From IMG/VR virus record IMGVR_UViG_3300044724_001247, positions 1-61,935 of that record: a stretch of 61,935 bases of DNA. One strand, written 5' to 3'. A program made the translations under genes and the position numbers. The notes beneath the pieces were generated by a model, which ran no database searches, had not been told where the DNA came from, and worked only from the letters and a program-made list of their open reading frames with translations. Below are positions 1 through 61,935 of this stretch, in pieces. How positions within the stretch are numbered: the stretch's first letter is position 1; each line of letters starts with the position of its first letter. The DNA comes from a virus. Its lineage: Duplodnaviria > Caudoviricetes.

Positions 1-450
1 TTATCTTAACCTTGCTAGTGTGGTACTAAACTCAACCTGTTCTTGTGAGTTCACTACCTTGAACTTAATAGTTACGTCCAAACTATGTCTGTCGGGTTGC
101 AGATTAACGATCACATCTAGGATCTCTGCCCTTGGTTCGTATACTTCGATATTCTCTATAATGTTTCTACGTAAAGTCGATGACTTGCCACGATCCGCCA
201 ACTCGAACAGTTGAGCCCTAACATTACCACCAAATCGTGGACGAAAGGGTTTCTCCAAGAGATTGGTCATGACCAACGTCTTGATTGATTGTTTGACTGC
301 CGCAGCTCCGTTCTTCTTGAAGATCTCTCCACTAGAAGGTTTTGCTCTGAAAGTCAAATCAATATCGACATAATCCCTCTCCCTCGTAGTCGTAATCGAG
401 GCAGTTTGGAGATCTGTATCTTCTTGTGCGAATGCTCTACGTATTGCCAT
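1..450 (-). CDS. gp25: Baseplate wedge subunit gp25 (GPW/gp25 family)
   Basis: AVKQSIKTLVMT..EKPFRPRFG and YEPRAEI motifs; baseplate context. Confidence 0.92.
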   Translation of the reverse strand: MAIRRAFAQEDTDLQTASITTTRERDYVDIDLTFRAKPSSGEIFKKNGAAAVKQSIKTLVMTNLLEKPFRPRFGGNVRAQLFELADRGKSSTLRRNIIENIEVYEPRAEILDVIVNLQPDRHSLDVTIKFKVVNSQEQVEFSTTLARLR

Positions 451-455
451 AGTAC

Positions 456-463
456 TATTTATA
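456..463 (-). promoter_or_regulatory. T4-type late promoter TATAAATA
   Basis: Exact gp55 consensus 5 nt upstream of the gp25 ATG. Confidence 0.85.
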
Positions 464-470
464 ACCTTTT

Positions 471-1064
471 TTAATCTTTTTCTTTGATTTCTATCAGTTC
501 ATCAGCACTCATCAATTCATTATTAAAATAAGTTTCCACATTACGATCAAAGTTGACATCAAATGTCGCTGGAATATTCGGAAACTCTAGACCAATTTGT
601 GCGGTCAGGCTACCATCAACATTGTATATGTCGTAGTCCAAATAGAGAGTACCAAAGTTGATATAGTCTTTCCAGTACTCAGCTACATCAAAGGTTTTTT
701 CTAGATCGATTTTGCCTTCCCTGTCTACGACTTGATAATATACCAAACTACCATTACCTTTCTTTTTCATCACAGCATCACCTAGATCACCAGTCTTTAG
801 ATCAAAGATGCCTTCCGATACAATCAGTCGAACATCATTGAAGTTCTCGGTGTTACCATTGATGATTCTCATTGCCTCTGCTTGCATGTACAGGTTACGT
901 GCAATCTGTAGTCGAGATGACTTGGACGCTACATGATTGAAAGATGTCCTGTCACCATACGCACCCAGAAACTTTGCGATGGTGACTCCAGGCGCAAGCT
1001 TAGTGGCAGAGGTTATCTCACTACGAAACTCTGGGTTGTATACCGGATCAACTAATACTATCAT
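471..1064 (-). CDS. Baseplate-associated protein, degenerate peptidase M15-like fold
   Basis: Colinear by-eye similarity to the M15A peptidase at 39299-39763 but lacking the Zn ligands; ATGA overlap with the gp5 C-terminal gene. Confidence 0.6.
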   Translation of the reverse strand: MIVLVDPVYNPEFRSEITSATKLAPGVTIAKFLGAYGDRTSFNHVASKSSRLQIARNLYMQAEAMRIINGNTENFNDVRLIVSEGIFDLKTGDLGDAVMKKKGNGSLVYYQVVDREGKIDLEKTFDVAEYWKDYINFGTLYLDYDIYNVDGSLTAQIGLEFPNIPATFDVNFDRNVETYFNNELMSADELIEIKEKD

Positions 1065-2512
1065 GGCGTAAATCTCTTTCCTCTGTTTTCAATCGCATTA
1101 CCGATGGGCTCAAATCCAAATCTAGACGAAGGAGATTTCTTTACTGTCCTACCAATAGCGGGAGGTGTCTTTGACTCGTATTCTGGGTTCAGTCTTTCTT
1201 CGGAAACAAGAATACCACCGACCTTCTCTCGTGTTCTAGGATTTCGGAAAGCTGATCGAATCTCTTGGGTAGTTGGAATCTTATCGAACTGTTGTTCGTA
1301 GTCATCCGTCAACAAGATTCTATTCTTCAAACTGTCCCCAGCATCCACTATTACATTCTTGATTGCATAAGAACCATTGGTTGCATGTGCGACCACAAGA
1401 GTCGGTGTGATTGGGTCTTCCCCTGTAATGTCTGCCTGTGTCTTGATTGCTTCATCTACAGTTGGATCGGATGCCGTGCCCGCTGCTCCTAATGAACCCG
1501 CAGTTGCAGCCTTTTGTGCCTGAAATGCAGACTTCGCTTGGTCTGCCTTGTTCGCATTATATGAACGAAGCGCCTCATCTGCAATACCCTTGAACGTACC
1601 GTGGAAGATTGCACCAGAAGATTCTGCAACTGCACCTAATCCACCTTGGAATACATTACCAGTAAAGTCAACCTTCTTACCACCGATTGCACCTTTCTGT
1701 CCCAACACAGAGACATACTTCGCACCCGTGATATTGGTGTTCTTGGAAGATACTGCAAAGGACTCCTTACCGGATATAAAGATGTTCTCCTCAGAAGCCA
1801 TCTCAATGTTACCCTCAACATAGTTTGTCTGATCAAACTTGACAAACTGGTTGTTGTCTGCTAACATGATGTCAGTGTGAGTGCCAATCGTCTTGGTGGT
1901 CTTAGTCTTCTTGGTGGTATATTGTGAGTTACCCGTTACAGTGGTCTTGTGATTGTGTTCAATCGCTTCGACCTTGTTACCCGCGACATTGAGGTTCATG
2001 TTGCCCCCAACATCGATATTGTAATCACCCGTTACCTTCAGGTTTAGATTGCCATTGTAGACGAGGTTTCCGTGTCCCTCTACAATGACAGTCTGATCAC
2101 CACCCGTGACCTCCACCTTGTTGTTGACAGCAGAGATGACAACAGATCCATCTGCTCTCATCTCGACACCAGCCCCACTTCGGTGTTTGATCAGGATTCG
2201 TTCCCCGCCTGGCGTATCATCATACTCAACGACATGACCCGATGGAGTCTCGTTTACATCATTGAACGGATACTCGGACGGTCTCTGTGGTTGTAGATCA
2301 AGAGACACACCAAAGTCTCCCCCACCCACATACAGATCATTTATTTTCAGTCCACGTGCTGCTTGGTTTACAGAAGTGCCGAAGTTATAGTCTCGTCTAG
2401 GATACTCTCCGGTAGGATCTTGCATACCATCATAAGGTACGCCTAGAGTATCCTCATTACCAGAACCAAGTTTATCAACTCGTAAAGTATAGTTGTCTTT
2501 CTTAGTTGTCAT
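1061..2512 (-). CDS. gp5: gp5-like baseplate hub/spike, C-terminal beta-helix part
   Basis: YPFNDVNETPSGHVVEYDDTPGGERILIKHRSG motif followed by VxGN beta-helix repeats. Confidence 0.85.
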   Translation of the reverse strand: MTTKKDNYTLRVDKLGSGNEDTLGVPYDGMQDPTGEYPRRDYNFGTSVNQAARGLKINDLYVGGGDFGVSLDLQPQRPSEYPFNDVNETPSGHVVEYDDTPGGERILIKHRSGAGVEMRADGSVVISAVNNKVEVTGGDQTVIVEGHGNLVYNGNLNLKVTGDYNIDVGGNMNLNVAGNKVEAIEHNHKTTVTGNSQYTTKKTKTTKTIGTHTDIMLADNNQFVKFDQTNYVEGNIEMASEENIFISGKESFAVSSKNTNITGAKYVSVLGQKGAIGGKKVDFTGNVFQGGLGAVAESSGAIFHGTFKGIADEALRSYNANKADQAKSAFQAQKAATAGSLGAAGTASDPTVDEAIKTQADITGEDPITPTLVVAHATNGSYAIKNVIVDAGDSLKNRILLTDDYEQQFDKIPTTQEIRSAFRNPRTREKVGGILVSEERLNPEYESKTPPAIGRTVKKSPSSRFGFEPIGNAIENRGKRFTP

Positions 2513-4311
2513 TCGACTACAATCTCCGCTGGACTTAGTGGTTGTCTGAGAGCAGGATCGGTAGTGATATTACTCTTTCTGAATACAGACTCAATATAAT
2601 CCACCACATCAAAATAAGGATCAAGTTCCAGTTCATCGATGTCATTGTGACCAAACACCTGACCGCCTGGATACTTACGGTAGAATGATCTCAAGAACTT
2701 CTCAAGTGTCGTGTATTGTTCGCGTGTGAATGCCTGAGCAGACCTAAAGTCAATCGGATTCTCCCCACCAGACGAAATATTTAGACCCCCCACCAACACA
2801 AGGCCAATAGAATACACATCATGACCATTTAGTGGAGCATGTTCTCCGTTACGGTTAATCGGTCTACCCCGTTGCAGTCTACCGTCACGACGAATGACAT
2901 AGTGATATCCAATGCCGTCATGTCCCAGTTCATTGTGAATGTTGTTAAGTTCTATCGCACCAATGTCCTTGTCTGTATAGGACTCGGTTGCATGTACGAC
3001 TACCTCAGTGATGTCTCGTTTGATAGCCGCGAATTCAGCGTCCAGTTCCTCTACCGAAGCAATATAGGTAAAGACATCATCCTCGGTTGCTCTACCCTTC
3101 CATTTCTGGTTGTTAGCATCAACCGGAATACCTTCATCAAACAGGCTTGCATCCACAACAACAGATCCACTGATCGTGGTGTCAAGTTTAGACAGTCCGT
3201 TGTCAATAGTAATCAACTCATTGGTAGTAGTTTCGACCTCACTATCAGGGACGCCTTGTTTATTTGCTTCGTCTGCAATCTTGTCGCTCAATTGTTGTGG
3301 AGTATCAGCCTCTTGTTCCGATACAATTTTCTTCATTCTGTCAGATACGTTAGGCGACTTGAGAGTCAATGTCTTGATCGCTTTTGTTTTCTCCGCAGGA
3401 TCTTTGCTTGAGAACTGTTCTAAGATCTTTTGTCTTTCTGACTCTGTAGCAGAGATACCGCCTGGCACAATGTTCTGAATAAATGCATTTGCACTTCCGG
3501 TTACCTTCTCCGCCAAGTTCTGCAAGACTCCACTCAAGCCTGCCTCTGTTCTTTGATTGAACTCAGTAGTAAAGTTGTTCAACTCAGAGGTGAACTTATC
3601 GACCACCGAATTGGTATCTTTGAGTACAGTCTTGCTCAGTGCTTTGATATCACCAAACTTAGATAATGAATTCTTGGGATCATCTAGTTTTGCGGTCAAT
3701 CCACCGATACCCGTTGCGTCCGATACCGCGTCCTTGGCATCACTCGCAACACCACTGAGACTTGGGATAGGAGTTACTTTCTTTGCAATGTCATCAATTT
3801 TAGGAATCTTGAGATCAGGAAGTGCAGTATTGATTGCAGAAAGTTCCTCTGCGTCTGCAATAGTTGCGGTGAAGGCAGATATGTCTGATAGTGATTCCCC
3901 TGAGATTGTTTCTACCTTTTCCATTGCCTGCTGGATGTCCTTGGGTGCACCACCACCTACCACAGCCATGGCGGCAGAAGGTTTGTCTCCACCAGACTGT
4001 GTCATGGCAGGGAGTCCTACCAGAGACTCCAATTCAGCAGAAGGACTTTTCGTCCCACTAAGGCCGGGAATCTGGTCTGTGATTTTACCCACACCATCCT
4101 TGAGAACTTCATTGGGAGAGATTGCTGACTCACCAAGACTCTTGACACCAGCCAAAGTTTCACCATCAACCGCACCAATCTTACTAGTTGTTTTGGCAAA
4201 CTTCTCTTCTACTGCTTGCACAGAAGTGTCGGCAAACTTCGCATTCTTTGCTTTGAGTTTGTTCTTTTCTGCCTGTAAAGCGGTATCTACGTCTGATTTC
4301 TTCAATGCCAT
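2509..4311 (-). CDS. Tail-associated N-acetylmuramoyl-L-alanine amidase (Amidase_2/T7-lysozyme-like C-terminal domain, long helical N-terminus)
   Basis: VVVHAT, IGYHYVIRRDG..GRP, SIGLVLVGG and GHND..DP motifs. Confidence 0.85.
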   Translation of the reverse strand: MALKKSDVDTALQAEKNKLKAKNAKFADTSVQAVEEKFAKTTSKIGAVDGETLAGVKSLGESAISPNEVLKDGVGKITDQIPGLSGTKSPSAELESLVGLPAMTQSGGDKPSAAMAVVGGGAPKDIQQAMEKVETISGESLSDISAFTATIADAEELSAINTALPDLKIPKIDDIAKKVTPIPSLSGVASDAKDAVSDATGIGGLTAKLDDPKNSLSKFGDIKALSKTVLKDTNSVVDKFTSELNNFTTEFNQRTEAGLSGVLQNLAEKVTGSANAFIQNIVPGGISATESERQKILEQFSSKDPAEKTKAIKTLTLKSPNVSDRMKKIVSEQEADTPQQLSDKIADEANKQGVPDSEVETTTNELITIDNGLSKLDTTISGSVVVDASLFDEGIPVDANNQKWKGRATEDDVFTYIASVEELDAEFAAIKRDITEVVVHATESYTDKDIGAIELNNIHNELGHDGIGYHYVIRRDGRLQRGRPINRNGEHAPLNGHDVYSIGLVLVGGLNISSGGENPIDFRSAQAFTREQYTTLEKFLRSFYRKYPGGQVFGHNDIDELELDPYFDVVDYIESVFRKSNITTDPALRQPLSPAEIVVE

Positions 4312-5177
4312 TATACTATCCTATCAACCAACCGTCTTGCTTGTAGTTCAACTTGTTTGATAAACGAAGCATCATTTTTTCCAAGGTAGTACTTACAAAA
4401 CACCTCACAAATACCACCCCTACCTTCATAGTTGGTGGCTTGCAATAGTCGGATGTTGGCACCTGTTTGTGTGCCTCTCAACTCATAGGCGATAAATGCC
4501 AGTTGGGTCAGGAAGAATCCAAAATTGTTTGAGAAGTTTTGTAAGTCAGTATACCTGTCTCTAGAGAAGTCGGCAAGTCCTCGTGATTGTTTATTCACGC
4601 CCGTTCTCATACCGGATGCAATAGTCAGAGCAGCGGCAATCGATATAGATTGTTTCACACTATACCCAAGGTTCAAAAAGAATTGTACCGCAGTTTTTTG
4701 CCGTGAGGACTGTACTCTGACCTCGGTTGCTCCGGTCTCTTCGTTCAGAATATCCGCATCTTTAGGTTTGAAACCAGCTATGAATGAGTCAAACAGACCT
4801 TCGGGTTTGTTGTCTTCGCCAATATCTTCTTCTGCTTGACCTATCTGTACCGGAGTCGGTAGTTCAATGTGAGGAAGCGATCCCAACACGATGGGTGTCT
4901 GGGAGTTCTTGCCGTCCATGAACATACCAAACACCAGAGAGTTAGGTTGAAGTTGAGGCATACGTCCGATTCCAGATATTCCTCCTTCAGTAGTAGGAGT
5001 AACACATTGGGCCCACGGCAGATCGTTCTGAGGAATTTGTTGTGTTGATTGTGTATGTAATCCGTGCACACGGATCTTTACACGACCCTCAAATCCATAT
5101 GGAGGTGAGGCGTCTATAACAGTCGCGATAAACCATCTAGTGCTATCTCCATAAAACTCGCTTAGAATACTACTCAC
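4311..5177 (-). CDS. gp5: gp5 N-terminal OB-fold fused to a phage-tail-lysozyme-like domain
   Basis: WFIATV..GRVKIRVHGLH..LPWA..VFGMFMDG..PIVLGS OB fold; C-terminal GYS...QLAFIAYEL lysozyme-like segment. Confidence 0.82.
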   Translation of the reverse strand: MSSILSEFYGDSTRWFIATVIDASPPYGFEGRVKIRVHGLHTQSTQQIPQNDLPWAQCVTPTTEGGISGIGRMPQLQPNSLVFGMFMDGKNSQTPIVLGSLPHIELPTPVQIGQAEEDIGEDNKPEGLFDSFIAGFKPKDADILNEETGATEVRVQSSRQKTAVQFFLNLGYSVKQSISIAAALTIASGMRTGVNKQSRGLADFSRDRYTDLQNFSNNFGFFLTQLAFIAYELRGTQTGANIRLLQATNYEGRGGICEVFCKYYLGKNDASFIKQVELQARRLVDRIV

Positions 5178-6535
5178 GGCAGTCTCTCCAACTTACAGAC
5201 ATTCATTGACACCGTGTGTTGTGTACCTGAGAAGGTATGACGAGTATCGTAGATAATAAAGTCGCCAGACTTACCCTTATCTATTAACTCATCTTCACTA
5301 GCAAACAAAGACTGTTCGGTATTATCATTAACTACCTTGAGGTTGACAATGTCACCCACACTTGCTTTTGAAATAATGAAACCCGCACCTTCTATGACTA
5401 CGTTCAACATGTTCTTGTAGAGGTGGTTTAGAATACCTCGTCGTTCAAGTTTCTTCTTGAACTTGGTGGCATCAAACTCATCATGATAACTCTTGAACCT
5501 ACCATATGTGCCACTAGATGTCACGGTATGGAATATTCTGGGTTCAAATACATCAGCAAGAGTCTCGTCCATTGTGAACTGAGGATCAAAGACATTCTGG
5601 TTTTCACCAATGACACCTTGTTGATTTAGATTATTGAAGGTGTTCCGTATGGTGTGGTGTTGAGAAAAGATCTGACCAGTATTCAGATTCGTGTTACAGT
5701 ATGCGGCTGACAGTGCACCCTCTTGAACTAGTTTGAGAGTGTTCGATTGTTTTGATACCTTCATCGCTTTGATTGTGAAGGTTTTTTCTAATTCAGTTTG
5801 CGATTCCGCCGTAGATACGTTGGCGGGATTGTACGTATATGGTAACCTTGAGTTGAATGCTTGTTGTGATAACATGGAGTCTAGATTACCCAGACGCAGA
5901 TTATCGTCGTGCATGGACGCATAGGTAAAGAACGGAGAACCTGTTACAGTCGTGGCTCGGCTAGTCAACCATTTGATTGCTTGTAGTGGGTTTAGGTTTG
6001 GAATGATTCCCTTGATATTGGTCTGAACAGGATCACTTTTAGCGCCATCAATAAACAGATAGGATAGATCTATATTCATATTCATTTCTGTGGCAAGTAG
6101 TTTGACCAAGATGTCATCGATCCTACCATTGAAGGATCTACTTATCTTCTTCATCTGTGCCAGAAACGCATGTTCGTCCAACAGAGTAAACACATACATG
6201 CTGGACTTACCGTTGTCCGTAGACTTGACAGACCGTTCCACTCCGGTCATCATAAAGACCCTTTCAAAGACTGGGTCTAGATCATTCTCAGCGGAGGACA
6301 ACCGGATCGAAAATCTCTCGGTACCTTGGAAATCAATCTTGTCGAACAGTGCCTTGTCATCAAGAATCACCACAGTTCCGGTCAAGTAAGGTTTGTCCAG
6401 ACTTTCAAATATGTTCAACTCAGCAATAGATGTACGAACATCAAAGAAAGAAGCATCAAATCCACCCATACGGTCTGCACTGATGGCAGCCTCGGTGATT
6501 TTGAACTGTTGTGATGTGTTTAGTTTAGACGCCAT
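5174..6535 (-). CDS. Baseplate hub protein (gp27-like)
   Basis: IAELNIFESLDKPYLTGTVVILD N-terminus; SGDFIIYDTRHTF C-terminus; lies between gp53 and gp5. Confidence 0.7.
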   Translation of the reverse strand: MASKLNTSQQFKITEAAISADRMGGFDASFFDVRTSIAELNIFESLDKPYLTGTVVILDDKALFDKIDFQGTERFSIRLSSAENDLDPVFERVFMMTGVERSVKSTDNGKSSMYVFTLLDEHAFLAQMKKISRSFNGRIDDILVKLLATEMNMNIDLSYLFIDGAKSDPVQTNIKGIIPNLNPLQAIKWLTSRATTVTGSPFFTYASMHDDNLRLGNLDSMLSQQAFNSRLPYTYNPANVSTAESQTELEKTFTIKAMKVSKQSNTLKLVQEGALSAAYCNTNLNTGQIFSQHHTIRNTFNNLNQQGVIGENQNVFDPQFTMDETLADVFEPRIFHTVTSSGTYGRFKSYHDEFDATKFKKKLERRGILNHLYKNMLNVVIEGAGFIISKASVGDIVNLKVVNDNTEQSLFASEDELIDKGKSGDFIIYDTRHTFSGTQHTVSMNVCKLERLP

Positions 6536-7284
6536 TATACCTTCTGTCTATGGAAGCTATTGAACTCGTTGACAACCTGATCTACCGTATCAGGTCTCAG
6601 GACATTGATTTCTTTTAACTCGTCGTTACGTCTCTCTAATCGATCTCGAAACGTGACGGGCGTCCAAGAAGAAGATGGACTATCAAAAGCAAACAATGTA
6701 AGATCTTGATGTACACCATTAGCATCTTCATAGTGGTGAACTGCATTGTACTGGAGAGACTCTTTTACAACGACCGCTGTAAATACCTCACCTTCGGCAC
6801 TGATGTAAGATATGGTCTCACCCACATTGAAGTTATTATTGTCCACCGTATCAATGATGATCTGACCCATATTCAGATCCCGTTTTATCACAGTTCCGGT
6901 TGTACCACTGGTGTTGCCTGATAGAGTCTGACCAGTAGGGAATGAGTTTGATATGTCATCATTTGTGGTGACTGTTCTGTAAGGATACTTGGACTTTGCC
7001 TGATTCAAGATGTCATATGTTGCAACTGGCCAACCAGACTGGCGAAGGTGATCATTCATCAAAAAGAATGTCCAGTAATAATCCGTAGTCCCATAGAGTT
7101 TGTACGAGAGTGTATCAGGCCTCTCTCCACTAGTGATGGTATACTGATTATAGAAAGACACATTATCTTTCAGTCCGTCAATGAGATCCACATACTGACC
7201 CAGATTGTCAAAGAAGACCGGAGATTCATTGTCACCAAATCGATAGGCAACAATATCAAATGGCTTGAAGTATTTTGTTGTCAT
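6535..7284 (-). CDS. gp53: Baseplate wedge subunit gp53
   Basis: GERPDTLSYKLYGTTDYYWTFFLMND LysM-like motif; VHHYE. Confidence 0.9.
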   Translation of the reverse strand: MTTKYFKPFDIVAYRFGDNESPVFFDNLGQYVDLIDGLKDNVSFYNQYTITSGERPDTLSYKLYGTTDYYWTFFLMNDHLRQSGWPVATYDILNQAKSKYPYRTVTTNDDISNSFPTGQTLSGNTSGTTGTVIKRDLNMGQIIIDTVDNNNFNVGETISYISAEGEVFTAVVVKESLQYNAVHHYEDANGVHQDLTLFAFDSPSSSWTPVTFRDRLERRNDELKEINVLRPDTVDQVVNEFNSFHRQKV

Positions 7285-8276
7285 TAGAATCCATCCTCTT
7301 CAACATCTTTCCTACTGAGCGTTCTGGTTTCTTGGAATGACAGAGACATCTCAATTTCAGTAAAGTTACCGTCTCCGTGCATCGACATCGATGTGTTGTT
7401 ATACGTTACACTCACATCCCGCAAGAAACATGGCTTGATACGAGTAGCAATCTCTTCACCGTCATACTCAACCGTGATCTGAAACTTGTTTGGGAATCGA
7501 TACCCTACAGAGATCTTACTCGTACCTTCAGCAACCGGAATATCAATTGTAGACGGATACAACTCGGTTCGGAAAAGTTTGATGATCTCCTTTATTTCCT
7601 CCGCTTCTCGTGCGGAGGTAGCGAGAAACTTGAATGCAAAACCAAACTCTCGTAGTGCTACAGACTTGAACAACACACGAGTGTTGGGGTTTGTAGTAAC
7701 TCCACCCGCAGATCTGAATGCTCCCGCTACTTCATCAGGGCCTTTCATTGCGAGTTTAACCGCACCCAGTTTAGCGAGATCCTTGTTTGCAGTTCCTTTC
7801 AGTCCCGCACTTAAAGTTGACAAACCACCTTCAACTAGACCAGCGAGTGCTCCCGACCCGCTCTTCAATGCTGCTTCTGCACCCGCACCAGCGCCACCAA
7901 GATCAAAGTTCTCATATTGAACATTGTCACGAAATTGCAAACCCGCAGGTAGATACAAGGATACCTGTCTACCCGTTGCAATTAGAGGTCTTTCTCTTAT
8001 GATCGGAACACTTTGTTGGGGCCCGTTTTTGTGACCGTCTTCTGCTTTTTTAATATCCGCTGGTTTGGATAGACCTATTGCTTCACCTGCTTCTTGGATA
8101 CCAGACTTTGCGAGATTAGTTGCTGCTTCAGCTAGATTGCCCAAATCAGTCTCAGGTTCTTCCATAACATTGAATACAAGTCTACCTTTGTATTCGTCAG
8201 GATTGTTTAACGGGTATTCTAGGTCTTTTGTTTCCTTTGCCGCTGCAATACCCTGAACTTCATTCGGTTCTGCCAT
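7284..8276 (-). CDS. gp48: Baseplate tail-tube cap gp48
   Basis: LYLP, NPNTRVLFKSVALREFGFAFKF and EMSLSFQE motifs. Confidence 0.88.
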   Translation of the reverse strand: MAEPNEVQGIAAAKETKDLEYPLNNPDEYKGRLVFNVMEEPETDLGNLAEAATNLAKSGIQEAGEAIGLSKPADIKKAEDGHKNGPQQSVPIIRERPLIATGRQVSLYLPAGLQFRDNVQYENFDLGGAGAGAEAALKSGSGALAGLVEGGLSTLSAGLKGTANKDLAKLGAVKLAMKGPDEVAGAFRSAGGVTTNPNTRVLFKSVALREFGFAFKFLATSAREAEEIKEIIKLFRTELYPSTIDIPVAEGTSKISVGYRFPNKFQITVEYDGEEIATRIKPCFLRDVSVTYNNTSMSMHGDGNFTEIEMSLSFQETRTLSRKDVEEDGF

Positions 8277-8287
8277 TTTACTAATCC

Positions 8288-8322
8288 GATAAATAAGTTA
8301 AAAACTATTGTCTTTATTTATA
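8288..8322. promoter_or_regulatory. Divergent late promoters: GATAAATA (+, 8288-8295) for gp4 and TATAAATA (-, 8315-8322) for gp48
   Basis: Consensus and near-consensus octamers in the 54-nt divergent spacer. Confidence 0.7.
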
Positions 8323-8330
8323 AGGTTTCC

Positions 8331-8825
8331 ATGGCATATTCTGGAAGATACACGGTAAAAAATATCAAGAAGTATGAAGGTGACCACACAAAGGTGGTAT
8401 ACCGTTCCTTGTGGGAGAAACACGCATTCAAATGGTGCGACACTAACCCCAAGGTAAAGAGGTGGTCTTCCGAAGAGGTTATTATACCATACTTATATGA
8501 GGTTGACAAGCGTTATCACAGATATTTTATGGACTTGAAGATGGTACTTGAGGATGGGTCTACATGGCTGGTAGAGATCAAACCGGACAAAGAGACTCGC
8601 ATACCCACAGGCAATCGTAGATCCAAGAGGTTTATATCTGAGAGCATGACCTATGTCAAGAACGTCAACAAATGGGAAGCTGCAGCAGAGTATGCCGCAG
8701 ATCGTGGGTGGAGGTTTGCTATCTGGACGGAAAAGAACGAACCACTGAAGAGTCTTATTCCCAAATCAACAAAACCTATGAAGACTCTAAAACCATTGAA
8801 ACCTTTTCAAAAACGTAAAAAATAA
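8331..8825 (+). CDS. gp4: Head completion protein gp4 (TnsA-like endonuclease fold)
   Basis: KYEGD..YRSLWE..WSSEE..HRYFMD..EIKP..KWEAA. Confidence 0.93.
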   Translation: MAYSGRYTVKNIKKYEGDHTKVVYRSLWEKHAFKWCDTNPKVKRWSSEEVIIPYLYEVDKRYHRYFMDLKMVLEDGSTWLVEIKPDKETRIPTGNRRSKRFISESMTYVKNVNKWEAAAEYAADRGWRFAIWTEKNEPLKSLIPKSTKPMKTLKPLKPFQKRKK

Positions 8826-8826
8826 G

Positions 8827-8834
8827 TATAAATA
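8827..8834 (+). promoter_or_regulatory. Late promoter TATAAATA
   Basis: Exact consensus 5 nt upstream of the gp2 ATG. Confidence 0.85.
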
Positions 8835-8839
8835 AGAGT

Positions 8840-9433
8840 ATGTCGAACATATTCAACAGACTCGAACTACAGGCATTCCGTGCTGGGGTTACTCCTCGCA
8901 CCGAGGAATCGCGTGAATGGTTCAGAAAGAAAGCATCCAACATGCGTTCCATCAACCGACAAGAGTTGATGAAAGAGGAACCCCTGAAGACCAGAGCCCA
9001 ACGAGGTGTTATTGGTACGATGCAGATGTTCTTCTATGATCCGAAGGGCAAAGACACTCTCCCATACTATGACACGTTCCCCTTGGTGGTAGTTGTGGGC
9101 CCAGCAGAAGGTGGGTTCTATGGTTTGAACCTACACTATCTGCCACCCTTGTTACGCGCCAAGATGTTGGATTCATTGATGGAGGTTGCCTCCAGCAAGA
9201 CCAGTGATGATGCGAAGTTCAACATCACATACAAACGACTACAGAGTATCTCTAAGTTGCGATACTACAAACCATGTTTCAAACACTACTTGACCAAACA
9301 CGTACAGAGTAAGTTTGCAGAAGTCCCAGCCCCTGAGTGGGAGATCGCAACATTCTTGCCAACCGCAAGTTGGAGAAAGTCAAACTCTCAGAAGGTGTTC
9401 TACGATTCAAGACAGATGATAGGTAAAGATTAA
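8840..9433 (+). CDS. gp2: DNA end protector protein gp2
   Basis: YDPKGKDTLPYYDTFPL..GLNLHYLPP..CFKHYL. Confidence 0.93.
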   Translation: MSNIFNRLELQAFRAGVTPRTEESREWFRKKASNMRSINRQELMKEEPLKTRAQRGVIGTMQMFFYDPKGKDTLPYYDTFPLVVVVGPAEGGFYGLNLHYLPPLLRAKMLDSLMEVASSKTSDDAKFNITYKRLQSISKLRYYKPCFKHYLTKHVQSKFAEVPAPEWEIATFLPTASWRKSNSQKVFYDSRQMIGKD

Positions 9434-10134
9434 TGGCATTCCGCATCGATGATTTCAAGGCGCAGGTAGGTGAGGGTGGTGGATTCGCCATGGGGAATCT
9501 GTACAAGGTTTTTCTGCCACCCATTAACGGTGATGCACGAAAGATGAACCTGTTGTGTAAGGCAACGTCATTGCCTGGCCGTCAGATCCTATCGTCCGAA
9601 AATCAGATTGGTCTACAGTTGACCAAACAGGCATACGGATACGCAGTAGACGATGTCACCCTGACTTTCCACTGCATGAACGATATGGCAGTACGAAACT
9701 ACTTTGAAACGTGGCAGAACCTTGCAGTCAACCAAGAGACACTAGAGGTTGGATACTACAATGACTACACCCATCCGGTCATCATCCAACACATCAAGAA
9801 GGGAACCTCGTTTCCTATATTCAAGAGAGAACTATTTGACGCAGGTAAGATCCCATCTTCTATCAGGGGACGATTACCAAGACTAGGGCCACTCGACCTC
9901 GCACAAGGCGAGTTTGATCTGGACGCAGTATTCGGTGACGATATCACCTATACTTTACTCCTAGATAAAGCATACCCAACTACATTGAATGCGATTGAGT
10001 TGAGTGACGATGGACAGTTGCTGGAGGTAACAGTACAACTATCTTACAAGAACTGGAAGAGCAAAAGCGGTGACGCAGGCGGCGGTGGTTTCATTGAAGG
10101 TGTCGCCGGCGAACTGATCAGGAAGTTTTTATAA
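9433..10134 (+). CDS. gp54: Baseplate tail-tube initiator gp54 (gp19-like fold)
   Basis: GGFA..NLYKV..LLCKATSLPG..AYPT..VTVQLSYKNW; lies between gp2 and gp26. Confidence 0.75.
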   Translation: MAFRIDDFKAQVGEGGGFAMGNLYKVFLPPINGDARKMNLLCKATSLPGRQILSSENQIGLQLTKQAYGYAVDDVTLTFHCMNDMAVRNYFETWQNLAVNQETLEVGYYNDYTHPVIIQHIKKGTSFPIFKRELFDAGKIPSSIRGRLPRLGPLDLAQGEFDLDAVFGDDITYTLLLDKAYPTTLNAIELSDDGQLLEVTVQLSYKNWKSKSGDAGGGGFIEGVAGELIRKFL

Positions 10135-10149
10135 TATTTGGAGCACATT

Positions 10150-10866
10150 ATGGCATTATTACCTAAGTTAAATGAGATAAACACATACAGATTGACTGTA
10201 CCATCTACAGGGGAAGAAATTTCCTACAGACCATATCTCGTGAAAGAAGAGAAACAGATGATGGTTGCTAGTGAGACTGGTGATCAACGTCAAATGATGG
10301 ACGCAATGGCAAGTACAATTCAGGCCTGTGTTGATGGAGATGTTAAGATTAGATCTCTCGCAACATTTGATGTTGAATATATATTCACTCAGATCAGAGC
10401 CCGTTCTGTCGGAGAAACCGCAGATGTTCTTATCTCTTGTAGCAGTGATGACTGTGACCACAAATCAACGGTCACTGTAAATCTGACTGAAGCCAAAGTT
10501 GACATGAACGAGTCGGATAAGATCATTGAGATAACTGACAAAGTAAGTGTTGAGATGAAATATCCATCATATATTGATGTAATGAAAAACTATACTGACG
10601 ATGAAGATACCGTTGAGTTTGGTTTCAAGATGCTGGCAAAGTCCATAGATGCTGTTATTACTGAAGAAGAAAGAATCGTAGTAAATGAAGTTCCAGCAAA
10701 AGAAATCATGGATTTCATTGAGTCTATGAGCAGACAACAATTTGAAGCGGTAGGAAAATTCATTGAAGATATTCCACAACTAGGTGTATCGGTTGAATGG
10801 AATTGTGAAAAATGTAATCACGAAAACCAATACAAACTGAGAGGGTTACAGGATTTTTTTTCCTAA
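10150..10866 (+). CDS. gp26: Baseplate hub assembly protein gp26
   Basis: LPK..YRPYLVKEEK..FDVEYIFTQIRARSVGE..GLQDFF; ATG at 10150 follows GGAG. Confidence 0.92.
   Translation: MALLPKLNEINTYRLTVPSTGEEISYRPYLVKEEKQMMVASETGDQRQMMDAMASTIQACVDGDVKIRSLATFDVEYIFTQIRARSVGETADVLISCSSDDCDHKSTVTVNLTEAKVDMNESDKIIEITDKVSVEMKYPSYIDVMKNYTDDEDTVEFGFKMLAKSIDAVITEEERIVVNEVPAKEIMDFIESMSRQQFEAVGKFIEDIPQLGVSVEWNCEKCNHENQYKLRGLQDFFS
10854..10861 (+). other. Putative -1 ribosomal frameshift site (run of 8 T)
   Basis: GAT TTT TTT TCC TAA; the -1 frame stays open through the gp51-like ORF to 11057. Confidence 0.6.
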
Positions 10867-10913
10867 ACCTCTCACATGACAGTCTTGAGAATCATTTCAA
10901 GACTAATTTTTTC

Positions 10914-11057
10914 ATGATGCATAATTATAATTATTCGTTGACTGAACTTGAAAATATGATTCCGTGGGAGAGGGAGATCTATCTGGCACTTCTGAACAAT
11001 TGGTTGGAAGAAGAGAAAGACAGACACGAAGAACAAGAACGTAACATGAGACGATAA
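10914..11057 (+). CDS. gp51: Baseplate hub assembly chaperone gp51 (probably the frameshift extension of gp26)
   Basis: Not in the ORF track; MMHNYNYSLTELENMIPWEREIYLALL motif; frame is open upstream to the slippery site. Confidence 0.82.
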   Translation: MMHNYNYSLTELENMIPWEREIYLALLNNWLEEEKDRHEEQERNMRR

Positions 11058-11058
11058 C

Positions 11059-12864
11059 ATGGCTGATGATATAAGCAAAGAAATAGAAGCACTAACTGCG
11101 GCGACCAAGTCATTGCGTCAGTCTGCCAATGCATATGCTACGAATGCCAAAAAAGTAGAAAAGAAAATTGATAAGAACAGGCAGGCTGTTGCTGATAGTG
11201 AGGAGTCTTATAATTCTACCGCCGATCAATTCAAGAAATATGGTTTTATCTTGAAGGAATCTGTTCAACTCGCAAAAGCTGAACAGACCGAGCGAAAGGC
11301 GGGTAAGTTAAAGAAACTTGAAGAAAAACGTGAAAAGAAAGAAAAGGCCAAGGAAGAAGGTAGAGACTTTGAGTTACCGAAACAAATCAAAGAGGCTTCT
11401 TTCATACAGAAACTTGGTAAACTTGCTTTTGGTATTGTTGGTGCTGCCGCATTTGCGATGGTAGTTAAAAACTTTGATGCTGTTAAAGCATTCTTCCAAG
11501 AAAAACTAGTTCCTGCCACCGCCGGTATTCTGACATTCATGAGGGATACTGCATTACCCTTTATTGTAGATAACTTTGGAGGTATTGCAAAGGGTATTGT
11601 AGGGATTGCTGCCGCCATCGTGGGAGCAAAAGTTGTTATCAAAGTATACAATGCAGTCAGTACAATGATAACTGCTTTCAGTAGTTTTGCTGGTGGTCTT
11701 ATGAAAGTGATGCGAATCCTAAGAATAGGTAAAGCATTAACAATGTTGAGAACAGCATTTACTGTTTTCCGAATCTTCATGCTAAAAACATTGGTGCCGG
11801 GCTTGATTGGTGCGTTTACATCCGCCATGACTGCTATGGCCCCCGTGGTAGTAGCACTCGCACCCTTTATTGCTGCTGCTGCTGGTATAGCCTTGGCAGT
11901 GGGATTAATATATCTTGGTCTTGAAAAAGTTAGAGAATCTCTAGGATTTGAAAGTATTTTTGATGTCATGATGTTAGGGGCAATGCATCTAAAGGATGCG
12001 TTTGCTACAGTGGTAAACTTCCTTGGTTCAATAGTAAATAAAGTTCTAAGTATCGCATCAGAGTTTGGTAAGTTTCTTGGATTTGATGTTAACTTACCAG
12101 AAATTCCAGTAATGGCAACTGACTCGGCAGAAAAGTTTAAGGCAGAAGCACTTGCCAAGGTAGAGGCAAAGAAGAAGGAAAAAGAGGAACAAGAAGCAAA
12201 ACAACAAGAAGTTGAAGCACCACCAGAAAACGCCTTTCAGCGTAAGTTACGAAAACAAGAAGAAACACGTGCTCGCCTGCAATCCATCGCTAGTGGTCAA
12301 CAGACAGTCCTGAAGACCAGAGAAGCAACTGCACCTGAACTCAAGACCAGAGAGGTAACTGCACCTGAACTCAAGACCAGAGAGGTAACTGCACCAGAAC
12401 TCAAGACCAAACCCATGAATGATGCGACAAGGGAATTCCTTGCATTTGCTGATTCGGAAGAAGGTAAAGCAGAGTTTGCTAGGAACAGGGCGAAGGCGGC
12501 CGCAGACTTCCAGAAAATGGAACAAAGGGCAGTTTTAGCAAACGCAGAAAGAGAAAGAGGACTTAGAAGCCCCGATGAACTTGCGCGTCGAAGATCTCAA
12601 TTAGCACGGAATGAGGGTCGATTGGCGAGTATGTCACCTGAAATGTTAAACACAAATCAAGGTGCACTAACTCAAAAACGTGTTGAAGAACTACAACGAC
12701 AAATCAAGGTACTTGAAGCAAGGCAGGCCACTGGTGGCGGTGCTACGGTGATTGCTCCACAGACCACTACCAATAACAACCAGAGTAGTTCTGCGGTGTA
12801 TGGTGACCCATCACCCGCGACAGATGACCTCGACAGGGTTTCTGACGGTTTTCACATTGCATAA
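11059..12864 (+). CDS. Tape-measure / gp29-like tail protein
   Basis: 601 aa; Ala/Gly-rich amphipathic helices with hydrophobic stretches; C-terminal APQTTTNNN; follows gp26/gp51. Confidence 0.72.
   Translation: MADDISKEIEALTAATKSLRQSANAYATNAKKVEKKIDKNRQAVADSEESYNSTADQFKKYGFILKESVQLAKAEQTERKAGKLKKLEEKREKKEKAKEEGRDFELPKQIKEASFIQKLGKLAFGIVGAAAFAMVVKNFDAVKAFFQEKLVPATAGILTFMRDTALPFIVDNFGGIAKGIVGIAAAIVGAKVVIKVYNAVSTMITAFSSFAGGLMKVMRILRIGKALTMLRTAFTVFRIFMLKTLVPGLIGAFTSAMTAMAPVVVALAPFIAAAAGIALAVGLIYLGLEKVRESLGFESIFDVMMLGAMHLKDAFATVVNFLGSIVNKVLSIASEFGKFLGFDVNLPEIPVMATDSAEKFKAEALAKVEAKKKEKEEQEAKQQEVEAPPENAFQRKLRKQEETRARLQSIASGQQTVLKTREATAPELKTREVTAPELKTREVTAPELKTKPMNDATREFLAFADSEEGKAEFARNRAKAAADFQKMEQRAVLANAERERGLRSPDELARRRSQLARNEGRLASMSPEMLNTNQGALTQKRVEELQRQIKVLEARQATGGGATVIAPQTTTNNNQSSSAVYGDPSPATDDLDRVSDGFHIA
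12313..12408 (+). repeat. Intragenic 30-nt tandem repeat, about 3.2 copies (KTREVTAPEL)
   Basis: aagaccagagaggtaactgcacctgaactc-like units at 12313, 12343 and 12373. Confidence 0.95.
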
Positions 12865-12888
12865 AAAAAGGGGCACCGAAGTGCCCCT
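12863..12888 (-). terminator. Rho-independent terminator with UUCG tetraloop after gp32
   Basis: Minus strand AGGGGCAC-TTCG-GTGCCCCT followed by TTTTTT, between convergent genes. Confidence 0.9.
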
Positions 12889-12904
12889 CAAAGGATAGAA
12901 GAGT

Positions 12905-13825
12905 CTAGTCTTCCGCTGCAAGTTTCGCAAAGTAACTCAAGGTATCGTCCTCGTCCGCTGCAGCCGTGATGTTCGGTTCAGGGGCAGACGCGATAACTTG
13001 TGGTTCCTGTTCACGTGCAGATACTACTTCCGCAGTCTCGGTCAGTGAGTCATTCTTGACGGTTGCACCAGCACCCGTTGATTGACCTAGTACAACCTCC
13101 AAACGACCTTTCAGTTCGTCATAGGACTTGTACGAAGACGGAGCAGTAAACTCAGACATGTCATGCAACTGATTGTAAGTTGCTTCGAGTCGCGTCTCAT
13201 CTGCTTCCAGTAGAGGTGCAGAAGCCTTGAACTCAGACTTGTCGTAGTTACGATATCCCGCAACATTACGAATCTTCAGTTGGAAGTCGGCACCAGTCCA
13301 GAAGTCAAACGGATTGATCGGTTCTTCGCCTGGAAATTCCGGTTGCATCTTATCCATGATCTTATCAAAGATCTTCTTACCGAAGTCATACATGAATACC
13401 TTGCCTTCGTTGGCAGGGTTCGCGGGGTCATTCATGACCATGATGTTCGCAACATAGTGAAGACGGCGCTTCTGTTTACGTGCGGTTTCTTTGTCCTCTT
13501 CGATACCAGAGTTCCACAGTCGCGAGTTGTACTCACTCACTGGGTCATTGTTACCCAGAGTAGTCAGAGACTTCTCGACGTACCATTGACCAGTCGGGCC
13601 TTTGAAGAAGTGATCGAAGTAACGTACCCAAGGTAGTTCTTGACCTTCCGCCGCAGGCAGGAAACGAACAACGGCGTAACCGTTACCTGATTCATCTACC
13701 GTGGGTTTCCAGAAACGAGTATCCTCGTACTTGTTGTTACCTTGCTTTGCACCACCCATCTCTTGTGCGGCTGCTGCCAGCTTAGAGATATCGGTGCGAT
13801 TGTTTTTTAGATTTGCAAAAGACAT
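12905..13825 (-). CDS. gp32: Single-stranded DNA-binding protein gp32
   Basis: RFWKP..GNGYAVVRFLPA..INPFDFWTGADF..YRNYDKSEF; acidic tail ending LSYFAKLA. Confidence 0.96.
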   Translation of the reverse strand: MSFANLKNNRTDISKLAAAAQEMGGAKQGNNKYEDTRFWKPTVDESGNGYAVVRFLPAAEGQELPWVRYFDHFFKGPTGQWYVEKSLTTLGNNDPVSEYNSRLWNSGIEEDKETARKQKRRLHYVANIMVMNDPANPANEGKVFMYDFGKKIFDKIMDKMQPEFPGEEPINPFDFWTGADFQLKIRNVAGYRNYDKSEFKASAPLLEADETRLEATYNQLHDMSEFTAPSSYKSYDELKGRLEVVLGQSTGAGATVKNDSLTETAEVVSAREQEPQVIASAPEPNITAAADEDDTLSYFAKLAAED

Positions 13826-13858
13826 ATGTTTGTATTTTCCTCGTATGATTGTGTGTCC

Positions 13859-13887
13859 ACTATACCATAATGTAATCGTTTTGTCAA
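13859..13887 (-). promoter_or_regulatory. Sigma70-type early/middle promoter for gp32
   Basis: TTGACA-N17-TATAGT with extended -10 TG. Confidence 0.8.
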
Positions 13888-13890
13888 CCT

Positions 13891-14157
13891 TTATTTTAGA
13901 GTAAGGTCAGCACTCTTTTCAAGAAAGTTAAGGTTCATTGCTTCAACCTCAATCTTCTCTTTGATAGATGTCGCGATATATTTCTTGACATCCTCAATGT
14001 CTAGGTTATTCTGATCACACAGATAAACCACAGCGTCCATGTAGGACATTGATTTGTTTCTGACCGCATCCTCGGTCATCTTGGTGAATCGTTTCTTGTT
14101 CATGAAGTTAGAATCGTCGGACGAGTCTACTCCACCAATTTGGAAATCAACCTTCAT
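13891..14157 (-). CDS. gp33: Late transcription coactivator gp33
   Basis: SYMDAVVYLC..IKEKIEVEAMNLNFL. Confidence 0.88.
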   Translation of the reverse strand: MKVDFQIGGVDSSDDSNFMNKKRFTKMTEDAVRNKSMSYMDAVVYLCDQNNLDIEDVKKYIATSIKEKIEVEAMNLNFLEKSADLTLK

Positions 14158-14783
14158 TCTTCCTCCTCATCAGTATTTATACTCTGAGTAGAATTGAATT
14201 GCAAGGCGTATTCCTCATCCTTAGCAAACTCTTCCTCCAGTTCTGGAGTCCAAGTCTGCCGGATGTCGGGATACCATGCACCATAGGTTCGCTTGGGTGT
14301 ACCATCAGCATAATAAGCCATTGCTTCGACCTTATACTGTATACGACCTTCGCGTTGTTCACCGTATCGATAATCAAGCCAGACACCGTTTGCAAGGTAT
14401 CGTTTCATGTTATCGATATAGACTTCAAGAGCAATGTATTCGGATCTCTCTTTGGCTGCCTTGGAGTTCTTGAAACTCCGCATCCCTTTGAGTTCCTCTT
14501 GATTTGATTTCAACCATTGTTTGACCTTCTTCCAATGCAGGAAGTGATCCTCTGGCAGATCTCGAATGTCCTCGTGGACAGACTTACTGCCATTTGCACC
14601 ACGTGCCTCACGCGCCTTTGCGAGACGTTCTGACGCTGCCTTCTTCTGCTCCGCAGTCATAGGTTTGCGTTTACGCTTCACTTTCTTACGTGAGGTGTCA
14701 AGACCAAGTTCCTCTAGAGCGCGTTTGTTCTTCGCCTCCCTAGTCTTCCTTGCTTTCTCTGCTGGTGTGAGTTTCTTTGCCAT
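14154..14783 (-). CDS. Conserved hypothetical protein with very basic N-terminus
   Basis: ORF; likely start MAKKL at 14783; K/R-rich. Confidence 0.7.
   Translation of the reverse strand: MAKKLTPAEKARKTREAKNKRALEELGLDTSRKKVKRKRKPMTAEQKKAASERLAKAREARGANGSKSVHEDIRDLPEDHFLHWKKVKQWLKSNQEELKGMRSFKNSKAAKERSEYIALEVYIDNMKRYLANGVWLDYRYGEQREGRIQYKVEAMAYYADGTPKRTYGAWYPDIRQTWTPELEEEFAKDEEYALQFNSTQSINTDEEEE
14174..14181 (-). promoter_or_regulatory. Late promoter TATAAATA upstream of gp33
   Basis: Exact consensus within the 3' end of the upstream gene. Confidence 0.55.
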
Positions 14784-14796
14784 ATGGTTATTTAGT

Positions 14797-15102
14797 CTAT
14801 GCTCCGGTGATAAAGTTGTGACCAGACGGGTACGCACTCTCCGTGTCAAAAGACAACAGCGAGTCTACACGAAACGAACGCCAGTCCGCCAAGTCAAGAT
14901 CAAATACACGTACCGCAAGTTGATTCTTTTCAGTATTTGCATTCGCATCGGTCTTTGGCATCTTGTCAGCCGGAATCAGATCCGAGACTAGGGTTGCCTT
15001 CATGTTGCGTACTTCACCATCCTTCACTTTCGTGAAAGACAAGTTTACCACACCTTCACGTAAGGTGTCAACGATTTCTTGATAGGTCAATGACTTCTCC
15101 AT
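14797..15102 (-). CDS. SH3/Sm-like (WYL_2-type) phage protein
   Basis: FTKVKDGEVRNMKATL..VFDLD..WRSFR; GGAGG before the ATG at 15102. Confidence 0.72.
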   Translation of the reverse strand: MEKSLTYQEIVDTLREGVVNLSFTKVKDGEVRNMKATLVSDLIPADKMPKTDANANTEKNQLAVRVFDLDLADWRSFRVDSLLSFDTESAYPSGHNFITGA

Positions 15103-15104
15103 GT

Positions 15105-15659
15105 TTAGAATCCTCCGACTGCTTGTTGATACCATCGCGGCATTTCGCGATGAGTCCAGTTCGCAAATCTCCTCTTCTCGTTGATGTAGTAGAAGCGATA
15201 AGCCTCTACAGGATCTTCACGTTTGCAATACTCAGGCATTGCTTGCGCGAATTCCGTCAACCCACCATCAGGTATGTTTTCAGGAATGTAGGACAGTATA
15301 CCAGATAACTTGCTTTCTGTCAAGTGTTTTTTTCCGTATCGGTAGGTATACTCTTTGCAAAGTTCTTCCCACATCTGGTGCAGGTACAGATAGTTTGCGG
15401 ATGTCTTGCGAGTCCACACACCACTAGGATGATTCACGTGGGACGCCTTGTAGAGTGTGTTCTCCAGATTAGAGTTCGGATGTTTCCAGCGTTTGATCCT
15501 ACGACCAATCGCAGTCTTATCGTAGTACTCTTCACCATCAAGAACCCGATGAGCAGTGCTCATCAGCTGAGCGTATTCGATGATCATCTTGACCACGTGT
15601 TTATCCAAATGCATACGCGCAGCTTTCACTGGGTTGGTTGAGAGGTGAAAGACATTCAT
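15105..15659 (-). CDS. Pyrimidine-dimer DNA glycosylase / endonuclease V-like protein
   Basis: MNVF..DKHVVKMIIEYAQLMSTAH..HVNHP..AYRFYY. Confidence 0.75.
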   Translation of the reverse strand: MNVFHLSTNPVKAARMHLDKHVVKMIIEYAQLMSTAHRVLDGEEYYDKTAIGRRIKRWKHPNSNLENTLYKASHVNHPSGVWTRKTSANYLYLHQMWEELCKEYTYRYGKKHLTESKLSGILSYIPENIPDGGLTEFAQAMPEYCKREDPVEAYRFYYINEKRRFANWTHREMPRWYQQAVGGF

Positions 15660-15919
15660 AGGTGAGAGATCTCACCAATCTTATCTGACAACATGGCGCT
15701 GGTCAGATTCGTTGAAAGATCTAGTGGGTCACCATCTGTGTTTAACAGAGTGACATTGAAGCTCGTCTCGTCATCAGGGTTTTTGATCTTGACTACTTCC
15801 GCACCATAACCGTTTTCAAACTTGTACTTCAGTTCCATAAACGACAGTTCGGTAGCGCCTCTCATCTCTACAGTGAAACCTCCTTTGATCACACCAACAA
15901 TATTAAGATCCGATAGCAT
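15656..15919 (-). CDS. Hypothetical protein
   Basis: ORF in a tightly packed operon; SD before MLSD; YKFENGYGAEVV. Confidence 0.6.
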   Translation of the reverse strand: MLSDLNIVGVIKGGFTVEMRGATELSFMELKYKFENGYGAEVVKIKNPDDETSFNVTLLNTDGDPLDLSTNLTSAMLSDKIGEISHL

Positions 15920-16154
15920 TATAGTATCCCTCCGCTCGCACGAGCATATCACCAAAATTAGGTTCGTTGACCTGTCTAACCACATAGAGTGTAGATCCGG
16001 TCATAAATTCACACGCATCGCGATAGTCATCAAGTTCACGAATCGGAACAACGGCTTTGATTGGCATCTTCCAATCTTCCATGCCCTCAGTGAGAACATC
16101 AAACTTTTCACGTAGGAGTTGATATCGCTCCTCTGCAACAAATGTCATTGCCAT
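15903..16154 (-). CDS. Hypothetical early protein
   Basis: ORF with GGAGG SD; WKMPI..ACEFMTG..AEGYY. Confidence 0.7.
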   Translation of the reverse strand: MAMTFVAEERYQLLREKFDVLTEGMEDWKMPIKAVVPIRELDDYRDACEFMTGSTLYVVRQVNEPNFGDMLVRAEGYYNAIGS

Positions 16155-16352
16155 CTATGCGGCCTCCCTCGTGTAAACCGTGCGCTCGTTGCCATAGGCA
16201 TCGACCTCAACGACAGTTGCTTCAGTGATGTCAGGAAACTGTGCGCTGAACACAACAGCATTGGCGTATGAGGCCGCAGACTCAAAAGTAGAGATTGGGG
16301 CATAGAGACCCGCAACGACCTCACCAATTTGTGACTTGACAATATATTTCAT
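16155..16352 (-). CDS. Hypothetical early protein
   Basis: ORF with GGAG SD, packed in the operon. Confidence 0.65.
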   Translation of the reverse strand: MKYIVKSQIGEVVAGLYAPISTFESAASYANAVVFSAQFPDITEATVVEVDAYGNERTVYTREAA

Positions 16353-16546
16353 TACTTTACTCCGTAAAAGGCTCGTTCTAGTTTCTCGGTAGCAAGATCA
16401 ATCAACTCGACTCGCTTCTGGGCAGTAGGAGTCTTCTTCTCTGCCATCACGTTTGCAGTTCGCATCGCTGCCATTCGCAAGACATGAAGTTCTTTCTTGG
16501 TCAGGACAACAGTGATTTCTTCAGCAGCTTCACATTCGTGGTACAT
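16352..16546 (-). CDS. Hypothetical early protein
   Basis: First ORF after the promoter-leader cassette. Confidence 0.7.
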   Translation of the reverse strand: MYHECEAAEEITVVLTKKELHVLRMAAMRTANVMAEKKTPTAQKRVELIDLATEKLERAFYGVK

Positions 16547-16553
16547 TCTTCAG

Positions 16554-16620
16554 TTCCTTTCTCATTCTCAATACAAGTATTATAAGCGATGCAGCAACTT
16601 TTGTCAACACTTTTTTTCAA
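16554..16620 (-). promoter_or_regulatory. Early promoter-leader cassette, copy 1
   Basis: TTGACA(16602-07)-N17-TATAAT(16579-84), then ACTTGTATTGAGAATGAGAAAGGAA. Confidence 0.92.
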
Positions 16621-16873
16621 ATTCTTTGACTAATTGTTCTCCAGTCAACGGGGTTCCCATGAGGATCACTTCACCAGACTCTAGAGTCCGTTTAACAAGA
16701 CCATCGTTATACAGGATATCTGTCACGACCTTACCGCCAGCGGTATCTTCTGGGCGATCATCATACCACATGGAAGAGATCCCATGTGAATGAACGTGTT
16801 GTACACCCTTAGCCCATTCCTCCATCTCAAGTCTCAGTCGTTGTTTCTCAACAGCTCGGTCATACTGTGTCAT
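16604..16873 (-). CDS. Hypothetical early protein
   Basis: ORF; its stop codon overlaps the -35 box of the next promoter. Confidence 0.7.
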   Translation of the reverse strand: MTQYDRAVEKQRLRLEMEEWAKGVQHVHSHGISSMWYDDRPEDTAGGKVVTDILYNDGLVKRTLESGEVILMGTPLTGEQLVKEFEKKC

Positions 16874-17403
16874 GCGGTCTCCCTCTTTTTTGCATAGAAT
16901 TCTTCGATGAGTTCGAGAACCTCGTTCTCTTTGGCAATACGCTCCTCACCATCGACACGGACTACATAGTCCTTTGTGTAGGTGCCGAATTCCTTCTCGG
17001 CATCAGAGGACATGAGCCACGACTCAGTGTAACTACGAATGACAGGAACTAGGTTCCGGTACTCGTCATTCACGGTAGTACGAGTTGCCTTCCAACGACC
17101 ACCGACAAGAGTGATAAAGATAGGGGCTTCCCAAGATTCACCGACCTTAGCGTCATCCTCGACAATGTCCCAACTAATGACATACTCACGAGCAACCTCG
17201 TTGTTGTAAGACACGAGATCCTGAATCACAGGCATGAAGGTGCCGTGAGCAATCTCGTTGAGATCCCTAGAAGAGAGATTCTCCATGACATAGGTGGTGC
17301 CACCCTTTGGTTTGAAGTAGGCATCGGGTTCCGTTGAAGGAAACCCGTCTACGTCAAACGAGTAGTTCTCTAGGTATTGGGTGGTGATTACTAACTTAGA
17401 CAT
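16870..17403 (-). CDS. Hypothetical early protein
   Basis: KLVITTQYLENY..FKPKGGTTY; SD AAGGAA. Confidence 0.75.
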   Translation of the reverse strand: MSKLVITTQYLENYSFDVDGFPSTEPDAYFKPKGGTTYVMENLSSRDLNEIAHGTFMPVIQDLVSYNNEVAREYVISWDIVEDDAKVGESWEAPIFITLVGGRWKATRTTVNDEYRNLVPVIRSYTESWLMSSDAEKEFGTYTKDYVVRVDGEERIAKENEVLELIEEFYAKKRETA

Positions 17404-17412
17404 AACAGTTCC

Positions 17413-17703
17413 TTACTTACCTTTGTAACCGAGTATCGCCATTGCGGGTTTAGGATAAAATTCCTCCGCAAGTTCCAAATATTTCTCAACAGACACGTTG
17501 TTCTTCACGAGGAAGTTAACCCACGCTTTCCATGGCTTACGACCATACTTGAATCGAGCGATAAACTCAGGTTTTGGTTTACCGACCCAAGAAGGATGGC
17601 AGCCAGGTTTCGCGACTTCCATGTTCACACTCTTGGTGTGACGCCCACGATACATAAGATACATACCGTCCCAAACAAACTCTTCTTTAACAAATGGGGT
17701 CAT
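17413..17703 (-). CDS. Hypothetical early protein
   Basis: First ORF after a cassette; FIARFKY. Confidence 0.75.
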   Translation of the reverse strand: MTPFVKEEFVWDGMYLMYRGRHTKSVNMEVAKPGCHPSWVGKPKPEFIARFKYGRKPWKAWVNFLVKNNVSVEKYLELAEEFYPKPAMAILGYKGK

Positions 17704-17708
17704 CTCGT

Positions 17709-17762
17709 TTCCTTTCTCATTTTCAATACAAGTATTATAGTCGATATCACAAGAAAAGTCAA
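17709..17762 (-). promoter_or_regulatory. Early promoter-leader cassette, copy 2
   Basis: TTGACT-N17-TATAAT-ACTTGTATTGAAAATGAGAAAGGAA. Confidence 0.9.
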
Positions 17763-17772
17763 ATACTATTTT

Positions 17773-18069
17773 CTACTTACCAATGTGTTTTATATCACTT
17801 TTTGGAATAACCTGATAAGCACCCTTGTTGTATGCTGGCGCGACAGTGAAGTTCTTGGACTCCTCCAACTTGAACGTGGTGTCCTTGTCGGGACTGTACG
17901 GTGTCAGTGGAGCAGACTCGTACTTAGGAGTCTCGCGCCTCCAATCAGGGCCCACACTGTAGGACTGCATCGGTTTGAATTCGGGGGTTCGCTTTCGAGT
18001 AGACCATGCTTTGGTCTTGCGCTTACGACCAGATTGATCGTACCTCATAGATCCGTGGAATGATTGCAT
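17773..18069 (-). CDS. Conserved hypothetical protein of T4-like phages
   Basis: C-terminal TVAPAYNKGAYQVI motif; GGAGG SD. Confidence 0.75.
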   Translation of the reverse strand: MQSFHGSMRYDQSGRKRKTKAWSTRKRTPEFKPMQSYSVGPDWRRETPKYESAPLTPYSPDKDTTFKLEESKNFTVAPAYNKGAYQVIPKSDIKHIGK

Positions 18070-18095
18070 CACATACCTCCTGACTAGATAAGAAT

Positions 18096-18124
18096 ATGAT
18101 ACAGACAAAAACATCTTTTGTCAA
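18096..18124 (-). promoter_or_regulatory. Sigma70-type promoter
   Basis: TTGACA-N17-TATCAT. Confidence 0.7.
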
Positions 18125-18135
18125 GTCTTTTTTTG

Positions 18136-18143
18136 TATAAATA
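18136..18143 (+). promoter_or_regulatory. Late promoter TATAAATA
   Basis: Exact consensus 5 nt upstream of the ATG at 18149. Confidence 0.85.
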
Positions 18144-18148
18144 AACGT

Positions 18149-18415
18149 ATGAGCGAAAAACTATTCGATTTCGGGTTTACCCTAGTAGACGAAGATGAAC
18201 TGGAGGCTGTGCAACAGGCGCAGTCTAAAGTTGCGTCTGTGTCCGACTCGGTGTCAGAGACCCAAGATAAATTAGACAGTCTGTTCAATGCGATCCAACC
18301 ATTGCTGAACAATCTCAAACAGAATCCTGAGAAGGAGTATATTCTGTGGCCCAATCGACTCGAAAAGATCGAGCAGTTTGAGGACTACATACAGAATATC
18401 TACAAGGGACAGTAA
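18149..18415 (+). CDS. Conserved hypothetical coiled-coil protein
   Basis: FDFGFTLVDEDEL..PLLNNLKQNPEKEYILWPNR. Confidence 0.8.
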   Translation: MSEKLFDFGFTLVDEDELEAVQQAQSKVASVSDSVSETQDKLDSLFNAIQPLLNNLKQNPEKEYILWPNRLEKIEQFEDYIQNIYKGQ

Positions 18416-19218
18416 TGTTACTATACAGATGTCAACCAATCAGTTCTGATCAGAACCTCATCGTGAATCTTGGCAGGAAGAGACAACTGTTCAATGCCGT
18501 CTCGGAAGGTCTGTCTAGTTATAAGAAGAAGAGTTTGCATCCAAACGATCATACATCTCTGATAACCGATGCATCAGTGCTTGCTGGTTTGATATCTTTA
18601 TCAGGATACGAAAATGTCCTTGTGGTAACCTCATTCGTTGATAAAGACTACGAAAATGTTGTGAAGAATCACCGACCTCACAAGAGTGCGGGCGACCATC
18701 TCTTACCGATAGTTCATGAGATAGTGCAAGCCAAAAGCAACATGTATGTGACCAAGGTAAAGAATTCTGTGAATTGGTTCGACTCAATATACGAGTCAAC
18801 TGGCGTCAAGACATTAGACGTTGACGCACCATTCAAATTAGACGGTGATTTCAAAATCAAGACCGACATTAAATTTGATGCTGTAGTTCTGTTGGGGTGT
18901 GATGCATATAAGAAGGGCAAGTTCCAAGTAGCTGATGTCAAGAGCAAGTTCGCTCGATATTGCACTCCAGAGTTTGATATGATTGATGTGTATCGACACG
19001 GCAACGACAACAGAAAGCTTTCCGGTAGACGAAAAAACAACACTACGATTGCTGCGTCGATGTTTCAGTCAGTCAACACTCCTAAGAAAATTATAGATAA
19101 GACTACTCGCAACCAAGTTCGAGATGAACTTGAAATGCCTAATATGAGAAGCATTATTTTATATAACAGACTTGCGGTCAATGTCATCGATATTGATAAG
19201 TGGTATAGGGTATACTAA
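18415..19218 (+). CDS. Hypothetical protein, basic paralog of 19218-20063
   Basis: TAATG coupling; motifs shared with the next gene. Confidence 0.75.
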   Translation: MLLYRCQPISSDQNLIVNLGRKRQLFNAVSEGLSSYKKKSLHPNDHTSLITDASVLAGLISLSGYENVLVVTSFVDKDYENVVKNHRPHKSAGDHLLPIVHEIVQAKSNMYVTKVKNSVNWFDSIYESTGVKTLDVDAPFKLDGDFKIKTDIKFDAVVLLGCDAYKKGKFQVADVKSKFARYCTPEFDMIDVYRHGNDNRKLSGRRKNNTTIAASMFQSVNTPKKIIDKTTRNQVRDELEMPNMRSIILYNRLAVNVIDIDKWYRVY

Positions 19219-20063
19219 TGTACGATACAATGTACAGCATTATCACCGGAGTAAATGACAATGGTTCGTATCAGGTTTCACTGATCCCCGAAGAAAACGA
19301 CTATGTGTTCAGACGCCTTGTCCGTGATCGAATAACGTCATATACAGACGAACTCCTGACAGACAAGATTCTTGGGACTGAGCGACACATTCCACAATCA
19401 ATCCTACTCAATAACATCTTGAGCGCCAAACAGTATCAGAATGTTTTGTTTGTCCCATCATTTCGGAATGCTTTGTTTCCTAGGCTGCTTGACGAGTCGT
19501 ACATTCTGAATGTTCCGAATGTAAACTACCACATGATGCCGTGCACCAACAAGTATTACGAACTACCTCCAAACATTTGGGTTGCATATCCAGACGGCCA
19601 CACAAGTTTGTACCATGATCTGATGGATGGATTTGGTGTAAATTTTTGTATGTCCAATGGAATGTACACCATGGGAGATTCAAACTATGAAGTCACGGCT
19701 CCTGACGGAGTAGAGTTTGACTGCGTGTATCTGGCAGGACACCCCATGCCTTCGGAAGACACATACTTTAATGCCGAAGATATCAAGAATGACTTTGCTG
19801 CGATCTGCACGCCAGACTTTGATCTACACGATGTGCGTAGACGCTCATTATATAAAGAAGAATACAATAGAGGAAATCCTTATCTGGATGATGTTGAAGC
19901 TCCACCTAGAATAGTGGGCGAGACAAAGGACATGACCGATGTGTTCTCGTATGTATTAGAAAATACATTGAGACCCGATTTTCATAACGACGAACTGTTG
20001 ACCAAAATGTTCACTGGTCGTAAAATGTTACCCCACTTTCAAAAATCATACAAGGTATATTAA
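19218..20063 (+). CDS. Hypothetical protein, acidic paralog of 18415-19218
   Basis: TAATG coupling; shared NVL.V.SF, FD.V.L.G, CTP.FD and Y.VY motifs. Confidence 0.75.
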   Translation: MYDTMYSIITGVNDNGSYQVSLIPEENDYVFRRLVRDRITSYTDELLTDKILGTERHIPQSILLNNILSAKQYQNVLFVPSFRNALFPRLLDESYILNVPNVNYHMMPCTNKYYELPPNIWVAYPDGHTSLYHDLMDGFGVNFCMSNGMYTMGDSNYEVTAPDGVEFDCVYLAGHPMPSEDTYFNAEDIKNDFAAICTPDFDLHDVRRRSLYKEEYNRGNPYLDDVEAPPRIVGETKDMTDVFSYVLENTLRPDFHNDELLTKMFTGRKMLPHFQKSYKVY

Positions 20064-20064
20064 G

Positions 20065-20745
20065 ATGATTAAGTTCAAGAAATTCATGGTCGAGGGTGTA
20101 GATGACCCCGCAATCTTCAAGGCAGTATTCCTTGCGGGTGGGCCTGGATCTGGCAAATCTTTCATTGTCGGTAAGACGGGTCTGCCTGCTCTTGGATTAA
20201 AGGTGGTCAACTCTGACGATGCGTATGAAGCCGCTATGAAGAAAGCGGGAATGGAAATGTCTCCTGAGAATATCTTCTCTGTTCAAGGTCAAGACATCCG
20301 TGGTAAAGCAAAGGCTCTCACTGGTAAAAGACAAGCACGATACCTCATGGGTAGGCTCGGTGTTGTTATTGATGGTACTGGTAAAGACTTTGCTAAGGTC
20401 AAGAAGCAAACCGAGTCGATGAAGGCACTAGGTTACGATGTCGCAATGATCTTCGTAAACACCGACCTTGATACTGCCATCGCACGAGATAAGGCACGTG
20501 ACCGTACTATCGGTGAGAAAGAAGTAACCAAGTACTGGAAAGAAGTTCAACGAAATATTGGTGCATTCCAGACCATGTTTGGAAAGAAGAACATGTTGAT
20601 CGTAGATAACTCAAATGGTAAAGACTACCAGAAAGAGACACTACGCGCATATCGTGACATCAAGAAGTTCTTAGACAAAGAACCAGAAAATGCCAAAGCG
20701 AAGGCATGGATCAAGAAGGAAAGGGAAAAGAAGAGGAGAGACTAG
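20065..20745 (+). CDS. P-loop kinase (zeta-toxin/AAA_33-like) with putative capsid-targeting N-terminus
   Basis: Walker A GGPGSGKS; VNSDD; VIDGTG; N-terminal MIKFKKFMVE. Confidence 0.8.
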   Translation: MIKFKKFMVEGVDDPAIFKAVFLAGGPGSGKSFIVGKTGLPALGLKVVNSDDAYEAAMKKAGMEMSPENIFSVQGQDIRGKAKALTGKRQARYLMGRLGVVIDGTGKDFAKVKKQTESMKALGYDVAMIFVNTDLDTAIARDKARDRTIGEKEVTKYWKEVQRNIGAFQTMFGKKNMLIVDNSNGKDYQKETLRAYRDIKKFLDKEPENAKAKAWIKKEREKKRRD

Positions 20746-20753
20746 CTCTCCTC
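20733..20753. terminator. Probable bidirectional terminator hairpin between convergent operons
   Basis: GAGGAGAG-ACTAG-CTCTCCTC, pyrimidine-rich tails on both strands. Confidence 0.6.
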
Positions 20754-20760
20754 GTTCCTT

Positions 20761-20961
20761 TTACATATCTCGTTTTTCCCAGACGGTATTGGCCGTCAGA
20801 AACATGAGAACTGCTCCTGCCAAGAAACTGAAAGGCGCATTGTAGTAGACACCAATCACGACTTCAAATGCGCCGAGGATCAACCCCAGTTCATATTTCC
20901 AACCGTCCCAAAAATCCAAGAAACTGTCCCACAGTACTCTAAGTTTTAGTTTCCAGTCCAT
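20761..20961 (-). CDS. Small membrane protein (2 TM)
   Basis: Hydrophobic segments; GGAGGAG SD. Confidence 0.7.
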   Translation of the reverse strand: MDWKLKLRVLWDSFLDFWDGWKYELGLILGAFEVVIGVYYNAPFSFLAGAVLMFLTANTVWEKRDM

Positions 20962-20969
20962 AACTCCTC

Positions 20970-21602
20970 CTATGCAACTTTACGGGCTACTGAGATCTCG
21001 ACATTTTCGGGGATCTCAATCTTGATATTGTCATGAGAGTGATGTAAGACAAACTTTGTGTTCGGAAACTCATTGAACATATTAGTCCAGATAGGTCTCC
21101 AATTGTTTGCCAGTCTCACCGTGTTTGGTGTAGACCGATCACTCTCTAACAATAGATCGGTAAAACTCTCTAGGTTCATATCAAAGATGCTGTCGAATCC
21201 ATAGATGTGAACTTCTTCGGCCTTCATCTTGTTACACGCATAATGAACTGCCATGTGACCACAGTTGAAGTTGGTCGCAGCCATACGCACATCACCATTC
21301 ACCGCTGCGTACTTGGGGATGTATTCATAGAATCCCTTGATCAGATGCGAATACCTCATGTAGAATGTTCCAGACTTTTCCATCCAGACCTTGGGTCTGG
21401 TGCCTAGAATCCAGTCATACATGTCTAGTTGAATATGTCCTTCCTGCAATGCCTTCATCATCTTGAAGTCTACCATGCAAGTAGCATAGACTTCGTTCCT
21501 TGGAATGGCAAAAGGAGGCATATTGCAAATTAATAGTTTACCGGCCGTGCCTCGCTTGAAGATACCAGCATTGTGACCGTTACCCAGAACATTCACTCTC
21601 AT
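20970..21602 (-). CDS. Rossmann-like protein resembling sialyltransferase/Maf-type (DUF115) glycosyltransferases
   Basis: VNVLGNG, ICN, NCGHMAVHYA and VHIYGFD motifs. Confidence 0.55.
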   Translation of the reverse strand: MRVNVLGNGHNAGIFKRGTAGKLLICNMPPFAIPRNEVYATCMVDFKMMKALQEGHIQLDMYDWILGTRPKVWMEKSGTFYMRYSHLIKGFYEYIPKYAAVNGDVRMAATNFNCGHMAVHYACNKMKAEEVHIYGFDSIFDMNLESFTDLLLESDRSTPNTVRLANNWRPIWTNMFNEFPNTKFVLHHSHDNIKIEIPENVEISVARKVA

Positions 21603-22009
21603 AACTGCACAAGTTCCCTATTCTCAAGATGTTGTTCTTCGATGTCATCCTTAGATTGACCCATGTAACGCACCGCATGGTGTTTCTCAATCATGTACTC
21701 ATTGACGGACTTGTCAGCGTAGTTTGTGGTTCGCCAGAGTTCACCAAGGATACGACCAAACTTACCCTTACCGTCTTTATGGGTCTTCAACGTGATCCCG
21801 TTAGGATCATCTAACAGTCCAATCAAAAAGTCCTTTGCAGCCAGACCATACTTCTTTTCTTCAAGATCACGAGTACGAGATTCCGGCGTGTCGATACCAT
21901 ACATACGAATACGTTGGTTTTGCATCCACACACCAAATCCTAAGTCGATGTCAACGTCTACTGTGTCACCGTCAACGACTCTACGAACAATGCAACGATA
22001 CTCAAACAT
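21599..22009 (-). CDS. Thermonuclease (staphylococcal nuclease family)
   Basis: RVVDGDTVD..RIRMYGIDTPE..GKFGRIL. Confidence 0.92.
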   Translation of the reverse strand: MFEYRCIVRRVVDGDTVDVDIDLGFGVWMQNQRIRMYGIDTPESRTRDLEEKKYGLAAKDFLIGLLDDPNGITLKTHKDGKGKFGRILGELWRTTNYADKSVNEYMIEKHHAVRYMGQSKDDIEEQHLENRELVQL

Positions 22010-22199
22010 CTAACACCCTAATAACACCAAGTTTATCCTCTGCCTCAGCAATCTTCGCCACCTGAGTCTCCACAGCCTCTACGATATCAGGGTGTTCCCC
22101 AATACCAGCTGCGTTCTGTATATACACTTGAATGTTCGCCTTTGCCATCGCAACTTCACCTTCAAGTTTCTTCTCAAGTGCTGCCAGTAAAAAATTCAT
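22002..22199 (-). CDS. Conserved hypothetical protein
   Basis: AKANIQVY..GIGEHPDI. Confidence 0.75.
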   Translation of the reverse strand: MNFLLAALEKKLEGEVAMAKANIQVYIQNAAGIGEHPDIVEAVETQVAKIAEAEDKLGVIRVLDV

Positions 22200-22849
22200 G
22201 TCATTTGTTTCCTTATGGTTTTCTTTCCCTTCATCCCAGTATGATGTATGATCTTAGGATTCTTTACATCTATACCATCTATGTAGTCTAGTCGTAAGGT
22301 ATTATATGTGTGCGGAAGAGGATTGATACATGTCAATTTCTTCAACTCATCACCACCCATCATTAGATACAATACTTCTTGGTCTCCCTGTACAGGATCA
22401 CGAATACACTCGTCAGCCCATGCTCGTAGTATGTTCGGTGTATCCTCAACCAATACCACACCAGAGTTATACCAGTCACCCAGATCGTTTCTGCGAGCAG
22501 ACCATGGTCTGTCTTTGACCATACCCAATCGACCTTGATCCGATAACTTGAATATCTCAGAGATGTCCGATGTTACCTCACAGTCGGTATCAATCCAACA
22601 GGTCTTCTCTACACCATCAAGTCTGGAGGCATCTAGGATAGCACGAGGTTTCTTGAACCATCCTTTTGCTGTACTCTTGACCTCAATCACTAGATTGAAA
22701 TTGCTCTCCGCGAACTCAAGGCCTTCACTACTCATACCGAAGTCAGCACATACTATTGGAGTACTGTTATGAGCCTTGTACTTCTCAATGAACCAAGGTA
22801 ACTGCCACTCAGTATTGACATCACAACCTGTCAGAAATATATTAGACAT
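22196..22849 (-). CDS. GT-A glycosyltransferase (GT8/GT77-like)
   Basis: WFKKP, WIDTD (DxD), YNSGVV, GDQEVL, IIHHTG. Confidence 0.8.
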   Translation of the reverse strand: MSNIFLTGCDVNTEWQLPWFIEKYKAHNSTPIVCADFGMSSEGLEFAESNFNLVIEVKSTAKGWFKKPRAILDASRLDGVEKTCWIDTDCEVTSDISEIFKLSDQGRLGMVKDRPWSARRNDLGDWYNSGVVLVEDTPNILRAWADECIRDPVQGDQEVLYLMMGGDELKKLTCINPLPHTYNTLRLDYIDGIDVKNPKIIHHTGMKGKKTIRKQMT

Positions 22850-23489
22850 CGATTATCGCATACCCATCTTTATAGTTGTGTTTGGCGAGGCATCCTCGTT
22901 CTACTTGGATCGTGGTGAAACTATCATCTGCACGAGCAACAAAGGGATAATACTCTTGTAACCAAGGGAAGGTATCTAGATGCATGTACACATCAGTTGG
23001 TTTCGCATACAGACCAGCATTCTCTACCAATAGTTGGGCACCAGCCGGAGTGACCATGTACGCATGAGCGCCCGGAAAGTATCTCTTGGTGGTGAGAGGA
23101 TTGACCCCCATGAGACTAGGAGTATTCCACTTACCATATGACGGCGCACCAATGTTCATCACGTATCGGAAGTGAACACTAGGAATCGGATTATCCAAGA
23201 TGGCATCATGTTCAAAGATGGCAAAGGTATCCGTTCCCTCGGCACACTGTTTCCACAGAGTGTAGTGCGAGAGGAATGCAGCCATACAGTTTAGGTTGCG
23301 AGAGTATACCTCGTCAAATCTATCGGGATCGATACCCTCTTTCTCCAACATCGATACCGGATCATTCTTGGGAGTAACGGCATTGAACATTCGGATCTTT
23401 GCGCCGACACGATCACCACTCCACATACATCTCTCCGCTGCACGTAGAGATTTTTCATTATCTGCTATACCGATTACAAACGCTTTCAT
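22842..23489 (-). CDS. Glycosyltransferase family 25
   Basis: FNAVTP, FLSHYTLW, IFEHDA, GAHAYMVTPAGA. Confidence 0.85.
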   Translation of the reverse strand: MKAFVIGIADNEKSLRAAERCMWSGDRVGAKIRMFNAVTPKNDPVSMLEKEGIDPDRFDEVYSRNLNCMAAFLSHYTLWKQCAEGTDTFAIFEHDAILDNPIPSVHFRYVMNIGAPSYGKWNTPSLMGVNPLTTKRYFPGAHAYMVTPAGAQLLVENAGLYAKPTDVYMHLDTFPWLQEYYPFVARADDSFTTIQVERGCLAKHNYKDGYAIIDV

Positions 23490-23686
23490 ACCAAAAAGTT
23501 TACTTGACTCGAATTTGTGGTGGTGGTTATTTTCCCGTTATGATCATATGTAGTCACGGTATAAGTCGTTTGTTGAATCTTGTGTTGTCCGTCAGGCGCA
23601 CGATTTACCCGTTCAACCGTATATGTCTGATCTGACATACGGGGCAGATGTGATACCGGAGGTATTGTGTTATTATTTTCTATCAT
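23486..23686 (-). CDS. Hypothetical protein
   Basis: ATGA overlaps at both ends; likely start MIENN. Confidence 0.55.
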   Translation of the reverse strand: MIENNNTIPPVSHLPRMSDQTYTVERVNRAPDGQHKIQQTTYTVTTYDHNGKITTTTNSSQVNFLV

Positions 23687-24402
23687 TTCGTTGTGGTTGA
23701 TTTCAACCCTCGTTGTATTGTGGTGTAGTATGGGTAAACTACTCGTAACCAAGGAAACAGTTGTTTACACATCAGTGCATCGTTAGGCCACATGCCAATC
23801 TCTTTGACCTTATTTAGTAATTTCTTTGCCGCATTGGGTGATATCAGATATGCAGAGTTACCTGCCAATCCTTGGGGAACCTCCCACGTATCAACATCCG
23901 GTACAGGCTGAACTCCCATCTGAGAGCTCACCTTGTTATGAAATACATCCGATCTTCGAGTTGCACCTCGTGGATCATTGAGACCTATTATACCACCCTT
24001 CCATTGATCTGTCAAGTCACTTGTCGCAAACTTTCTAGTGAACAAGGCGTCATGTTCTAGGACAACAATTGGATCATTGCCCTCAGCACACATCTTCCAG
24101 CATCTCATGTGGGAGATCATACACGCCACACGATTGGCATGATTCTTAGTTTCATAATGACGAAGATGTAGACCCGTGTTGAGATCAAGACCGTCTTGTT
24201 CTGGCTTGATCGGGTACGTCCACCTCGTCTCGGGCATATCCAGACACTTCAGACCCTCATCAATAGTCGAGGGGATAGTCGCGGGTAGTATGATCGGTTC
24301 TAGTTCAGACTTGGTCTTTTTGATAGACTCAATAACCATCCGTGTGGCGACAGTCGCCTCGTGATTATTTACTAGACTGATTATGAAGGCTTTGGTCAAC
24401 AT
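23683..24402 (-). CDS. Glycosyltransferase family 25
   Basis: ACMISHMRCW, VLEHDA, SAYLISPNAAKKLL. Confidence 0.85.
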   Translation of the reverse strand: MLTKAFIISLVNNHEATVATRMVIESIKKTKSELEPIILPATIPSTIDEGLKCLDMPETRWTYPIKPEQDGLDLNTGLHLRHYETKNHANRVACMISHMRCWKMCAEGNDPIVVLEHDALFTRKFATSDLTDQWKGGIIGLNDPRGATRRSDVFHNKVSSQMGVQPVPDVDTWEVPQGLAGNSAYLISPNAAKKLLNKVKEIGMWPNDALMCKQLFPWLRVVYPYYTTIQRGLKSTTTK

Positions 24403-25198
24403 CTTTCACATACTCCCATCGAGCAGACAAATAACAACCACCATGATAACTCTTATGATAATATCCAAAGGGCTCAGATAGTATTTGATACCAACCCTCT
24501 TCTGCACTCTTTAGTTCTTTGTTCTTATATAGAGAATCCACTAAATCGGTATCCCAGCAATCTCTGGGGTGGATGATCAGGGCATCATTGATGTAGTAGG
24601 TGGTTTCCTTACCCATCGGTTTTAGTTCGTTAAACTTGTGGGTGCCATAGTAGTTCATGCAGTTGAATCCAATAGGCATATCTTTATCATATGATTCTTG
24701 GATCAATTCACCCCACGGAATCTGATCTGAGACCACCACATCAAAACGAGTACGGATGATCATGTCATACTCATCAGGTATAGACTTCATCATCTCGTTA
24801 TGGATCAAGAGTTGTTTGTGCCAGTTCGCACATGCGTGTGCGTGTACTAGTTGACTGTTGGTATATACGGTATCATCCAGTCCGACAGCATACCGCATCT
24901 TAGATATTCTCTCCCTCTCCAACATATGAGGAAAAATATCTCGTCGTAACTCACTAGCAGAATCAGGATAGGCTTCAGTATCAAAGACAGGATGATACTC
25001 ATTCTTGGGTTCATCAAAGTAGAAGTCGGGTGAGAACCCGACCTGTTTCATGTTTACCTCACCATAGAGACCATATATTTGATTACTCCACGTTCCGGTG
25101 TAAGTCTTGTCGTGAGGCACATGTTTCTGAGTACGCTCTATCCACTTGGGATGGCAGTGTTCGTTCCACCTACCAGATAAACATAGTGCAACCTTCAT
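24365..25198 (-). CDS. Putative glycosyltransferase-like protein
   Basis: MKVALCLSG, YDMIIRTRFD, IND; paralog of 32142-33011. Confidence 0.6.
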   Translation of the reverse strand: MKVALCLSGRWNEHCHPKWIERTQKHVPHDKTYTGTWSNQIYGLYGEVNMKQVGFSPDFYFDEPKNEYHPVFDTEAYPDSASELRRDIFPHMLERERISKMRYAVGLDDTVYTNSQLVHAHACANWHKQLLIHNEMMKSIPDEYDMIIRTRFDVVVSDQIPWGELIQESYDKDMPIGFNCMNYYGTHKFNELKPMGKETTYYINDALIIHPRDCWDTDLVDSLYKNKELKSAEEGWYQILSEPFGYYHKSYHGGCYLSARWEYVKDVDQSLHNQSSK

Positions 25199-25201
25199 AT
25201 A

Positions 25202-26542
25202 CTATCCAGTAGAGAATAGGTATCTTTCCAGATCTTCAGGAGTCCCTAATCCCCACATCTGTTCCGCTTCATACATATGAATTTTCTTGTTGTCTTCAAT
25301 GGCCTGATTGAATACGGGACAGACATAGAACTCACCGTTGACCCTCTCATCAGATTCAATCATCTGGTTCGCATACTTCACATAGTCACTTCCACGTTTC
25401 CAATAGTAGAACCCCACAGTCGCATTGTCGCTGATAGGATTTTTCTCTGCGACCTTAGTAACCAATCCTTGATCGTCAGCCTTTGCATACGACCACTTGG
25501 GATGTGTTGCTTTGAAAGTAACAATGCCACCGTCAGCATTGTATTCGTTCATCTTATACATGAAATCCAGAGAACTCCAATCAGCATACTGATCAGAGTT
25601 GGCGATGAACAACGGGTTATCATTGTTGATATACTCTTCTGCAAGCAGAGTCGTACATGCAGCCCCTTCTGTGACACCATCAACCTCTACGAGTTTACAG
25701 TTGGGTGCGATCAATCCCAACATGGAATCTAGGTTGTACTTCTCACGGTGTTCCTTCTGTACTACAAAGATGTAGTTGGCATCCATACCGATGTTATCAA
25801 CCACTGTCTGAATCATAGGCTTACCGTTGACATCAATCAGTGGTTTGGGAAAGGTATATCCCGCATCAGCAAACCGACTACCCGCACCCGCCATAGGAAT
25901 CAAGACATTTAGTTTCTCGTCCTTCCATTTTGGTTTGATGATTCGATCCGCCTTGATCTTATCTACCAGAAAGATGTCAACTTCTTCGGGCGATGATACT
26001 CGGATGACATTTGCACCAGAGAGATATGCAGACTCCAGACCTGTTGGCGAGTCTTCGATGATGACCGTCTCTTCAGGTAGAACCCCGGCTCTAGACATCG
26101 CTTCCCAGTAGATCTCTGGGTGAGGTTTGGGGTTAGACACATCAGCACTTGACAATTTTACAGACAAATAAGGAGTCAATAACATTCGATCTAGTACATG
26201 GTCAACAGTCTTTTCGATGGCATTTGAACACACCCCAATCTTATATCCTTCTTCTTTCAACTGCAAAAACAGATCTAAGATATCCTCATTACGCTTCACA
26301 TAACGCAATGAAACCCAAGTATAGTTTTGCTTATCAGTGAAGATCTTGTCTTGCAACTCGTCTGGAATACCCATCATATCCAACTTCCGCTTAGTAGTCA
26401 GACCGTCATACTTGATGGTATGTTCGTGTTCACCCAGTTCACTATAACCATTTTCAACCAATGCGTGGTTCAATGACTCGAAATGAATTTTCTTGGTATC
26501 AACCAGAACACCGTCCAAATCAAACAGAACCAGTTTAATCAT
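25202..26542 (-). CDS. HAD phosphatase fused to a sugar-phosphate nucleotidyltransferase
   Basis: FDLDGVLVD, KPHPEIY, IEDS; then IPMAGAGSRF..PKPLI..VAEKNPIS..GEFYV. Confidence 0.88.
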   Translation of the reverse strand: MIKLVLFDLDGVLVDTKKIHFESLNHALVENGYSELGEHEHTIKYDGLTTKRKLDMMGIPDELQDKIFTDKQNYTWVSLRYVKRNEDILDLFLQLKEEGYKIGVCSNAIEKTVDHVLDRMLLTPYLSVKLSSADVSNPKPHPEIYWEAMSRAGVLPEETVIIEDSPTGLESAYLSGANVIRVSSPEEVDIFLVDKIKADRIIKPKWKDEKLNVLIPMAGAGSRFADAGYTFPKPLIDVNGKPMIQTVVDNIGMDANYIFVVQKEHREKYNLDSMLGLIAPNCKLVEVDGVTEGAACTTLLAEEYINNDNPLFIANSDQYADWSSLDFMYKMNEYNADGGIVTFKATHPKWSYAKADDQGLVTKVAEKNPISDNATVGFYYWKRGSDYVKYANQMIESDERVNGEFYVCPVFNQAIEDNKKIHMYEAEQMWGLGTPEDLERYLFSTG

Positions 26543-27066
26543 CGTTTCTTACCAATAAACACATGATCCTTCCACCGTGCGGATCGTTGTTCCCAATTAC
26601 CATTATCTATGTAATCCAGTACTACCTTCAGATCACACTCCTCTGCGATTGCTTTGAAGGAGTCATCCATGAACCTCCAGCAGTCGATACTGTCATGTCT
26701 CGGGCCAGTAGACGGTGCAATCAGAATGATATGACAACCCGTCTTGAGAACTCGCGTCATCTCAGCCACACTGCGGAAAGGATTCTTTACATGTTCAAGA
26801 GTCTGTCCACTTACAACCAAATCAACAGACTCATCTTCCAATGGGATTGTGTATGGGCCTGGCATCGGCAGATCTACATTGACCCCCGCTTCCAGATCCG
26901 CGATTAGATACTCTGATGCAATGTCCTGCCAGATAGGGCGGTAAGACCTGTCCTTCTCGAAAGTCAAGGCGCGGCCGCCAACATCAAGAATCTTGAGATT
27001 GTCATTGGTCTCGAACTTCAAATGTTCTCGACACTTCTTCATGTTTGCTATTGACGATGGATGCAC
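26539..27066 (-). CDS. Class I SAM-dependent methyltransferase
   Basis: ILDVGG, DLVVSGQTLEHV, RVLK, DCWRF. Confidence 0.88.
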   Translation of the reverse strand: MHPSSIANMKKCREHLKFETNDNLKILDVGGRALTFEKDRSYRPIWQDIASEYLIADLEAGVNVDLPMPGPYTIPLEDESVDLVVSGQTLEHVKNPFRSVAEMTRVLKTGCHIILIAPSTGPRHDSIDCWRFMDDSFKAIAEECDLKVVLDYIDNGNWEQRSARWKDHVFIGKKR

Positions 27067-27067
27067 A

Positions 27068-27667
27068 TCAGACCCCTATACTAAATTGAATGTCGCCGTG
27101 ACGCTTCTTGAATAGACCTTCAGTTCTACAGAACTCATCCACAGCTCGAGTCACACCGTCTTTGCCCCAACGTGTATCGCCCCACTTGTAGTCATCTCCA
27201 AGTATGAGTCCGCCCCACTTCACGACCTTCAGTGCATTACGCAAGTCGCGCAAGCACCCGTCATACGAGTGATCACCATCAACATAGATCCAGTCGAACT
27301 TTCTTTCAGTGAAAGTATCGAACCACTGATCGGAACTCATCCGGTGAATAGTGACTCGTTTATCTGCTCCGACACCAGTTCTGACTTCCTCATAGACATT
27401 GTCATAATATTGTTGAAAGTCTTTCTCCGTGCCACCACCACACATCTTTGAGTATCGTTCAAGATAGTTCTCGTATGTGCCGTGTTCGTCGGATTCTTTA
27501 TACGGTTCAATACTCCATGCGTCAATTAGATGAAGTTCCTTCACGCCCCGTTTCAAAAATCCTTTGGAGGAGTTCCCGTACCAAACTCCGATTTCAGCTC
27601 CAACAGAGTCTTTTTTGATTAGACCCATGATGTTTCGAGCGTCCCGATTGACTTGTGTCCCCATCAT
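27068..27667 (-). CDS. SAM-dependent O-methyltransferase (Methyltransf_24-like)
   Basis: GAEIGVWYG, DWIYVDGDHSY, GGLILGDDY. Confidence 0.88.
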   Translation of the reverse strand: MMGTQVNRDARNIMGLIKKDSVGAEIGVWYGNSSKGFLKRGVKELHLIDAWSIEPYKESDEHGTYENYLERYSKMCGGGTEKDFQQYYDNVYEEVRTGVGADKRVTIHRMSSDQWFDTFTERKFDWIYVDGDHSYDGCLRDLRNALKVVKWGGLILGDDYKWGDTRWGKDGVTRAVDEFCRTEGLFKKRHGDIQFSIGV

Positions 27668-28347
27668 TTCCAGTAGTTCCTCTTCGCTTCTGTATCAAAA
27701 TCAAACCCCCAATGATCAATATCTTTCTGATACCAGTCAGCGACAATTTGGGTTGTCTTATCCGTATAATAGTCTTTATATGTAGACTGTTTATAACCCG
27801 TCACGTTTCGAGGTTGTGGATTGAAGAGTACGCCCAGATACAGTTTGATATCATCACTATAGTGTTCAAAGCGAAGGATATCACACCTCACCTTACCATC
27901 CTCATCTGAGACATAATCGAAGGCAGGATACCAACCACGGATTGCACGGTGCCAGAAGAACTCCTTACCACCCCACTCATGTCGAGTCTCAAGGAAGGCC
28001 TCGAAGGATGAACAATCGATGTAGTCTTCTTCACCGTAATGATCAGACTCTTTCTCCCTATAGATTACTTTTCTCGCAAACTCATATCGGGACACCACCC
28101 GACTCCACGGGTTGCGAACAATAGCAAACGCACGATTGTTTTCTCGAATGTCCTTGTTCCAGTCTCTCCACCGTGCATGTTCATTGCCCTCGTGTTCACC
28201 ATTCTCTTTCATGACCTGATGCATTTCTTTGGTGTAGCGAGGGCTGATGTGATTGTCCGGTGTCGCAATCAAGCACTTCTTGCGTAATTCTGGATTACGC
28301 CTGATAGTCATCCCACCATTCTTAGGGATGTGAACGAATATCTTCAT
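27664..28347 (-). CDS. Sulfotransferase family 2
   Basis: FVHIPKNGGMTI (5'-PSB) and VRNPWSRVVS (3'-PB). Confidence 0.88.
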   Translation of the reverse strand: MKIFVHIPKNGGMTIRRNPELRKKCLIATPDNHISPRYTKEMHQVMKENGEHEGNEHARWRDWNKDIRENNRAFAIVRNPWSRVVSRYEFARKVIYREKESDHYGEEDYIDCSSFEAFLETRHEWGGKEFFWHRAIRGWYPAFDYVSDEDGKVRCDILRFEHYSDDIKLYLGVLFNPQPRNVTGYKQSTYKDYYTDKTTQIVADWYQKDIDHWGFDFDTEAKRNYWK

Positions 28348-28888
28348 CTTTTCTTTCCCATTTTACGTAAAATCTATTTTGATCAGGCATGAATTCTGTT
28401 ATATTATACCCGAATTGTTCAGATAAGTCAAGGTGATTTTTCAATGTCCAATTAAAAAATGGCACTTTACCGACATTATTATTACCATGATCTCTGTGGC
28501 CCGGATTGCACCTCCAGTAGATACGGGACTCCGGTTTGAGTGCATTCACCATAGACTCAACTTGTGTTTCGATCACATTGTAGTCACCAAAATTCAGTGA
28601 TCCTAGAGCCAGCGCAACATCATACTTCTCATCAGTCTCGAAGTCTTCAATCGCAACTTGTTCGTCACTCCCAATATTGGTGATGTCGATACCGTGCAGA
28701 TTAGGTATGTGTCGCTTCAATGGGTTGATACCACATCCAACATCAAGAACCGTCTCACCTTCTCGAATCTCTTCGATCAGTCGGAACCCAGTCCAGTAGT
28801 ATCGGTCAAATCCTGCCGTCCTAGATGACGGCCAGTCGTAGGTAAAGTAGTCGTGCAACCACTCTCTATCATAAGTAAACATACACAC
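28322..28888 (-). CDS. Class I SAM-dependent methyltransferase
   Basis: VLDVGCG, GID, YDVALALGSLNF. Confidence 0.8.
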   Translation of the reverse strand: MCMFTYDREWLHDYFTYDWPSSRTAGFDRYYWTGFRLIEEIREGETVLDVGCGINPLKRHIPNLHGIDITNIGSDEQVAIEDFETDEKYDVALALGSLNFGDYNVIETQVESMVNALKPESRIYWRCNPGHRDHGNNNVGKVPFFNWTLKNHLDLSEQFGYNITEFMPDQNRFYVKWERKDEDIRSHP

Positions 28889-29444
28889 TCACATCCTTGC
28901 TTGCATAGTTATCTATGTCAACAGAACAATCCAATTTTAACAATTCAAGCACACCGATATTATTGTCACACCTTGTGACTCTGTCTTTATTCTTATAGAT
29001 GAAAGTCATTATCCCTTGATTCTGTCTCTGAATCTGTGCGAACATGTTGTCCTGATTCTTATACCAGTCGTACTTGGGATACGGAATATCAAACCCACCA
29101 CACTCGTTCCACCATTCCCAACACTCATAATCATTACGATAGACCATGATGATGGGATACTTCTTGTAGTTTTCCAGTTGGGTAGCAAGAGTGTGAGACT
29201 TGATCAGACGAACACCTTGGGGCACACTATCATCAAATGGCTTGTCCCAGTTCGAGGTCTCGAACTCAAACTCCATCATAGGGTCGAAGTATGCGCCACT
29301 ATGTAACCGAGTCTTGTTATGAGAGTAAGTTCTCTCAGGAGAATAGTCGCTCTGGTCAATGTCAAAAGACTTCCATATGTTATTTGCGACACCAGACCAT
29401 CGACTGCCTGGCGCACCTGTCATGAGTAAATATTTACCTTTCAC
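28869..29444 (-). CDS. P-loop / sulfotransferase-like protein
   Basis: MTGAPGSRWS, IKSH, MVYRN. Confidence 0.6.
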   Translation of the reverse strand: MKGKYLLMTGAPGSRWSGVANNIWKSFDIDQSDYSPERTYSHNKTRLHSGAYFDPMMEFEFETSNWDKPFDDSVPQGVRLIKSHTLATQLENYKKYPIIMVYRNDYECWEWWNECGGFDIPYPKYDWYKNQDNMFAQIQRQNQGIMTFIYKNKDRVTRCDNNIGVLELLKLDCSVDIDNYASKDVSVYVYL

Positions 29445-30081
29445 TTTTAGGCCTCAGTCCGTTCCATACCTGTTGATCCAACCAGTGTTGCTGTACGTGA
29501 TTCACGTACTTGGCATTCTGATTATCCGACAAGTCTCTTTCTACTCGTGGATCGTCATAGGCGATAGGGAACCCTATTTTTTCGGACAACCACTTCAAGT
29601 ACATACCTTTGTATAGGTACAGAGATTCGTGCGAGACAAACTCAAGATTCCACTGATTGGCACGGGCCCATCTTGGTTTAAGATTCTGATAATACTCAAG
29701 TGCAGTCGGGAGAGTTATCTCCTTTCTCACTCGTTTCTGCTGTTCCATGTTGATATTCTGTTCTCGCACCACAACACAGACCGTGACGATATACCCAGCA
29801 TCCTGCGCCTCGTAGATCACTTCTTGTATCTTGGGTACTTGTTTAACACCATCATAGACAAACGGGACACTGACATTCGCGACCATGAGATTCTCAGTCA
29901 GCATCTCCGATGTCTTCTCAGGATTGACCCAGCACTCAGCAAAGGGTTCTTCGTCACTGGGTATCCAGTACTTCTCACCGAAGTCCCATCCATGTACATC
30001 TGGATGGTAACCAAAGATCTTACTGAATAAGTGATTACCTGACCCTTGTGGGCCGGTCAAAATAACTAGTTTATTAGGCAA
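29434..30081 (-). CDS. P-loop / sulfotransferase-like protein
   Basis: LTGPQGSGNHLFSK, VVVRE, FVSHESL. Confidence 0.6.
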   Translation of the reverse strand: MPNKLVILTGPQGSGNHLFSKIFGYHPDVHGWDFGEKYWIPSDEEPFAECWVNPEKTSEMLTENLMVANVSVPFVYDGVKQVPKIQEVIYEAQDAGYIVTVCVVVREQNINMEQQKRVRKEITLPTALEYYQNLKPRWARANQWNLEFVSHESLYLYKGMYLKWLSEKIGFPIAYDDPRVERDLSDNQNAKYVNHVQQHWLDQQVWNGLRPKSER

Positions 30082-30623
30082 GTCGCCTCCAAAATTTCAC
30101 TGGGCACATACGGCATCGACATTCTTTCGGGATGCCAAACAATAGCGCAGATGTTGCCTTTATACCACGCTTCAACATCTCCATCTTCATCAGTACATAA
30201 TACTACACTATCTGGGGGTGGTTTGGCAACAAAAATATTATGATAACTGTTCACCGTATGGGGTGATCCGTTATTGTACACGAGATGATCAACCATCATG
30301 TGGTTTTGTTTTTCTCCGGTGCGACCACCAAGGATTTCCGTAAGTAGGAATGCCCCGTGACACACACCAAGAATAGGTTTCCCGAGCTTGACCATCTCAG
30401 TAGCAAGATAGATCTCTGTGGTGACACGAATCTCTTCGTTGCCGCCACCAGTAAGAATGAGAAGGTCTAGGGAATCTGCGAGAGTTTCATAATCTAAGTC
30501 TTCACGACAGTTTGGGATAGGAAGGAGTTCATGACCCGACAAGAACCGATACCAGTTCCGTTCCAGTGAGTCATGAACTATTCCGTTGTGCGTGAGGACT
30601 CGTTGAGAGAGTCCAATCTTCAT
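30066..30623 (-). CDS. Class I glutamine amidotransferase (peptidase C26 / gamma-glutamyl hydrolase)
   Basis: LTGGG, PILGVCHG, VNSYH, WHPE catalytic triad. Confidence 0.9.
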   Translation of the reverse strand: MKIGLSQRVLTHNGIVHDSLERNWYRFLSGHELLPIPNCREDLDYETLADSLDLLILTGGGNEEIRVTTEIYLATEMVKLGKPILGVCHGAFLLTEILGGRTGEKQNHMMVDHLVYNNGSPHTVNSYHNIFVAKPPPDSVVLCTDEDGDVEAWYKGNICAIVWHPERMSMPYVPSEILEATCLIN

Positions 30624-31322
30624 TTACCAGCCGTATGCCTCGTGCACGAGTTGTCGTGCAGCAGGAGTGTCAGTCGTGTTTCGACAGTTGATCTCAAACA
30701 TGTCGTGACGGATCTTTTCGACCAATTCCATGACACGATCCTGTACAGCTTTAGTCGTTGCTAACTGTTCTAGTTTCCAACCACCGATACTGGAATGGAA
30801 CCCTTCATCTCGCGCAATGGTTCGATAACGAGTAGAGATAAAGTTGTCCTTAATGGTATCTGCCATCTGATCCCAGACTGCCTCAGCGCGACCTTCAGCG
30901 ACCAGTTGGTATGCTGCCAGTGCGGCTTCGTCTTCTGCACAGTTGAGTTCCTCCAACAGTACAGCACCCTTCGCGGTGTTGAGTTTACGTTCACGGGCAA
31001 GTTCTGCCTCTACGTCTACCTCTTCACCAGAGATGTGTTCGATGACTTCCTTCACCATACGGAAGTGTTTTGCCTCATCGTTTGCCTGACGGGTCAACAA
31101 CATAAGTTCCTTTGCTGACATGTCATCGGGTGCATTGGCAACACGCTGAGAGATCTCGGTCATGTTCATACGTTCATTGACCATACGGCCAACGAAGTGA
31201 TCTACCATCTCTTCTTCAGAGAGGTCACCCTCGAAGTATGCCCTGACATTCATCTTGGATGCTTCAAACAGTGCTTCATTATCCTCACGGATATTCTTTA
31301 CAAACTCTTTTGGGTCTAACAT
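30624..31322 (-). CDS. Ferritin-like diiron four-helix-bundle protein
   Basis: Paired E...DEAKH and E...DEGFH motifs. Confidence 0.8.
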   Translation of the reverse strand: MLDPKEFVKNIREDNEALFEASKMNVRAYFEGDLSEEEMVDHFVGRMVNERMNMTEISQRVANAPDDMSAKELMLLTRQANDEAKHFRMVKEVIEHISGEEVDVEAELARERKLNTAKGAVLLEELNCAEDEAALAAYQLVAEGRAEAVWDQMADTIKDNFISTRYRTIARDEGFHSSIGGWKLEQLATTKAVQDRVMELVEKIRHDMFEINCRNTTDTPAARQLVHEAYGW

Positions 31323-31359
31323 AGGTTTCTCCTATTCACTCTATTGATATAACCATATT

Positions 31360-31367
31360 TATTTATA
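31360..31367 (-). promoter_or_regulatory. Late promoter TATAAATA
   Basis: Exact consensus upstream of the ferritin-like gene, which has an AGGAG SD. Confidence 0.75.
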
Positions 31368-32154
31368 CGATTTGTTTCATCAACTCCTTGACATTTTCCC
31401 CTCGAGCCGGTAGTTTGTCTTTCAGAAAGAAGTGCACAAAGTGACAGTCCTTGAGGTTCTGTACGGCACTGAACAGGCCATTCCATCTATTACTCATGTG
31501 TTTGGTTGGGATCTTATACTTCTTCAGAAAGTAGTTCAGGAGAGTCTGATCCGTACTCCACTTGTAGGTGCCAACACCATCAACAAAGTCCTTGAACTCT
31601 ACACGCATCAGAAAGTCATGAGGAGTCTGTCCCTTTAGATAGGGTTTGAATAACTTGCTGTTCAGCAGTATCAGACCCATGTTAAAAAACTCATACCCAT
31701 GAGTACCACTTGGTTTGAAATCAATACCAGAAGAGTGTAGTCCTTGATACTGCATACGGGAGTAGTTCTTAATCTTTTTGACATACCACGCTTCACAATC
31801 CATCTCGCGTTCAGCCACTGCACCAAAGGCATGATCCGTTCCAAACTCCTCAAAGATGTTTGGTGCGTCTGGACGGATATAGATGTCTGCATCCACGATT
31901 GCAATCTGATCATAGTCATCTAGAAACTCAAACGCATTCTCCTTCTCGTAGATAGGAAGGTATCCTCCATACTTCATATAAGACTCTTCACTACGGCCAC
32001 TGGAAAAGAGATCAGGTTTGATTCGCAGCTTAGGTTGAGACAATACGATATGCTTGATATCATATTTGTCACAGTAGTCCGATACTGACTCAATGCAGTG
32101 ATCGTATAGTTTGGACGGTTTGCCTACCGCCACTTGGAATATCATTCGTTCCAT
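31363..32154 (-). CDS. GT-A glycosyltransferase (GT8-like)
   Basis: IVDADI (DxD), FNMG, TDQTLLN, WN, FVHF. Confidence 0.8.
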   Translation of the reverse strand: MERMIFQVAVGKPSKLYDHCIESVSDYCDKYDIKHIVLSQPKLRIKPDLFSSGRSEESYMKYGGYLPIYEKENAFEFLDDYDQIAIVDADIYIRPDAPNIFEEFGTDHAFGAVAEREMDCEAWYVKKIKNYSRMQYQGLHSSGIDFKPSGTHGYEFFNMGLILLNSKLFKPYLKGQTPHDFLMRVEFKDFVDGVGTYKWSTDQTLLNYFLKKYKIPTKHMSNRWNGLFSAVQNLKDCHFVHFFLKDKLPARGENVKELMKQIV

Positions 32155-33011
32155 TGGAAATCCACTTTTTGTTTTGTTACGTTCAGAAATGTTCGTAGGG
32201 ATGGATCTATGATACGAACAATTGCAGCAAGACCGTTAACATTTATGTGTCTCCGTTTATTCGCCAACAATTGATGCCATCCCCACTCTGATGGATATAG
32301 TTTTTCCTGTGATGACAATTCGAGAGCATTACCATCATAGTCGCTGCGCTTGAACCCTATACAGAAATCCGATAGGAAGTTGTCGTACCTGTATCCTAGA
32401 ACCTCGTTATCGTTTTCCACCAAAGTGTATTCACCGGACTCACACTGGTCTCTCGTAATCTCACGCATTCTACGAGTTCGGTCATATCTAATCTTCCACA
32501 TACCAAGTTGGCCAGCGTATAAACTCCCATTCTCTATACTGATGTTATATCCTACCACACCTTGGTCTACTAAGTCAAGTGATTTTTTTAGATCAAACTT
32601 GTTACTGATCCAAGTATCCCAGCGGACACGATAGTAGTAATCATATTCTTTTGTGAGAGATTGCCAAAGGTTCTGGAACCCCAAGTGTTGGGCTGTGCGA
32701 TTGAGGTAAGTACTCAAACGTGTATTCATATATTTATTGTATTGATCTGCGAACTTGTCCGGTAGAATATTATCCTCTATAGCCAACACATATGGGTTGT
32801 AACCAATTCTCGGTTGTATTGTCCAAAAAATTCTATCTGCGTAAGGGAATCCCGAAGTATTGATTTTGAGTCTATTTTCGTCGGTGTCCCACATCTGATA
32901 ATAGAAGTCACATCCCTCGAAGGCTCGTTGTAGTCTGTGATGACATTCCATCAACATCCATGGAGGTATCTCCGAAGGATATATCCCATTCACGAGCACA
33001 GCGATACGCAT
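32142..33011 (-). CDS. Putative glycosyltransferase-like protein
   Basis: MRIAVLVNG, YDYYYRVRWD, EWGWHQLL; paralog of 24365-25198. Confidence 0.6.
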   Translation of the reverse strand: MRIAVLVNGIYPSEIPPWMLMECHHRLQRAFEGCDFYYQMWDTDENRLKINTSGFPYADRIFWTIQPRIGYNPYVLAIEDNILPDKFADQYNKYMNTRLSTYLNRTAQHLGFQNLWQSLTKEYDYYYRVRWDTWISNKFDLKKSLDLVDQGVVGYNISIENGSLYAGQLGMWKIRYDRTRRMREITRDQCESGEYTLVENDNEVLGYRYDNFLSDFCIGFKRSDYDGNALELSSQEKLYPSEWGWHQLLANKRRHINVNGLAAIVRIIDPSLRTFLNVTKQKVDFQWNE

Positions 33012-33637
33012 CAGTGACCTACCGTGCCACCAATGGTCTGATCGTAGACTGGTCTGCAATACTTTGTAATCAGGTTCAAGTCTCTGTCCAGTTTGTCAAA
33101 CATTATATCATCAATGTATCTAGTGTGGACTTCAGTCACACATTCGAGAAGCAACTCCTCTGCCACATCAGGCTCGATGTAGTATGCTGACGTTATGGGG
33201 CAGAGTTTCAGATCCCACCAGTATGGGTGACCCCTGAACCTATCACAGTAGTTGTGAAACTCATCGTCGTTTTGAAACTGACAGATAGAGAAGTAAGGAG
33301 CAATGATAGGCATCTCGGAGGTCAGGCACTCGGTGTCATGTTCGATCACCGTGATAGGCTTGTCCTCCTCGACGCACTTCTCCCAGAGAAGATAGTGACT
33401 ATACCAACACCCCATTTCTGAAGGAGTATAGTCACGTTTCCCATGGTACTGATCGATCTGTATATCGTTGTACAGATGCAGAGTCTCTGGCGTTACCGCA
33501 TCAAACATATTCACATGAAAACCATGTGATTCCCAACTTGGTAGTACCTGTTTTACATAGTGTTGAGATACCTGATTGTCAGGCATCTGTATCATCCATA
33601 TGTTATCGGTAATCGTTGAGGTCAAACTCTGTACCAT
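33011..33637 (-). CDS. Glycosyltransferase family 25
   Basis: FDAVTP, EMGCWYSHYLLW, VIEHD, SAYYIEP; start uncertain. Confidence 0.82.
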   Translation of the reverse strand: MVQSLTSTITDNIWMIQMPDNQVSQHYVKQVLPSWESHGFHVNMFDAVTPETLHLYNDIQIDQYHGKRDYTPSEMGCWYSHYLLWEKCVEEDKPITVIEHDTECLTSEMPIIAPYFSICQFQNDDEFHNYCDRFRGHPYWWDLKLCPITSAYYIEPDVAEELLLECVTEVHTRYIDDIMFDKLDRDLNLITKYCRPVYDQTIGGTVGH

Positions 33638-34565
33638 GCATCTTCATCAAATCACGTTCATGATTCGTGTACACTAGGACTTCTGGATCATCCAGAAGAA
33701 AGTCGCAACTACGGCAATAATCGGGGTAGCTTCCACTAGTGTGATCATTACGAAGCTTAGTGTACTCTTCACCGTACCAAATCTCTTCGATAGTGTTTTC
33801 GCTAGTGTGTCCCAAGACGGCCAGTTCGTCTTGTCCGAGTACTTGGCAACAAGGAGCGACAGCGCCTCTTTTACCATCCCTACCACCAGCACGAATAACA
33901 ACATCAGGACTGAAAGGTCTTCCACAGGTCTTTACCTCACCGTTACGCTGGTTGTCTCCTATATTGTAGACACCAGACCAGTTATGCATTTTCCATATCT
34001 CAGTCTTGACTCCAAGGTCATCGACTAATTTACGGTATTGATTCAATTCAGATTCTAGGTTGTTATTGTCGGTAATCAAGTGATAGGTTGCAACAACACA
34101 ATCACTCTCAGTCTTATCAACATACGCTTTCATTTGTCGTATGTTCTCTACAATGTTATTGAAGTTGCCTCCAATAGTATTGTTCATCCACTCGTCATAC
34201 TTTGCGGGGTTATACCCAATGAACGAGAATCGATAGAAGTCAAGTCCCGCATCTACACAGTCAGCCATAAACTGACCACGCATACGAAACCCATTGGAGA
34301 ACATAAATGCCTTTGCACCATACTTCTTTACGATCTTGATGTACTCAGGCAAATTACGGTTGAGTGTGGGTTCTCCACTTCCCTCTAGGTTAACTATACG
34401 CAGACCGTGTTGTGCACAGTCAGCCACGTTTTGTTCAAACTCTTCGAGTGACATCTTTGCGAGGAAGTCTTTGTGTCTACCTCCGGTACGCATATCTTGG
34501 GGACACATAGTACACGAGTAGTTGCATCCACCATTGATCTCAATGACCGCACGGTCTATGTTCAT
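33603..34565 (-). CDS. Radical SAM / SPASM-domain protein
   Basis: CNYSCTMC, GEPTL, C-terminal C..PCC..CRSC. Confidence 0.92.
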   Translation of the reverse strand: MNIDRAVIEINGGCNYSCTMCPQDMRTGGRHKDFLAKMSLEEFEQNVADCAQHGLRIVNLEGSGEPTLNRNLPEYIKIVKKYGAKAFMFSNGFRMRGQFMADCVDAGLDFYRFSFIGYNPAKYDEWMNNTIGGNFNNIVENIRQMKAYVDKTESDCVVATYHLITDNNNLESELNQYRKLVDDLGVKTEIWKMHNWSGVYNIGDNQRNGEVKTCGRPFSPDVVIRAGGRDGKRGAVAPCCQVLGQDELAVLGHTSENTIEEIWYGEEYTKLRNDHTSGSYPDYCRSCDFLLDDPEVLVYTNHERDLMKMHGTEFDLNDYR

Positions 34566-34611
34566 AGAAAAATGACCCATTCCATGACTGTTACGTCTTC
34601 CAATTTCTTCA

Positions 34612-35409
34612 TCAATAATACCGCCGTTGTAATAGGTCTATATATTCTTTTGCTCTGACTTTCATTTCAGTTAGGTTGGGTGTGAACGATTCACCACCAT
34701 CAGCAAAGAACTCTAATGTCTGATGACGATTAGGTCTCTGCACTACTTGCGGAGTATGATAGCTTGTGATACCTTCCCATGAAGGAATGAATATTGGTTT
34801 TGCAAAATTCCTTGCGATGTAGTGCCACATTCCATCGTAACAAACAATGAAGTCTGCTTCTTGTATCTGCTTGAAGGCATCTTTGATAGGTGTTCTGTAG
34901 GTTAATTCAACTAGTATCCAACCCTCCCAGCGCAGCAAGCTTATTATATCATACCAATCATCTTTTGTCAAGAACCTTTTCCATTTTCTTGGCGGCTCAC
35001 TGTTGTAGGTTGGCGTCCACACTACGATTTTCTTTTTCTTCGGAACAAAGACCTCAGGCTTGAAGATCCAGTCATTGTGTGGTGCGTCAGTTGGTTTCCA
35101 TGCGTTGGAATCAAAGTAGAAGCGGTGTTTCTTCTTGTTGGGGTTTACGTTCCCGTGTTCAAATAGATCTGACTCATAGACATGGGTGAGTGTAACCTCA
35201 TCTTGACGATGGTATTGATTATGAATCCACTCCATGCGCTGGATGATAGTCTCAGGATCTTTTGGGTGGTGAAGATAGTCCTCACCATGCTCCCAGTGCA
35301 TTTCAAGATGAACCTTTGTCTTGTTTACAAAAGAATAGTTGTGACAGACATTGAGGGCGTGCATAGCATCACCGACACCCCATGTTCCACGCCACCGAAC
35401 CTTTTCCAT
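34612..35409 (-). CDS. GT-B glycosyltransferase-like protein (GT9/heptosyltransferase-like)
   Basis: GVGDAM N-terminus; IQEADFIVCYDGMWHYIA..KP. Confidence 0.62.
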   Translation of the reverse strand: MEKVRWRGTWGVGDAMHALNVCHNYSFVNKTKVHLEMHWEHGEDYLHHPKDPETIIQRMEWIHNQYHRQDEVTLTHVYESDLFEHGNVNPNKKKHRFYFDSNAWKPTDAPHNDWIFKPEVFVPKKKKIVVWTPTYNSEPPRKWKRFLTKDDWYDIISLLRWEGWILVELTYRTPIKDAFKQIQEADFIVCYDGMWHYIARNFAKPIFIPSWEGITSYHTPQVVQRPNRHQTLEFFADGGESFTPNLTEMKVRAKEYIDLLQRRYY

Positions 35410-35735
35410 TACTTAGGTTTCTGGTATGCCTGTGCACCAAAGAAGGCTGCGACGATGGCAGCAACGGATACAAAGTAAACTGACGCAATATCCCCAATGA
35501 TCTCAGCAGCTTTATCTAATCCAAACAGGACAGTCAAGAACACACCTAAAGGATAGTTCAACATACCCAATAGAGAGAACCATGCCATCTTCCGTTGTGC
35601 GTCACGCATTGCATCCGCATCTTCAAGTTCTTTGCGTTTGAACTCAAGATACATCTCTTGTTCTTCTGCTGTTACTTTACCATCACCGTTTGTATCGGCT
35701 GGGTGATGTCCTGTCTTTGCAATATCTTCGCCCAT
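35409..35735 (-). CDS. EF-hand-like membrane protein (2 TM)
   Basis: DTNGDGKVTAEE followed by two hydrophobic helices. Confidence 0.75.
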   Translation of the reverse strand: MGEDIAKTGHHPADTNGDGKVTAEEQEMYLEFKRKELEDADAMRDAQRKMAWFSLLGMLNYPLGVFLTVLFGLDKAAEIIGDIASVYFVSVAAIVAAFFGAQAYQKPK

Positions 35736-35736
35736 T

Positions 35737-36249
35737 TTATTCTCCGTTTAGTGTGCTTCCTGCCATATCGATATTAAAACCTATCACAAGTTTGCGTCCT
35801 CGGTGGACGGGTTTTCCTCTGTGGGGTAACATAGCAGGAAAGACTATGAAATCCCCTTCACCCATTTTATGTCTATACCCAAGTAACTCTGTGGCGTATT
35901 CTTCTTCACATACTATATGTAGGACAGCAGATAAGTTACACCCTTCATGTGTATGCCATCCAAAGTCTGCCCCATTGAAATACTCGGCAAACCACACTCG
36001 TTTTATATCCAAGAGCTCACAGTGGTATTGACGCATGTAGTTTTCTAATGCGGGTTTCACCATTCTAGTTACGATGGGTTCATAAGTTGTTCGACTGACA
36101 TCCCTGTGTAACTTGTAATCAGAATTAGACATCTTCGCGAAGCGAGTATCGTTGTTGCGTTTGATTTGATCTACGTGACCAAGAATCTCCACTCGGTCTT
36201 TTTCAAATCGTTCTCCTCGCAGATCATAGGTCTTTACCCACTCAGCCAT
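35737..36249 (-). CDS. 2OG-Fe(II) oxygenase
   Basis: WHTH, EGDFIVFPAMLPH, K..IGFNI. Confidence 0.8.
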   Translation of the reverse strand: MAEWVKTYDLRGERFEKDRVEILGHVDQIKRNNDTRFAKMSNSDYKLHRDVSRTTYEPIVTRMVKPALENYMRQYHCELLDIKRVWFAEYFNGADFGWHTHEGCNLSAVLHIVCEEEYATELLGYRHKMGEGDFIVFPAMLPHRGKPVHRGRKLVIGFNIDMAGSTLNGE

Positions 36250-37766
36250 CAGAATACCTTTACGTTATACTTGCGTTCCCACTCTTCGGCATCTTCTATG
36301 GTGTTCACCATCGGTCTGTTGCGTATGTTCAGAGATGTGTTCAACAACATAGGAACACCCGTCAACTCGTAGTACTCCTCTAGAATTTGACGTAAGACGG
36401 ACTCACAATCGGGTTTGACCAACTGCACTCTCGCTGTACCGTCTACATGGGTGACCGATGAGTAGTCATGTTTTGCCTTTGCAGTATACTGCATATACTC
36501 GTTCATAGGCCCTTCAAAATACTCGTCAGCGTACTCAGAAAGGATAGCGGGTGCAAAGGGTCTAAACTTATGTCTACGTTTGATCATATTGACGGTGTCT
36601 TTTACATCATACCGTACATCCGCCAACAGAGAACGATTACCAAGTGCGCGAGGCCCATACTCAGCACGACCATTCGCAACACCACATATTTTCACATCAA
36701 CAAGGTATTGAGCGACTGCCTTGGGGTCTATGGGACGATCAATGTTGTGACCAAGGTATGGAGTACACTTTACATTGTCCCCGCCTGTGGCCTTGTGCCA
36801 CGAGTACAGGGCACACCCTAGTGCGTTACCCGCATCATTTGGTGCAATGGCGATATGCATGTCATCGAACAGTTCGTAGATCTTAGAGTTCGCGGTCACG
36901 TTCTGTGCACAACCGCCACTGTAGACGAGTTTGGAACCGTACTTACGCGCTTCCTTCATCACCTTGAGTACTTCAACCTCAAAGAACTTCTGTATAGTTG
37001 CACTGGCATCTTCTTCTGAGATACCCTTGATTCGTTTCAGAATCTTGTTCTCATAGTCAACATACTTTGCAGACAAGGCACTCTCCGCGATACAGTGTCC
37101 CTCGAAGTCTACTATCTGCCTCACATTACGACCATGCTCGCTTTCAAACCAATAGTACATATTGTGAAGGATGTCATAGAGAGTCTTATCTACTTGACCA
37201 TATGATGCCAGACCCATGACAATATATTCGTCTCTTAATGCCTTGAATCCTAGAGCAGATGTTACTGTCCCGTACATAGACCCCAAGGATTGAGGCCACA
37301 GTATTTGTTTGATCGTCTTGAAGTTGTGGTCTTTGATGACCAAAGACTCTAGTTCACCAGAACCGTCAACAGACACCATGACAGTGTCTTCTTTTGATTC
37401 CCACGGACGAGTCAGAAATGCTAGGGCGCAGTGACTCTCGTGATGTTCGTTAAAGGTATCAAAGGTAAGGGAGTTCCGCATGGGATATGCGGTATCAATC
37501 CAACCTCGTTTTGCCTTTCTAGCAACATCTGGATTATTTTGGAAGGTACGCATACCACCCATCTTTTCCCTACGAAGATCTGCGTCCTCGTAATAGGTGA
37601 CATGATCGTCTTTATTTACAAACGACCACATCTCTGGGGGTATCAAGTGATCCATCTTCAGACCACTGTACCGTTCTGCTTGGGACGCAAATTCTACCGA
37701 ACCGTCTTGATTGACGATGGCAAGACTCGCGTCATGAAAAAACTCTGAAAAACCTACATATCTCAT
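36249..37766 (-). CDS. Carbamoyltransferase (NodU/CmcH family)
   Basis: HDAS, ERYS, HHESH, SGGCAQN, GPRALGNRS, FRPFAP, HVDGTARVQ, LLNTSLN. Confidence 0.95.
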   Translation of the reverse strand: MRYVGFSEFFHDASLAIVNQDGSVEFASQAERYSGLKMDHLIPPEMWSFVNKDDHVTYYEDADLRREKMGGMRTFQNNPDVARKAKRGWIDTAYPMRNSLTFDTFNEHHESHCALAFLTRPWESKEDTVMVSVDGSGELESLVIKDHNFKTIKQILWPQSLGSMYGTVTSALGFKALRDEYIVMGLASYGQVDKTLYDILHNMYYWFESEHGRNVRQIVDFEGHCIAESALSAKYVDYENKILKRIKGISEEDASATIQKFFEVEVLKVMKEARKYGSKLVYSGGCAQNVTANSKIYELFDDMHIAIAPNDAGNALGCALYSWHKATGGDNVKCTPYLGHNIDRPIDPKAVAQYLVDVKICGVANGRAEYGPRALGNRSLLADVRYDVKDTVNMIKRRHKFRPFAPAILSEYADEYFEGPMNEYMQYTAKAKHDYSSVTHVDGTARVQLVKPDCESVLRQILEEYYELTGVPMLLNTSLNIRNRPMVNTIEDAEEWERKYNVKVF

Positions 37767-37771
37767 GTAAG

Positions 37772-37779
37772 TATGTATA
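37772..37779 (-). promoter_or_regulatory. Late-promoter variant TATACATA
   Basis: One mismatch to consensus; 5 nt upstream of the ATG at 37766. Confidence 0.65.
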
Positions 37780-37781
37780 CA

Positions 37782-38366
37782 TCAACCAACTAGGTATTCG
37801 TAGACATCTTTCCAGCCCTTCATCAAAGGGTATTTCTCACAGTCCATGTTGTAACCGTGTTCCATGACAATAGAGTCCAGACCGAACTGGTCTCCAGCGT
37901 CTGCGTTCTCAACCTTGTCTTCGACCCAAGTATATCCCGTACCTTCGTACTGCTTCAGGACTTCGTCCTTGTCAGCACCCGTATCAAGGTAGATGAACTT
38001 CTCAAACGCAGTCTCACCGAACAACTTCTTGATGTTCATGGTTCGTAACTTCTGTGCGTTCTCGTTCTTACTCAGACTTGTGATAAGGTGAAAGACGTAT
38101 CCGTGTTCTTCGTGAAGTTTCCTCACGTATTGGATTGCGTCTCGTAGTGGTGGGATGAAACCGACTGCTGCACTCTCGTTAAACTCTCGAATCAGTCTCT
38201 TGGACTCTGGCTTGCTGAGTCCATCAAAAATTTCGTGGATACCGTATGCGTTCTTGTTGACAACCTTGTAACCTTTCTCTGTCATCCAGACATCGAATGC
38301 GTATCCCCAGTTTAGCAGTACACCATCCGCATCGGTCAAGATGACTTTGTGGTACTGATCTAGCAC
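37782..38366 (-). CDS. HAD-family 5'-nucleotidase-like protein (T4 30.2-like)
   Basis: LTDADGVLLNW, ITS, WVEDK. Confidence 0.8.
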   Translation of the reverse strand: MLDQYHKVILTDADGVLLNWGYAFDVWMTEKGYKVVNKNAYGIHEIFDGLSKPESKRLIREFNESAAVGFIPPLRDAIQYVRKLHEEHGYVFHLITSLSKNENAQKLRTMNIKKLFGETAFEKFIYLDTGADKDEVLKQYEGTGYTWVEDKVENADAGDQFGLDSIVMEHGYNMDCEKYPLMKGWKDVYEYLVG

Positions 38367-38396
38367 TTTTACTCCTTACTTCTTGATTATGTTCCT

Positions 38397-38425
38397 ATTA
38401 TAACAGTAGGAACAGGATTTGTCAA
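38397..38425 (-). promoter_or_regulatory. Sigma70-type early promoter
   Basis: TTGACA-N17-TATAAT. Confidence 0.88.
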
Positions 38426-38429
38426 GAGA

Positions 38430-39302
38430 TTATACGTACTTAAATAGATCCATTTGATGATGCCTCAACATCTCAACCTTGTTCCCACCACCAGTATAAT
38501 GAAGGAAGTTCTTGTTCCTCCACTTGTCATAGGCACTCTGTGCATTTTCGCCATAGTCCCCATGCCAGTCACGATAGTGGGTGGGGGTGTCATTCCATGT
38601 CTGATCAAGACCCAGAACCGAAAACCCGTGTTTGACCAGTTGACCAGAGATCCAAGGTTGGTCATTGTTCAGCCAGAACGGATCGTTATGTTCAATGCCG
38701 TCCAAGACATAGTCATACCAAGGATCGAACACCTCTCGTGCTTTGAGTCGTGCTTCCCTAGACCATATCAGAACCCCAGTGTTGAGTGTAGCGATACATG
38801 AAGGTCTCTGTGGGGGTTTGGTCGCCACAATGGGGATATCATGGCGAGCATACTTCTCTTCGATCAACTTGCGGGTATCATCATTGTAGTCCCACGTATT
38901 GTACCCACCTTGTTTGTCAGCGACTATGTCTGACTCATAGACACCACAGACATCATAGTCACCCGCAAGTTCAAAGATGTTCTCTTCGGTATTGGCGATG
39001 ATGTCAGTATCGACAAACAAGAGTTGATCGAACTCATCGTACATCTCGTCGTAGATGCACCTCAGACATTCAAACAACAGAACCGTGTTACCGGATTTAC
39101 CTGCTGTGTATACCTGCTTCTTAGAGTAGTGATGAGTTGCACCAATCTTTTCCGCATAGATGCGAAAGGATTCAGCTGATAAGTCTGCTGTCTTTCGATA
39201 CAATTCCACCCTGTCGCCGTTCCCAGCTTTGTATTCTGGAACCTTACCTCGCGAGGCTGTGTCCTCGTTGGTGATCATGTATTGAAAGATTATGTTCTTC
39301 AC
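38430..39302 (-). CDS. GT-A glycosyltransferase (GT8-like)
   Basis: FVDTDI, LNTGV, NDQPW, WN, FLHYTG. Confidence 0.8.
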   Translation of the reverse strand: MKNIIFQYMITNEDTASRGKVPEYKAGNGDRVELYRKTADLSAESFRIYAEKIGATHHYSKKQVYTAGKSGNTVLLFECLRCIYDEMYDEFDQLLFVDTDIIANTEENIFELAGDYDVCGVYESDIVADKQGGYNTWDYNDDTRKLIEEKYARHDIPIVATKPPQRPSCIATLNTGVLIWSREARLKAREVFDPWYDYVLDGIEHNDPFWLNNDQPWISGQLVKHGFSVLGLDQTWNDTPTHYRDWHGDYGENAQSAYDKWRNKNFLHYTGGGNKVEMLRHHQMDLFKYV

Positions 39303-39763
39303 TCAGGTAACCCTGTAGTGTACTGAGTTTTACCATCAACCCTAGATGCGGTTAGACATTGGTTTCGATTGTCCTCACCTGACCAACTCACATGAATCCA
39401 ACCAGATGTTGGATCGCCCGGAACATAGAACTCTGAGATCAACTGATCGAACTCTAGATTGTCCCTGATCCACTTGGCCACCGTAAGATTGTCTGTACCG
39501 GAACACTCGAAATCAACCGCCTGGCCCTTGGAGTGTTGTGACCTTGACGATCCTCCGATTGCCTCATTGAGTGCGGGAGAACGATATCCCGATGTGATAC
39601 GGGTGACTCCAAAGTGTTCCCTTACGGGTTGTACCACGTATGTGAATAATTCCTTAGCGTTTGCCAGATGTTCTAGGTTTGGACTATTGTCGATCCCCAG
39701 ACGGGTTGCTGTCTGGGACTTGGTGTACTCTTGTAACGTAAAGTTTTGGCTTAGTCTTGTCAT
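39299..39763 (-). CDS. Peptidase M15A (candidate endolysin)
   Basis: ITSGYRS, SQHSKGQAVD, WIHVS. Confidence 0.9.
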   Translation of the reverse strand: MTRLSQNFTLQEYTKSQTATRLGIDNSPNLEHLANAKELFTYVVQPVREHFGVTRITSGYRSPALNEAIGGSSRSQHSKGQAVDFECSGTDNLTVAKWIRDNLEFDQLISEFYVPGDPTSGWIHVSWSGEDNRNQCLTASRVDGKTQYTTGLPE

Positions 39764-40449
39764 GGGATTTGTCCTCTTTCTACAATCTCTTTAGTCATTA
39801 TATAGTCTCGGACAAAATCGGATCTCACGATGTCCGGCCAGCCAAATTCCACAGTGGTGAAGTTATTCATCATCTCTATGATATTCATGAAGTCTAGAAT
39901 ACCCTTCTTGTCCGATTCTTTTATCAAGTCGGACTGGTAGTAATCGCCACTGAAGATGATACGACTGTTGCGTCCTACTCGTGTAATTATAGAGTCCAAC
40001 TCGTGATATGTAAGGTTCTGCATTTCATCAACCAAGATGATACACTCATCCAGAGTAACGCCTCGTATGAATGAGGTGGACATAAAGTTGATGACGCCTT
40101 GTTTCTCTAGCACATCATATGCACCAGTCTCATTGAACAGTTCAGTTGCGGCCGCACGATACGGTGCGGTATATGCATCAACCTTCTCTTCGATAGAGCC
40201 AGGCAGGTATCCCATCTCTCTGGTGGGAACTACGCTCCTTACGATAATAAGTTTCTCTTGTGGATAGGACTTATCCAGCACATCCTGTAACGCCAGATAC
40301 ATCCCCACAAAAGTCTTGCCTGTACCCGCAGATCCACAAAGAACAAGGTGATCACCTTCGTCCCAAGCATCGTATGCAGTTCTTTGATTTTCGGTTATGG
40401 GGTCGTATGTCAGGAGATGATCGATACGAAGTCGTTTCATTTGACTCAT
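39760..40449 (-). CDS. phoH: PhoH-family ATPase
   Basis: GSAGTGKT, GYLPG, FIRGVT, VDEMQN, SGDYYQSD, DIVRS. Confidence 0.95.
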   Translation of the reverse strand: MSQMKRLRIDHLLTYDPITENQRTAYDAWDEGDHLVLCGSAGTGKTFVGMYLALQDVLDKSYPQEKLIIVRSVVPTREMGYLPGSIEEKVDAYTAPYRAAATELFNETGAYDVLEKQGVINFMSTSFIRGVTLDECIILVDEMQNLTYHELDSIITRVGRNSRIIFSGDYYQSDLIKESDKKGILDFMNIIEMMNNFTTVEFGWPDIVRSDFVRDYIMTKEIVERGQIP

Positions 40450-40682
40450 GTTTTGATGTTGTTTCCTCGACCAGAGTGTTTTTTGATGTTGCCCATCAGG
40501 TTCTTCCAGTCACCCGATGTCTTGTTGATCACGTTACCCGTGTGGGTAACAAGTGCGGGTGCACCGATACGTTGTTGCCAGTCAGGCCCCAACTCATCTA
40601 GACGCTTTTGTAGACGGGAGTAGGAACACATACATTCCTCCATCTCACCAGTCTCTTTGTTTACAATTGTGTAAAAGGGCAT
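40446..40682 (-). CDS. FmdB-like small protein
   Basis: MPFYTIVNKETGE; typical position upstream of phoH in T4-like phages. Confidence 0.65.
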   Translation of the reverse strand: MPFYTIVNKETGEMEECMCSYSRLQKRLDELGPDWQQRIGAPALVTHTGNVINKTSGDWKNLMGNIKKHSGRGNNIKT

Positions 40683-40706
40683 ATTTTCATTCTCCAAAAA
40701 TGACGA

Positions 40707-40725
40707 GGGGGCGATGAACGCCCCC
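40707..40725. terminator. GC-rich hairpin, possible terminator or processing site
   Basis: GGGGGCG-ATGAA-CGCCCCC; U-tract offset on the minus strand. Confidence 0.45.
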
Positions 40726-40749
40726 ACGAGATATAATCACCTACCTTAT

Positions 40750-40917
40750 CTATACTAGACTTAGTTCTTCGTAATCGGCAATAGTTTGATTAATGAACGC
40801 CTTTTTTACCGTTAATTTATGAGCAAGATTGTCTCGACCCTTTTTCTTGAGACGGTGAATATAGTTATCAAGTTCACGGCTATCGTTCTTTAATCGCTCT
40901 ATTTGGTTTCTTGGCAT
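40750..40917 (-). CDS. Hypothetical 55-aa protein (not in the ORF track)
   Basis: MPRNQIERLKNDSRELDNYIHRLKKKG...; AGGAG SD. Confidence 0.7.
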   Translation of the reverse strand: MPRNQIERLKNDSRELDNYIHRLKKKGRDNLAHKLTVKKAFINQTIADYEELSLV

Positions 40918-40955
40918 AAATGCGCTCCTGTTATTGTTGAAATAACATAACGAAG

Positions 40956-41381
40956 TTAAGATAGTAGGTTTGGAAATGCCTCCTCTACAATCTTTTTGGT
41001 CAAGCCTTTGACTGGAGGTTTCTTATCCTTCATTGCGAGCACGATCAGTGCGTCCTCCGCATGGATACTCTCCAATAACTGAATGAATCGGGTTTCGCTT
41101 CTCAGCTTACCCAATCGTTTGTTTCGATTAGTGCCCTCGACAAAATCACCGAACTCACGGTGACGAATCAACAAGGTACTGGGCACAGACTCCGGTCTAT
41201 TAGGGGTGTAAGGTGGTTGGCCTTCAGGTAGGGCAAATTGGAGACGTTCATCAAAACAACCTCGGACTACGTCTTTCACCGCTGGAACCGTATTACCTTG
41301 TTTTTGTAGAAAGGCAATCTTGTCTTTTCGGTTACTCAATTTCTGGAAATCTTCAAAGATTTCAAAAACCTGTTTTTGCAT
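40956..41381 (-). CDS. Conserved T4-like hypothetical protein
   Basis: LPEGQPPY..RETRF-like FIQLLESIH..EEAFPNLL; GAGGA SD; TATACATA at 41400-41407. Confidence 0.78.
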   Translation of the reverse strand: MQKQVFEIFEDFQKLSNRKDKIAFLQKQGNTVPAVKDVVRGCFDERLQFALPEGQPPYTPNRPESVPSTLLIRHREFGDFVEGTNRNKRLGKLRSETRFIQLLESIHAEDALIVLAMKDKKPPVKGLTKKIVEEAFPNLLS

Positions 41382-41420
41382 AAGTTCCTCTTATGTTATT
41401 ATGTATACGTGAAAGGATTT

Positions 41421-41603
41421 CTAAATGCGATAATATTTACAAAATTCTTCTAACATTGCTTCATATTCCGCAACGAGAAAAGTCGCAGTAGCGACTCCTT
41501 CAGCATCCTTTTCTAGTTCAGCTTCCTCAAGTTTTCCCTTTGCGACTTTGATGTATTCCTCAATCGCACCTTTCTTCTTGAGAATTTCTTCCTCGCTAAT
41601 CAT
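41421..41603 (-). CDS. Hypothetical helical protein
   Basis: ORF; likely start MISEEE. Confidence 0.6.
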   Translation of the reverse strand: MISEEEILKKKGAIEEYIKVAKGKLEEAELEKDAEGVATATFLVAEYEAMLEEFCKYYRI

Positions 41604-41610
41604 TATGTAG

Positions 41611-41781
41611 TCATTCCTTACGAGCCATCCATGCCTTAACGACAGCACGAGCTTTGTTTTTTTCCAGACCGAACTCTTCGGTCAAATAACGAGGGGCACT
41701 AAACATATTAATTTTACCCGACTCACGCAGAGCATCCAAAATGCCGAAGAAGAACTCATCCATGCTTATTTCTTTTGTCAT
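41611..41781 (-). CDS. Hypothetical 56-aa protein (not in the ORF track)
   Basis: LDALRESGKINMFSAPRYL motif; TGATG coupling. Confidence 0.7.
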   Translation of the reverse strand: MTKEISMDEFFFGILDALRESGKINMFSAPRYLTEEFGLEKNKARAVVKAWMARKE

Positions 41782-41870
41782 CAAATTATCCCATTAATGT
41801 AAAGTATTGACAGCGGGGCTAGTATCCACAACCCCGCGATTAACCATTCCAATCGACCCCACTCTCTCAT
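41781..41870 (-). CDS. 29-aa membrane peptide (not in the ORF track)
   Basis: MREWGRLEWLIAGLWILAPLSILYINGII; ATGA and TGATG overlaps with both neighbours. Confidence 0.6.
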   Translation of the reverse strand: MREWGRLEWLIAGLWILAPLSILYINGII

Positions 41871-42253
41871 GCGTACACCTTTATGTAAGTGTAGTGACTT
41901 CTGTGGAAGTAGTCGGTCATCATGTCATCTTCACAGAAGTACTTGGGGCCTTTCATGGCCGCGACCAACTCCTCGAAGAACGTGGCATACTTGCCGTAAC
42001 GCTCAGTCCAATATTCGTTGACATCCAACCCCCATCGAGCGGCATCTTCCTTGATCTCTTTAGCACGACCAGCACGGGTTTCCTCACCCACAGTCTTGAC
42101 GTACTCTTCAACGATCTCAGTACCACCCTTGATCTTCACGACCAAACCGCTGTGGTGTTGAACACCGATAGTACCTTTGAACCCGTACTTCTTCAACACT
42201 GCTTTGATCGCAGGAGCAAGTTCTTTCTTCATTTCTTGACTAACGTAGGCCAT
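41867..42253 (-). CDS. Conserved hypothetical early protein
   Basis: MAYVSQEMKKELAPAIKAVLKKYG..DMMTDYFH. Confidence 0.8.
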   Translation of the reverse strand: MAYVSQEMKKELAPAIKAVLKKYGFKGTIGVQHHSGLVVKIKGGTEIVEEYVKTVGEETRAGRAKEIKEDAARWGLDVNEYWTERYGKYATFFEELVAAMKGPKYFCEDDMMTDYFHRSHYTYIKVYA

Positions 42254-42260
42254 TTCTCAG

Positions 42261-42336
42261 TTCCTTTCTCATTCTCAATACAAGTATTATAGACCATGCG
42301 GCAGGGTTTGTCAACCCTTTTTTTCACTTTTTTTCA
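42261..42336 (-). promoter_or_regulatory. Early promoter-leader cassette, copy 3
   Basis: A-tract, then TTGACA(42309-14)-N17-TATAAT(42286-91)-ACTTGTATTGAGAATGAGAAAGGAA. Confidence 0.92.
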
Positions 42337-42574
42337 TTTCAAAACAAGTGAGGACACGCTCACGGTCTATGCTATCACCGTCACCCCACTCCCACTTAGC
42401 ATACTTTTTAGAGCAGATCTTCAGGTAGTCCTGAATGGCTATCTCACAGGCAGCAACATTGAACCCTTCTTCGGGGTACAAACCGTCATACCCATAGAAC
42501 GACAGGATATAGTTGCGGAACTCAACAAGGGCAGGGTTGTTGCGAAGGGCAACGAAGTTGGTGATTTGTGACAT
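42311..42574 (-). CDS. Hypothetical early protein
   Basis: Start MSQITN after a cassette; FYGYDGLY..GDSIDRERV. Confidence 0.75.
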   Translation of the reverse strand: MSQITNFVALRNNPALVEFRNYILSFYGYDGLYPEEGFNVAACEIAIQDYLKICSKKYAKWEWGDGDSIDRERVLTCFEMKKSEKKG

Positions 42575-42579
42575 AAGAT

Positions 42580-42654
42580 TTCCTTTCTCAGTTTCAATAC
42601 AAGTATTATACACCCTGTATCAGAGATTGTCAAGGGCTTTTTTCACTTTTTTTA
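42580..42654 (-). promoter_or_regulatory. Early promoter-leader cassette, copy 4
   Basis: A-tract, then TTGACA(42628-33)-N17-TATAAT(42605-10)-ACTTGTATTGAAACTGAGAAAGGAA. Confidence 0.92.
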
Positions 42655-43611
42655 GCCTATACCTTTCTGGTCTGCATCAAAGAACCGTGTACCAAAGAAC
42701 TTGAAGTTCAGTTCTTCTTCCCAATCATAGTGCTTTCCGTAATGAGACTTATTCTCATGTGGACAGACCCATAGGGGTTCGATAAAACATTGACCCCATT
42801 CCAACATGCATTCCGCGATCATCTCCATGGTATCATCTTCCAGTGCATAGATGGATTGTTGCTTCATCAGTCTGGGTAGATATCGTTTCACGGATAATCG
42901 TGAGATGTGTTCACCGAACAATGATGGAGATGCAAGACGCAGAGAGTTCACAGCTTTGGCACTCATCAGTGCGGGTAGGATGTTCCGCTCAAATGCATTT
43001 TGGTGATGATACGATAGTCCGTATCCGGTCACTCTATCACTGTAGTAACACTCAAAAGTCTGTGCACTGGTAAGGCACTGCTCGTGGGTTATCTGCATAC
43101 CATCAAATGGATTCTCTTCTCGTTTCCAGAACTTGTCACTACGGACGAATGCACAGTCATCTGGATTGACCGACCACGGTTGTATGTCACCCACATCTGT
43201 CGGGAGATCGCCTGCATCCATGATATTACGGATGGTTGTAGATCCATCCATGTAGATCTTGTATGCTGGGTTGTGTTCAAAATACTTATCATGAAACCTC
43301 CTTGAAGCCTCATCAAAGTCTTCTATCCTATTTACAGGCAACTTGTCAAGATCCTTTTCGTCAAAGGTTTCCTCAACTCCAGCCCACAGTGTATCAGGAA
43401 TGACCCACAATGGCAACCCTAGTTCCAGACACGCAAACATTGCAGCTAGTTGAGAAGCACCATTCCGAGGCATAATAATGGTAGTGACCTCACCTTTCCT
43501 CACGCCGTTTTGTATCAACAGATGCTTGAACTGATTGATGATCTCACAGAACTCAGTCTTAGTCAATTCATCTATAAGGATGTTGTCTTTTATAACGTCA
43601 CGAGTTATCAT
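42652..43611 (-). CDS. Degenerate AMP-binding (ANL)-like protein
   Basis: GVRKGEVTTI..AMFACLELG N-terminus like the 44415 gene; P-loop motif absent. Confidence 0.55.
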   Translation of the reverse strand: MITRDVIKDNILIDELTKTEFCEIINQFKHLLIQNGVRKGEVTTIIMPRNGASQLAAMFACLELGLPLWVIPDTLWAGVEETFDEKDLDKLPVNRIEDFDEASRRFHDKYFEHNPAYKIYMDGSTTIRNIMDAGDLPTDVGDIQPWSVNPDDCAFVRSDKFWKREENPFDGMQITHEQCLTSAQTFECYYSDRVTGYGLSYHHQNAFERNILPALMSAKAVNSLRLASPSLFGEHISRLSVKRYLPRLMKQQSIYALEDDTMEMIAECMLEWGQCFIEPLWVCPHENKSHYGKHYDWEEELNFKFFGTRFFDADQKGIG

Positions 43612-44437
43612 CTTGTTTTATATTCTGGTTGATGAAAAAAAGATACTCCGAAAATTCAGTGTGAGCTTTCGCATCTGGATGACCGCCTGGATGCCAAGGT
43701 CTGTCTTGCTGAAATTCTTTTAGCGTCATATCATATTCACCAAGACCGATCTTACACTCTGGTCGAAGCAACTGAATACTATCATTTATCCAAGCACGCC
43801 AACCTTGCACCTGTTGACTTGTATTGGCGTTCTTGATCTTGGTGTTTAGTTTTAACCACTCTGTTCTTATGTGAGAGTGAAACACCCCCTGCATGACTCT
43901 GATTCCCATACCGTCACAAATGGACTGCATAGCAACCATCTTTGATAGGGTGTGTGTAAGGCCCGTACCAAAAGAGGATCTTAACGCAGTAATTGTTCTC
44001 GGTCTGCGTTTGAAGGTGTTGTGATAGTTGTAGATGGCATCGTTGCAGTGAATCCTAGTCAGATCTGGGGACATGGACATTTCAACATCATTGTTTCGAC
44101 GTTCATGCCATTGAGTCATTGAAATGTGCGGGAAGACCTCCATATCATTCACATCATAGTCAGGTACCTCAAGCAAAGTTTCCTTTCGTATGGGATCAGA
44201 CCATAAGATCATGACATCTGTGACATCACGCTCCTTTGCATGTTTTACCAAATAGTCTACGGTATCACGGAATATCTTATCGTTACCGCTGCCGCAGTTT
44301 GCAATATTATCCTCTACCGTATCTAATTTTCTAGCGAGTTTATATGCCCACGTAAGAGGCCAGTGAGTCATGGGATTTTCGTAACATCCCTCCAACTCAT
44401 CTCCCATGGTGAAACTACACCCGTTTACTAATAACAC
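43598..44437 (-). CDS. SGNH/GDSL hydrolase-like protein
   Basis: NGCSFTMG, NIANCGSGN, C-terminal GHPDAKAH. Confidence 0.78.
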   Translation of the reverse strand: MLLVNGCSFTMGDELEGCYENPMTHWPLTWAYKLARKLDTVEDNIANCGSGNDKIFRDTVDYLVKHAKERDVTDVMILWSDPIRKETLLEVPDYDVNDMEVFPHISMTQWHERRNNDVEMSMSPDLTRIHCNDAIYNYHNTFKRRPRTITALRSSFGTGLTHTLSKMVAMQSICDGMGIRVMQGVFHSHIRTEWLKLNTKIKNANTSQQVQGWRAWINDSIQLLRPECKIGLGEYDMTLKEFQQDRPWHPGGHPDAKAHTEFSEYLFFINQNIKQDDNS

Positions 44438-45659
44438 TTAAATGTCCCCTTAACTGCTCGTAATTGATCTTTGTGTCCTGAAAGAACGGAGTCATATCAA
44501 AACCATCCGGTATATCTATCGGAATCTCTCTTTGCCTATTTAGTATGTATTGTCCATCTACAAATGAGATATCGTCATCTATGTAACGAGGTTTGTCCCA
44601 CCACTCGTGATCCACCCATAGATAGGATCTCCTAGTTTCAGCACTATTTTTTATACTGACCTTATAAAAGTTATCCGGTAACACACCAAGACTATTGGGA
44701 AGTATTTTACTATTAGCATTCACATAGTTTATGAACAAAGGAATGGCGGTGTCAATACTGCCGTAGTGTGACTGAAATGCCACGTTATATTTCTTTGCTA
44801 GTTCAACAAACTCCTCGTCCATCAAGAACCCTGACATATTGATGTTCAGTGTTTTTCGGAAAGGCCCAGAGAATGAGTCGAGGAAGTCGTATAGTGTACT
44901 CTTGTTTGGTATCATAATATGACTAGCACCCAACTCATATATCCCGTGTAACCCTCTTAGATAGGATATTGATTCGTCATTGGAATTGTCGTGACCAATT
45001 GAAAAGGTGTGGTGGTTGTGATTTGAAGATTGACGAACACTCGTTACCATAAGACTGGGTAGTAGTGAGGTGAGCATGGCAGAGGCGTGATGTAGATTCC
45101 TAGAGTGAATCACTCGTGAGTGTCGAGTGAATCCAAATACCTTTATATTTCTTTTCGCAATACCAACAACCTCTTTGTGAGAGAATGTGACTGGACTAGA
45201 TGGGCCTGTTGTTCCTGATGTGGAACTGACTAGAAAAGGATCGTCTTCGTATACGGGTGCTGCTTGAAAGAACTTGTGTTGCGTAGGAGACTCAGCATCG
45301 ATACCGACTCCACCGTATCGCCTCATCATCTCGTCGTGTAGACCGTTATAGATTTTGGTGGTGTCTTCGGCAGAACTGTAAATATAGTAATCGGATGGGC
45401 CGTGGAGTGCAAGTTTAGTAAAAGGCAGAGACTCCTTGGTAGCGGGACTGTCTAGAATGAATACTCTCAGTCCCATCTCAGCACATGCGAGTATTGCACC
45501 AACATGTTTGACGTTGACTCCCATGATCGATATCGTAACAAGGTCACCCTTCTTCGCACCCGCATCAAATAGTCGCCACTTCATCTGGTTTATGTGAGTG
45601 TCGATATCCTCACCGGCAAATATTTCACATATGATATTACGATCTAATATGTTTGGCAT
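44415..45659 (-). CDS. AMP-binding (ANL adenylation) enzyme-like protein
   Basis: SSTSGTTG P-loop, LHH, SHYGSID. Confidence 0.72.
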   Translation of the reverse strand: MPNILDRNIICEIFAGEDIDTHINQMKWRLFDAGAKKGDLVTISIMGVNVKHVGAILACAEMGLRVFILDSPATKESLPFTKLALHGPSDYYIYSSAEDTTKIYNGLHDEMMRRYGGVGIDAESPTQHKFFQAAPVYEDDPFLVSSTSGTTGPSSPVTFSHKEVVGIAKRNIKVFGFTRHSRVIHSRNLHHASAMLTSLLPSLMVTSVRQSSNHNHHTFSIGHDNSNDESISYLRGLHGIYELGASHIMIPNKSTLYDFLDSFSGPFRKTLNINMSGFLMDEEFVELAKKYNVAFQSHYGSIDTAIPLFINYVNANSKILPNSLGVLPDNFYKVSIKNSAETRRSYLWVDHEWWDKPRYIDDDISFVDGQYILNRQREIPIDIPDGFDMTPFFQDTKINYEQLRGHLSVISKRV

Positions 45660-46041
45660 GAATCTTACATCCTATGAACTCATTGTAGTATTCATCACTC
45701 AACAGAACATCGTATTGGAACTGTAGTTTTGCTTCGTAATAGGAACACTCACCTTTGGTATGACACAACCGGAGAACCTCTCTATGGAACTCCTGACCTC
45801 CTTCTACGAGGGTTTTTACCTGTTCTGAGGAACCATAGTAGTCACGCCAGTCCGACTGGACTCGTGTTCGTTTGCGTCTTTTTCTTGTTTTCGTAACAGG
45901 GAGTATCTTGGGTTTCCAGAAGAATTTCTTACCAATATACTTTTTATTAGTGCTTAACTCAGTCAAGCAGTAGACAAAGCCTTGGTATTGCTCCAAGACT
46001 TCGTCTTCTGGTTCAAACTCCTTACCTTCATATATCCACAT
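45637..46041 (-). CDS. GIY-YIG endonuclease (T4 EndoII-like family)
   Basis: GFVY..KYIGKK..SDWRDYYGSS..YYNE; likely start MWIYEG. Confidence 0.8.
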   Translation of the reverse strand: MWIYEGKEFEPEDEVLEQYQGFVYCLTELSTNKKYIGKKFFWKPKILPVTKTRKRRKRTRVQSDWRDYYGSSEQVKTLVEGGQEFHREVLRLCHTKGECSYYEAKLQFQYDVLLSDEYYNEFIGCKIHAKHIRS

Positions 46042-46054
46042 AAAGGTATATATG

Positions 46055-46189
46055 CTAGTCTTGTATGGAGACTCCACACATAGGACAGTATTGGGGTTCC
46101 TCCTCACTGTCCTTGACTATCACTTCAACTTCACTTTCACATAAATTACATTCTAGTATGAAGATGGGGAGTTCGTCATCATCTATCAT
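46055..46189 (-). CDS. Small zinc-ribbon protein (44 aa, not in the ORF track)
   Basis: CNLC...CPMCG; ATGA overlap with nrdB. Confidence 0.72.
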   Translation of the reverse strand: MIDDDELPIFILECNLCESEVEVIVKDSEEEPQYCPMCGVSIQD

Positions 46190-47157
46190 GCCGCAGTGGC
46201 TTCGTCAGCATCCCATCCCCAGTCACCTTCCATACCGTTAACGGAATACTCAGTAACACGTTTCTCAAAGAAGTTATCATGGGACGCACCGTTCAATACC
46301 CAGTCCAACCACGGTAGTGGATTGTCCTTGACACCGAACTTTGGTTTCAATCCCAGTTGTAGAAGTCTACGGTCTGCAATGTGACGGATGTATTGCTTGA
46401 CATCTGCCTCTGGCAGGCCTTCAATCTCACCCGACTTGTACGCCAGTGTAATAAATCGATCTTCTAACCTTACGGCGTTCTTGGCCATCTGATAGATCTT
46501 AGACTTCAATTCATCATTCACGACACGGGGACGTTCTTCACAGAACTCGCGGAACAACTTTGCATTACCCTGTACATGCAGTGTCTCGTCACGGATAGAC
46601 CACTCTACAATCGTACCCATACCCTTCATCTTACCGAACCTCTGGAAGTTCAGCAGCATAACAAATGATGCGAACAGAGACATACCCTCATTGAACACAG
46701 ACTGTGCCAATACCAGTGCAAGACCAGTCAGGTTGTTAATGTCTCCCTCTTTCATAAAGTCGATCTTATCAGCCATCTCCTTGTACTCAAGGAATGCGTG
46801 GTGTTCCTCATCAGGCAGACCCAAGGTATCATTCAACAATGCATAGGCACGTTGGTGTACACCCTCACGGTTTGCAAACGAGGACAACATGTTACGGACT
46901 TCGTTGTTTTTGAAACGAGGAATCAACAACTCGTGATAGTTCTCTCCCACTTGTACATCAGACTGAGTAAAAAGCCGCAGTACTTGGGTGATGAACTCTT
47001 TCTCTTCTTCGGTCAGTTTGGTTCTCCAGTCTTGGATATCCTCAGACAGTTCTGCCTCATCCTCAACCCAGTGAACCTCTTCATGTTTCTTTACTAGTTC
47101 TACCGCCCAAGGATATTGAAACGGTTTGTAAGTTTTACTGAACTCTAGTAGTGCCAT
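46186..47157 (-). CDS. nrdB: Ribonucleotide reductase class Ia beta subunit
   Basis: YKPFQYPW, EGVHQRAY, DETLH, NFFE. Confidence 0.97.
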   Translation of the reverse strand: MALLEFSKTYKPFQYPWAVELVKKHEEVHWVEDEAELSEDIQDWRTKLTEEEKEFITQVLRLFTQSDVQVGENYHELLIPRFKNNEVRNMLSSFANREGVHQRAYALLNDTLGLPDEEHHAFLEYKEMADKIDFMKEGDINNLTGLALVLAQSVFNEGMSLFASFVMLLNFQRFGKMKGMGTIVEWSIRDETLHVQGNAKLFREFCEERPRVVNDELKSKIYQMAKNAVRLEDRFITLAYKSGEIEGLPEADVKQYIRHIADRRLLQLGLKPKFGVKDNPLPWLDWVLNGASHDNFFEKRVTEYSVNGMEGDWGWDADEATAA

Positions 47158-47164
47158 TTATTTT

Positions 47165-49150
47165 TTACCCCTCACAGGCGATACATTCGTCGCCATCTTC
47201 AGTTTCGTGGTTCTCGTTCAAGTGTTCCATCAATTCGTCCCAACCACCCACGTACTCACCTTCTAGGTAGATCTGTGGTACAGTCTTGACTTTACGACCA
47301 GTGACCTCGGCAGCAGTCTTTCCGATTTCTTTCAGGTCAATATAATCAAACGGGATTCCTCTCAACGTCAATTCTTCCTTTGCCATAGCACAGTATGGGC
47401 AATCGTCCTTTCCATAGATTATAGTGCGAGTATCACCTTGGAGTGCGACACGCTCTACTTTCTCGGATACGTTCTCTGCTCTTTGTTTTGCCTCTGTACG
47501 CAAGTAGTACAGACCCTTGAGTCCTTCCTTCCATGCTTTCAGATGCACCTTATTGACATACGACTTCTCAGCCCCAGCAGGGAAGAACAGATTCACTGAC
47601 TGTCCCTGACAGATAAACGGTTGACGTTCCGCTGCGTGTTGCACCACCCAGTTTTGATCAAGTTCATCCGCTGTCTTGAAGACTGACTTCTCTCCTTCGG
47701 TTAGGAAAGGAAGATGTTGTACCGAACCCTTCTTGGTAATAATTGATGTCCAAGTCGATTCGTTGTTTTGACCCTTCTCATCTAAGAGTTGGGTCAAGTA
47801 TTTATTCTTTACAAGGAATGAACCGGCGCGTGTCCTATGTGTGTACGCATTTGCCTTGAGGGGTTCGATAGACGGAGAGGTGGACAAGATAACACCACTG
47901 GACGCATTCGGGGCGATAGCGAGCAAGTGTGCATTTCGTCTACCAGTTCCCACTCCATCAGGATATTCTCCTCTTTGTTCGGCGAGAAGTTCAGTTTGTT
48001 TGTCGGCTTCTTCTTTGATATGTCGAAAGACAACTTGATTGATTTCCTTCGCAGCCTCAGACTCCCATGCAACGCCGTGCTTCTGAAGTAGGCTGTGGAA
48101 TCCCATCGCCCCAAGTCCGATAGATCGTTCGCGTTCTGCACTATATTTTGCGCGTTCAATTGTATTTGGGGCTTCATCGATAAAGAACTGCAAGACGTTG
48201 TCAAGCATAGTAATGAGATCACGAACAATACTCGTATCTTTCCATTCATCGTAGTACTCCAAGTTTAGACTCGACAAGCAACACACCGCAGTACGATCTG
48301 CGCTTGTAGGAAGATGAATTTCATTACATAGATTAGACCCGTGGATCTTTAGTCCACGATCTTTTAGTGACTGGGGTAGGGACGCATTCGCAGTATCAAT
48401 GAAGTTTAGGTAGGGTTCACCAGTACGGAATCGAATCTCAAGGATACGCTCCCACAGTTTACGAGCATTGACGGTTTCTTTTACACTATCGTCTTTTGGG
48501 TCACGTAGACTAAAGTCTAGATTCTTTGTCACCGCTTCCATGAACTCGTCGGTAATGTTGAGTGCATTGTGTAGATTCAATGCCTTACGTTGCACATCAC
48601 CCGTGGGGATACGCATGTTCATGAACTCAATGATGTCTGGATGGTGGATATCCATGTACGCAGCGTAGGAACCCTTACGAGTCTTACCCTGACGATACGC
48701 AATCATGTCAGCATCTACTGTGTGTAAGAAGGGTATAGGGCCTGGCGCAATGTCTGACACGGTACGCACATCACTCCAATGACCTCCAACACCACCACCG
48801 TATACACTAAGCCAACGTAACTCAGAAGAATGGCCGATAAGACCTTCCAACGTATCTGGTACATAAGTGAGGAAACAAGAGATAGGCATTCCCTTGTCTT
48901 TCTTGGTGCCATTCGGAGCATTGGATAGAACCGGAGACGCGAACATGAACCACTTATTAGACACATAATCGTACAACCTTTGTGCAAGATCTTCGTCCAT
49001 TTCGTTTCGGTACTTAGACCATGCTTCTGATGCCCTTTTGAATCCCTCTTGAGGACTCTTCTCATAATCACGTAAATAAAAGTCTTGTAACATTCCTACT
49101 GCGTATTCAGCGAGGAGACTATCTTTCTTTTTATCAATTTTGACGGGCAT
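47165..49150 (-). CDS. nrdA: Ribonucleotide reductase class Ia alpha subunit with C-terminal glutaredoxin domain
   Basis: ISCF, GGGVG, SNLCNE, APNASS, LYYLR; then CPYC..TVPQI..VGG; terminal CIACEG. Confidence 0.97.
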   Translation of the reverse strand: MPVKIDKKKDSLLAEYAVGMLQDFYLRDYEKSPQEGFKRASEAWSKYRNEMDEDLAQRLYDYVSNKWFMFASPVLSNAPNGTKKDKGMPISCFLTYVPDTLEGLIGHSSELRWLSVYGGGVGGHWSDVRTVSDIAPGPIPFLHTVDADMIAYRQGKTRKGSYAAYMDIHHPDIIEFMNMRIPTGDVQRKALNLHNALNITDEFMEAVTKNLDFSLRDPKDDSVKETVNARKLWERILEIRFRTGEPYLNFIDTANASLPQSLKDRGLKIHGSNLCNEIHLPTSADRTAVCCLSSLNLEYYDEWKDTSIVRDLITMLDNVLQFFIDEAPNTIERAKYSAERERSIGLGAMGFHSLLQKHGVAWESEAAKEINQVVFRHIKEEADKQTELLAEQRGEYPDGVGTGRRNAHLLAIAPNASSGVILSTSPSIEPLKANAYTHRTRAGSFLVKNKYLTQLLDEKGQNNESTWTSIITKKGSVQHLPFLTEGEKSVFKTADELDQNWVVQHAAERQPFICQGQSVNLFFPAGAEKSYVNKVHLKAWKEGLKGLYYLRTEAKQRAENVSEKVERVALQGDTRTIIYGKDDCPYCAMAKEELTLRGIPFDYIDLKEIGKTAAEVTGRKVKTVPQIYLEGEYVGGWDELMEHLNENHETEDGDECIACEG

Positions 49151-49221
49151 CTATTTTTCCATGGTGTGCGTTTTATCGGAGGGTAATAGTATATATCACC
49201 CCCGCATTTTTTAGATCAGGT

Positions 49222-49250
49222 ATTATACTCTCTTGGTGGAAAAAAGTCAA
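49222..49250 (-). promoter_or_regulatory. Sigma70-type promoter for nrdAB
   Basis: TTGACT-N17-TATAAT. Confidence 0.82.
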
Positions 49251-49651
49251 TCTTTTTCTGAGATTTCTTCTTCTTTGGGTTTGCGCTGGATAGCGCCTTC
49301 GTAGTAGGCTATGATTGCTTTCTGTTGTTCCATGTATCGACGGATCTCAGCAATATTGAGTGCCAGTGTCTCATATGAACGTACACTGAATGCGTAGAAT
49401 ACCCACTCTTGTCCGTTATCTTTCTTGTAGACTTTGATGAATTCGTCCCAGTTCTCTTCAGTCACCACATAAATCTTGGGATGATTCAGAGACACCGGCT
49501 TAGGGGCAACCTGTAGAGGTATCTTCTTTTCGATAAACTTCGTCTTGACAACAACCTCTGGTTCGGGTGGTTGTCTACCAATCAGTGAACACCCACTAAT
49601 TACTGGTAGAAGCAGAAGTAGCAGCAGCGCCGCTGATAGTTTCAATTTCAT
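49247..49651 (-). CDS. Outer-membrane lipoprotein, o-spanin (Rz1-like)
   Basis: Signal peptide with ISGC lipobox; Pro-rich region; overlaps the upstream i-spanin. Confidence 0.75.
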   Translation of the reverse strand: MKLKLSAALLLLLLLPVISGCSLIGRQPPEPEVVVKTKFIEKKIPLQVAPKPVSLNHPKIYVVTEENWDEFIKVYKKDNGQEWVFYAFSVRSYETLALNIAEIRRYMEQQKAIIAYYEGAIQRKPKEEEISEKD

Positions 49652-50000
49652 TCCATACCTTCTTCGTAGCATTGTTGACCCTTGTTTCAATCATCCCAGG
49701 CTTCTTCAGACTGAGTAGTGTGAGGTCATGACGTTGTAGTTTACTTCGCAAATTGTCCGTATAGACTTCCGCTTCTTGTAAACCAATCTGTAGTTCTTGG
49801 TTTCGTTCTGTCATCTCTTGTGCGAATAACTGCGCTTCTTCTAGAGCCTTCTGATTCTCTTCCGCAACAAGTTTGAGTTTGACATTATTTTCACGCAGAG
49901 TTTGGATACGCTCTTTCATATCATTATACTCGCGGTAGACGCCAAAGGCAACAGCACCGACCAGACCGAATATGAAAATAAACAAATAGACCCTAATCAA
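49596..50000 (-). CDS. i-spanin (Rz-like)
   Basis: N-terminal TM followed by coiled coil. Confidence 0.72.
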   Translation of the reverse strand: MIRVYLFIFIFGLVGAVAFGVYREYNDMKERIQTLRENNVKLKLVAEENQKALEEAQLFAQEMTERNQELQIGLQEAEVYTDNLRSKLQRHDLTLLSLKKPGMIETRVNNATKKVWNEIETISGAAATSASTSN

Positions 50001-50580
50001 GTGCCTTTGCTCCTACTTTTCTGTGTCCATTCCATGCAACAAACCCACCGACACGCAGTGACCAGTATGCAAGATTGTTTAGAAAGTGAAAGCCGTTCTG
50101 TTCGATGTTGATGTCACGGAACAGTTCGTCAGCTTCTTTTTGTGTCATGGGGTCTGTGGTGGACTTCTTGCCCTTCTTCAACAGCACGGTGTATTTGTAG
50201 ACATAGTCATGAACCAGTCCACCTATCAGGAGTACACCCACGGGAGACAACCATGATCGTAGGAACTTGGGAATTGATGCGCCGTCGAATACAAACCCTT
50301 TTGGAACAACATAGTTCTGTTCATTGACCGTAAACTGCCAGTCCTTGGTGATCTCCCAAGTGCGAGACCCCGTCAACCATAACCAGATTGCACCCCAGAA
50401 ACCTTTACCAGCTGTTTCAATTGTGATGGGTTTCATCTGGGGCATCTCTTTGAATGACAGTCCTACGATGTCTTCTTCTTGATCAACACCGAATAGGTTG
50501 ATGATCCACCCTACGATAATCAACACACCAGCGAGTGTGAATTGCCACCATGTGGTCAGTTGGTCAATGATAAACTCCAT
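49993..50580 (-). CDS. DUF1353-like membrane protein
   Basis: VPKGFVFDGASIP..VHDYVY..EADELF. Confidence 0.8.
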   Translation of the reverse strand: MEFIIDQLTTWWQFTLAGVLIIVGWIINLFGVDQEEDIVGLSFKEMPQMKPITIETAGKGFWGAIWLWLTGSRTWEITKDWQFTVNEQNYVVPKGFVFDGASIPKFLRSWLSPVGVLLIGGLVHDYVYKYTVLLKKGKKSTTDPMTQKEADELFRDINIEQNGFHFLNNLAYWSLRVGGFVAWNGHRKVGAKALD

Positions 50581-50766
50581 TTACTTACTCCAGTACTTTC
50601 TCGATTCTTCTTGTTTACTTATAAAGCGTTTCAAGACATCCGGTCTCTCGTCGCGTTTCTTTTTCTTCTTGAGATGCACCGGAACAATCTTTTCGGGGTT
50701 GTCCCCCGCTCCAGCGACTGATCCTGTGGCAGTCATCTCTTCGTTGAACTCTTTGAATCCTTTCAT
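50581..50766 (-). CDS. Small late protein with putative capsid-targeting N-terminus
   Basis: MKGFKEFNEE; ATGA overlap. Confidence 0.65.
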   Translation of the reverse strand: MKGFKEFNEEMTATGSVAGAGDNPEKIVPVHLKKKKKRDERPDVLKRFISKQEESRKYWSK

Positions 50767-51362
50767 CGTGTTATTTCCCCAGTGGAAAAGTAGACCCACT
50801 GTTTAGAGTTTAGATGCATTCCTTTATAGATGTCTATACCCAATACCTCAGAGATCGGCTTGGAATCACCCTCGAAGATCCTTACCTTGTCATCTTTCTT
50901 CACAATATCTTCGCAGTCTTGTGTGATTGTGTCGTACTTGAAACGATATATGCCAGGCCCGATTTGTTTGTCCTCTAGCATGAACCACTGAGAATCTTCT
51001 GCGAGAACATCAAGGATATCGATCCCAGTCTCTTTGTGAATCTGCATAAGTTTAGAATTGGGTAGTTGACCATGTTCTTTGATCAATAGAAGTGCGGCAC
51101 CATACCGTGCAACCACGGATTGTCCGCCAGGCGCCTTCGCCATGATACGCTTGAGATTGAACACCAGTCGATGGAATGGGGTGTAATGGTCACGATAAGC
51201 TGCACGGTCATCAGTACTATTCGTATTGAAGTCCTTGCGTTTCTTCCCGTCCTCATCGACGATACCTGCCTTGTATGCGTCAGTGTCCGTAAACGGAGTG
51301 ACCAACAATTTCAGGAACCGGATCGTGTATACGAGGTCTGCTGCTGTTTTTAGTAATCCCAT
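50763..51362 (-). CDS. Conserved late (probably virion) protein
   Basis: RFLKLLVTPF..AYKAGIVD..YTPFHRLVFNLKR; late promoter. Confidence 0.8.
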   Translation of the reverse strand: MGLLKTAADLVYTIRFLKLLVTPFTDTDAYKAGIVDEDGKKRKDFNTNSTDDRAAYRDHYTPFHRLVFNLKRIMAKAPGGQSVVARYGAALLLIKEHGQLPNSKLMQIHKETGIDILDVLAEDSQWFMLEDKQIGPGIYRFKYDTITQDCEDIVKKDDKVRIFEGDSKPISEVLGIDIYKGMHLNSKQWVYFSTGEITR

Positions 51363-51367
51363 ATGTC

Positions 51368-51375
51368 TATTTATA
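51368..51375 (-). promoter_or_regulatory. Late promoter TATAAATA
   Basis: Exact consensus 5 nt upstream of the ATG at 51362. Confidence 0.85.
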
Positions 51376-51739
51376 CGTTTTTGATCTCACGCAATCGTTC
51401 AACTACCAAAGTATCCATTTCAATATTGGTATATTCGGTATTTTTAATTGCGTTGAGGAATATTAAAAAGGGTTTTAATGTGCCCCAGTGTTCAAGTTCA
51501 ATCTTGAGTTCTAGGATGTTTAGTCCAGCCTCGAAACCAAATACATTAAATATTACGATGAGATGATTGAGGAGGAGGCGTTCAGATAATACACCAGTAT
51601 CACGGTAACGATTAAGTAATCGTTTGATGTATTTGAACTTCTTTAGATCTTCAAAAAACTCTTCACTATCGATACATCTAGGATTATGATAGTTCTGAGC
51701 GGCATATACCGTTACATTGTCTTTGGTGAGTTTCATCAT
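51371..51739 (-). CDS. Conserved T4-like hypothetical protein
   Basis: YHNPRC..EFFEDLKKFKYIKRLL..LNHLIVIFNVFG; TATAAGTA 5 nt upstream. Confidence 0.8.
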   Translation of the reverse strand: MMKLTKDNVTVYAAQNYHNPRCIDSEEFFEDLKKFKYIKRLLNRYRDTGVLSERLLLNHLIVIFNVFGFEAGLNILELKIELEHWGTLKPFLIFLNAIKNTEYTNIEMDTLVVERLREIKNV

Positions 51740-51766
51740 ATAACTACTTATATGACTATTTCAAAT

Positions 51767-51782
51767 GCCCCCTTGCGGGGGC
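51767..51782 (-). terminator. GNRA-tetraloop hairpin, probable terminator
   Basis: Minus strand GCCCCC-GCAA-GGGGGC followed by ATTT. Confidence 0.6.
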
Positions 51783-51789
51783 GCATAAA

Positions 51790-52122
51790 TTATTTTCCAG
51801 AGAGAATATCTCTGGTCTTTTCCAGTAGAGTCTTCTTGCTTTCACGGCGATCAAGTTCGACACCATATTGGCGACTGACCGCCTCAAGTTCTAACTTGTT
51901 CATATCTTCGAGAGGCTTGTTACCAATCGGAGCCTCGGTCAAGACTTGCGGAGCAGTCACTTCAGGGACTTCAGTCAAGACCTTTGCAGTCTTACCGTAG
52001 AACTCATCAATCTGCGTCTGAGAGAATCCACCGGATGAATACAATTCACCTGATACCGGATCTTCCCAACCACGTACAGTAGGAACTGCGTTTGAACACC
52101 ACGCTGGAGCTTTGATTGTCAT
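51790..52122 (-). CDS. Hypothetical protein with C-terminal HeH/Rho-N-like motif
   Basis: LEDMNKLELE..GVELDRR..KKTLL. Confidence 0.72.
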   Translation of the reverse strand: MTIKAPAWCSNAVPTVRGWEDPVSGELYSSGGFSQTQIDEFYGKTAKVLTEVPEVTAPQVLTEAPIGNKPLEDMNKLELEAVSRQYGVELDRRESKKTLLEKTRDILSGK

Positions 52123-52123
52123 A

Positions 52124-53188
52124 TTAATATCCTCGACGTTTTGCCATTCGTTCTAAGAATGCCTTTGCTTCCTTAGTACGAGCATCATAGGCCTTCTTTT
52201 CTTTCTCGGTGTCGCGCTTCATCTCACCAGCGAGGTGTGCACGTGCCATATCAACAAGAGATACAGAACCGTTCTGAGTTGCGGCATCAACTACCATCGC
52301 CTTTTCTTCGATGGTCTCGACACACTCACCGCAGCAATCTTCGGTGCCACAGTTCTCGTGTTCTTCCTTTACAGGTGCTTCTGTTGATTTCACAACATTG
52401 GTGTCACCCGCAGCATTGTCCTGTGGACGCTTACCAGACTTTGCCTTAGTTGCTTGTCCAGCCTTAACAGCAGTCTCGTGGGTCTCTTCTTCGTCCTTTA
52501 CCTCAACCTTATGCTTATCGGCAAACTCTTTAGACTTAGGAGATTCCTTGTCCATGATACCTTCAGGTTTGGTAGCACCTTTAGTCTCTTTGCGTTCACC
52601 CAGAAGGTTCTCGAACATACTTAGAAGCTCTTCGGTTGCTTCACCGATCTTAGAGATCTCAGCAGTCTTGGCATTAGAAGCGACTTTCTTTTTATCGTCT
52701 TTCTTACCAGCAACTTCAGGTTTCTCTTCTTCGTCATCTGACTCTTCTTCACCTTTGTCTTCAGAATCTTTCTCTTCACCATCTTTCTTAGGTGGGAAAG
52801 GTTTCTTCTTCTTAGGTTCGTCAGACTCTTCTTCGTCACCTTCTTCTTCTTTTACAGAATACTTCTTACCAGCAACTACGAACTCGTCATCACCTTTCTT
52901 CTTAGCAGCATTGAGTGCTTTGGTGAATGCGTTACCTTCTTCTTTATCTTTGTTCTTTGCTGGTTTCTTACCACCATCGATGGCATCATCGGTAGCAGCA
53001 CGGCGCTTGTGTAGATACTCGTCTGAGGAATCTACATCACCGTCATTGTCGATGTCTTTGTCCTTACGATCTTTGAACTTCTTGTCGTTCTCTTTATCGT
53101 TAACAGGATCTAGTTTTTTCTCACCAAGATTAGCATTCACCACGGAGGCCCATGCAGCACCTAGTTTTTCGATATCAGATGTTTTCAT
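52124..53188 (-). CDS. Highly charged putative internal head/core protein
   Basis: K/E-rich low complexity; DKDIDNDGDVD; late promoter at 53261-53268. Confidence 0.72.
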   Translation of the reverse strand: MKTSDIEKLGAAWASVVNANLGEKKLDPVNDKENDKKFKDRKDKDIDNDGDVDSSDEYLHKRRAATDDAIDGGKKPAKNKDKEEGNAFTKALNAAKKKGDDEFVVAGKKYSVKEEEGDEEESDEPKKKKPFPPKKDGEEKDSEDKGEEESDDEEEKPEVAGKKDDKKKVASNAKTAEISKIGEATEELLSMFENLLGERKETKGATKPEGIMDKESPKSKEFADKHKVEVKDEEETHETAVKAGQATKAKSGKRPQDNAAGDTNVVKSTEAPVKEEHENCGTEDCCGECVETIEEKAMVVDAATQNGSVSLVDMARAHLAGEMKRDTEKEKKAYDARTKEAKAFLERMAKRRGY

Positions 53189-53198
53189 TTTGTCTCCG

Positions 53199-53486
53199 TT
53201 ACATCCAGAAGTATTTAACTATTGCACCTATAACGGCGATAGTTATAACGTACACTACTTTATTTATAATGGCAACCGTTCTCGCGTTGTCATCTACCTT
53301 TTTCTCTATATCATCTAACTTGGCGGAGAATCTATTCATCCGGTCAAAGTTGTTATGGTTGTTCTTCTCTATGGCAATCAACTTCTCTTCAGCCCGTGCA
53401 AGACTAATCATTGCTTCGGATAGTTTATCTATCTTCTCTTCAATGCGATTTAGTCGAGTTGAGTCTGTCTCTCGTTGTGTTGCCAT
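53199..53486 (-). CDS. Coiled-coil protein with C-terminal TM (holin/XhlA-like candidate)
   Basis: RLNRIEEKIDKL..; single C-terminal TM. Confidence 0.65.
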   Translation of the reverse strand: MATQRETDSTRLNRIEEKIDKLSEAMISLARAEEKLIAIEKNNHNNFDRMNRFSAKLDDIEKKVDDNARTVAIINKVVYVITIAVIGAIVKYFWM

Positions 53487-53514
53487 GTTTCAGTACTACC
53501 CATTTAGATAAAGT

Positions 53515-54192
53515 CTAACTACTATTTATAAGACTGCGATTCTTTAATCGATACTCACAGATCTTATACTGCCAATGTTCTGGGATTCTCATCCCCAAAT
53601 ACTCACCCACCCGAGCGAGTTCTTTTACTGTCCCCGTCGAGTCAAACAACAACTCATACGGATCGACCATTAGAAAGTCATGGTCATCTGGGATAGTCTC
53701 CATGTACACATGAAAGTAATGTGCCATGGACTCCCAAGGTCTATTCCAAAACTGGTCTACATCTAGTATCCCATCGTCAAGCATGGCCTGACCCTGAGCA
53801 TGATCTGATGGTTTCACCAGTTTCAGTTTCGCTAGACGTTCTGTAAATTCAAGACTCTTTCTGTTTCGAGGCATGAATATGATCGTCTTTGTCTCGTCCC
53901 AATCACTCCAGAGATAGTCAGACCAGAACTCTTGGTTGAGGACAAACCCGTAACCATGATCCAATCTAACATTCCAAAGTTTTTCGTTCCACTCAGGCTT
54001 CTGAACTTTCCGAGGATCGTTCCTAGTCACCTCTATCTCGTGTGACTGGTAATCCTCTCGTTTCAGAAACCAGCGTTCTGTATTCCTTTCCTTATGTAAA
54101 GGTTTCTCAGCGACCTCATCTAATTGCTGTAACAAACCACCGAAAAACTCACCACCAGCACCACCACGGTACAATACATTTATAATCTTCAC
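53515..54192 (-). CDS. Sulfotransferase-like P-loop protein
   Basis: LYRGGAGGEFF, DH, PYELL. Confidence 0.5.
   Translation of the reverse strand: MKIINVLYRGGAGGEFFGGLLQQLDEVAEKPLHKERNTERWFLKREDYQSHEIEVTRNDPRKVQKPEWNEKLWNVRLDHGYGFVLNQEFWSDYLWSDWDETKTIIFMPRNRKSLEFTERLAKLKLVKPSDHAQGQAMLDDGILDVDQFWNRPWESMAHYFHVYMETIPDDHDFLMVDPYELLFDSTGTVKELARVGEYLGMRIPEHWQYKICEYRLKNRSLINSS
53523..53530 (-). promoter_or_regulatory. Late promoter TATAAATA
   Basis: Exact consensus upstream of 53486. Confidence 0.75.
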
Positions 54193-54458
54193 TGACCGTC
54201 ATATATCCTTAAAACTAGGTCACCTTCGCCTTTTAATATTCTATGGTATTCCATTGCTGGTATACTATAACTATGTTGTTCCATCAATTGCATAGGCTCT
54301 TGATTGTCAAACTGTAGTTTCCAGTTGTAACCCTCTAGCACAATGATTCGTCTCTTTTCTTTATCCCTGTGCCAGACTAACTCTTCTTCGTTGACATCTT
54401 TACTGAAGGTTCTGATACTTCCATGAATCACCTTCAGTTCATTGTAGGGGGTTACCAA
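54189..54458 (-). CDS. Cupin-like small protein
   Basis: ELVWHRD..WKLQFDN..YHRILKG; start uncertain. Confidence 0.7.
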   Translation of the reverse strand: MVTPYNELKVIHGSIRTFSKDVNEEELVWHRDKEKRRIIVLEGYNWKLQFDNQEPMQLMEQHSYSIPAMEYHRILKGEGDLVLRIYDGQ

Positions 54459-54967
54459 AAGAAACTCCCACCACCGGACAGTCCTAATTGCTTGGCATAA
54501 CGAGGCAAACGACACGCCCAGTATGCTGCTGTAGTCTTGTCATTCTGTTGGTCACACTTGTGACGAGCAGCAAATGACTTACGTGCCTTCGGATCATTCA
54601 ACTTGACCTTGAGTCCAGTCGTATCACCCCAAGACACCTTCTTGATATTACCTGTGGACGGATCTTTGACGTACACATAGTACTTCTTCGGGCCACCCGC
54701 CTTCGGTTTGTTCAGTTCTGGTTGTTTCTTCTCTGCTTCAAAGATGCAGTCCAGCGCAACATTCTCGCCATTGAACTCAGCAAACTCACCAAGGTTAGAC
54801 TCCATGATGTCTACCTCGTGGGGTTGTACTTGCAGTTCACCATTGTGATACTGTTCGCGTAGGTCACGCCAGTACTCAAAGTACTTCTCTGATCCCACAC
54901 GGAAGATATTGTTCTCTACCAGATCTGACTCTGATCCGCAGTCACAATGTTCGTTAAATGTTCTCAT
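54452..54967 (-). CDS. Conserved hypothetical protein (putative internal head protein)
   Basis: MRTFNE; KKYYVYVK..ARKSFAARHKC..YWAC. Confidence 0.78.
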   Translation of the reverse strand: MRTFNEHCDCGSESDLVENNIFRVGSEKYFEYWRDLREQYHNGELQVQPHEVDIMESNLGEFAEFNGENVALDCIFEAEKKQPELNKPKAGGPKKYYVYVKDPSTGNIKKVSWGDTTGLKVKLNDPKARKSFAARHKCDQQNDKTTAAYWACRLPRYAKQLGLSGGGSFFW

Positions 54968-55689
54968 TAGATTCGTGACTCATTAACAAGAACACCTTCA
55001 GCAAAGATTGAACCAAAGGTTGAACCAGATAGTGACCTCAATTGAAGTGCAACATCTGTCTTCTCATCATACTTAAAGGGTGATACTCTTACAATATTCA
55101 TGTTCTCAAAGAATGTGGTATCAGCGACACGAAGGTCTCGTCCATTAGAAGACTCTACAAAGTTTCTAAATCTTGCCGCTTTACCACCATTCGCATCAGT
55201 GCAAAATGCATCAATACGCTCCAGAAGAAAACAATGTCCCTTTGGAACTGTATATATGGATGCTTGATTTCTTCCTGTTCCAGCGAGAATCTTAGCATAT
55301 GTTACACCCGTATTAGAAATTGTTATATCACCAGTCGCATTACCAGCAGTAATAACAGCATCATTGATACGGAAATATTGATTTGTTGTTGTTACGGCAG
55401 ATGTTCCATTCACAGTGACAACTTCTTGGATTACCTCATAATCAGCATTGAGACCAATGATGAGTAGTGAGATTCCAGTGTCTCCTGCTTGTGTGCTTAC
55501 GATTGACATTGTAAGTGCGGCACTAGGAAACACATAATCTCCTGCGACTTCCCACGGTGTTCTAAACTCAGTTGTTACAATATTTGCAACAGCGCCTGTC
55601 GTTCCAAAGATGTTTCTTACAGACGCACCTTTAATCAAACCTCTTACGAGGTTTATTCTCATATCTTCAAGATAATGTGAGTCTGCCAT
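54967..55689 (-). CDS. Beta-rich putative virion structural protein
   Basis: Thr/Gly/Val-rich; GLNADY..NG..FRIN..YTVPKG. Confidence 0.68.
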   Translation of the reverse strand: MADSHYLEDMRINLVRGLIKGASVRNIFGTTGAVANIVTTEFRTPWEVAGDYVFPSAALTMSIVSTQAGDTGISLLIIGLNADYEVIQEVVTVNGTSAVTTTNQYFRINDAVITAGNATGDITISNTGVTYAKILAGTGRNQASIYTVPKGHCFLLERIDAFCTDANGGKAARFRNFVESSNGRDLRVADTTFFENMNIVRVSPFKYDEKTDVALQLRSLSGSTFGSIFAEGVLVNESRI

Positions 55690-55690
55690 C

Positions 55691-56881
55691 CTATCGTCCT
55701 AATCTTTTCAGTAGGGCTTTGACAGATCGAAGATCCTTGGAGACCACCTTCTGAAACTTCTCTTTGTCAGCGGGTCGTTTCAGGGTGTTGAACATATTGG
55801 TCAGTTTCTTGGCATCCGCTTGAGACAGTTTACCTTTCTTACCATCCTTGAATTCAATATCAGATCCCTTTTCTAGATCCGCGGCTTTTCGTATTTGCAT
55901 AACGACATTCTTATCAGCCGCCTTACGGTCATCATCAGTCGCGTCATTATCTACATCGGCAGGGTCAACCTTTCGTTCTTTCATTGTTGGTTTTTCGTGG
56001 GTGTAACCCATCTTGTCCATACGAACATGGTCAGCATACTTATTTGCCTTGTAACCTTTGCCCGTCTTCGGGTCATACATCATGTGTGGTTTGAAGTCAT
56101 CCTCATCAGCACATTCGTTCTTAGGTTTCTCACCTCTCTCTTTCTTAGAGATTGCGATTGCCGCCTGTTGTGCTGGAGAGACTGCTTCTTTCACCAATAG
56201 TTTAGCATCAACAGACTTATCATTATTACCACCAAAGTTTACTTTGACATCACCATCACCGTAGTCCTTCACAACCTTGCCAGACTTCCTTATTGCGTCT
56301 CCATAACTTCTAGCAGTCTTTGGGTCGATGCCTTTCTTGAACTTGACCTTATCCCCAACCTTGAGACCTTCATCGACAGATTCAACTTGAGTGTCGATGT
56401 AGTCTGCCATACCGTCAAGTTTATCAACCGCAACAGCAACTTTATTTGTCCACCACGTTGGTAGAGAGTCTTGGTCACCTAATTTACCAAGTTCTGTATT
56501 CATCTTTTGAAGTGCAGACATAGCAGTCTTGATTTTATTCTTCATAGACTCTACATCATTATGGCCGTCTTCTTTCATTTCTTGTGCGGGAGAGACGGCC
56601 TCTTGCATCAAACGACCATTCTTGAACATACCATGTTTCTGTAGAATCTGCAACACACCATCACGAGGATCAGTGTCCATACCACCGATAAACTTCTTCA
56701 TCGCCGTGAATGCTTTGTTCTGTACCATAGTAGATGAGTTCTTACCGATCTCACGCACATATGCGGCAACCTTCTGGAAAGACTCCTTATCGATACCACC
56801 AGACTTCTTGGCGTAATCTTCCAGAGCTTTGGCTGTCTTCATGAAGTCAATCGCTTCAGTGATTTGTGATAAATTTTTCAT
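55691..56881 (-). CDS. Modular putative internal head protein
   Basis: MKNLSQITEA; EAVSPAQ twice; LPTWWTNKVAVA and KVGDKVK modules. Confidence 0.7.
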   Translation of the reverse strand: MKNLSQITEAIDFMKTAKALEDYAKKSGGIDKESFQKVAAYVREIGKNSSTMVQNKAFTAMKKFIGGMDTDPRDGVLQILQKHGMFKNGRLMQEAVSPAQEMKEDGHNDVESMKNKIKTAMSALQKMNTELGKLGDQDSLPTWWTNKVAVAVDKLDGMADYIDTQVESVDEGLKVGDKVKFKKGIDPKTARSYGDAIRKSGKVVKDYGDGDVKVNFGGNNDKSVDAKLLVKEAVSPAQQAAIAISKKERGEKPKNECADEDDFKPHMMYDPKTGKGYKANKYADHVRMDKMGYTHEKPTMKERKVDPADVDNDATDDDRKAADKNVVMQIRKAADLEKGSDIEFKDGKKGKLSQADAKKLTNMFNTLKRPADKEKFQKVVSKDLRSVKALLKRLGR

Positions 56882-56889
56882 CCTAAGTC

Positions 56890-57186
56890 CTAAGTGATGT
56901 ATGCGTTTAGTTCGTATCGTTTATTATCAAGGTTTGTGACCTGTACGGCAAGCATCTTGCGTTTCTCACCATCTAACTTGAGAGTAAAACTATTGGTCTT
57001 ACCATTGGACGGTTTCTTAGGCCCCATTGCCACTTTACTATCAATATCGTCCGTGTCTACCTCAAACCCTTTCTTCTTTGCGAATGCGTATGCAGCACTC
57101 ATTGCACCGGAATAGGTCTTGTGATACAGAGGGTAATCATTCTTTCCCTCTTTGAGTTCTGTGACTATGTCCCAGTATGATTTCAT
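56890..57186 (-). CDS. Hypothetical protein (putative internal head protein)
   Basis: MKSYWDIVTELKE; YELNAYI. Confidence 0.72.
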   Translation of the reverse strand: MKSYWDIVTELKEGKNDYPLYHKTYSGAMSAAYAFAKKKGFEVDTDDIDSKVAMGPKKPSNGKTNSFTLKLDGEKRKMLAVQVTNLDNKRYELNAYIT

Positions 57187-57401
57187 GCGAGATCCTTATC
57201 GTGGTTCAGACCACCTTTTTTCTTTTTGACTATGAAGGCATTGACACGGGCATAACCCCACTGTTGAGGGGTAGTGCCTGGCCTATGACCAGTCTTCCAT
57301 GCAGCAACACCACGGTTATAAACTTTCTTCAGAGTACCATAAGAGATACCAGACTTATCTGCTTTCTTTTTCAGGGCATCATCTGCTTCGTATAACTTCA
57401 T
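57183..57401 (-). CDS. Small basic protein (DUF5824-like)
   Basis: LKKVYNRGVAAWKTGHRPG..QQWGYARVN. Confidence 0.78.
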   Translation of the reverse strand: MKLYEADDALKKKADKSGISYGTLKKVYNRGVAAWKTGHRPGTTPQQWGYARVNAFIVKKKKGGLNHDKDLA

Positions 57402-59029
57402 TTGGTTTCTCTATTTTTTGTTTTTGCTCGGGCCAATCGCGCACGATCTAGAATGCGATCATGCTTCGCTTTGTCTTGTTCTTTCTCGCGAGCGATTGCA
57501 TCTCGTGCTTGTTGCACAGCATCTTCTTTGGTCTCGACCTTCGGCCCACGCCAGTCAAGATGCTTGGGTAACGCACCCTTGTCCAAGAGTTTGAAGAATA
57601 CGTTCTGAGTCTTCTTCGGAGGAAGACCGTACATTCGGGCAGTCTTGGTCAATAGTGCTTGTCCCTGATTAGGATTCTTGCGTCTAGCATCTAGGTACTT
57701 GCGGATCACCTTTTTGTACATAGAACCATTGACTAGTTTGTCTAGTATATCACCAAAGACGGGATTGTCAAAGTTGATATACGTCATTCTTTCTTCTAGA
57801 GGAGTATCTTTCTTGTACTTCTTCAGTAACTTATCCGTACCCTCTTCGCCAGCATTCTCTCCATACATGTCTTTGAATGCTTTGGTGTACTTGGACGGTT
57901 TGGTCTTAGCACCCTTATCGCCAGGAGCAGGCTTGTATGCAGAGTCATCATCGTCTGCCTTCTTGCCATGTTTCTTGAAATGTGCGTCTCTCTTGTCCTT
58001 GGTTCCTTTCTTCAGACCCGCATAGTACTTCTTGGGTTGCGTTCCTTCCTTGTCCTTGATATCGGGATCTTGAACCGCAGCTTTCTCTGCAACTCGTTTA
58101 GCAGTAGCAGTCGCGATGGCCATCTTCTTGTCCATCGGCATGTCGGGGTTCTCGCGTTCCATTGCCTTCGCAATCTCTTCGCGTTTCTTGATCTCAGCGG
58201 GGGTCAACTTCTTCTCGACCAGTTCTACCGCATCCAACCACTTACGCATCTTACGATCACCGGACTCTACGATAACGTAGTTTGCGCCCAGATGAGATAC
58301 AATACCGACCTCTTCGCTTTCTTTGATAACAACAGTATCACCCAACTCAAAGAGTTCACCCTTGACAAACTGTTCTCTTGTTTCGGAAACAGTAGGCATT
58401 TCAATGTGACGCTTGAACGAGGTCTCTTCCTTGAGACCCATACCCTTACGCACATCGTTGAACAACCTACGAGTGTCCTTGTCGGACATACCTTTGGGAA
58501 CACCCTGAGTAAATGATTGGTAATCGTTCTCTTTGGCATTGGCACGTTGCTTGGATGCAGACATACCCTCAACACCTTCCGCATCAGGATCTCTGCGACC
58601 AGCCGAGACGATGTTGATCGACTCAAAATTATAGAACCCGTGGCGTGCTTTCTTACCGTTGTATTTGTTCAGTAGGACTTCAAACTCACGTAGACGGTCT
58701 TCCCCGACCACCATAGTGATTCGTTTGTATCCTTGATCGTATAACTTGGCAGCGATATCAAATACATTCTTGACACCCTTATCAACCATGATGTTGCGAC
58801 CATACTTGGGGAACATCTTGCGTAGGTGTTTGACCTTGTCGGAGTATGAGAGAGGATCTTTAGGCCCAACAGACTGAGACACATAGACCTTCCAGTCAGC
58901 GCCACCAGCCTTCTTTGCGATAGTCTCTAATACTTTCCCATGACCGATAGTAGGCGGATTCATTCTACCGAAAGTAAAATAAACCTCTTTAGCCTCTTCG
59001 ACCAGATAGGATTTGAAATTCTTAATCAC
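57398..59029 (-). CDS. Cytidylyltransferase-like (HxGH) nucleotidyltransferase with charged C-terminal modules
   Basis: TFGRMNPPTIGH, VVGEDR, SAGRRDPD, MSASK; GTG start at 59029 after GAGGTG. Confidence 0.85.
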   Translation of the reverse strand: MIKNFKSYLVEEAKEVYFTFGRMNPPTIGHGKVLETIAKKAGGADWKVYVSQSVGPKDPLSYSDKVKHLRKMFPKYGRNIMVDKGVKNVFDIAAKLYDQGYKRITMVVGEDRLREFEVLLNKYNGKKARHGFYNFESINIVSAGRRDPDAEGVEGMSASKQRANAKENDYQSFTQGVPKGMSDKDTRRLFNDVRKGMGLKEETSFKRHIEMPTVSETREQFVKGELFELGDTVVIKESEEVGIVSHLGANYVIVESGDRKMRKWLDAVELVEKKLTPAEIKKREEIAKAMERENPDMPMDKKMAIATATAKRVAEKAAVQDPDIKDKEGTQPKKYYAGLKKGTKDKRDAHFKKHGKKADDDDSAYKPAPGDKGAKTKPSKYTKAFKDMYGENAGEEGTDKLLKKYKKDTPLEERMTYINFDNPVFGDILDKLVNGSMYKKVIRKYLDARRKNPNQGQALLTKTARMYGLPPKKTQNVFFKLLDKGALPKHLDWRGPKVETKEDAVQQARDAIAREKEQDKAKHDRILDRARLARAKTKNRETK

Positions 59030-59504
59030 TCTTTTGATCACCTCGTTTCTTTTCAAGTTCACCCTTACGAACTTGAGGAAGCAACTTCCGTGCAAGTTTG
59101 TCGATCTTGGGTTTCATCTTATCTAGACGCTTCTCAATGCCCTGTCTACGACTTAAAGATAACTCGTCCTTGGGTACGTCTTTGGTGATCTTATTGAGGA
59201 ACTGATTACGTGCTTGCTTCTGTGCACGTTTCTTTAGAGTGTCTATATTGGCAACTTTACGGGCCGCACGCTTGCGTCCCATTGCAATCTTTGCTTTGTT
59301 CTTTTTAAGAGAACGAGACAACTTCATACGTTGTTGTACGTTGAGTGCTTCTTTGGGATTCGGGGGATTCGTTGATGCATACTCAGCATCACTTCCCGCA
59401 CCGATATCTCGCTTGCGCTTCTTTGCGTTATACGCTTGTTGTGGATCGCCCGTCTGGGTGTAATCCACATTCAGGAATGTCTTTAGGCTCATTGGTTTAG
59501 CCAT
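59022..59504 (-). CDS. Very basic conserved hypothetical protein
   Basis: EALNVQQR..KRAQKQARN..LLPQVRK. Confidence 0.75.
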   Translation of the reverse strand: MAKPMSLKTFLNVDYTQTGDPQQAYNAKKRKRDIGAGSDAEYASTNPPNPKEALNVQQRMKLSRSLKKNKAKIAMGRKRAARKVANIDTLKKRAQKQARNQFLNKITKDVPKDELSLSRRQGIEKRLDKMKPKIDKLARKLLPQVRKGELEKKRGDQKSD

Positions 59505-59506
59505 GT

Positions 59507-60727
59507 TTACCTCTTCGGTTTATCCCATCCCTTCAGTATATCAGGACTGAAGTTATTGTACGAAAATTCTAGACGGTCAACCAACTTGACCGCATCACCA
59601 CCTAATTTGTCAATAGCAACAAATCCTTCTGCACCCGTTCTAACCTTATAACCTTTCTTAGTCTGAACAAAGGTGTCATATGAAGATATGCTATTAAGTT
59701 TATTTATAAGTTTTAACTTCGCAAGAACAATACTTTTTTGTAAATCAAACATTTGAACCAGATTAGTTTTGTTCTTCGGAGAGAAGAACTTCATGAGTGC
59801 ATCCAGTTTGTCCTGCTGGGTCTTCTTACCCGCTGCGGTACTTCTCTTATCCATCTCTTTCTGAAACTTATCGTTCAACCACTTGAGCAATCCAGTCACG
59901 TGTTTTCGACTGTCAGGGATAACCGTCTGAGCCCGTACAAATGTATTATTATATTGTTCGATCAGTTTGGCAAGTTCATCGTTTCTTTCCAACTCACGTA
60001 GTGTCGTACCGGAGATCTTATTGAAGATCTTACCCGCATCGGACAGATGCTTCGTCACTTCGGCAGTCTCTTTCTTATTCATGGTCGCACCAGACACATC
60101 ACGCAACATGGCGTCTTGTGACCAGACGTTTGCGGAGTTCTTGAACTTGGATACGTCCACACCGTAGGATGCTTTCAATGACTCAAACGAATTACCCGTG
60201 TAGGTGGTGTGCCATACGATACCGATCTTGGCCTTACGCAGTGCATCCGCCTGATCGTAGGGTACAGCATAGATAATCGTGTTAGGGTGGAAGGTCACAT
60301 ACTTCTGACCCTCAATAGTCTCGGTGCTGAGATCTGGTTTTGAGAACAAGAAGTCACCCTGAATTATACCCTTTATACCAAGTTCTGGCAAGTGTTTTAA
60401 TGCGAGTTTCATCTTATCAGCAAGGTCACCAGACATGTCACCATCAATCTCTGCCGCAGTCTTATAGACCTTGGGATTCTTGGCGAACACACCCTTCTTC
60501 GCAACAAAGAACTCACCATCGGTAGGATCTTGACCGCAGAAGATTGCGGGAGCACCATCCCACTTGGTAGATAGTTTAGAACTCGTCTGACCCGCCAACA
60601 TATCACGCAACTCACGTAACGCATTGATGGCCTGTCGCGTACCACTCACACCACCATAGAGAACCTTGTCCTCAATATGAGTCATGTGAGTGTTCTTTTG
60701 TTCTGTTATGAAATCGGTGAAGTTCAT
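59507..60727 (-). CDS. DUF6267-like protein with RNA/DNA-ligase-type nucleotidyltransferase motifs
   Basis: KWDG (I), QGDF (III), EGFV (IV), VKLV (V); N-terminal MNFTDFITE. Confidence 0.72.
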   Translation of the reverse strand: MNFTDFITEQKNTHMTHIEDKVLYGGVSGTRQAINALRELRDMLAGQTSSKLSTKWDGAPAIFCGQDPTDGEFFVAKKGVFAKNPKVYKTAAEIDGDMSGDLADKMKLALKHLPELGIKGIIQGDFLFSKPDLSTETIEGQKYVTFHPNTIIYAVPYDQADALRKAKIGIVWHTTYTGNSFESLKASYGVDVSKFKNSANVWSQDAMLRDVSGATMNKKETAEVTKHLSDAGKIFNKISGTTLRELERNDELAKLIEQYNNTFVRAQTVIPDSRKHVTGLLKWLNDKFQKEMDKRSTAAGKKTQQDKLDALMKFFSPKNKTNLVQMFDLQKSIVLAKLKLINKLNSISSYDTFVQTKKGYKVRTGAEGFVAIDKLGGDAVKLVDRLEFSYNNFSPDILKGWDKPKR

Positions 60728-61800
60728 TAGAATTTTATCTTATTTCGGAATGACGGGTCTGGTTCTGCCCCAAGAAATGACTTTAGTTTGTCAACACCTT
60801 TTTTATAGAATGCTGTAACCTTACTCCAAGTCTTGGACATCCACCCACGAATAGTTTTTAGCAGTTTTAATTCCTGTAACTCTATACTCTCACTGAGTTC
60901 CTCAGAGTCTTGCATAGAGTCTACAATAAGAGATATAACTGACCAGTAGTTGTACTCACCAGTCTTAACCTTTTTAATTTTACGAGAGGATGTCTTGAAT
61001 CTTGCCTGTAGTTTCATTGCATTTGCAATCTTCAAACAGTAGGCATCATCATCTACCGAGTGTATTTTAACTGTACCACCATCGGCCGTGGCAACTAACA
61101 TAAACTCAGCGGCAGCGTTTGAGGTTCTTCCAAACTTCTCGTATCCAGACATCGCCTCTCGTGCAAACTCAACCTTGAATGATTTAGATTCGTTGAACAG
61201 TTTACCCAACTCTTCCATACAGTCTTTATGTGCTTTCTCTGCCTTGTTTACTACAGGGTCAGTACCAGACTTAATCAAGGGTCTTAATTGAGATGGTGCG
61301 AGAGTGTTTTTTACAAATCCTTCTAGGACATCAACAGTTGCTTTGTACTGTGAGGACTTCTTGAGTTCGGGGTTGGAATTCTTGGTTGCGGCCTCGAAGG
61401 TTGCAGTCGATTCTGCTTTACCACCGGACATCAACTGTGCAATACCAATCTTAACAGAGAATCGCATATCACCAATCAAAACATCTGTCTTGGGTGTAAT
61501 GTCAGACGCACCATGAGATTTCCAGAAATTAGTCAGTGTCGCCTTTGCACGACCATACTGTTCTGCTTCTTTGTTCTTCAATGCGGGGTATTGTTTTAAT
61601 ACCGACTCAGCGATCTTGCGACCCGCCTCCAATGCTTTAGGATTATCCCTAATAATATTGAATACTTTATCAGAGATACCGTACTTTAGAGGATTATCAG
61701 TAATGGGTCTATCAGTAAGTTCGTAGAATCCCATCACGATAGATGCTTCATAATCCTCTGCTTTTAATCCCTCAGATAGAAAGGTATTAAACTTCTGCAT
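60727..61800 (-). CDS. Hypothetical protein, possible PD-(D/E)xK nuclease-like fold
   Basis: TPKTDVL..FSVK motif; N-terminal MQKFNTFLSE. Confidence 0.6.
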   Translation of the reverse strand: MQKFNTFLSEGLKAEDYEASIVMGFYELTDRPITDNPLKYGISDKVFNIIRDNPKALEAGRKIAESVLKQYPALKNKEAEQYGRAKATLTNFWKSHGASDITPKTDVLIGDMRFSVKIGIAQLMSGGKAESTATFEAATKNSNPELKKSSQYKATVDVLEGFVKNTLAPSQLRPLIKSGTDPVVNKAEKAHKDCMEELGKLFNESKSFKVEFAREAMSGYEKFGRTSNAAAEFMLVATADGGTVKIHSVDDDAYCLKIANAMKLQARFKTSSRKIKKVKTGEYNYWSVISLIVDSMQDSEELSESIELQELKLLKTIRGWMSKTWSKVTAFYKKGVDKLKSFLGAEPDPSFRNKIKF

Positions 61801-61841
61801 TATTCGATTATTCCCATTGTTACAAAAGTGTATTATACCAC

Positions 61842-61849
61842 TATTTATA
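61842..61849 (-). promoter_or_regulatory. Late promoter TATAAATA
   Basis: Exact consensus upstream of 61800. Confidence 0.8.
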
Positions 61850-61934
61850 ACAAAATGGAAGTCGAATTTTGTTCCTCGTTGTATTTTTCTATGGTATTTC
61901 GCAAAGTATTCACCCAGTTGTCACGGTGCTCAAT
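61845..61934 (-). CDS. 3' end of a gene cut by the window edge (possibly a phage exonuclease)
   Basis: Open frame IEHRDNWVNTLRNTIEKYNEEQ... to TAA. Confidence 0.4.
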   Translation of the reverse strand: MEHRDNWVNTLRNTIEKYNEEQNSTSILL

Positions 61935-61935
61935 G

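Follow-up and report, generated by a model that had tools for sequence, protein, structure and literature searches.

Why should a phage line up a nuclease-like, a ligase-like and a nucleotidyltransferase-like gene behind a late promoter, and begin each product with a peptide resembling the tag that loads proteins into the T4 head? The locus belongs to a 61,935-nucleotide stretch of a marine, T4-like phage (IMG/VR record IMGVR_UViG_3300044724_001247), here called the window. A first-pass annotation had described four genes in one late operon, and genes A to D indeed lie tightly packed on the minus strand, 3' of a T4-type late-promoter consensus. The window contains 11 sites of this kind, whereas shuffled sequence would give 1.5. 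The gene run goes on downstream of D through E and F and probably reaches 53515. The features are:

61842 to 61849, minus strand: T4-type late-promoter consensus TATAAATA, 42 nt 5' of the gene A ATG
60727 to 61800, minus strand: gene A, 357 aa; leader, HinP1I/MspI-like fold and helical C-terminal tail
59507 to 60727, minus strand: gene B, 406 aa, DUF6267; leader and RNA-ligase-like nucleotidyltransferase domain
59701 to 59708, minus strand: second TATAAATA site, within the 3' part of B, about 200 nt 5' of C
59022 to 59504, minus strand: gene C, 160 aa, very basic by composition
57398 to 59029, minus strand: gene D, 543 aa; leader and (H/T)xGH nucleotidyltransferase domain
57183 to 57401, minus strand: gene E, 72 aa; matches the second half of DUF5824
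56890 to 57186, minus strand: gene F, 98 aa, basic, no family assigned; leader MKSYWDIVTE
20065 to 20745, plus strand: P-loop kinase of 226 aa with Pfam matches to AAA_33 and Zeta_toxin; leader MIKFKKFMVE

Gene D most likely starts at the GTG at 59029 (543 aa, MIKNFKSYLVEE), in line with 60 of 60 relatives, rather than at the TTG at 59095 (open reading frame 57398 to 59095).

The leader, and orthologs of D in virions

A capsid-targeting-like leader had been noted on the three enzymes and on the kinase, and closer comparison bears this out. The N-termini of A (MQKFNTFLSE), B (MNFTDFITE) and D (MIKNFKSYLVE), together with those of F and the kinase given above, were compared with T4 IPIII (MKTYQEFIAE) and IPI (MKTFKEF...). 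When the window is scanned with the pattern ^M.{1,4}[FYW]..[FYWILVM][LIVM].E, 5 of 96 open reading frames match, namely A, B, D, F and the kinase. About 0.2 would be expected from the frequency of the pattern core (12 occurrences in 20,571 internal residues), a figure whose true value is somewhat higher because alternative starts were scanned as well.

According to the passages on T4 in PMC9026906, residues 4 and 7 are needed for targeting and residues 8 and 10 for processing, and gp21 cleaves after L/I-x-E. We took as T4-type cargo proteins with an N-terminal propeptide of 10-19 residues that is hydrophobic or aromatic at positions 4 and 7. The key positions match those of the T4 tag: A and the kinase carry F4 and F7 and F carries Y4 and I7, next to Y4 and F7 in IPIII; the leaders of B and D are offset by one residue relative to these positions. 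Each propeptide ends in a putative cleavage motif, L-S-E in A, M-V-E in the kinase, V-T-E in F, L-V-E in D and I-T-E in B, where the M of the kinase and the V of F are looser than the published L/I. The tagged residues have a pLDDT below 50 in the models of both A and B. A T4 head-loading tag on four enzymes suggests that the phage probably injects ready-made enzymes alongside its DNA.

Among relatives, D carries the leader in all 60 loci of the pelagiphage-like group and in all 69 of the S-RIM-like cyanophage group, B carries it in 56 of 73 pelagiphage-like loci and A, by the strict pattern, in 24 of 61 family members. Cyanophages also provide a view of the virion itself. Their core 'cytidylyltransferase' (T4-GC190, Sullivan et al. 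2010; ORF154 of S-CREM2) is a homolog of D, the annotated S-RIM4 protein being 38% identical to it over 293 aa (E 3e-62). Passages on this protein report its detection in virions of S-SM1 (PMC3037559) and of S-CREM2 (PMC10665884), where the authors caution that a protein may come along in virion purification simply by being abundant. As for the protease, a member of the gp21 family (PF03420) is encoded in 2 of 2 near-complete relatives; no gp21 gene was found in the window's parent record, which is 38% complete.

The proposal of pre-packaged enzymes holds in part: the cyanophage orthologs of D occur in purified virions, but the leader is missing from cyanophage DUF6267 (0/125; 0/47 in S-PM2-like and 0/78 in S-RIM-like loci). 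The further claim of an undescribed system has to be narrowed, as the S-CREM2 paper, in its passages on this protein, already has in print both the virion association of the 'cytidylyltransferase' and speculation on an NMNAT-like role. In the literature searched, its presence in virions was tied neither to a capsid targeting sequence nor to a DUF6267 partner. The roles proposed for the cluster in nucleic-acid repair or counter-defence, be it through tRNA repair or through NAD supply, are conjectural. We consider the chances somewhat better than even that the cluster encodes head cargo, brought in by a capsid targeting sequence and injected with the DNA, and consisting of a ligase-transferase core with swappable extras.

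Constant core and variable extras among relatives

Does the cluster form one fixed system, as had been supposed? Co-occurrence speaks against this. In loci with sufficient downstream DNA only the order B-(C)-D is constant (62/62), with C directly after B in 57 of the 62; of 5 near-complete relatives, just 1 has the nuclease A and just 1 the kinase. Despite this rarity, either may be fused to B or D elsewhere: A to DUF6267 or to the transferase together with SET and HNH, and the kinase to DUF6267, one such fusion (L059) sharing 60% and 70% identity with the two corresponding genes of the window. A survey of 120 longer DUF6267 proteins yielded 26 fusions with the transferase, which occur in both orders, 3 with the kinase and 3 with C, E and I.

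Such a composition could also belong to a bag of unrelated injected effectors, each with its own host target and no repair pathway in common. The underlying logic is that of polyvalent proteins, a concept already in the literature (PMC5512222). The slot 5' of B is variable, 20 of 57 reading frames upstream of B have the strict leader, and these 20 come from different families, A and the kinase are sporadic, and SET and HNH domains are among the fusion partners; the fusions themselves may reflect co-delivery only, without a common pathway. We see this as possible but doubtful, since the order of the core does not vary and the ligase-transferase fusions recur in both orders, which argues that at least B and D work together. 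The fusion of kinase and ligase, moreover, is the classic heal-and-seal arrangement known from Trl1 and Pnkp.

Folds and catalytic residues of the enzymes

The ligase-superfamily motifs read in B proved robust: all 74 sequences have K55, D57 and G58 (KWDG), D125 (QGD), E367 and G368 (EGFV) and K381 (VKL), and P148, N149 and Y153 are invariant too. Every member therefore has a motif I of the form KxDG with K55 at the position of the nucleophilic lysine, and by alignment only, D125, P148-N149-Y153, E367-G368 and K381 are candidates for motifs III, IIIa, IV and V. The structural check against ligases that had been suggested for B agrees with this. For the model (pLDDT 89.8), RNA/DNA ligases make up 47 of the best 50 matches listed, led by NgrRnl (Z 8.1, rmsd 3.9, 184 residues) and followed by REL1 (Z 7.7, 195 residues), T4 Rnl1 (Z 7.5) and T4 Rnl2 (Z 7.2). 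A wide structure search independent of Foldseek returned the same ligase families at Z 7.9-6.7; values of about 8 are middling. At the level of sequence, none of the 74 members matches a ligase Pfam family even at E 5, B matches no PDB sequence, and hhalign of its profile against T4 gp30, Rnl1 and Rnl2 gives probabilities below 1%. What would B act on? Roughly, we give equal weight to the repair of RNA nicks or tRNA and to some other substrate, and slightly less to nicks in the phage's own DNA.

Could B simply be the missing DNA ligase of these phages? It would then serve replication or recombination inside the cell, with the transferase and the kinase as ordinary helpers and an N-terminus that is no packaging signal. 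The families of the canonical ATP-dependent (PF01068) and NAD-dependent (PF01653) ligases were found in 0 of 5 near-complete DUF6267-carrying relatives, while control genomes matched, and the fold matches of B include DNA ligases at Z about 6. The cyanophage gene comes directly behind those for DNA polymerase, UvsX, primase-helicase and MazG; this neighborhood, together with the lack of a leader, indicates that the family works unpackaged in many phages. Nevertheless, we find this explanation unlikely for the clade of the window, where B follows a late promoter and is mostly tagged, and where its partner D is known from virions through the orthologs described in the passages cited above. RNA ligases outscore DNA ligases by 1 to 2 Z units, and neither an OB nor a separate C-terminal domain is seen in the predicted secondary structure of the B model. 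A role as DNA ligase and packaging are compatible with each other.

In D, the motif announced as HxGH takes the form TIGH and so belongs to the type (H/T)xGH; all 47 sequences keep G29 and H30, and T27 is likewise invariant. The protein matches Pfam CTP_transf_like (22.7 bits, cut-off 21) as well as phrog_3041 (E 1e-71) and phrog_395 (E 9e-64), both annotated 'cytidyltransferase'. Its leader runs into the nucleotidyltransferase domain (1-210); a small beta domain comes next, and then a tail rich in lysine that weakly matches the first half of DUF5824; the start of E overlaps the stop of D, and in some relatives E is fused to D. The motif and the cytidylyltransferase-like domain thus stand, but the comparisons made did not assign D to the NMNAT family. 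A core devoted to cofactor supply, in which D as an NMN adenylyltransferase restores NAD+ to counter defences that deplete it and may also provide for an NAD-using B, seems to us quite improbable. In its favor, the S-CREM2 paper calls the family of D an NMNAT homolog in the passages on this protein (PMC10665884), and of the fused forms, source pipelines named one 'phosphopantetheine adenylyltransferase' and another 'nicotinic acid mononucleotide adenylyltransferase'. Against it, the profile match to solved NMNATs is faint and not significant (PDB 1f9a, archaeal MJ0541, E 0.49), NCBIfam gives the generic domain only, below cut-off (16.2 bits against 27.7), the operon showed neither Nampt nor any other partner for NAD salvage, the fold matches listed for B include no NAD-dependent ligase, and defences that fire late in infection give no obvious need for pre-packaging.

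Gene A had been called PD-(D/E)xK-like from its motif PKTD..SVK. No Pfam family covers it, yet the motif is real (TPKTD...SVK) and the model has a restriction-endonuclease fold, namely the two-sheet monomeric fold of the HinP1I/MspI/HhaI type. HinP1I (Z 10.5, 185 of 241 residues) and MspI (Z 9.6, 200 of 262; Foldseek E 2.7e-3) are followed by HhaI (Z 6.5, 163 residues), the next match falling to 5.2. All 61 family members share D106, S115 and K117, which form a candidate catalytic motif D106-x8-S115-x-K117 on a hairpin, with the serine in place of the middle acid. The invariant E18 of the first helix or E215 may stand in for this acid, which HinP1I and MspI are not known to have either. With 64 GCGC and 71 CCGG sites in the window, a 4-bp cutter like the structural neighbors of A would cut the phage's own DNA unless this is modified or the enzyme is kept inactive.

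Two further proteins complete the set. C is as basic as had been described (pI 10.59, 27.5% K+R), and its family begins with LSFKDFxxVDY. The kinase scores 36 bits against AAA_33 (cut-off 27) and 32.6 bits against Zeta_toxin (cut-off 22.3), and matches phrog_505 'polynucleotide kinase' at E 6e-7.

Read as head cargo, the cluster would work as follows. Proteins made late with a T4-type tag, hydrophobic at positions 4 and 7 and with [LIVM]-x-E at 8-10, would be steered to the prohead core, where a gp21-type prohead protease would trim the tag after the glutamate; the trimmed proteins would then be ejected with the DNA into the next host. The constant core would be B, an RNA-ligase-type adenylyltransferase predicted to be catalytically intact, and D, a HIGH-type nucleotidyltransferase, with the basic C in between and presumably packaged along with them. 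B would seal polynucleotide breaks whose ends the 5' kinase, where present, might ready. A and the kinase would be swappable extras at a cargo locus of hypervariable content, and A would most likely act on DNA independently.

Comparison with known systems

Gene A shares its fold with HinP1I, MspI and HhaI over most of the chain, at an identity of about 12%. In the SD-X11-EAK motif of HhaI, as in A, an Asp opens and a Lys ends adjacent hairpin strands. Unlike these enzymes, A has D-x8-S-x-K with a serine replacing the acid, an N-terminal head-loading tag and a helical C-terminal tail (about 299-357). No cognate methyltransferase was seen among the operon genes. Also unlike them, A is a lytic-phage gene, with relatives that are fused as described above.

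The domain of B has the same fold as NgrRnl/Rnl5 of Naegleria, REL1 of T. brucei and T4 Rnl2 (Z 8.1-6.8 over 166-209 residues), and the KxDG lysine, EG and K motifs that are common to ATP-dependent RNA ligases are those invariant in B. It differs from these ligases in matching no Pfam or profile of any ligase family, in carrying within the domain, before the EG and VKL motifs, an insert of helices about 130 aa long (218-345), and in having no separate C-terminal or OB domain. Kinase-ligase fusions in its family recall the heal-and-seal sets of T4 (Pnkp and Rnl1) and of fungal Trl1; the partner here is a HIGH transferase, whereas those sets use a phosphatase or a cyclic phosphodiesterase.

The closest parallel for the locus as a whole are the T4 proteins IPI, IPII, IPIII and Alt, injected and gp21-trimmed cargo with a ten-residue tag that has the same key positions. 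Basic proteins, late expression and variable gene content are common to the T4 internal proteins and to this locus, and a gp21-family protease to T4 and to the relatives of the window phage; Alt, in addition, is an example of an enzyme as tagged cargo. While T4 delivers small inhibitors and an ADP-ribosyltransferase, the cargo predicted here comprises a ligase-like protein, a HIGH transferase, a restriction-endonuclease fold and a kinase.

Gene layout and leaders in a T4-like marine phage

The window holds part of the genome of a T4-like marine myovirus (38% complete according to CheckV) and carries genes for baseplate proteins, gp4, gp2, gp32, gp33, ribonucleotide reductase and PhoH. Its nearest cultured relatives, both Kyanoviridae, are Phage C48C1, with approximately 70% nucleotide identity over 42% of a 4.9-kb query, and Methylophilales phage Melnitz. 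The minus-strand genes A to F overlap or abut their neighbours, and further minus-strand genes beyond F reach to about 53515.

Genes of the minus-strand run and the tagged kinase, with their leaders (a slash marks predicted gp21-type cleavage after glutamate)
60727-61800, minus strand: A, nuclease-like, 357 aa; MQKFNTFLSE/G
59507-60727, minus strand: B, ligase-like (DUF6267), 406 aa; MNFTDFITE/Q
59022-59504, minus strand: C, basic protein, 160 aa, pI 10.59, K+R 27.5%
57398-59095, minus strand: ORF of D, HIGH-type nucleotidyltransferase, start placed at GTG 59029, giving 543 aa; MIKNFKSYLVE/E
57183-57401, minus strand: E, 72-aa DUF5824 piece
56890-57186, minus strand: F, 98-aa tagged protein; MKSYWDIVTE/L
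20065-20745, plus strand: P-loop kinase; MIKFKKFMVE/G

The start of D was chosen because its relatives share the conserved N-terminus M-I-x-x-F-x-x-[YF]-L-V-E-E, and C is as basic as the first-pass annotation had described it. A copy of the T4 late-promoter consensus TATAAATA stands 42 nt upstream of the ATG of A, another is located within B, and one precedes a plus-strand gene run whose last gene is the tagged kinase. The window holds 11 copies (among them 456-463, 8315-8322, 18136-18143 and 53523-53530) against 1.5 expected, a number attained in none of 100 shuffles.

Two other minus-strand ORFs deserve mention. A lysine-rich 396-aa protein (55691-56881) without a match in family searches contains the stretch EAVSPAQ twice and, judged by its sequence, may represent cargo built of modules or repeats. 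For a 156-aa ORF (45637-46107), located between the reductase genes and unannotated genes, one PHROG match (2e-38) bears the name 'NAD synthetase'; this name is doubtful, since homing-endonuclease PHROGs match as well.

The leaders resemble the N-termini of the T4 internal proteins, which in the T4 record read MKTYQEFIAE/A for IPIII and MKTFKEF... for IPI. Passages of PMC9026906 describe residues 1-10 of IPIII as enough for head loading in T4, with targeting resting mainly on residues 4 and 7 and processing on residues 8 and 10, and place gp21 cleavage after L/I-x-E. The tag pattern stands at the N-terminus of 5 of the 96 window ORFs, while about 0.2 would be expected, because 20,571 internal residues contain its core 12 times. 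It is matched by A, B, D and the kinase, the proteins to which a capsid-targeting-like leader had been ascribed at first pass, and also by F. In both AlphaFold models (A and B) the leader residues have a pLDDT below 50.

How conserved is the leader? D carries it in 60 of 60 pelagiphage-like and 69 of 69 S-RIM-like cyanophage loci (MKKFSAFLSEA), and in 0 of 52 S-PM2-like loci, where a ligase-transferase fusion has the D domain as its C-terminal half. For B it is found in 56 of 73 pelagiphage-like loci, the remainder having near-variants, and in none of the 47 S-PM2-like and 78 S-RIM-like cyanophage loci. Under the strict pattern 24 of 61 members of the A family have it, with IPI-like variants among the remainder, and E10 is at least 90% conserved. 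The C family begins with LSFKDFxxVDY, which resembles the pattern without being identical to it. A gp21-family protease (PF03420) was not found in the incomplete window record and is present in both of two near-complete relatives (E 1e-40 and 3e-39).

Published virion analyses of cyanophages lend packaging independent support. Parts of Sullivan et al. 2010 (PMC3037559) report the cyanophage core 'citidylyltransferase' T4-GC190 in S-SM1 virions. Excerpts of PMC10665884 list the cytidylyltransferase ORF154 and hypothetical proteins encoded directly downstream of it in the S-CREM2 virion proteome, and remark that cyanophage virions often yield kinases and cytidyltransferases, with a caution about co-purification. 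D shares 38% identity over 293 residues (E 3e-62) with the gene product annotated as cytidylyltransferase in S-RIM4.

A ligase-like protein and its nucleotidyltransferase partner

B belongs to DUF6267 (Pfam, E 2e-102), a family with at least 8000 relatives (of 8000 candidates scored, every one passed E 0.001) that occurs in 464 cultured-phage records, nearly all from cyanophages. Sequence comparisons returned no named family for B among PDB sequences (phmmer and profile searches) or in NCBIfam, no Pfam ligase family at E up to 5 for any of 74 members, and no match in hhalign between the DUF6267 profile and T4 gp30, Rnl2 or Rnl1. An ESM Atlas query gave DUF6267 clusters alone, without structure.

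The predicted structure (pLDDT 89.8, pTM 0.85) is more informative. Foldseek alone yielded weak matches, a good many being ligases or capping enzymes, and none in the PDB at E <= 0.001. VIA-align against 48,161 representative chains placed RNA ligases on top, namely NgrRnl (Z 7.9, 183 residues), Trl1 (7.6, 201), T4 Rnl2 (7.2, 180) and T4 Rnl1 (7.0, 167), with DNA ligases at Z 6.3 to 5.5, and in a second fold search 47 of the 50 matches listed were ligases, with a best Z of 8.1; the notes of the alignment tool rate such values as middling. Rnl1 and Rnl2 had been named for comparison in the first-pass annotation, and the motifs KWDG, EGFV and VKL that it read in B coincide with residues invariant in an alignment of 74 sequences reaching down to 27% identity: K55, D57, G58, E367, G368 and K381. 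Equally invariant are F74, V75, K78, F81, D125, P148, N149, Y153, H173, T174, N261, K337, V383, R385, F388, S389 and N392. Given that the matches fall consistently in one family and align over 166-209 residues, and that the KxDG, EG and K motifs are invariant, we regard the predicted ligase fold as reasonably safe. About 130 residues (218-345) form a helical insert, downstream of which lie the EG and VKL motifs, and as we read the model B would lack an OB domain.

The likeliest chemistry of B would be strand-break sealing, as B retains the full catalytic set, nick-sealing RNA ligases are its closest fold matches, and fusions with kinases exist. Its target may be host RNA that defence nucleases have cleaved or the damaged DNA of the phage itself. 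The DNA option is touched by a difference from T4, which has the DNA ligase gp30: a canonical ATP- or NAD-dependent DNA ligase was found in 0 of 5 near-complete relatives, while control genomes did match. DUF6267 is present in all five.

D scores barely above the cut-off of Pfam CTP_transf_like (22.7 versus 21) and matches 'cytidyltransferase' PHROGs at 1e-71 and 9e-64. Its invariant residues include G21, R22, P25, T27, G29, H30, S157, K160 and R162. A sequence search for a solved relative found none, the best being archaeal MJ0541 (PDB 1f9a) at E 0.49.

A restriction-enzyme fold and the avoidance of palindromes

Pfam, PHROG and NCBIfam assign A to no family; Pfam gave none at E up to 5 for any of the 61 members aligned, and phmmer and profile searches of PDB sequences gave no named family. 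A search of 1.84 billion representatives brought up 459 relatives at E <= 0.001. Of 50,697 cultured-phage records, 7 contain the gene (Melnitz, 4; HTVC008M, 2; Microcystis phage Mel-JY01, 1), always annotated as hypothetical; Melnitz also encodes B and D, and HTVC008M also D. The fold matches of the A model (pLDDT 89.7) are led by restriction-like nucleases, in line with the nuclease likeness first noted: HinP1I (Z 10.5, 185 of 241 residues), MspI (9.6, 200 of 262) and HhaI (6.5), the next match being at 5.2. Foldseek also points to MspI (E 2.7e-3, probability 0.98), with no PDB match at E <= 0.001; a viral structure library gave eight at this threshold, all without name or uncharacterized, six of them from cyanophages or uncultured phages.

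The invariant D106 directly precedes one hairpin strand and the invariant K117 lies near the end of the next, an arrangement like that of D34 and K48 in the SD-X11-EAK motif of HhaI, as given in parts of PMC7026639. A differs in having serine S115 in place of the middle catalytic acid, whose role could fall to the invariant E18 of the first helix or to E215. The window contains 64 GCGC and 71 CCGG sites, so that with the specificity of its structural neighbours A would require protected phage DNA.

Across the window (1-61935) 6-bp palindromes are strongly avoided, with 547 observed and 992 expected from base composition; 20 of 64 are absent (e.g. GGATCC, GTCGAC, TTCGAA), and non-palindromic controls of the same composition stand at 717 versus 730. 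We reject this avoidance as protection of the phage from its own nuclease, as it is not linked to the presence of A: relatives without A adjoining B show equal or stronger avoidance (L003 0.47, L007 0.42) and those with A a weaker one (L008 0.78, L059 0.72). One near-complete relative, G002, shows none (ratio 0.91, no palindrome absent).

Constant pair, exchangeable extras and the T4 parallel

Gene order was counted in those of the 80 IMG/VR loci with B whose downstream DNA extends for 1.8 kb or more, 62 in all. B is followed by C and D in 57, and by D without a detectable C in the other five. The slot upstream of B is variable: A occupies it in only 10 loci, both clades together, a strict leader begins 20 of 57 upstream ORFs from several unassigned families, and about 20 of the 57 belong to one leaderless family. 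Some relatives hold in the slot of A another leader-tagged protein of about 430 aa without a Pfam family (…FSTFLSE/SSLTFGEITR…; L003:5688-7001, L042:5709-7001, L018:4979-6277, L006:380-1693). The first-pass annotation had gathered the nuclease, ligase, transferase and kinase into one system; co-occurrence upholds this for the B-(C)-D order, kept at 62 of 62 loci, and not for the kinase and A, each found in one of five near-complete relatives.

Several of these proteins also occur fused. A is joined to DUF6267 in P0126 and to the transferase in P0231, P0232, P0245 and P0247, with an HNH domain added in the last three and a SET domain in P0232 and P0247. The kinase is joined to DUF6267 in L059 and P0274-P0276, where P0274 represents 344 member sequences.

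Architectures of the 120 longer DUF6267 proteins listed
Ligase domain only, with unassigned extensions: 88
Transferase-ligase: 20
Ligase-transferase-E: 4
Ligase-transferase: 2
Kinase-ligase: 3
Ligase-C-E-I (I, window gene 54452-54967): 3

In P0287-P0289 (1314-1377 aa) DUF6267, C, the DUF5824 piece E and a homolog of I form one polypeptide, which suggests that the entire operon can be made as a single chain. To us the N-terminal 250 residues of P0126 resemble a polymerase-beta-type nucleotidyltransferase (GS...DxD), but Pfam offers nothing for them up to E 2 and we claim no such identity. At the kinase-DUF6267 junction of L059:5951-8200 a leader-like, protease-site-like remnant (…YKSLFLPEE/KNTHMTHIED) directly precedes the ligase domain.

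The fusions may reflect co-delivery alone, and we therefore claim no shared pathway for A. Could the head deliver a kit to cut and mend? A restriction-endonuclease-like nuclease would then attack resident DNA at entry, and a new class of ligase with transferase and kinase would substitute for the family's missing DNA ligase, mending the environmentally damaged incoming genome or cleaved host RNAs before phage gene expression. We consider this unlikely.

If these proteins do travel in the head, a T4 head-loading tag would explain the recurrent 'cytidylyltransferase' and kinases in purified cyanophage particles, and in the abundant marine T4-like phages that infect SAR11, OM43 and cyanobacteria the leader pattern would serve to predict which proteins are injected. 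DUF6267 would gain a testable activity, and a restriction-enzyme-fold nuclease would join the likely head cargo. Our literature search found no prior paper for these links between leader and virion detection, DUF6267 and activity, or nuclease and cargo: none tied the virion detections of cyanophage cytidylyltransferases or kinases to a capsid targeting sequence, none was found under DUF6267, nothing relevant among the papers listed on cyanophage internal proteins and the prohead protease, and only a T4 review on the capsid targeting sequence and cyanophages.

The best-supported reading is a cargo locus akin to the internal-protein region of T4, in which a constant ligase-transferase pair would be accompanied by exchangeable tagged extras.
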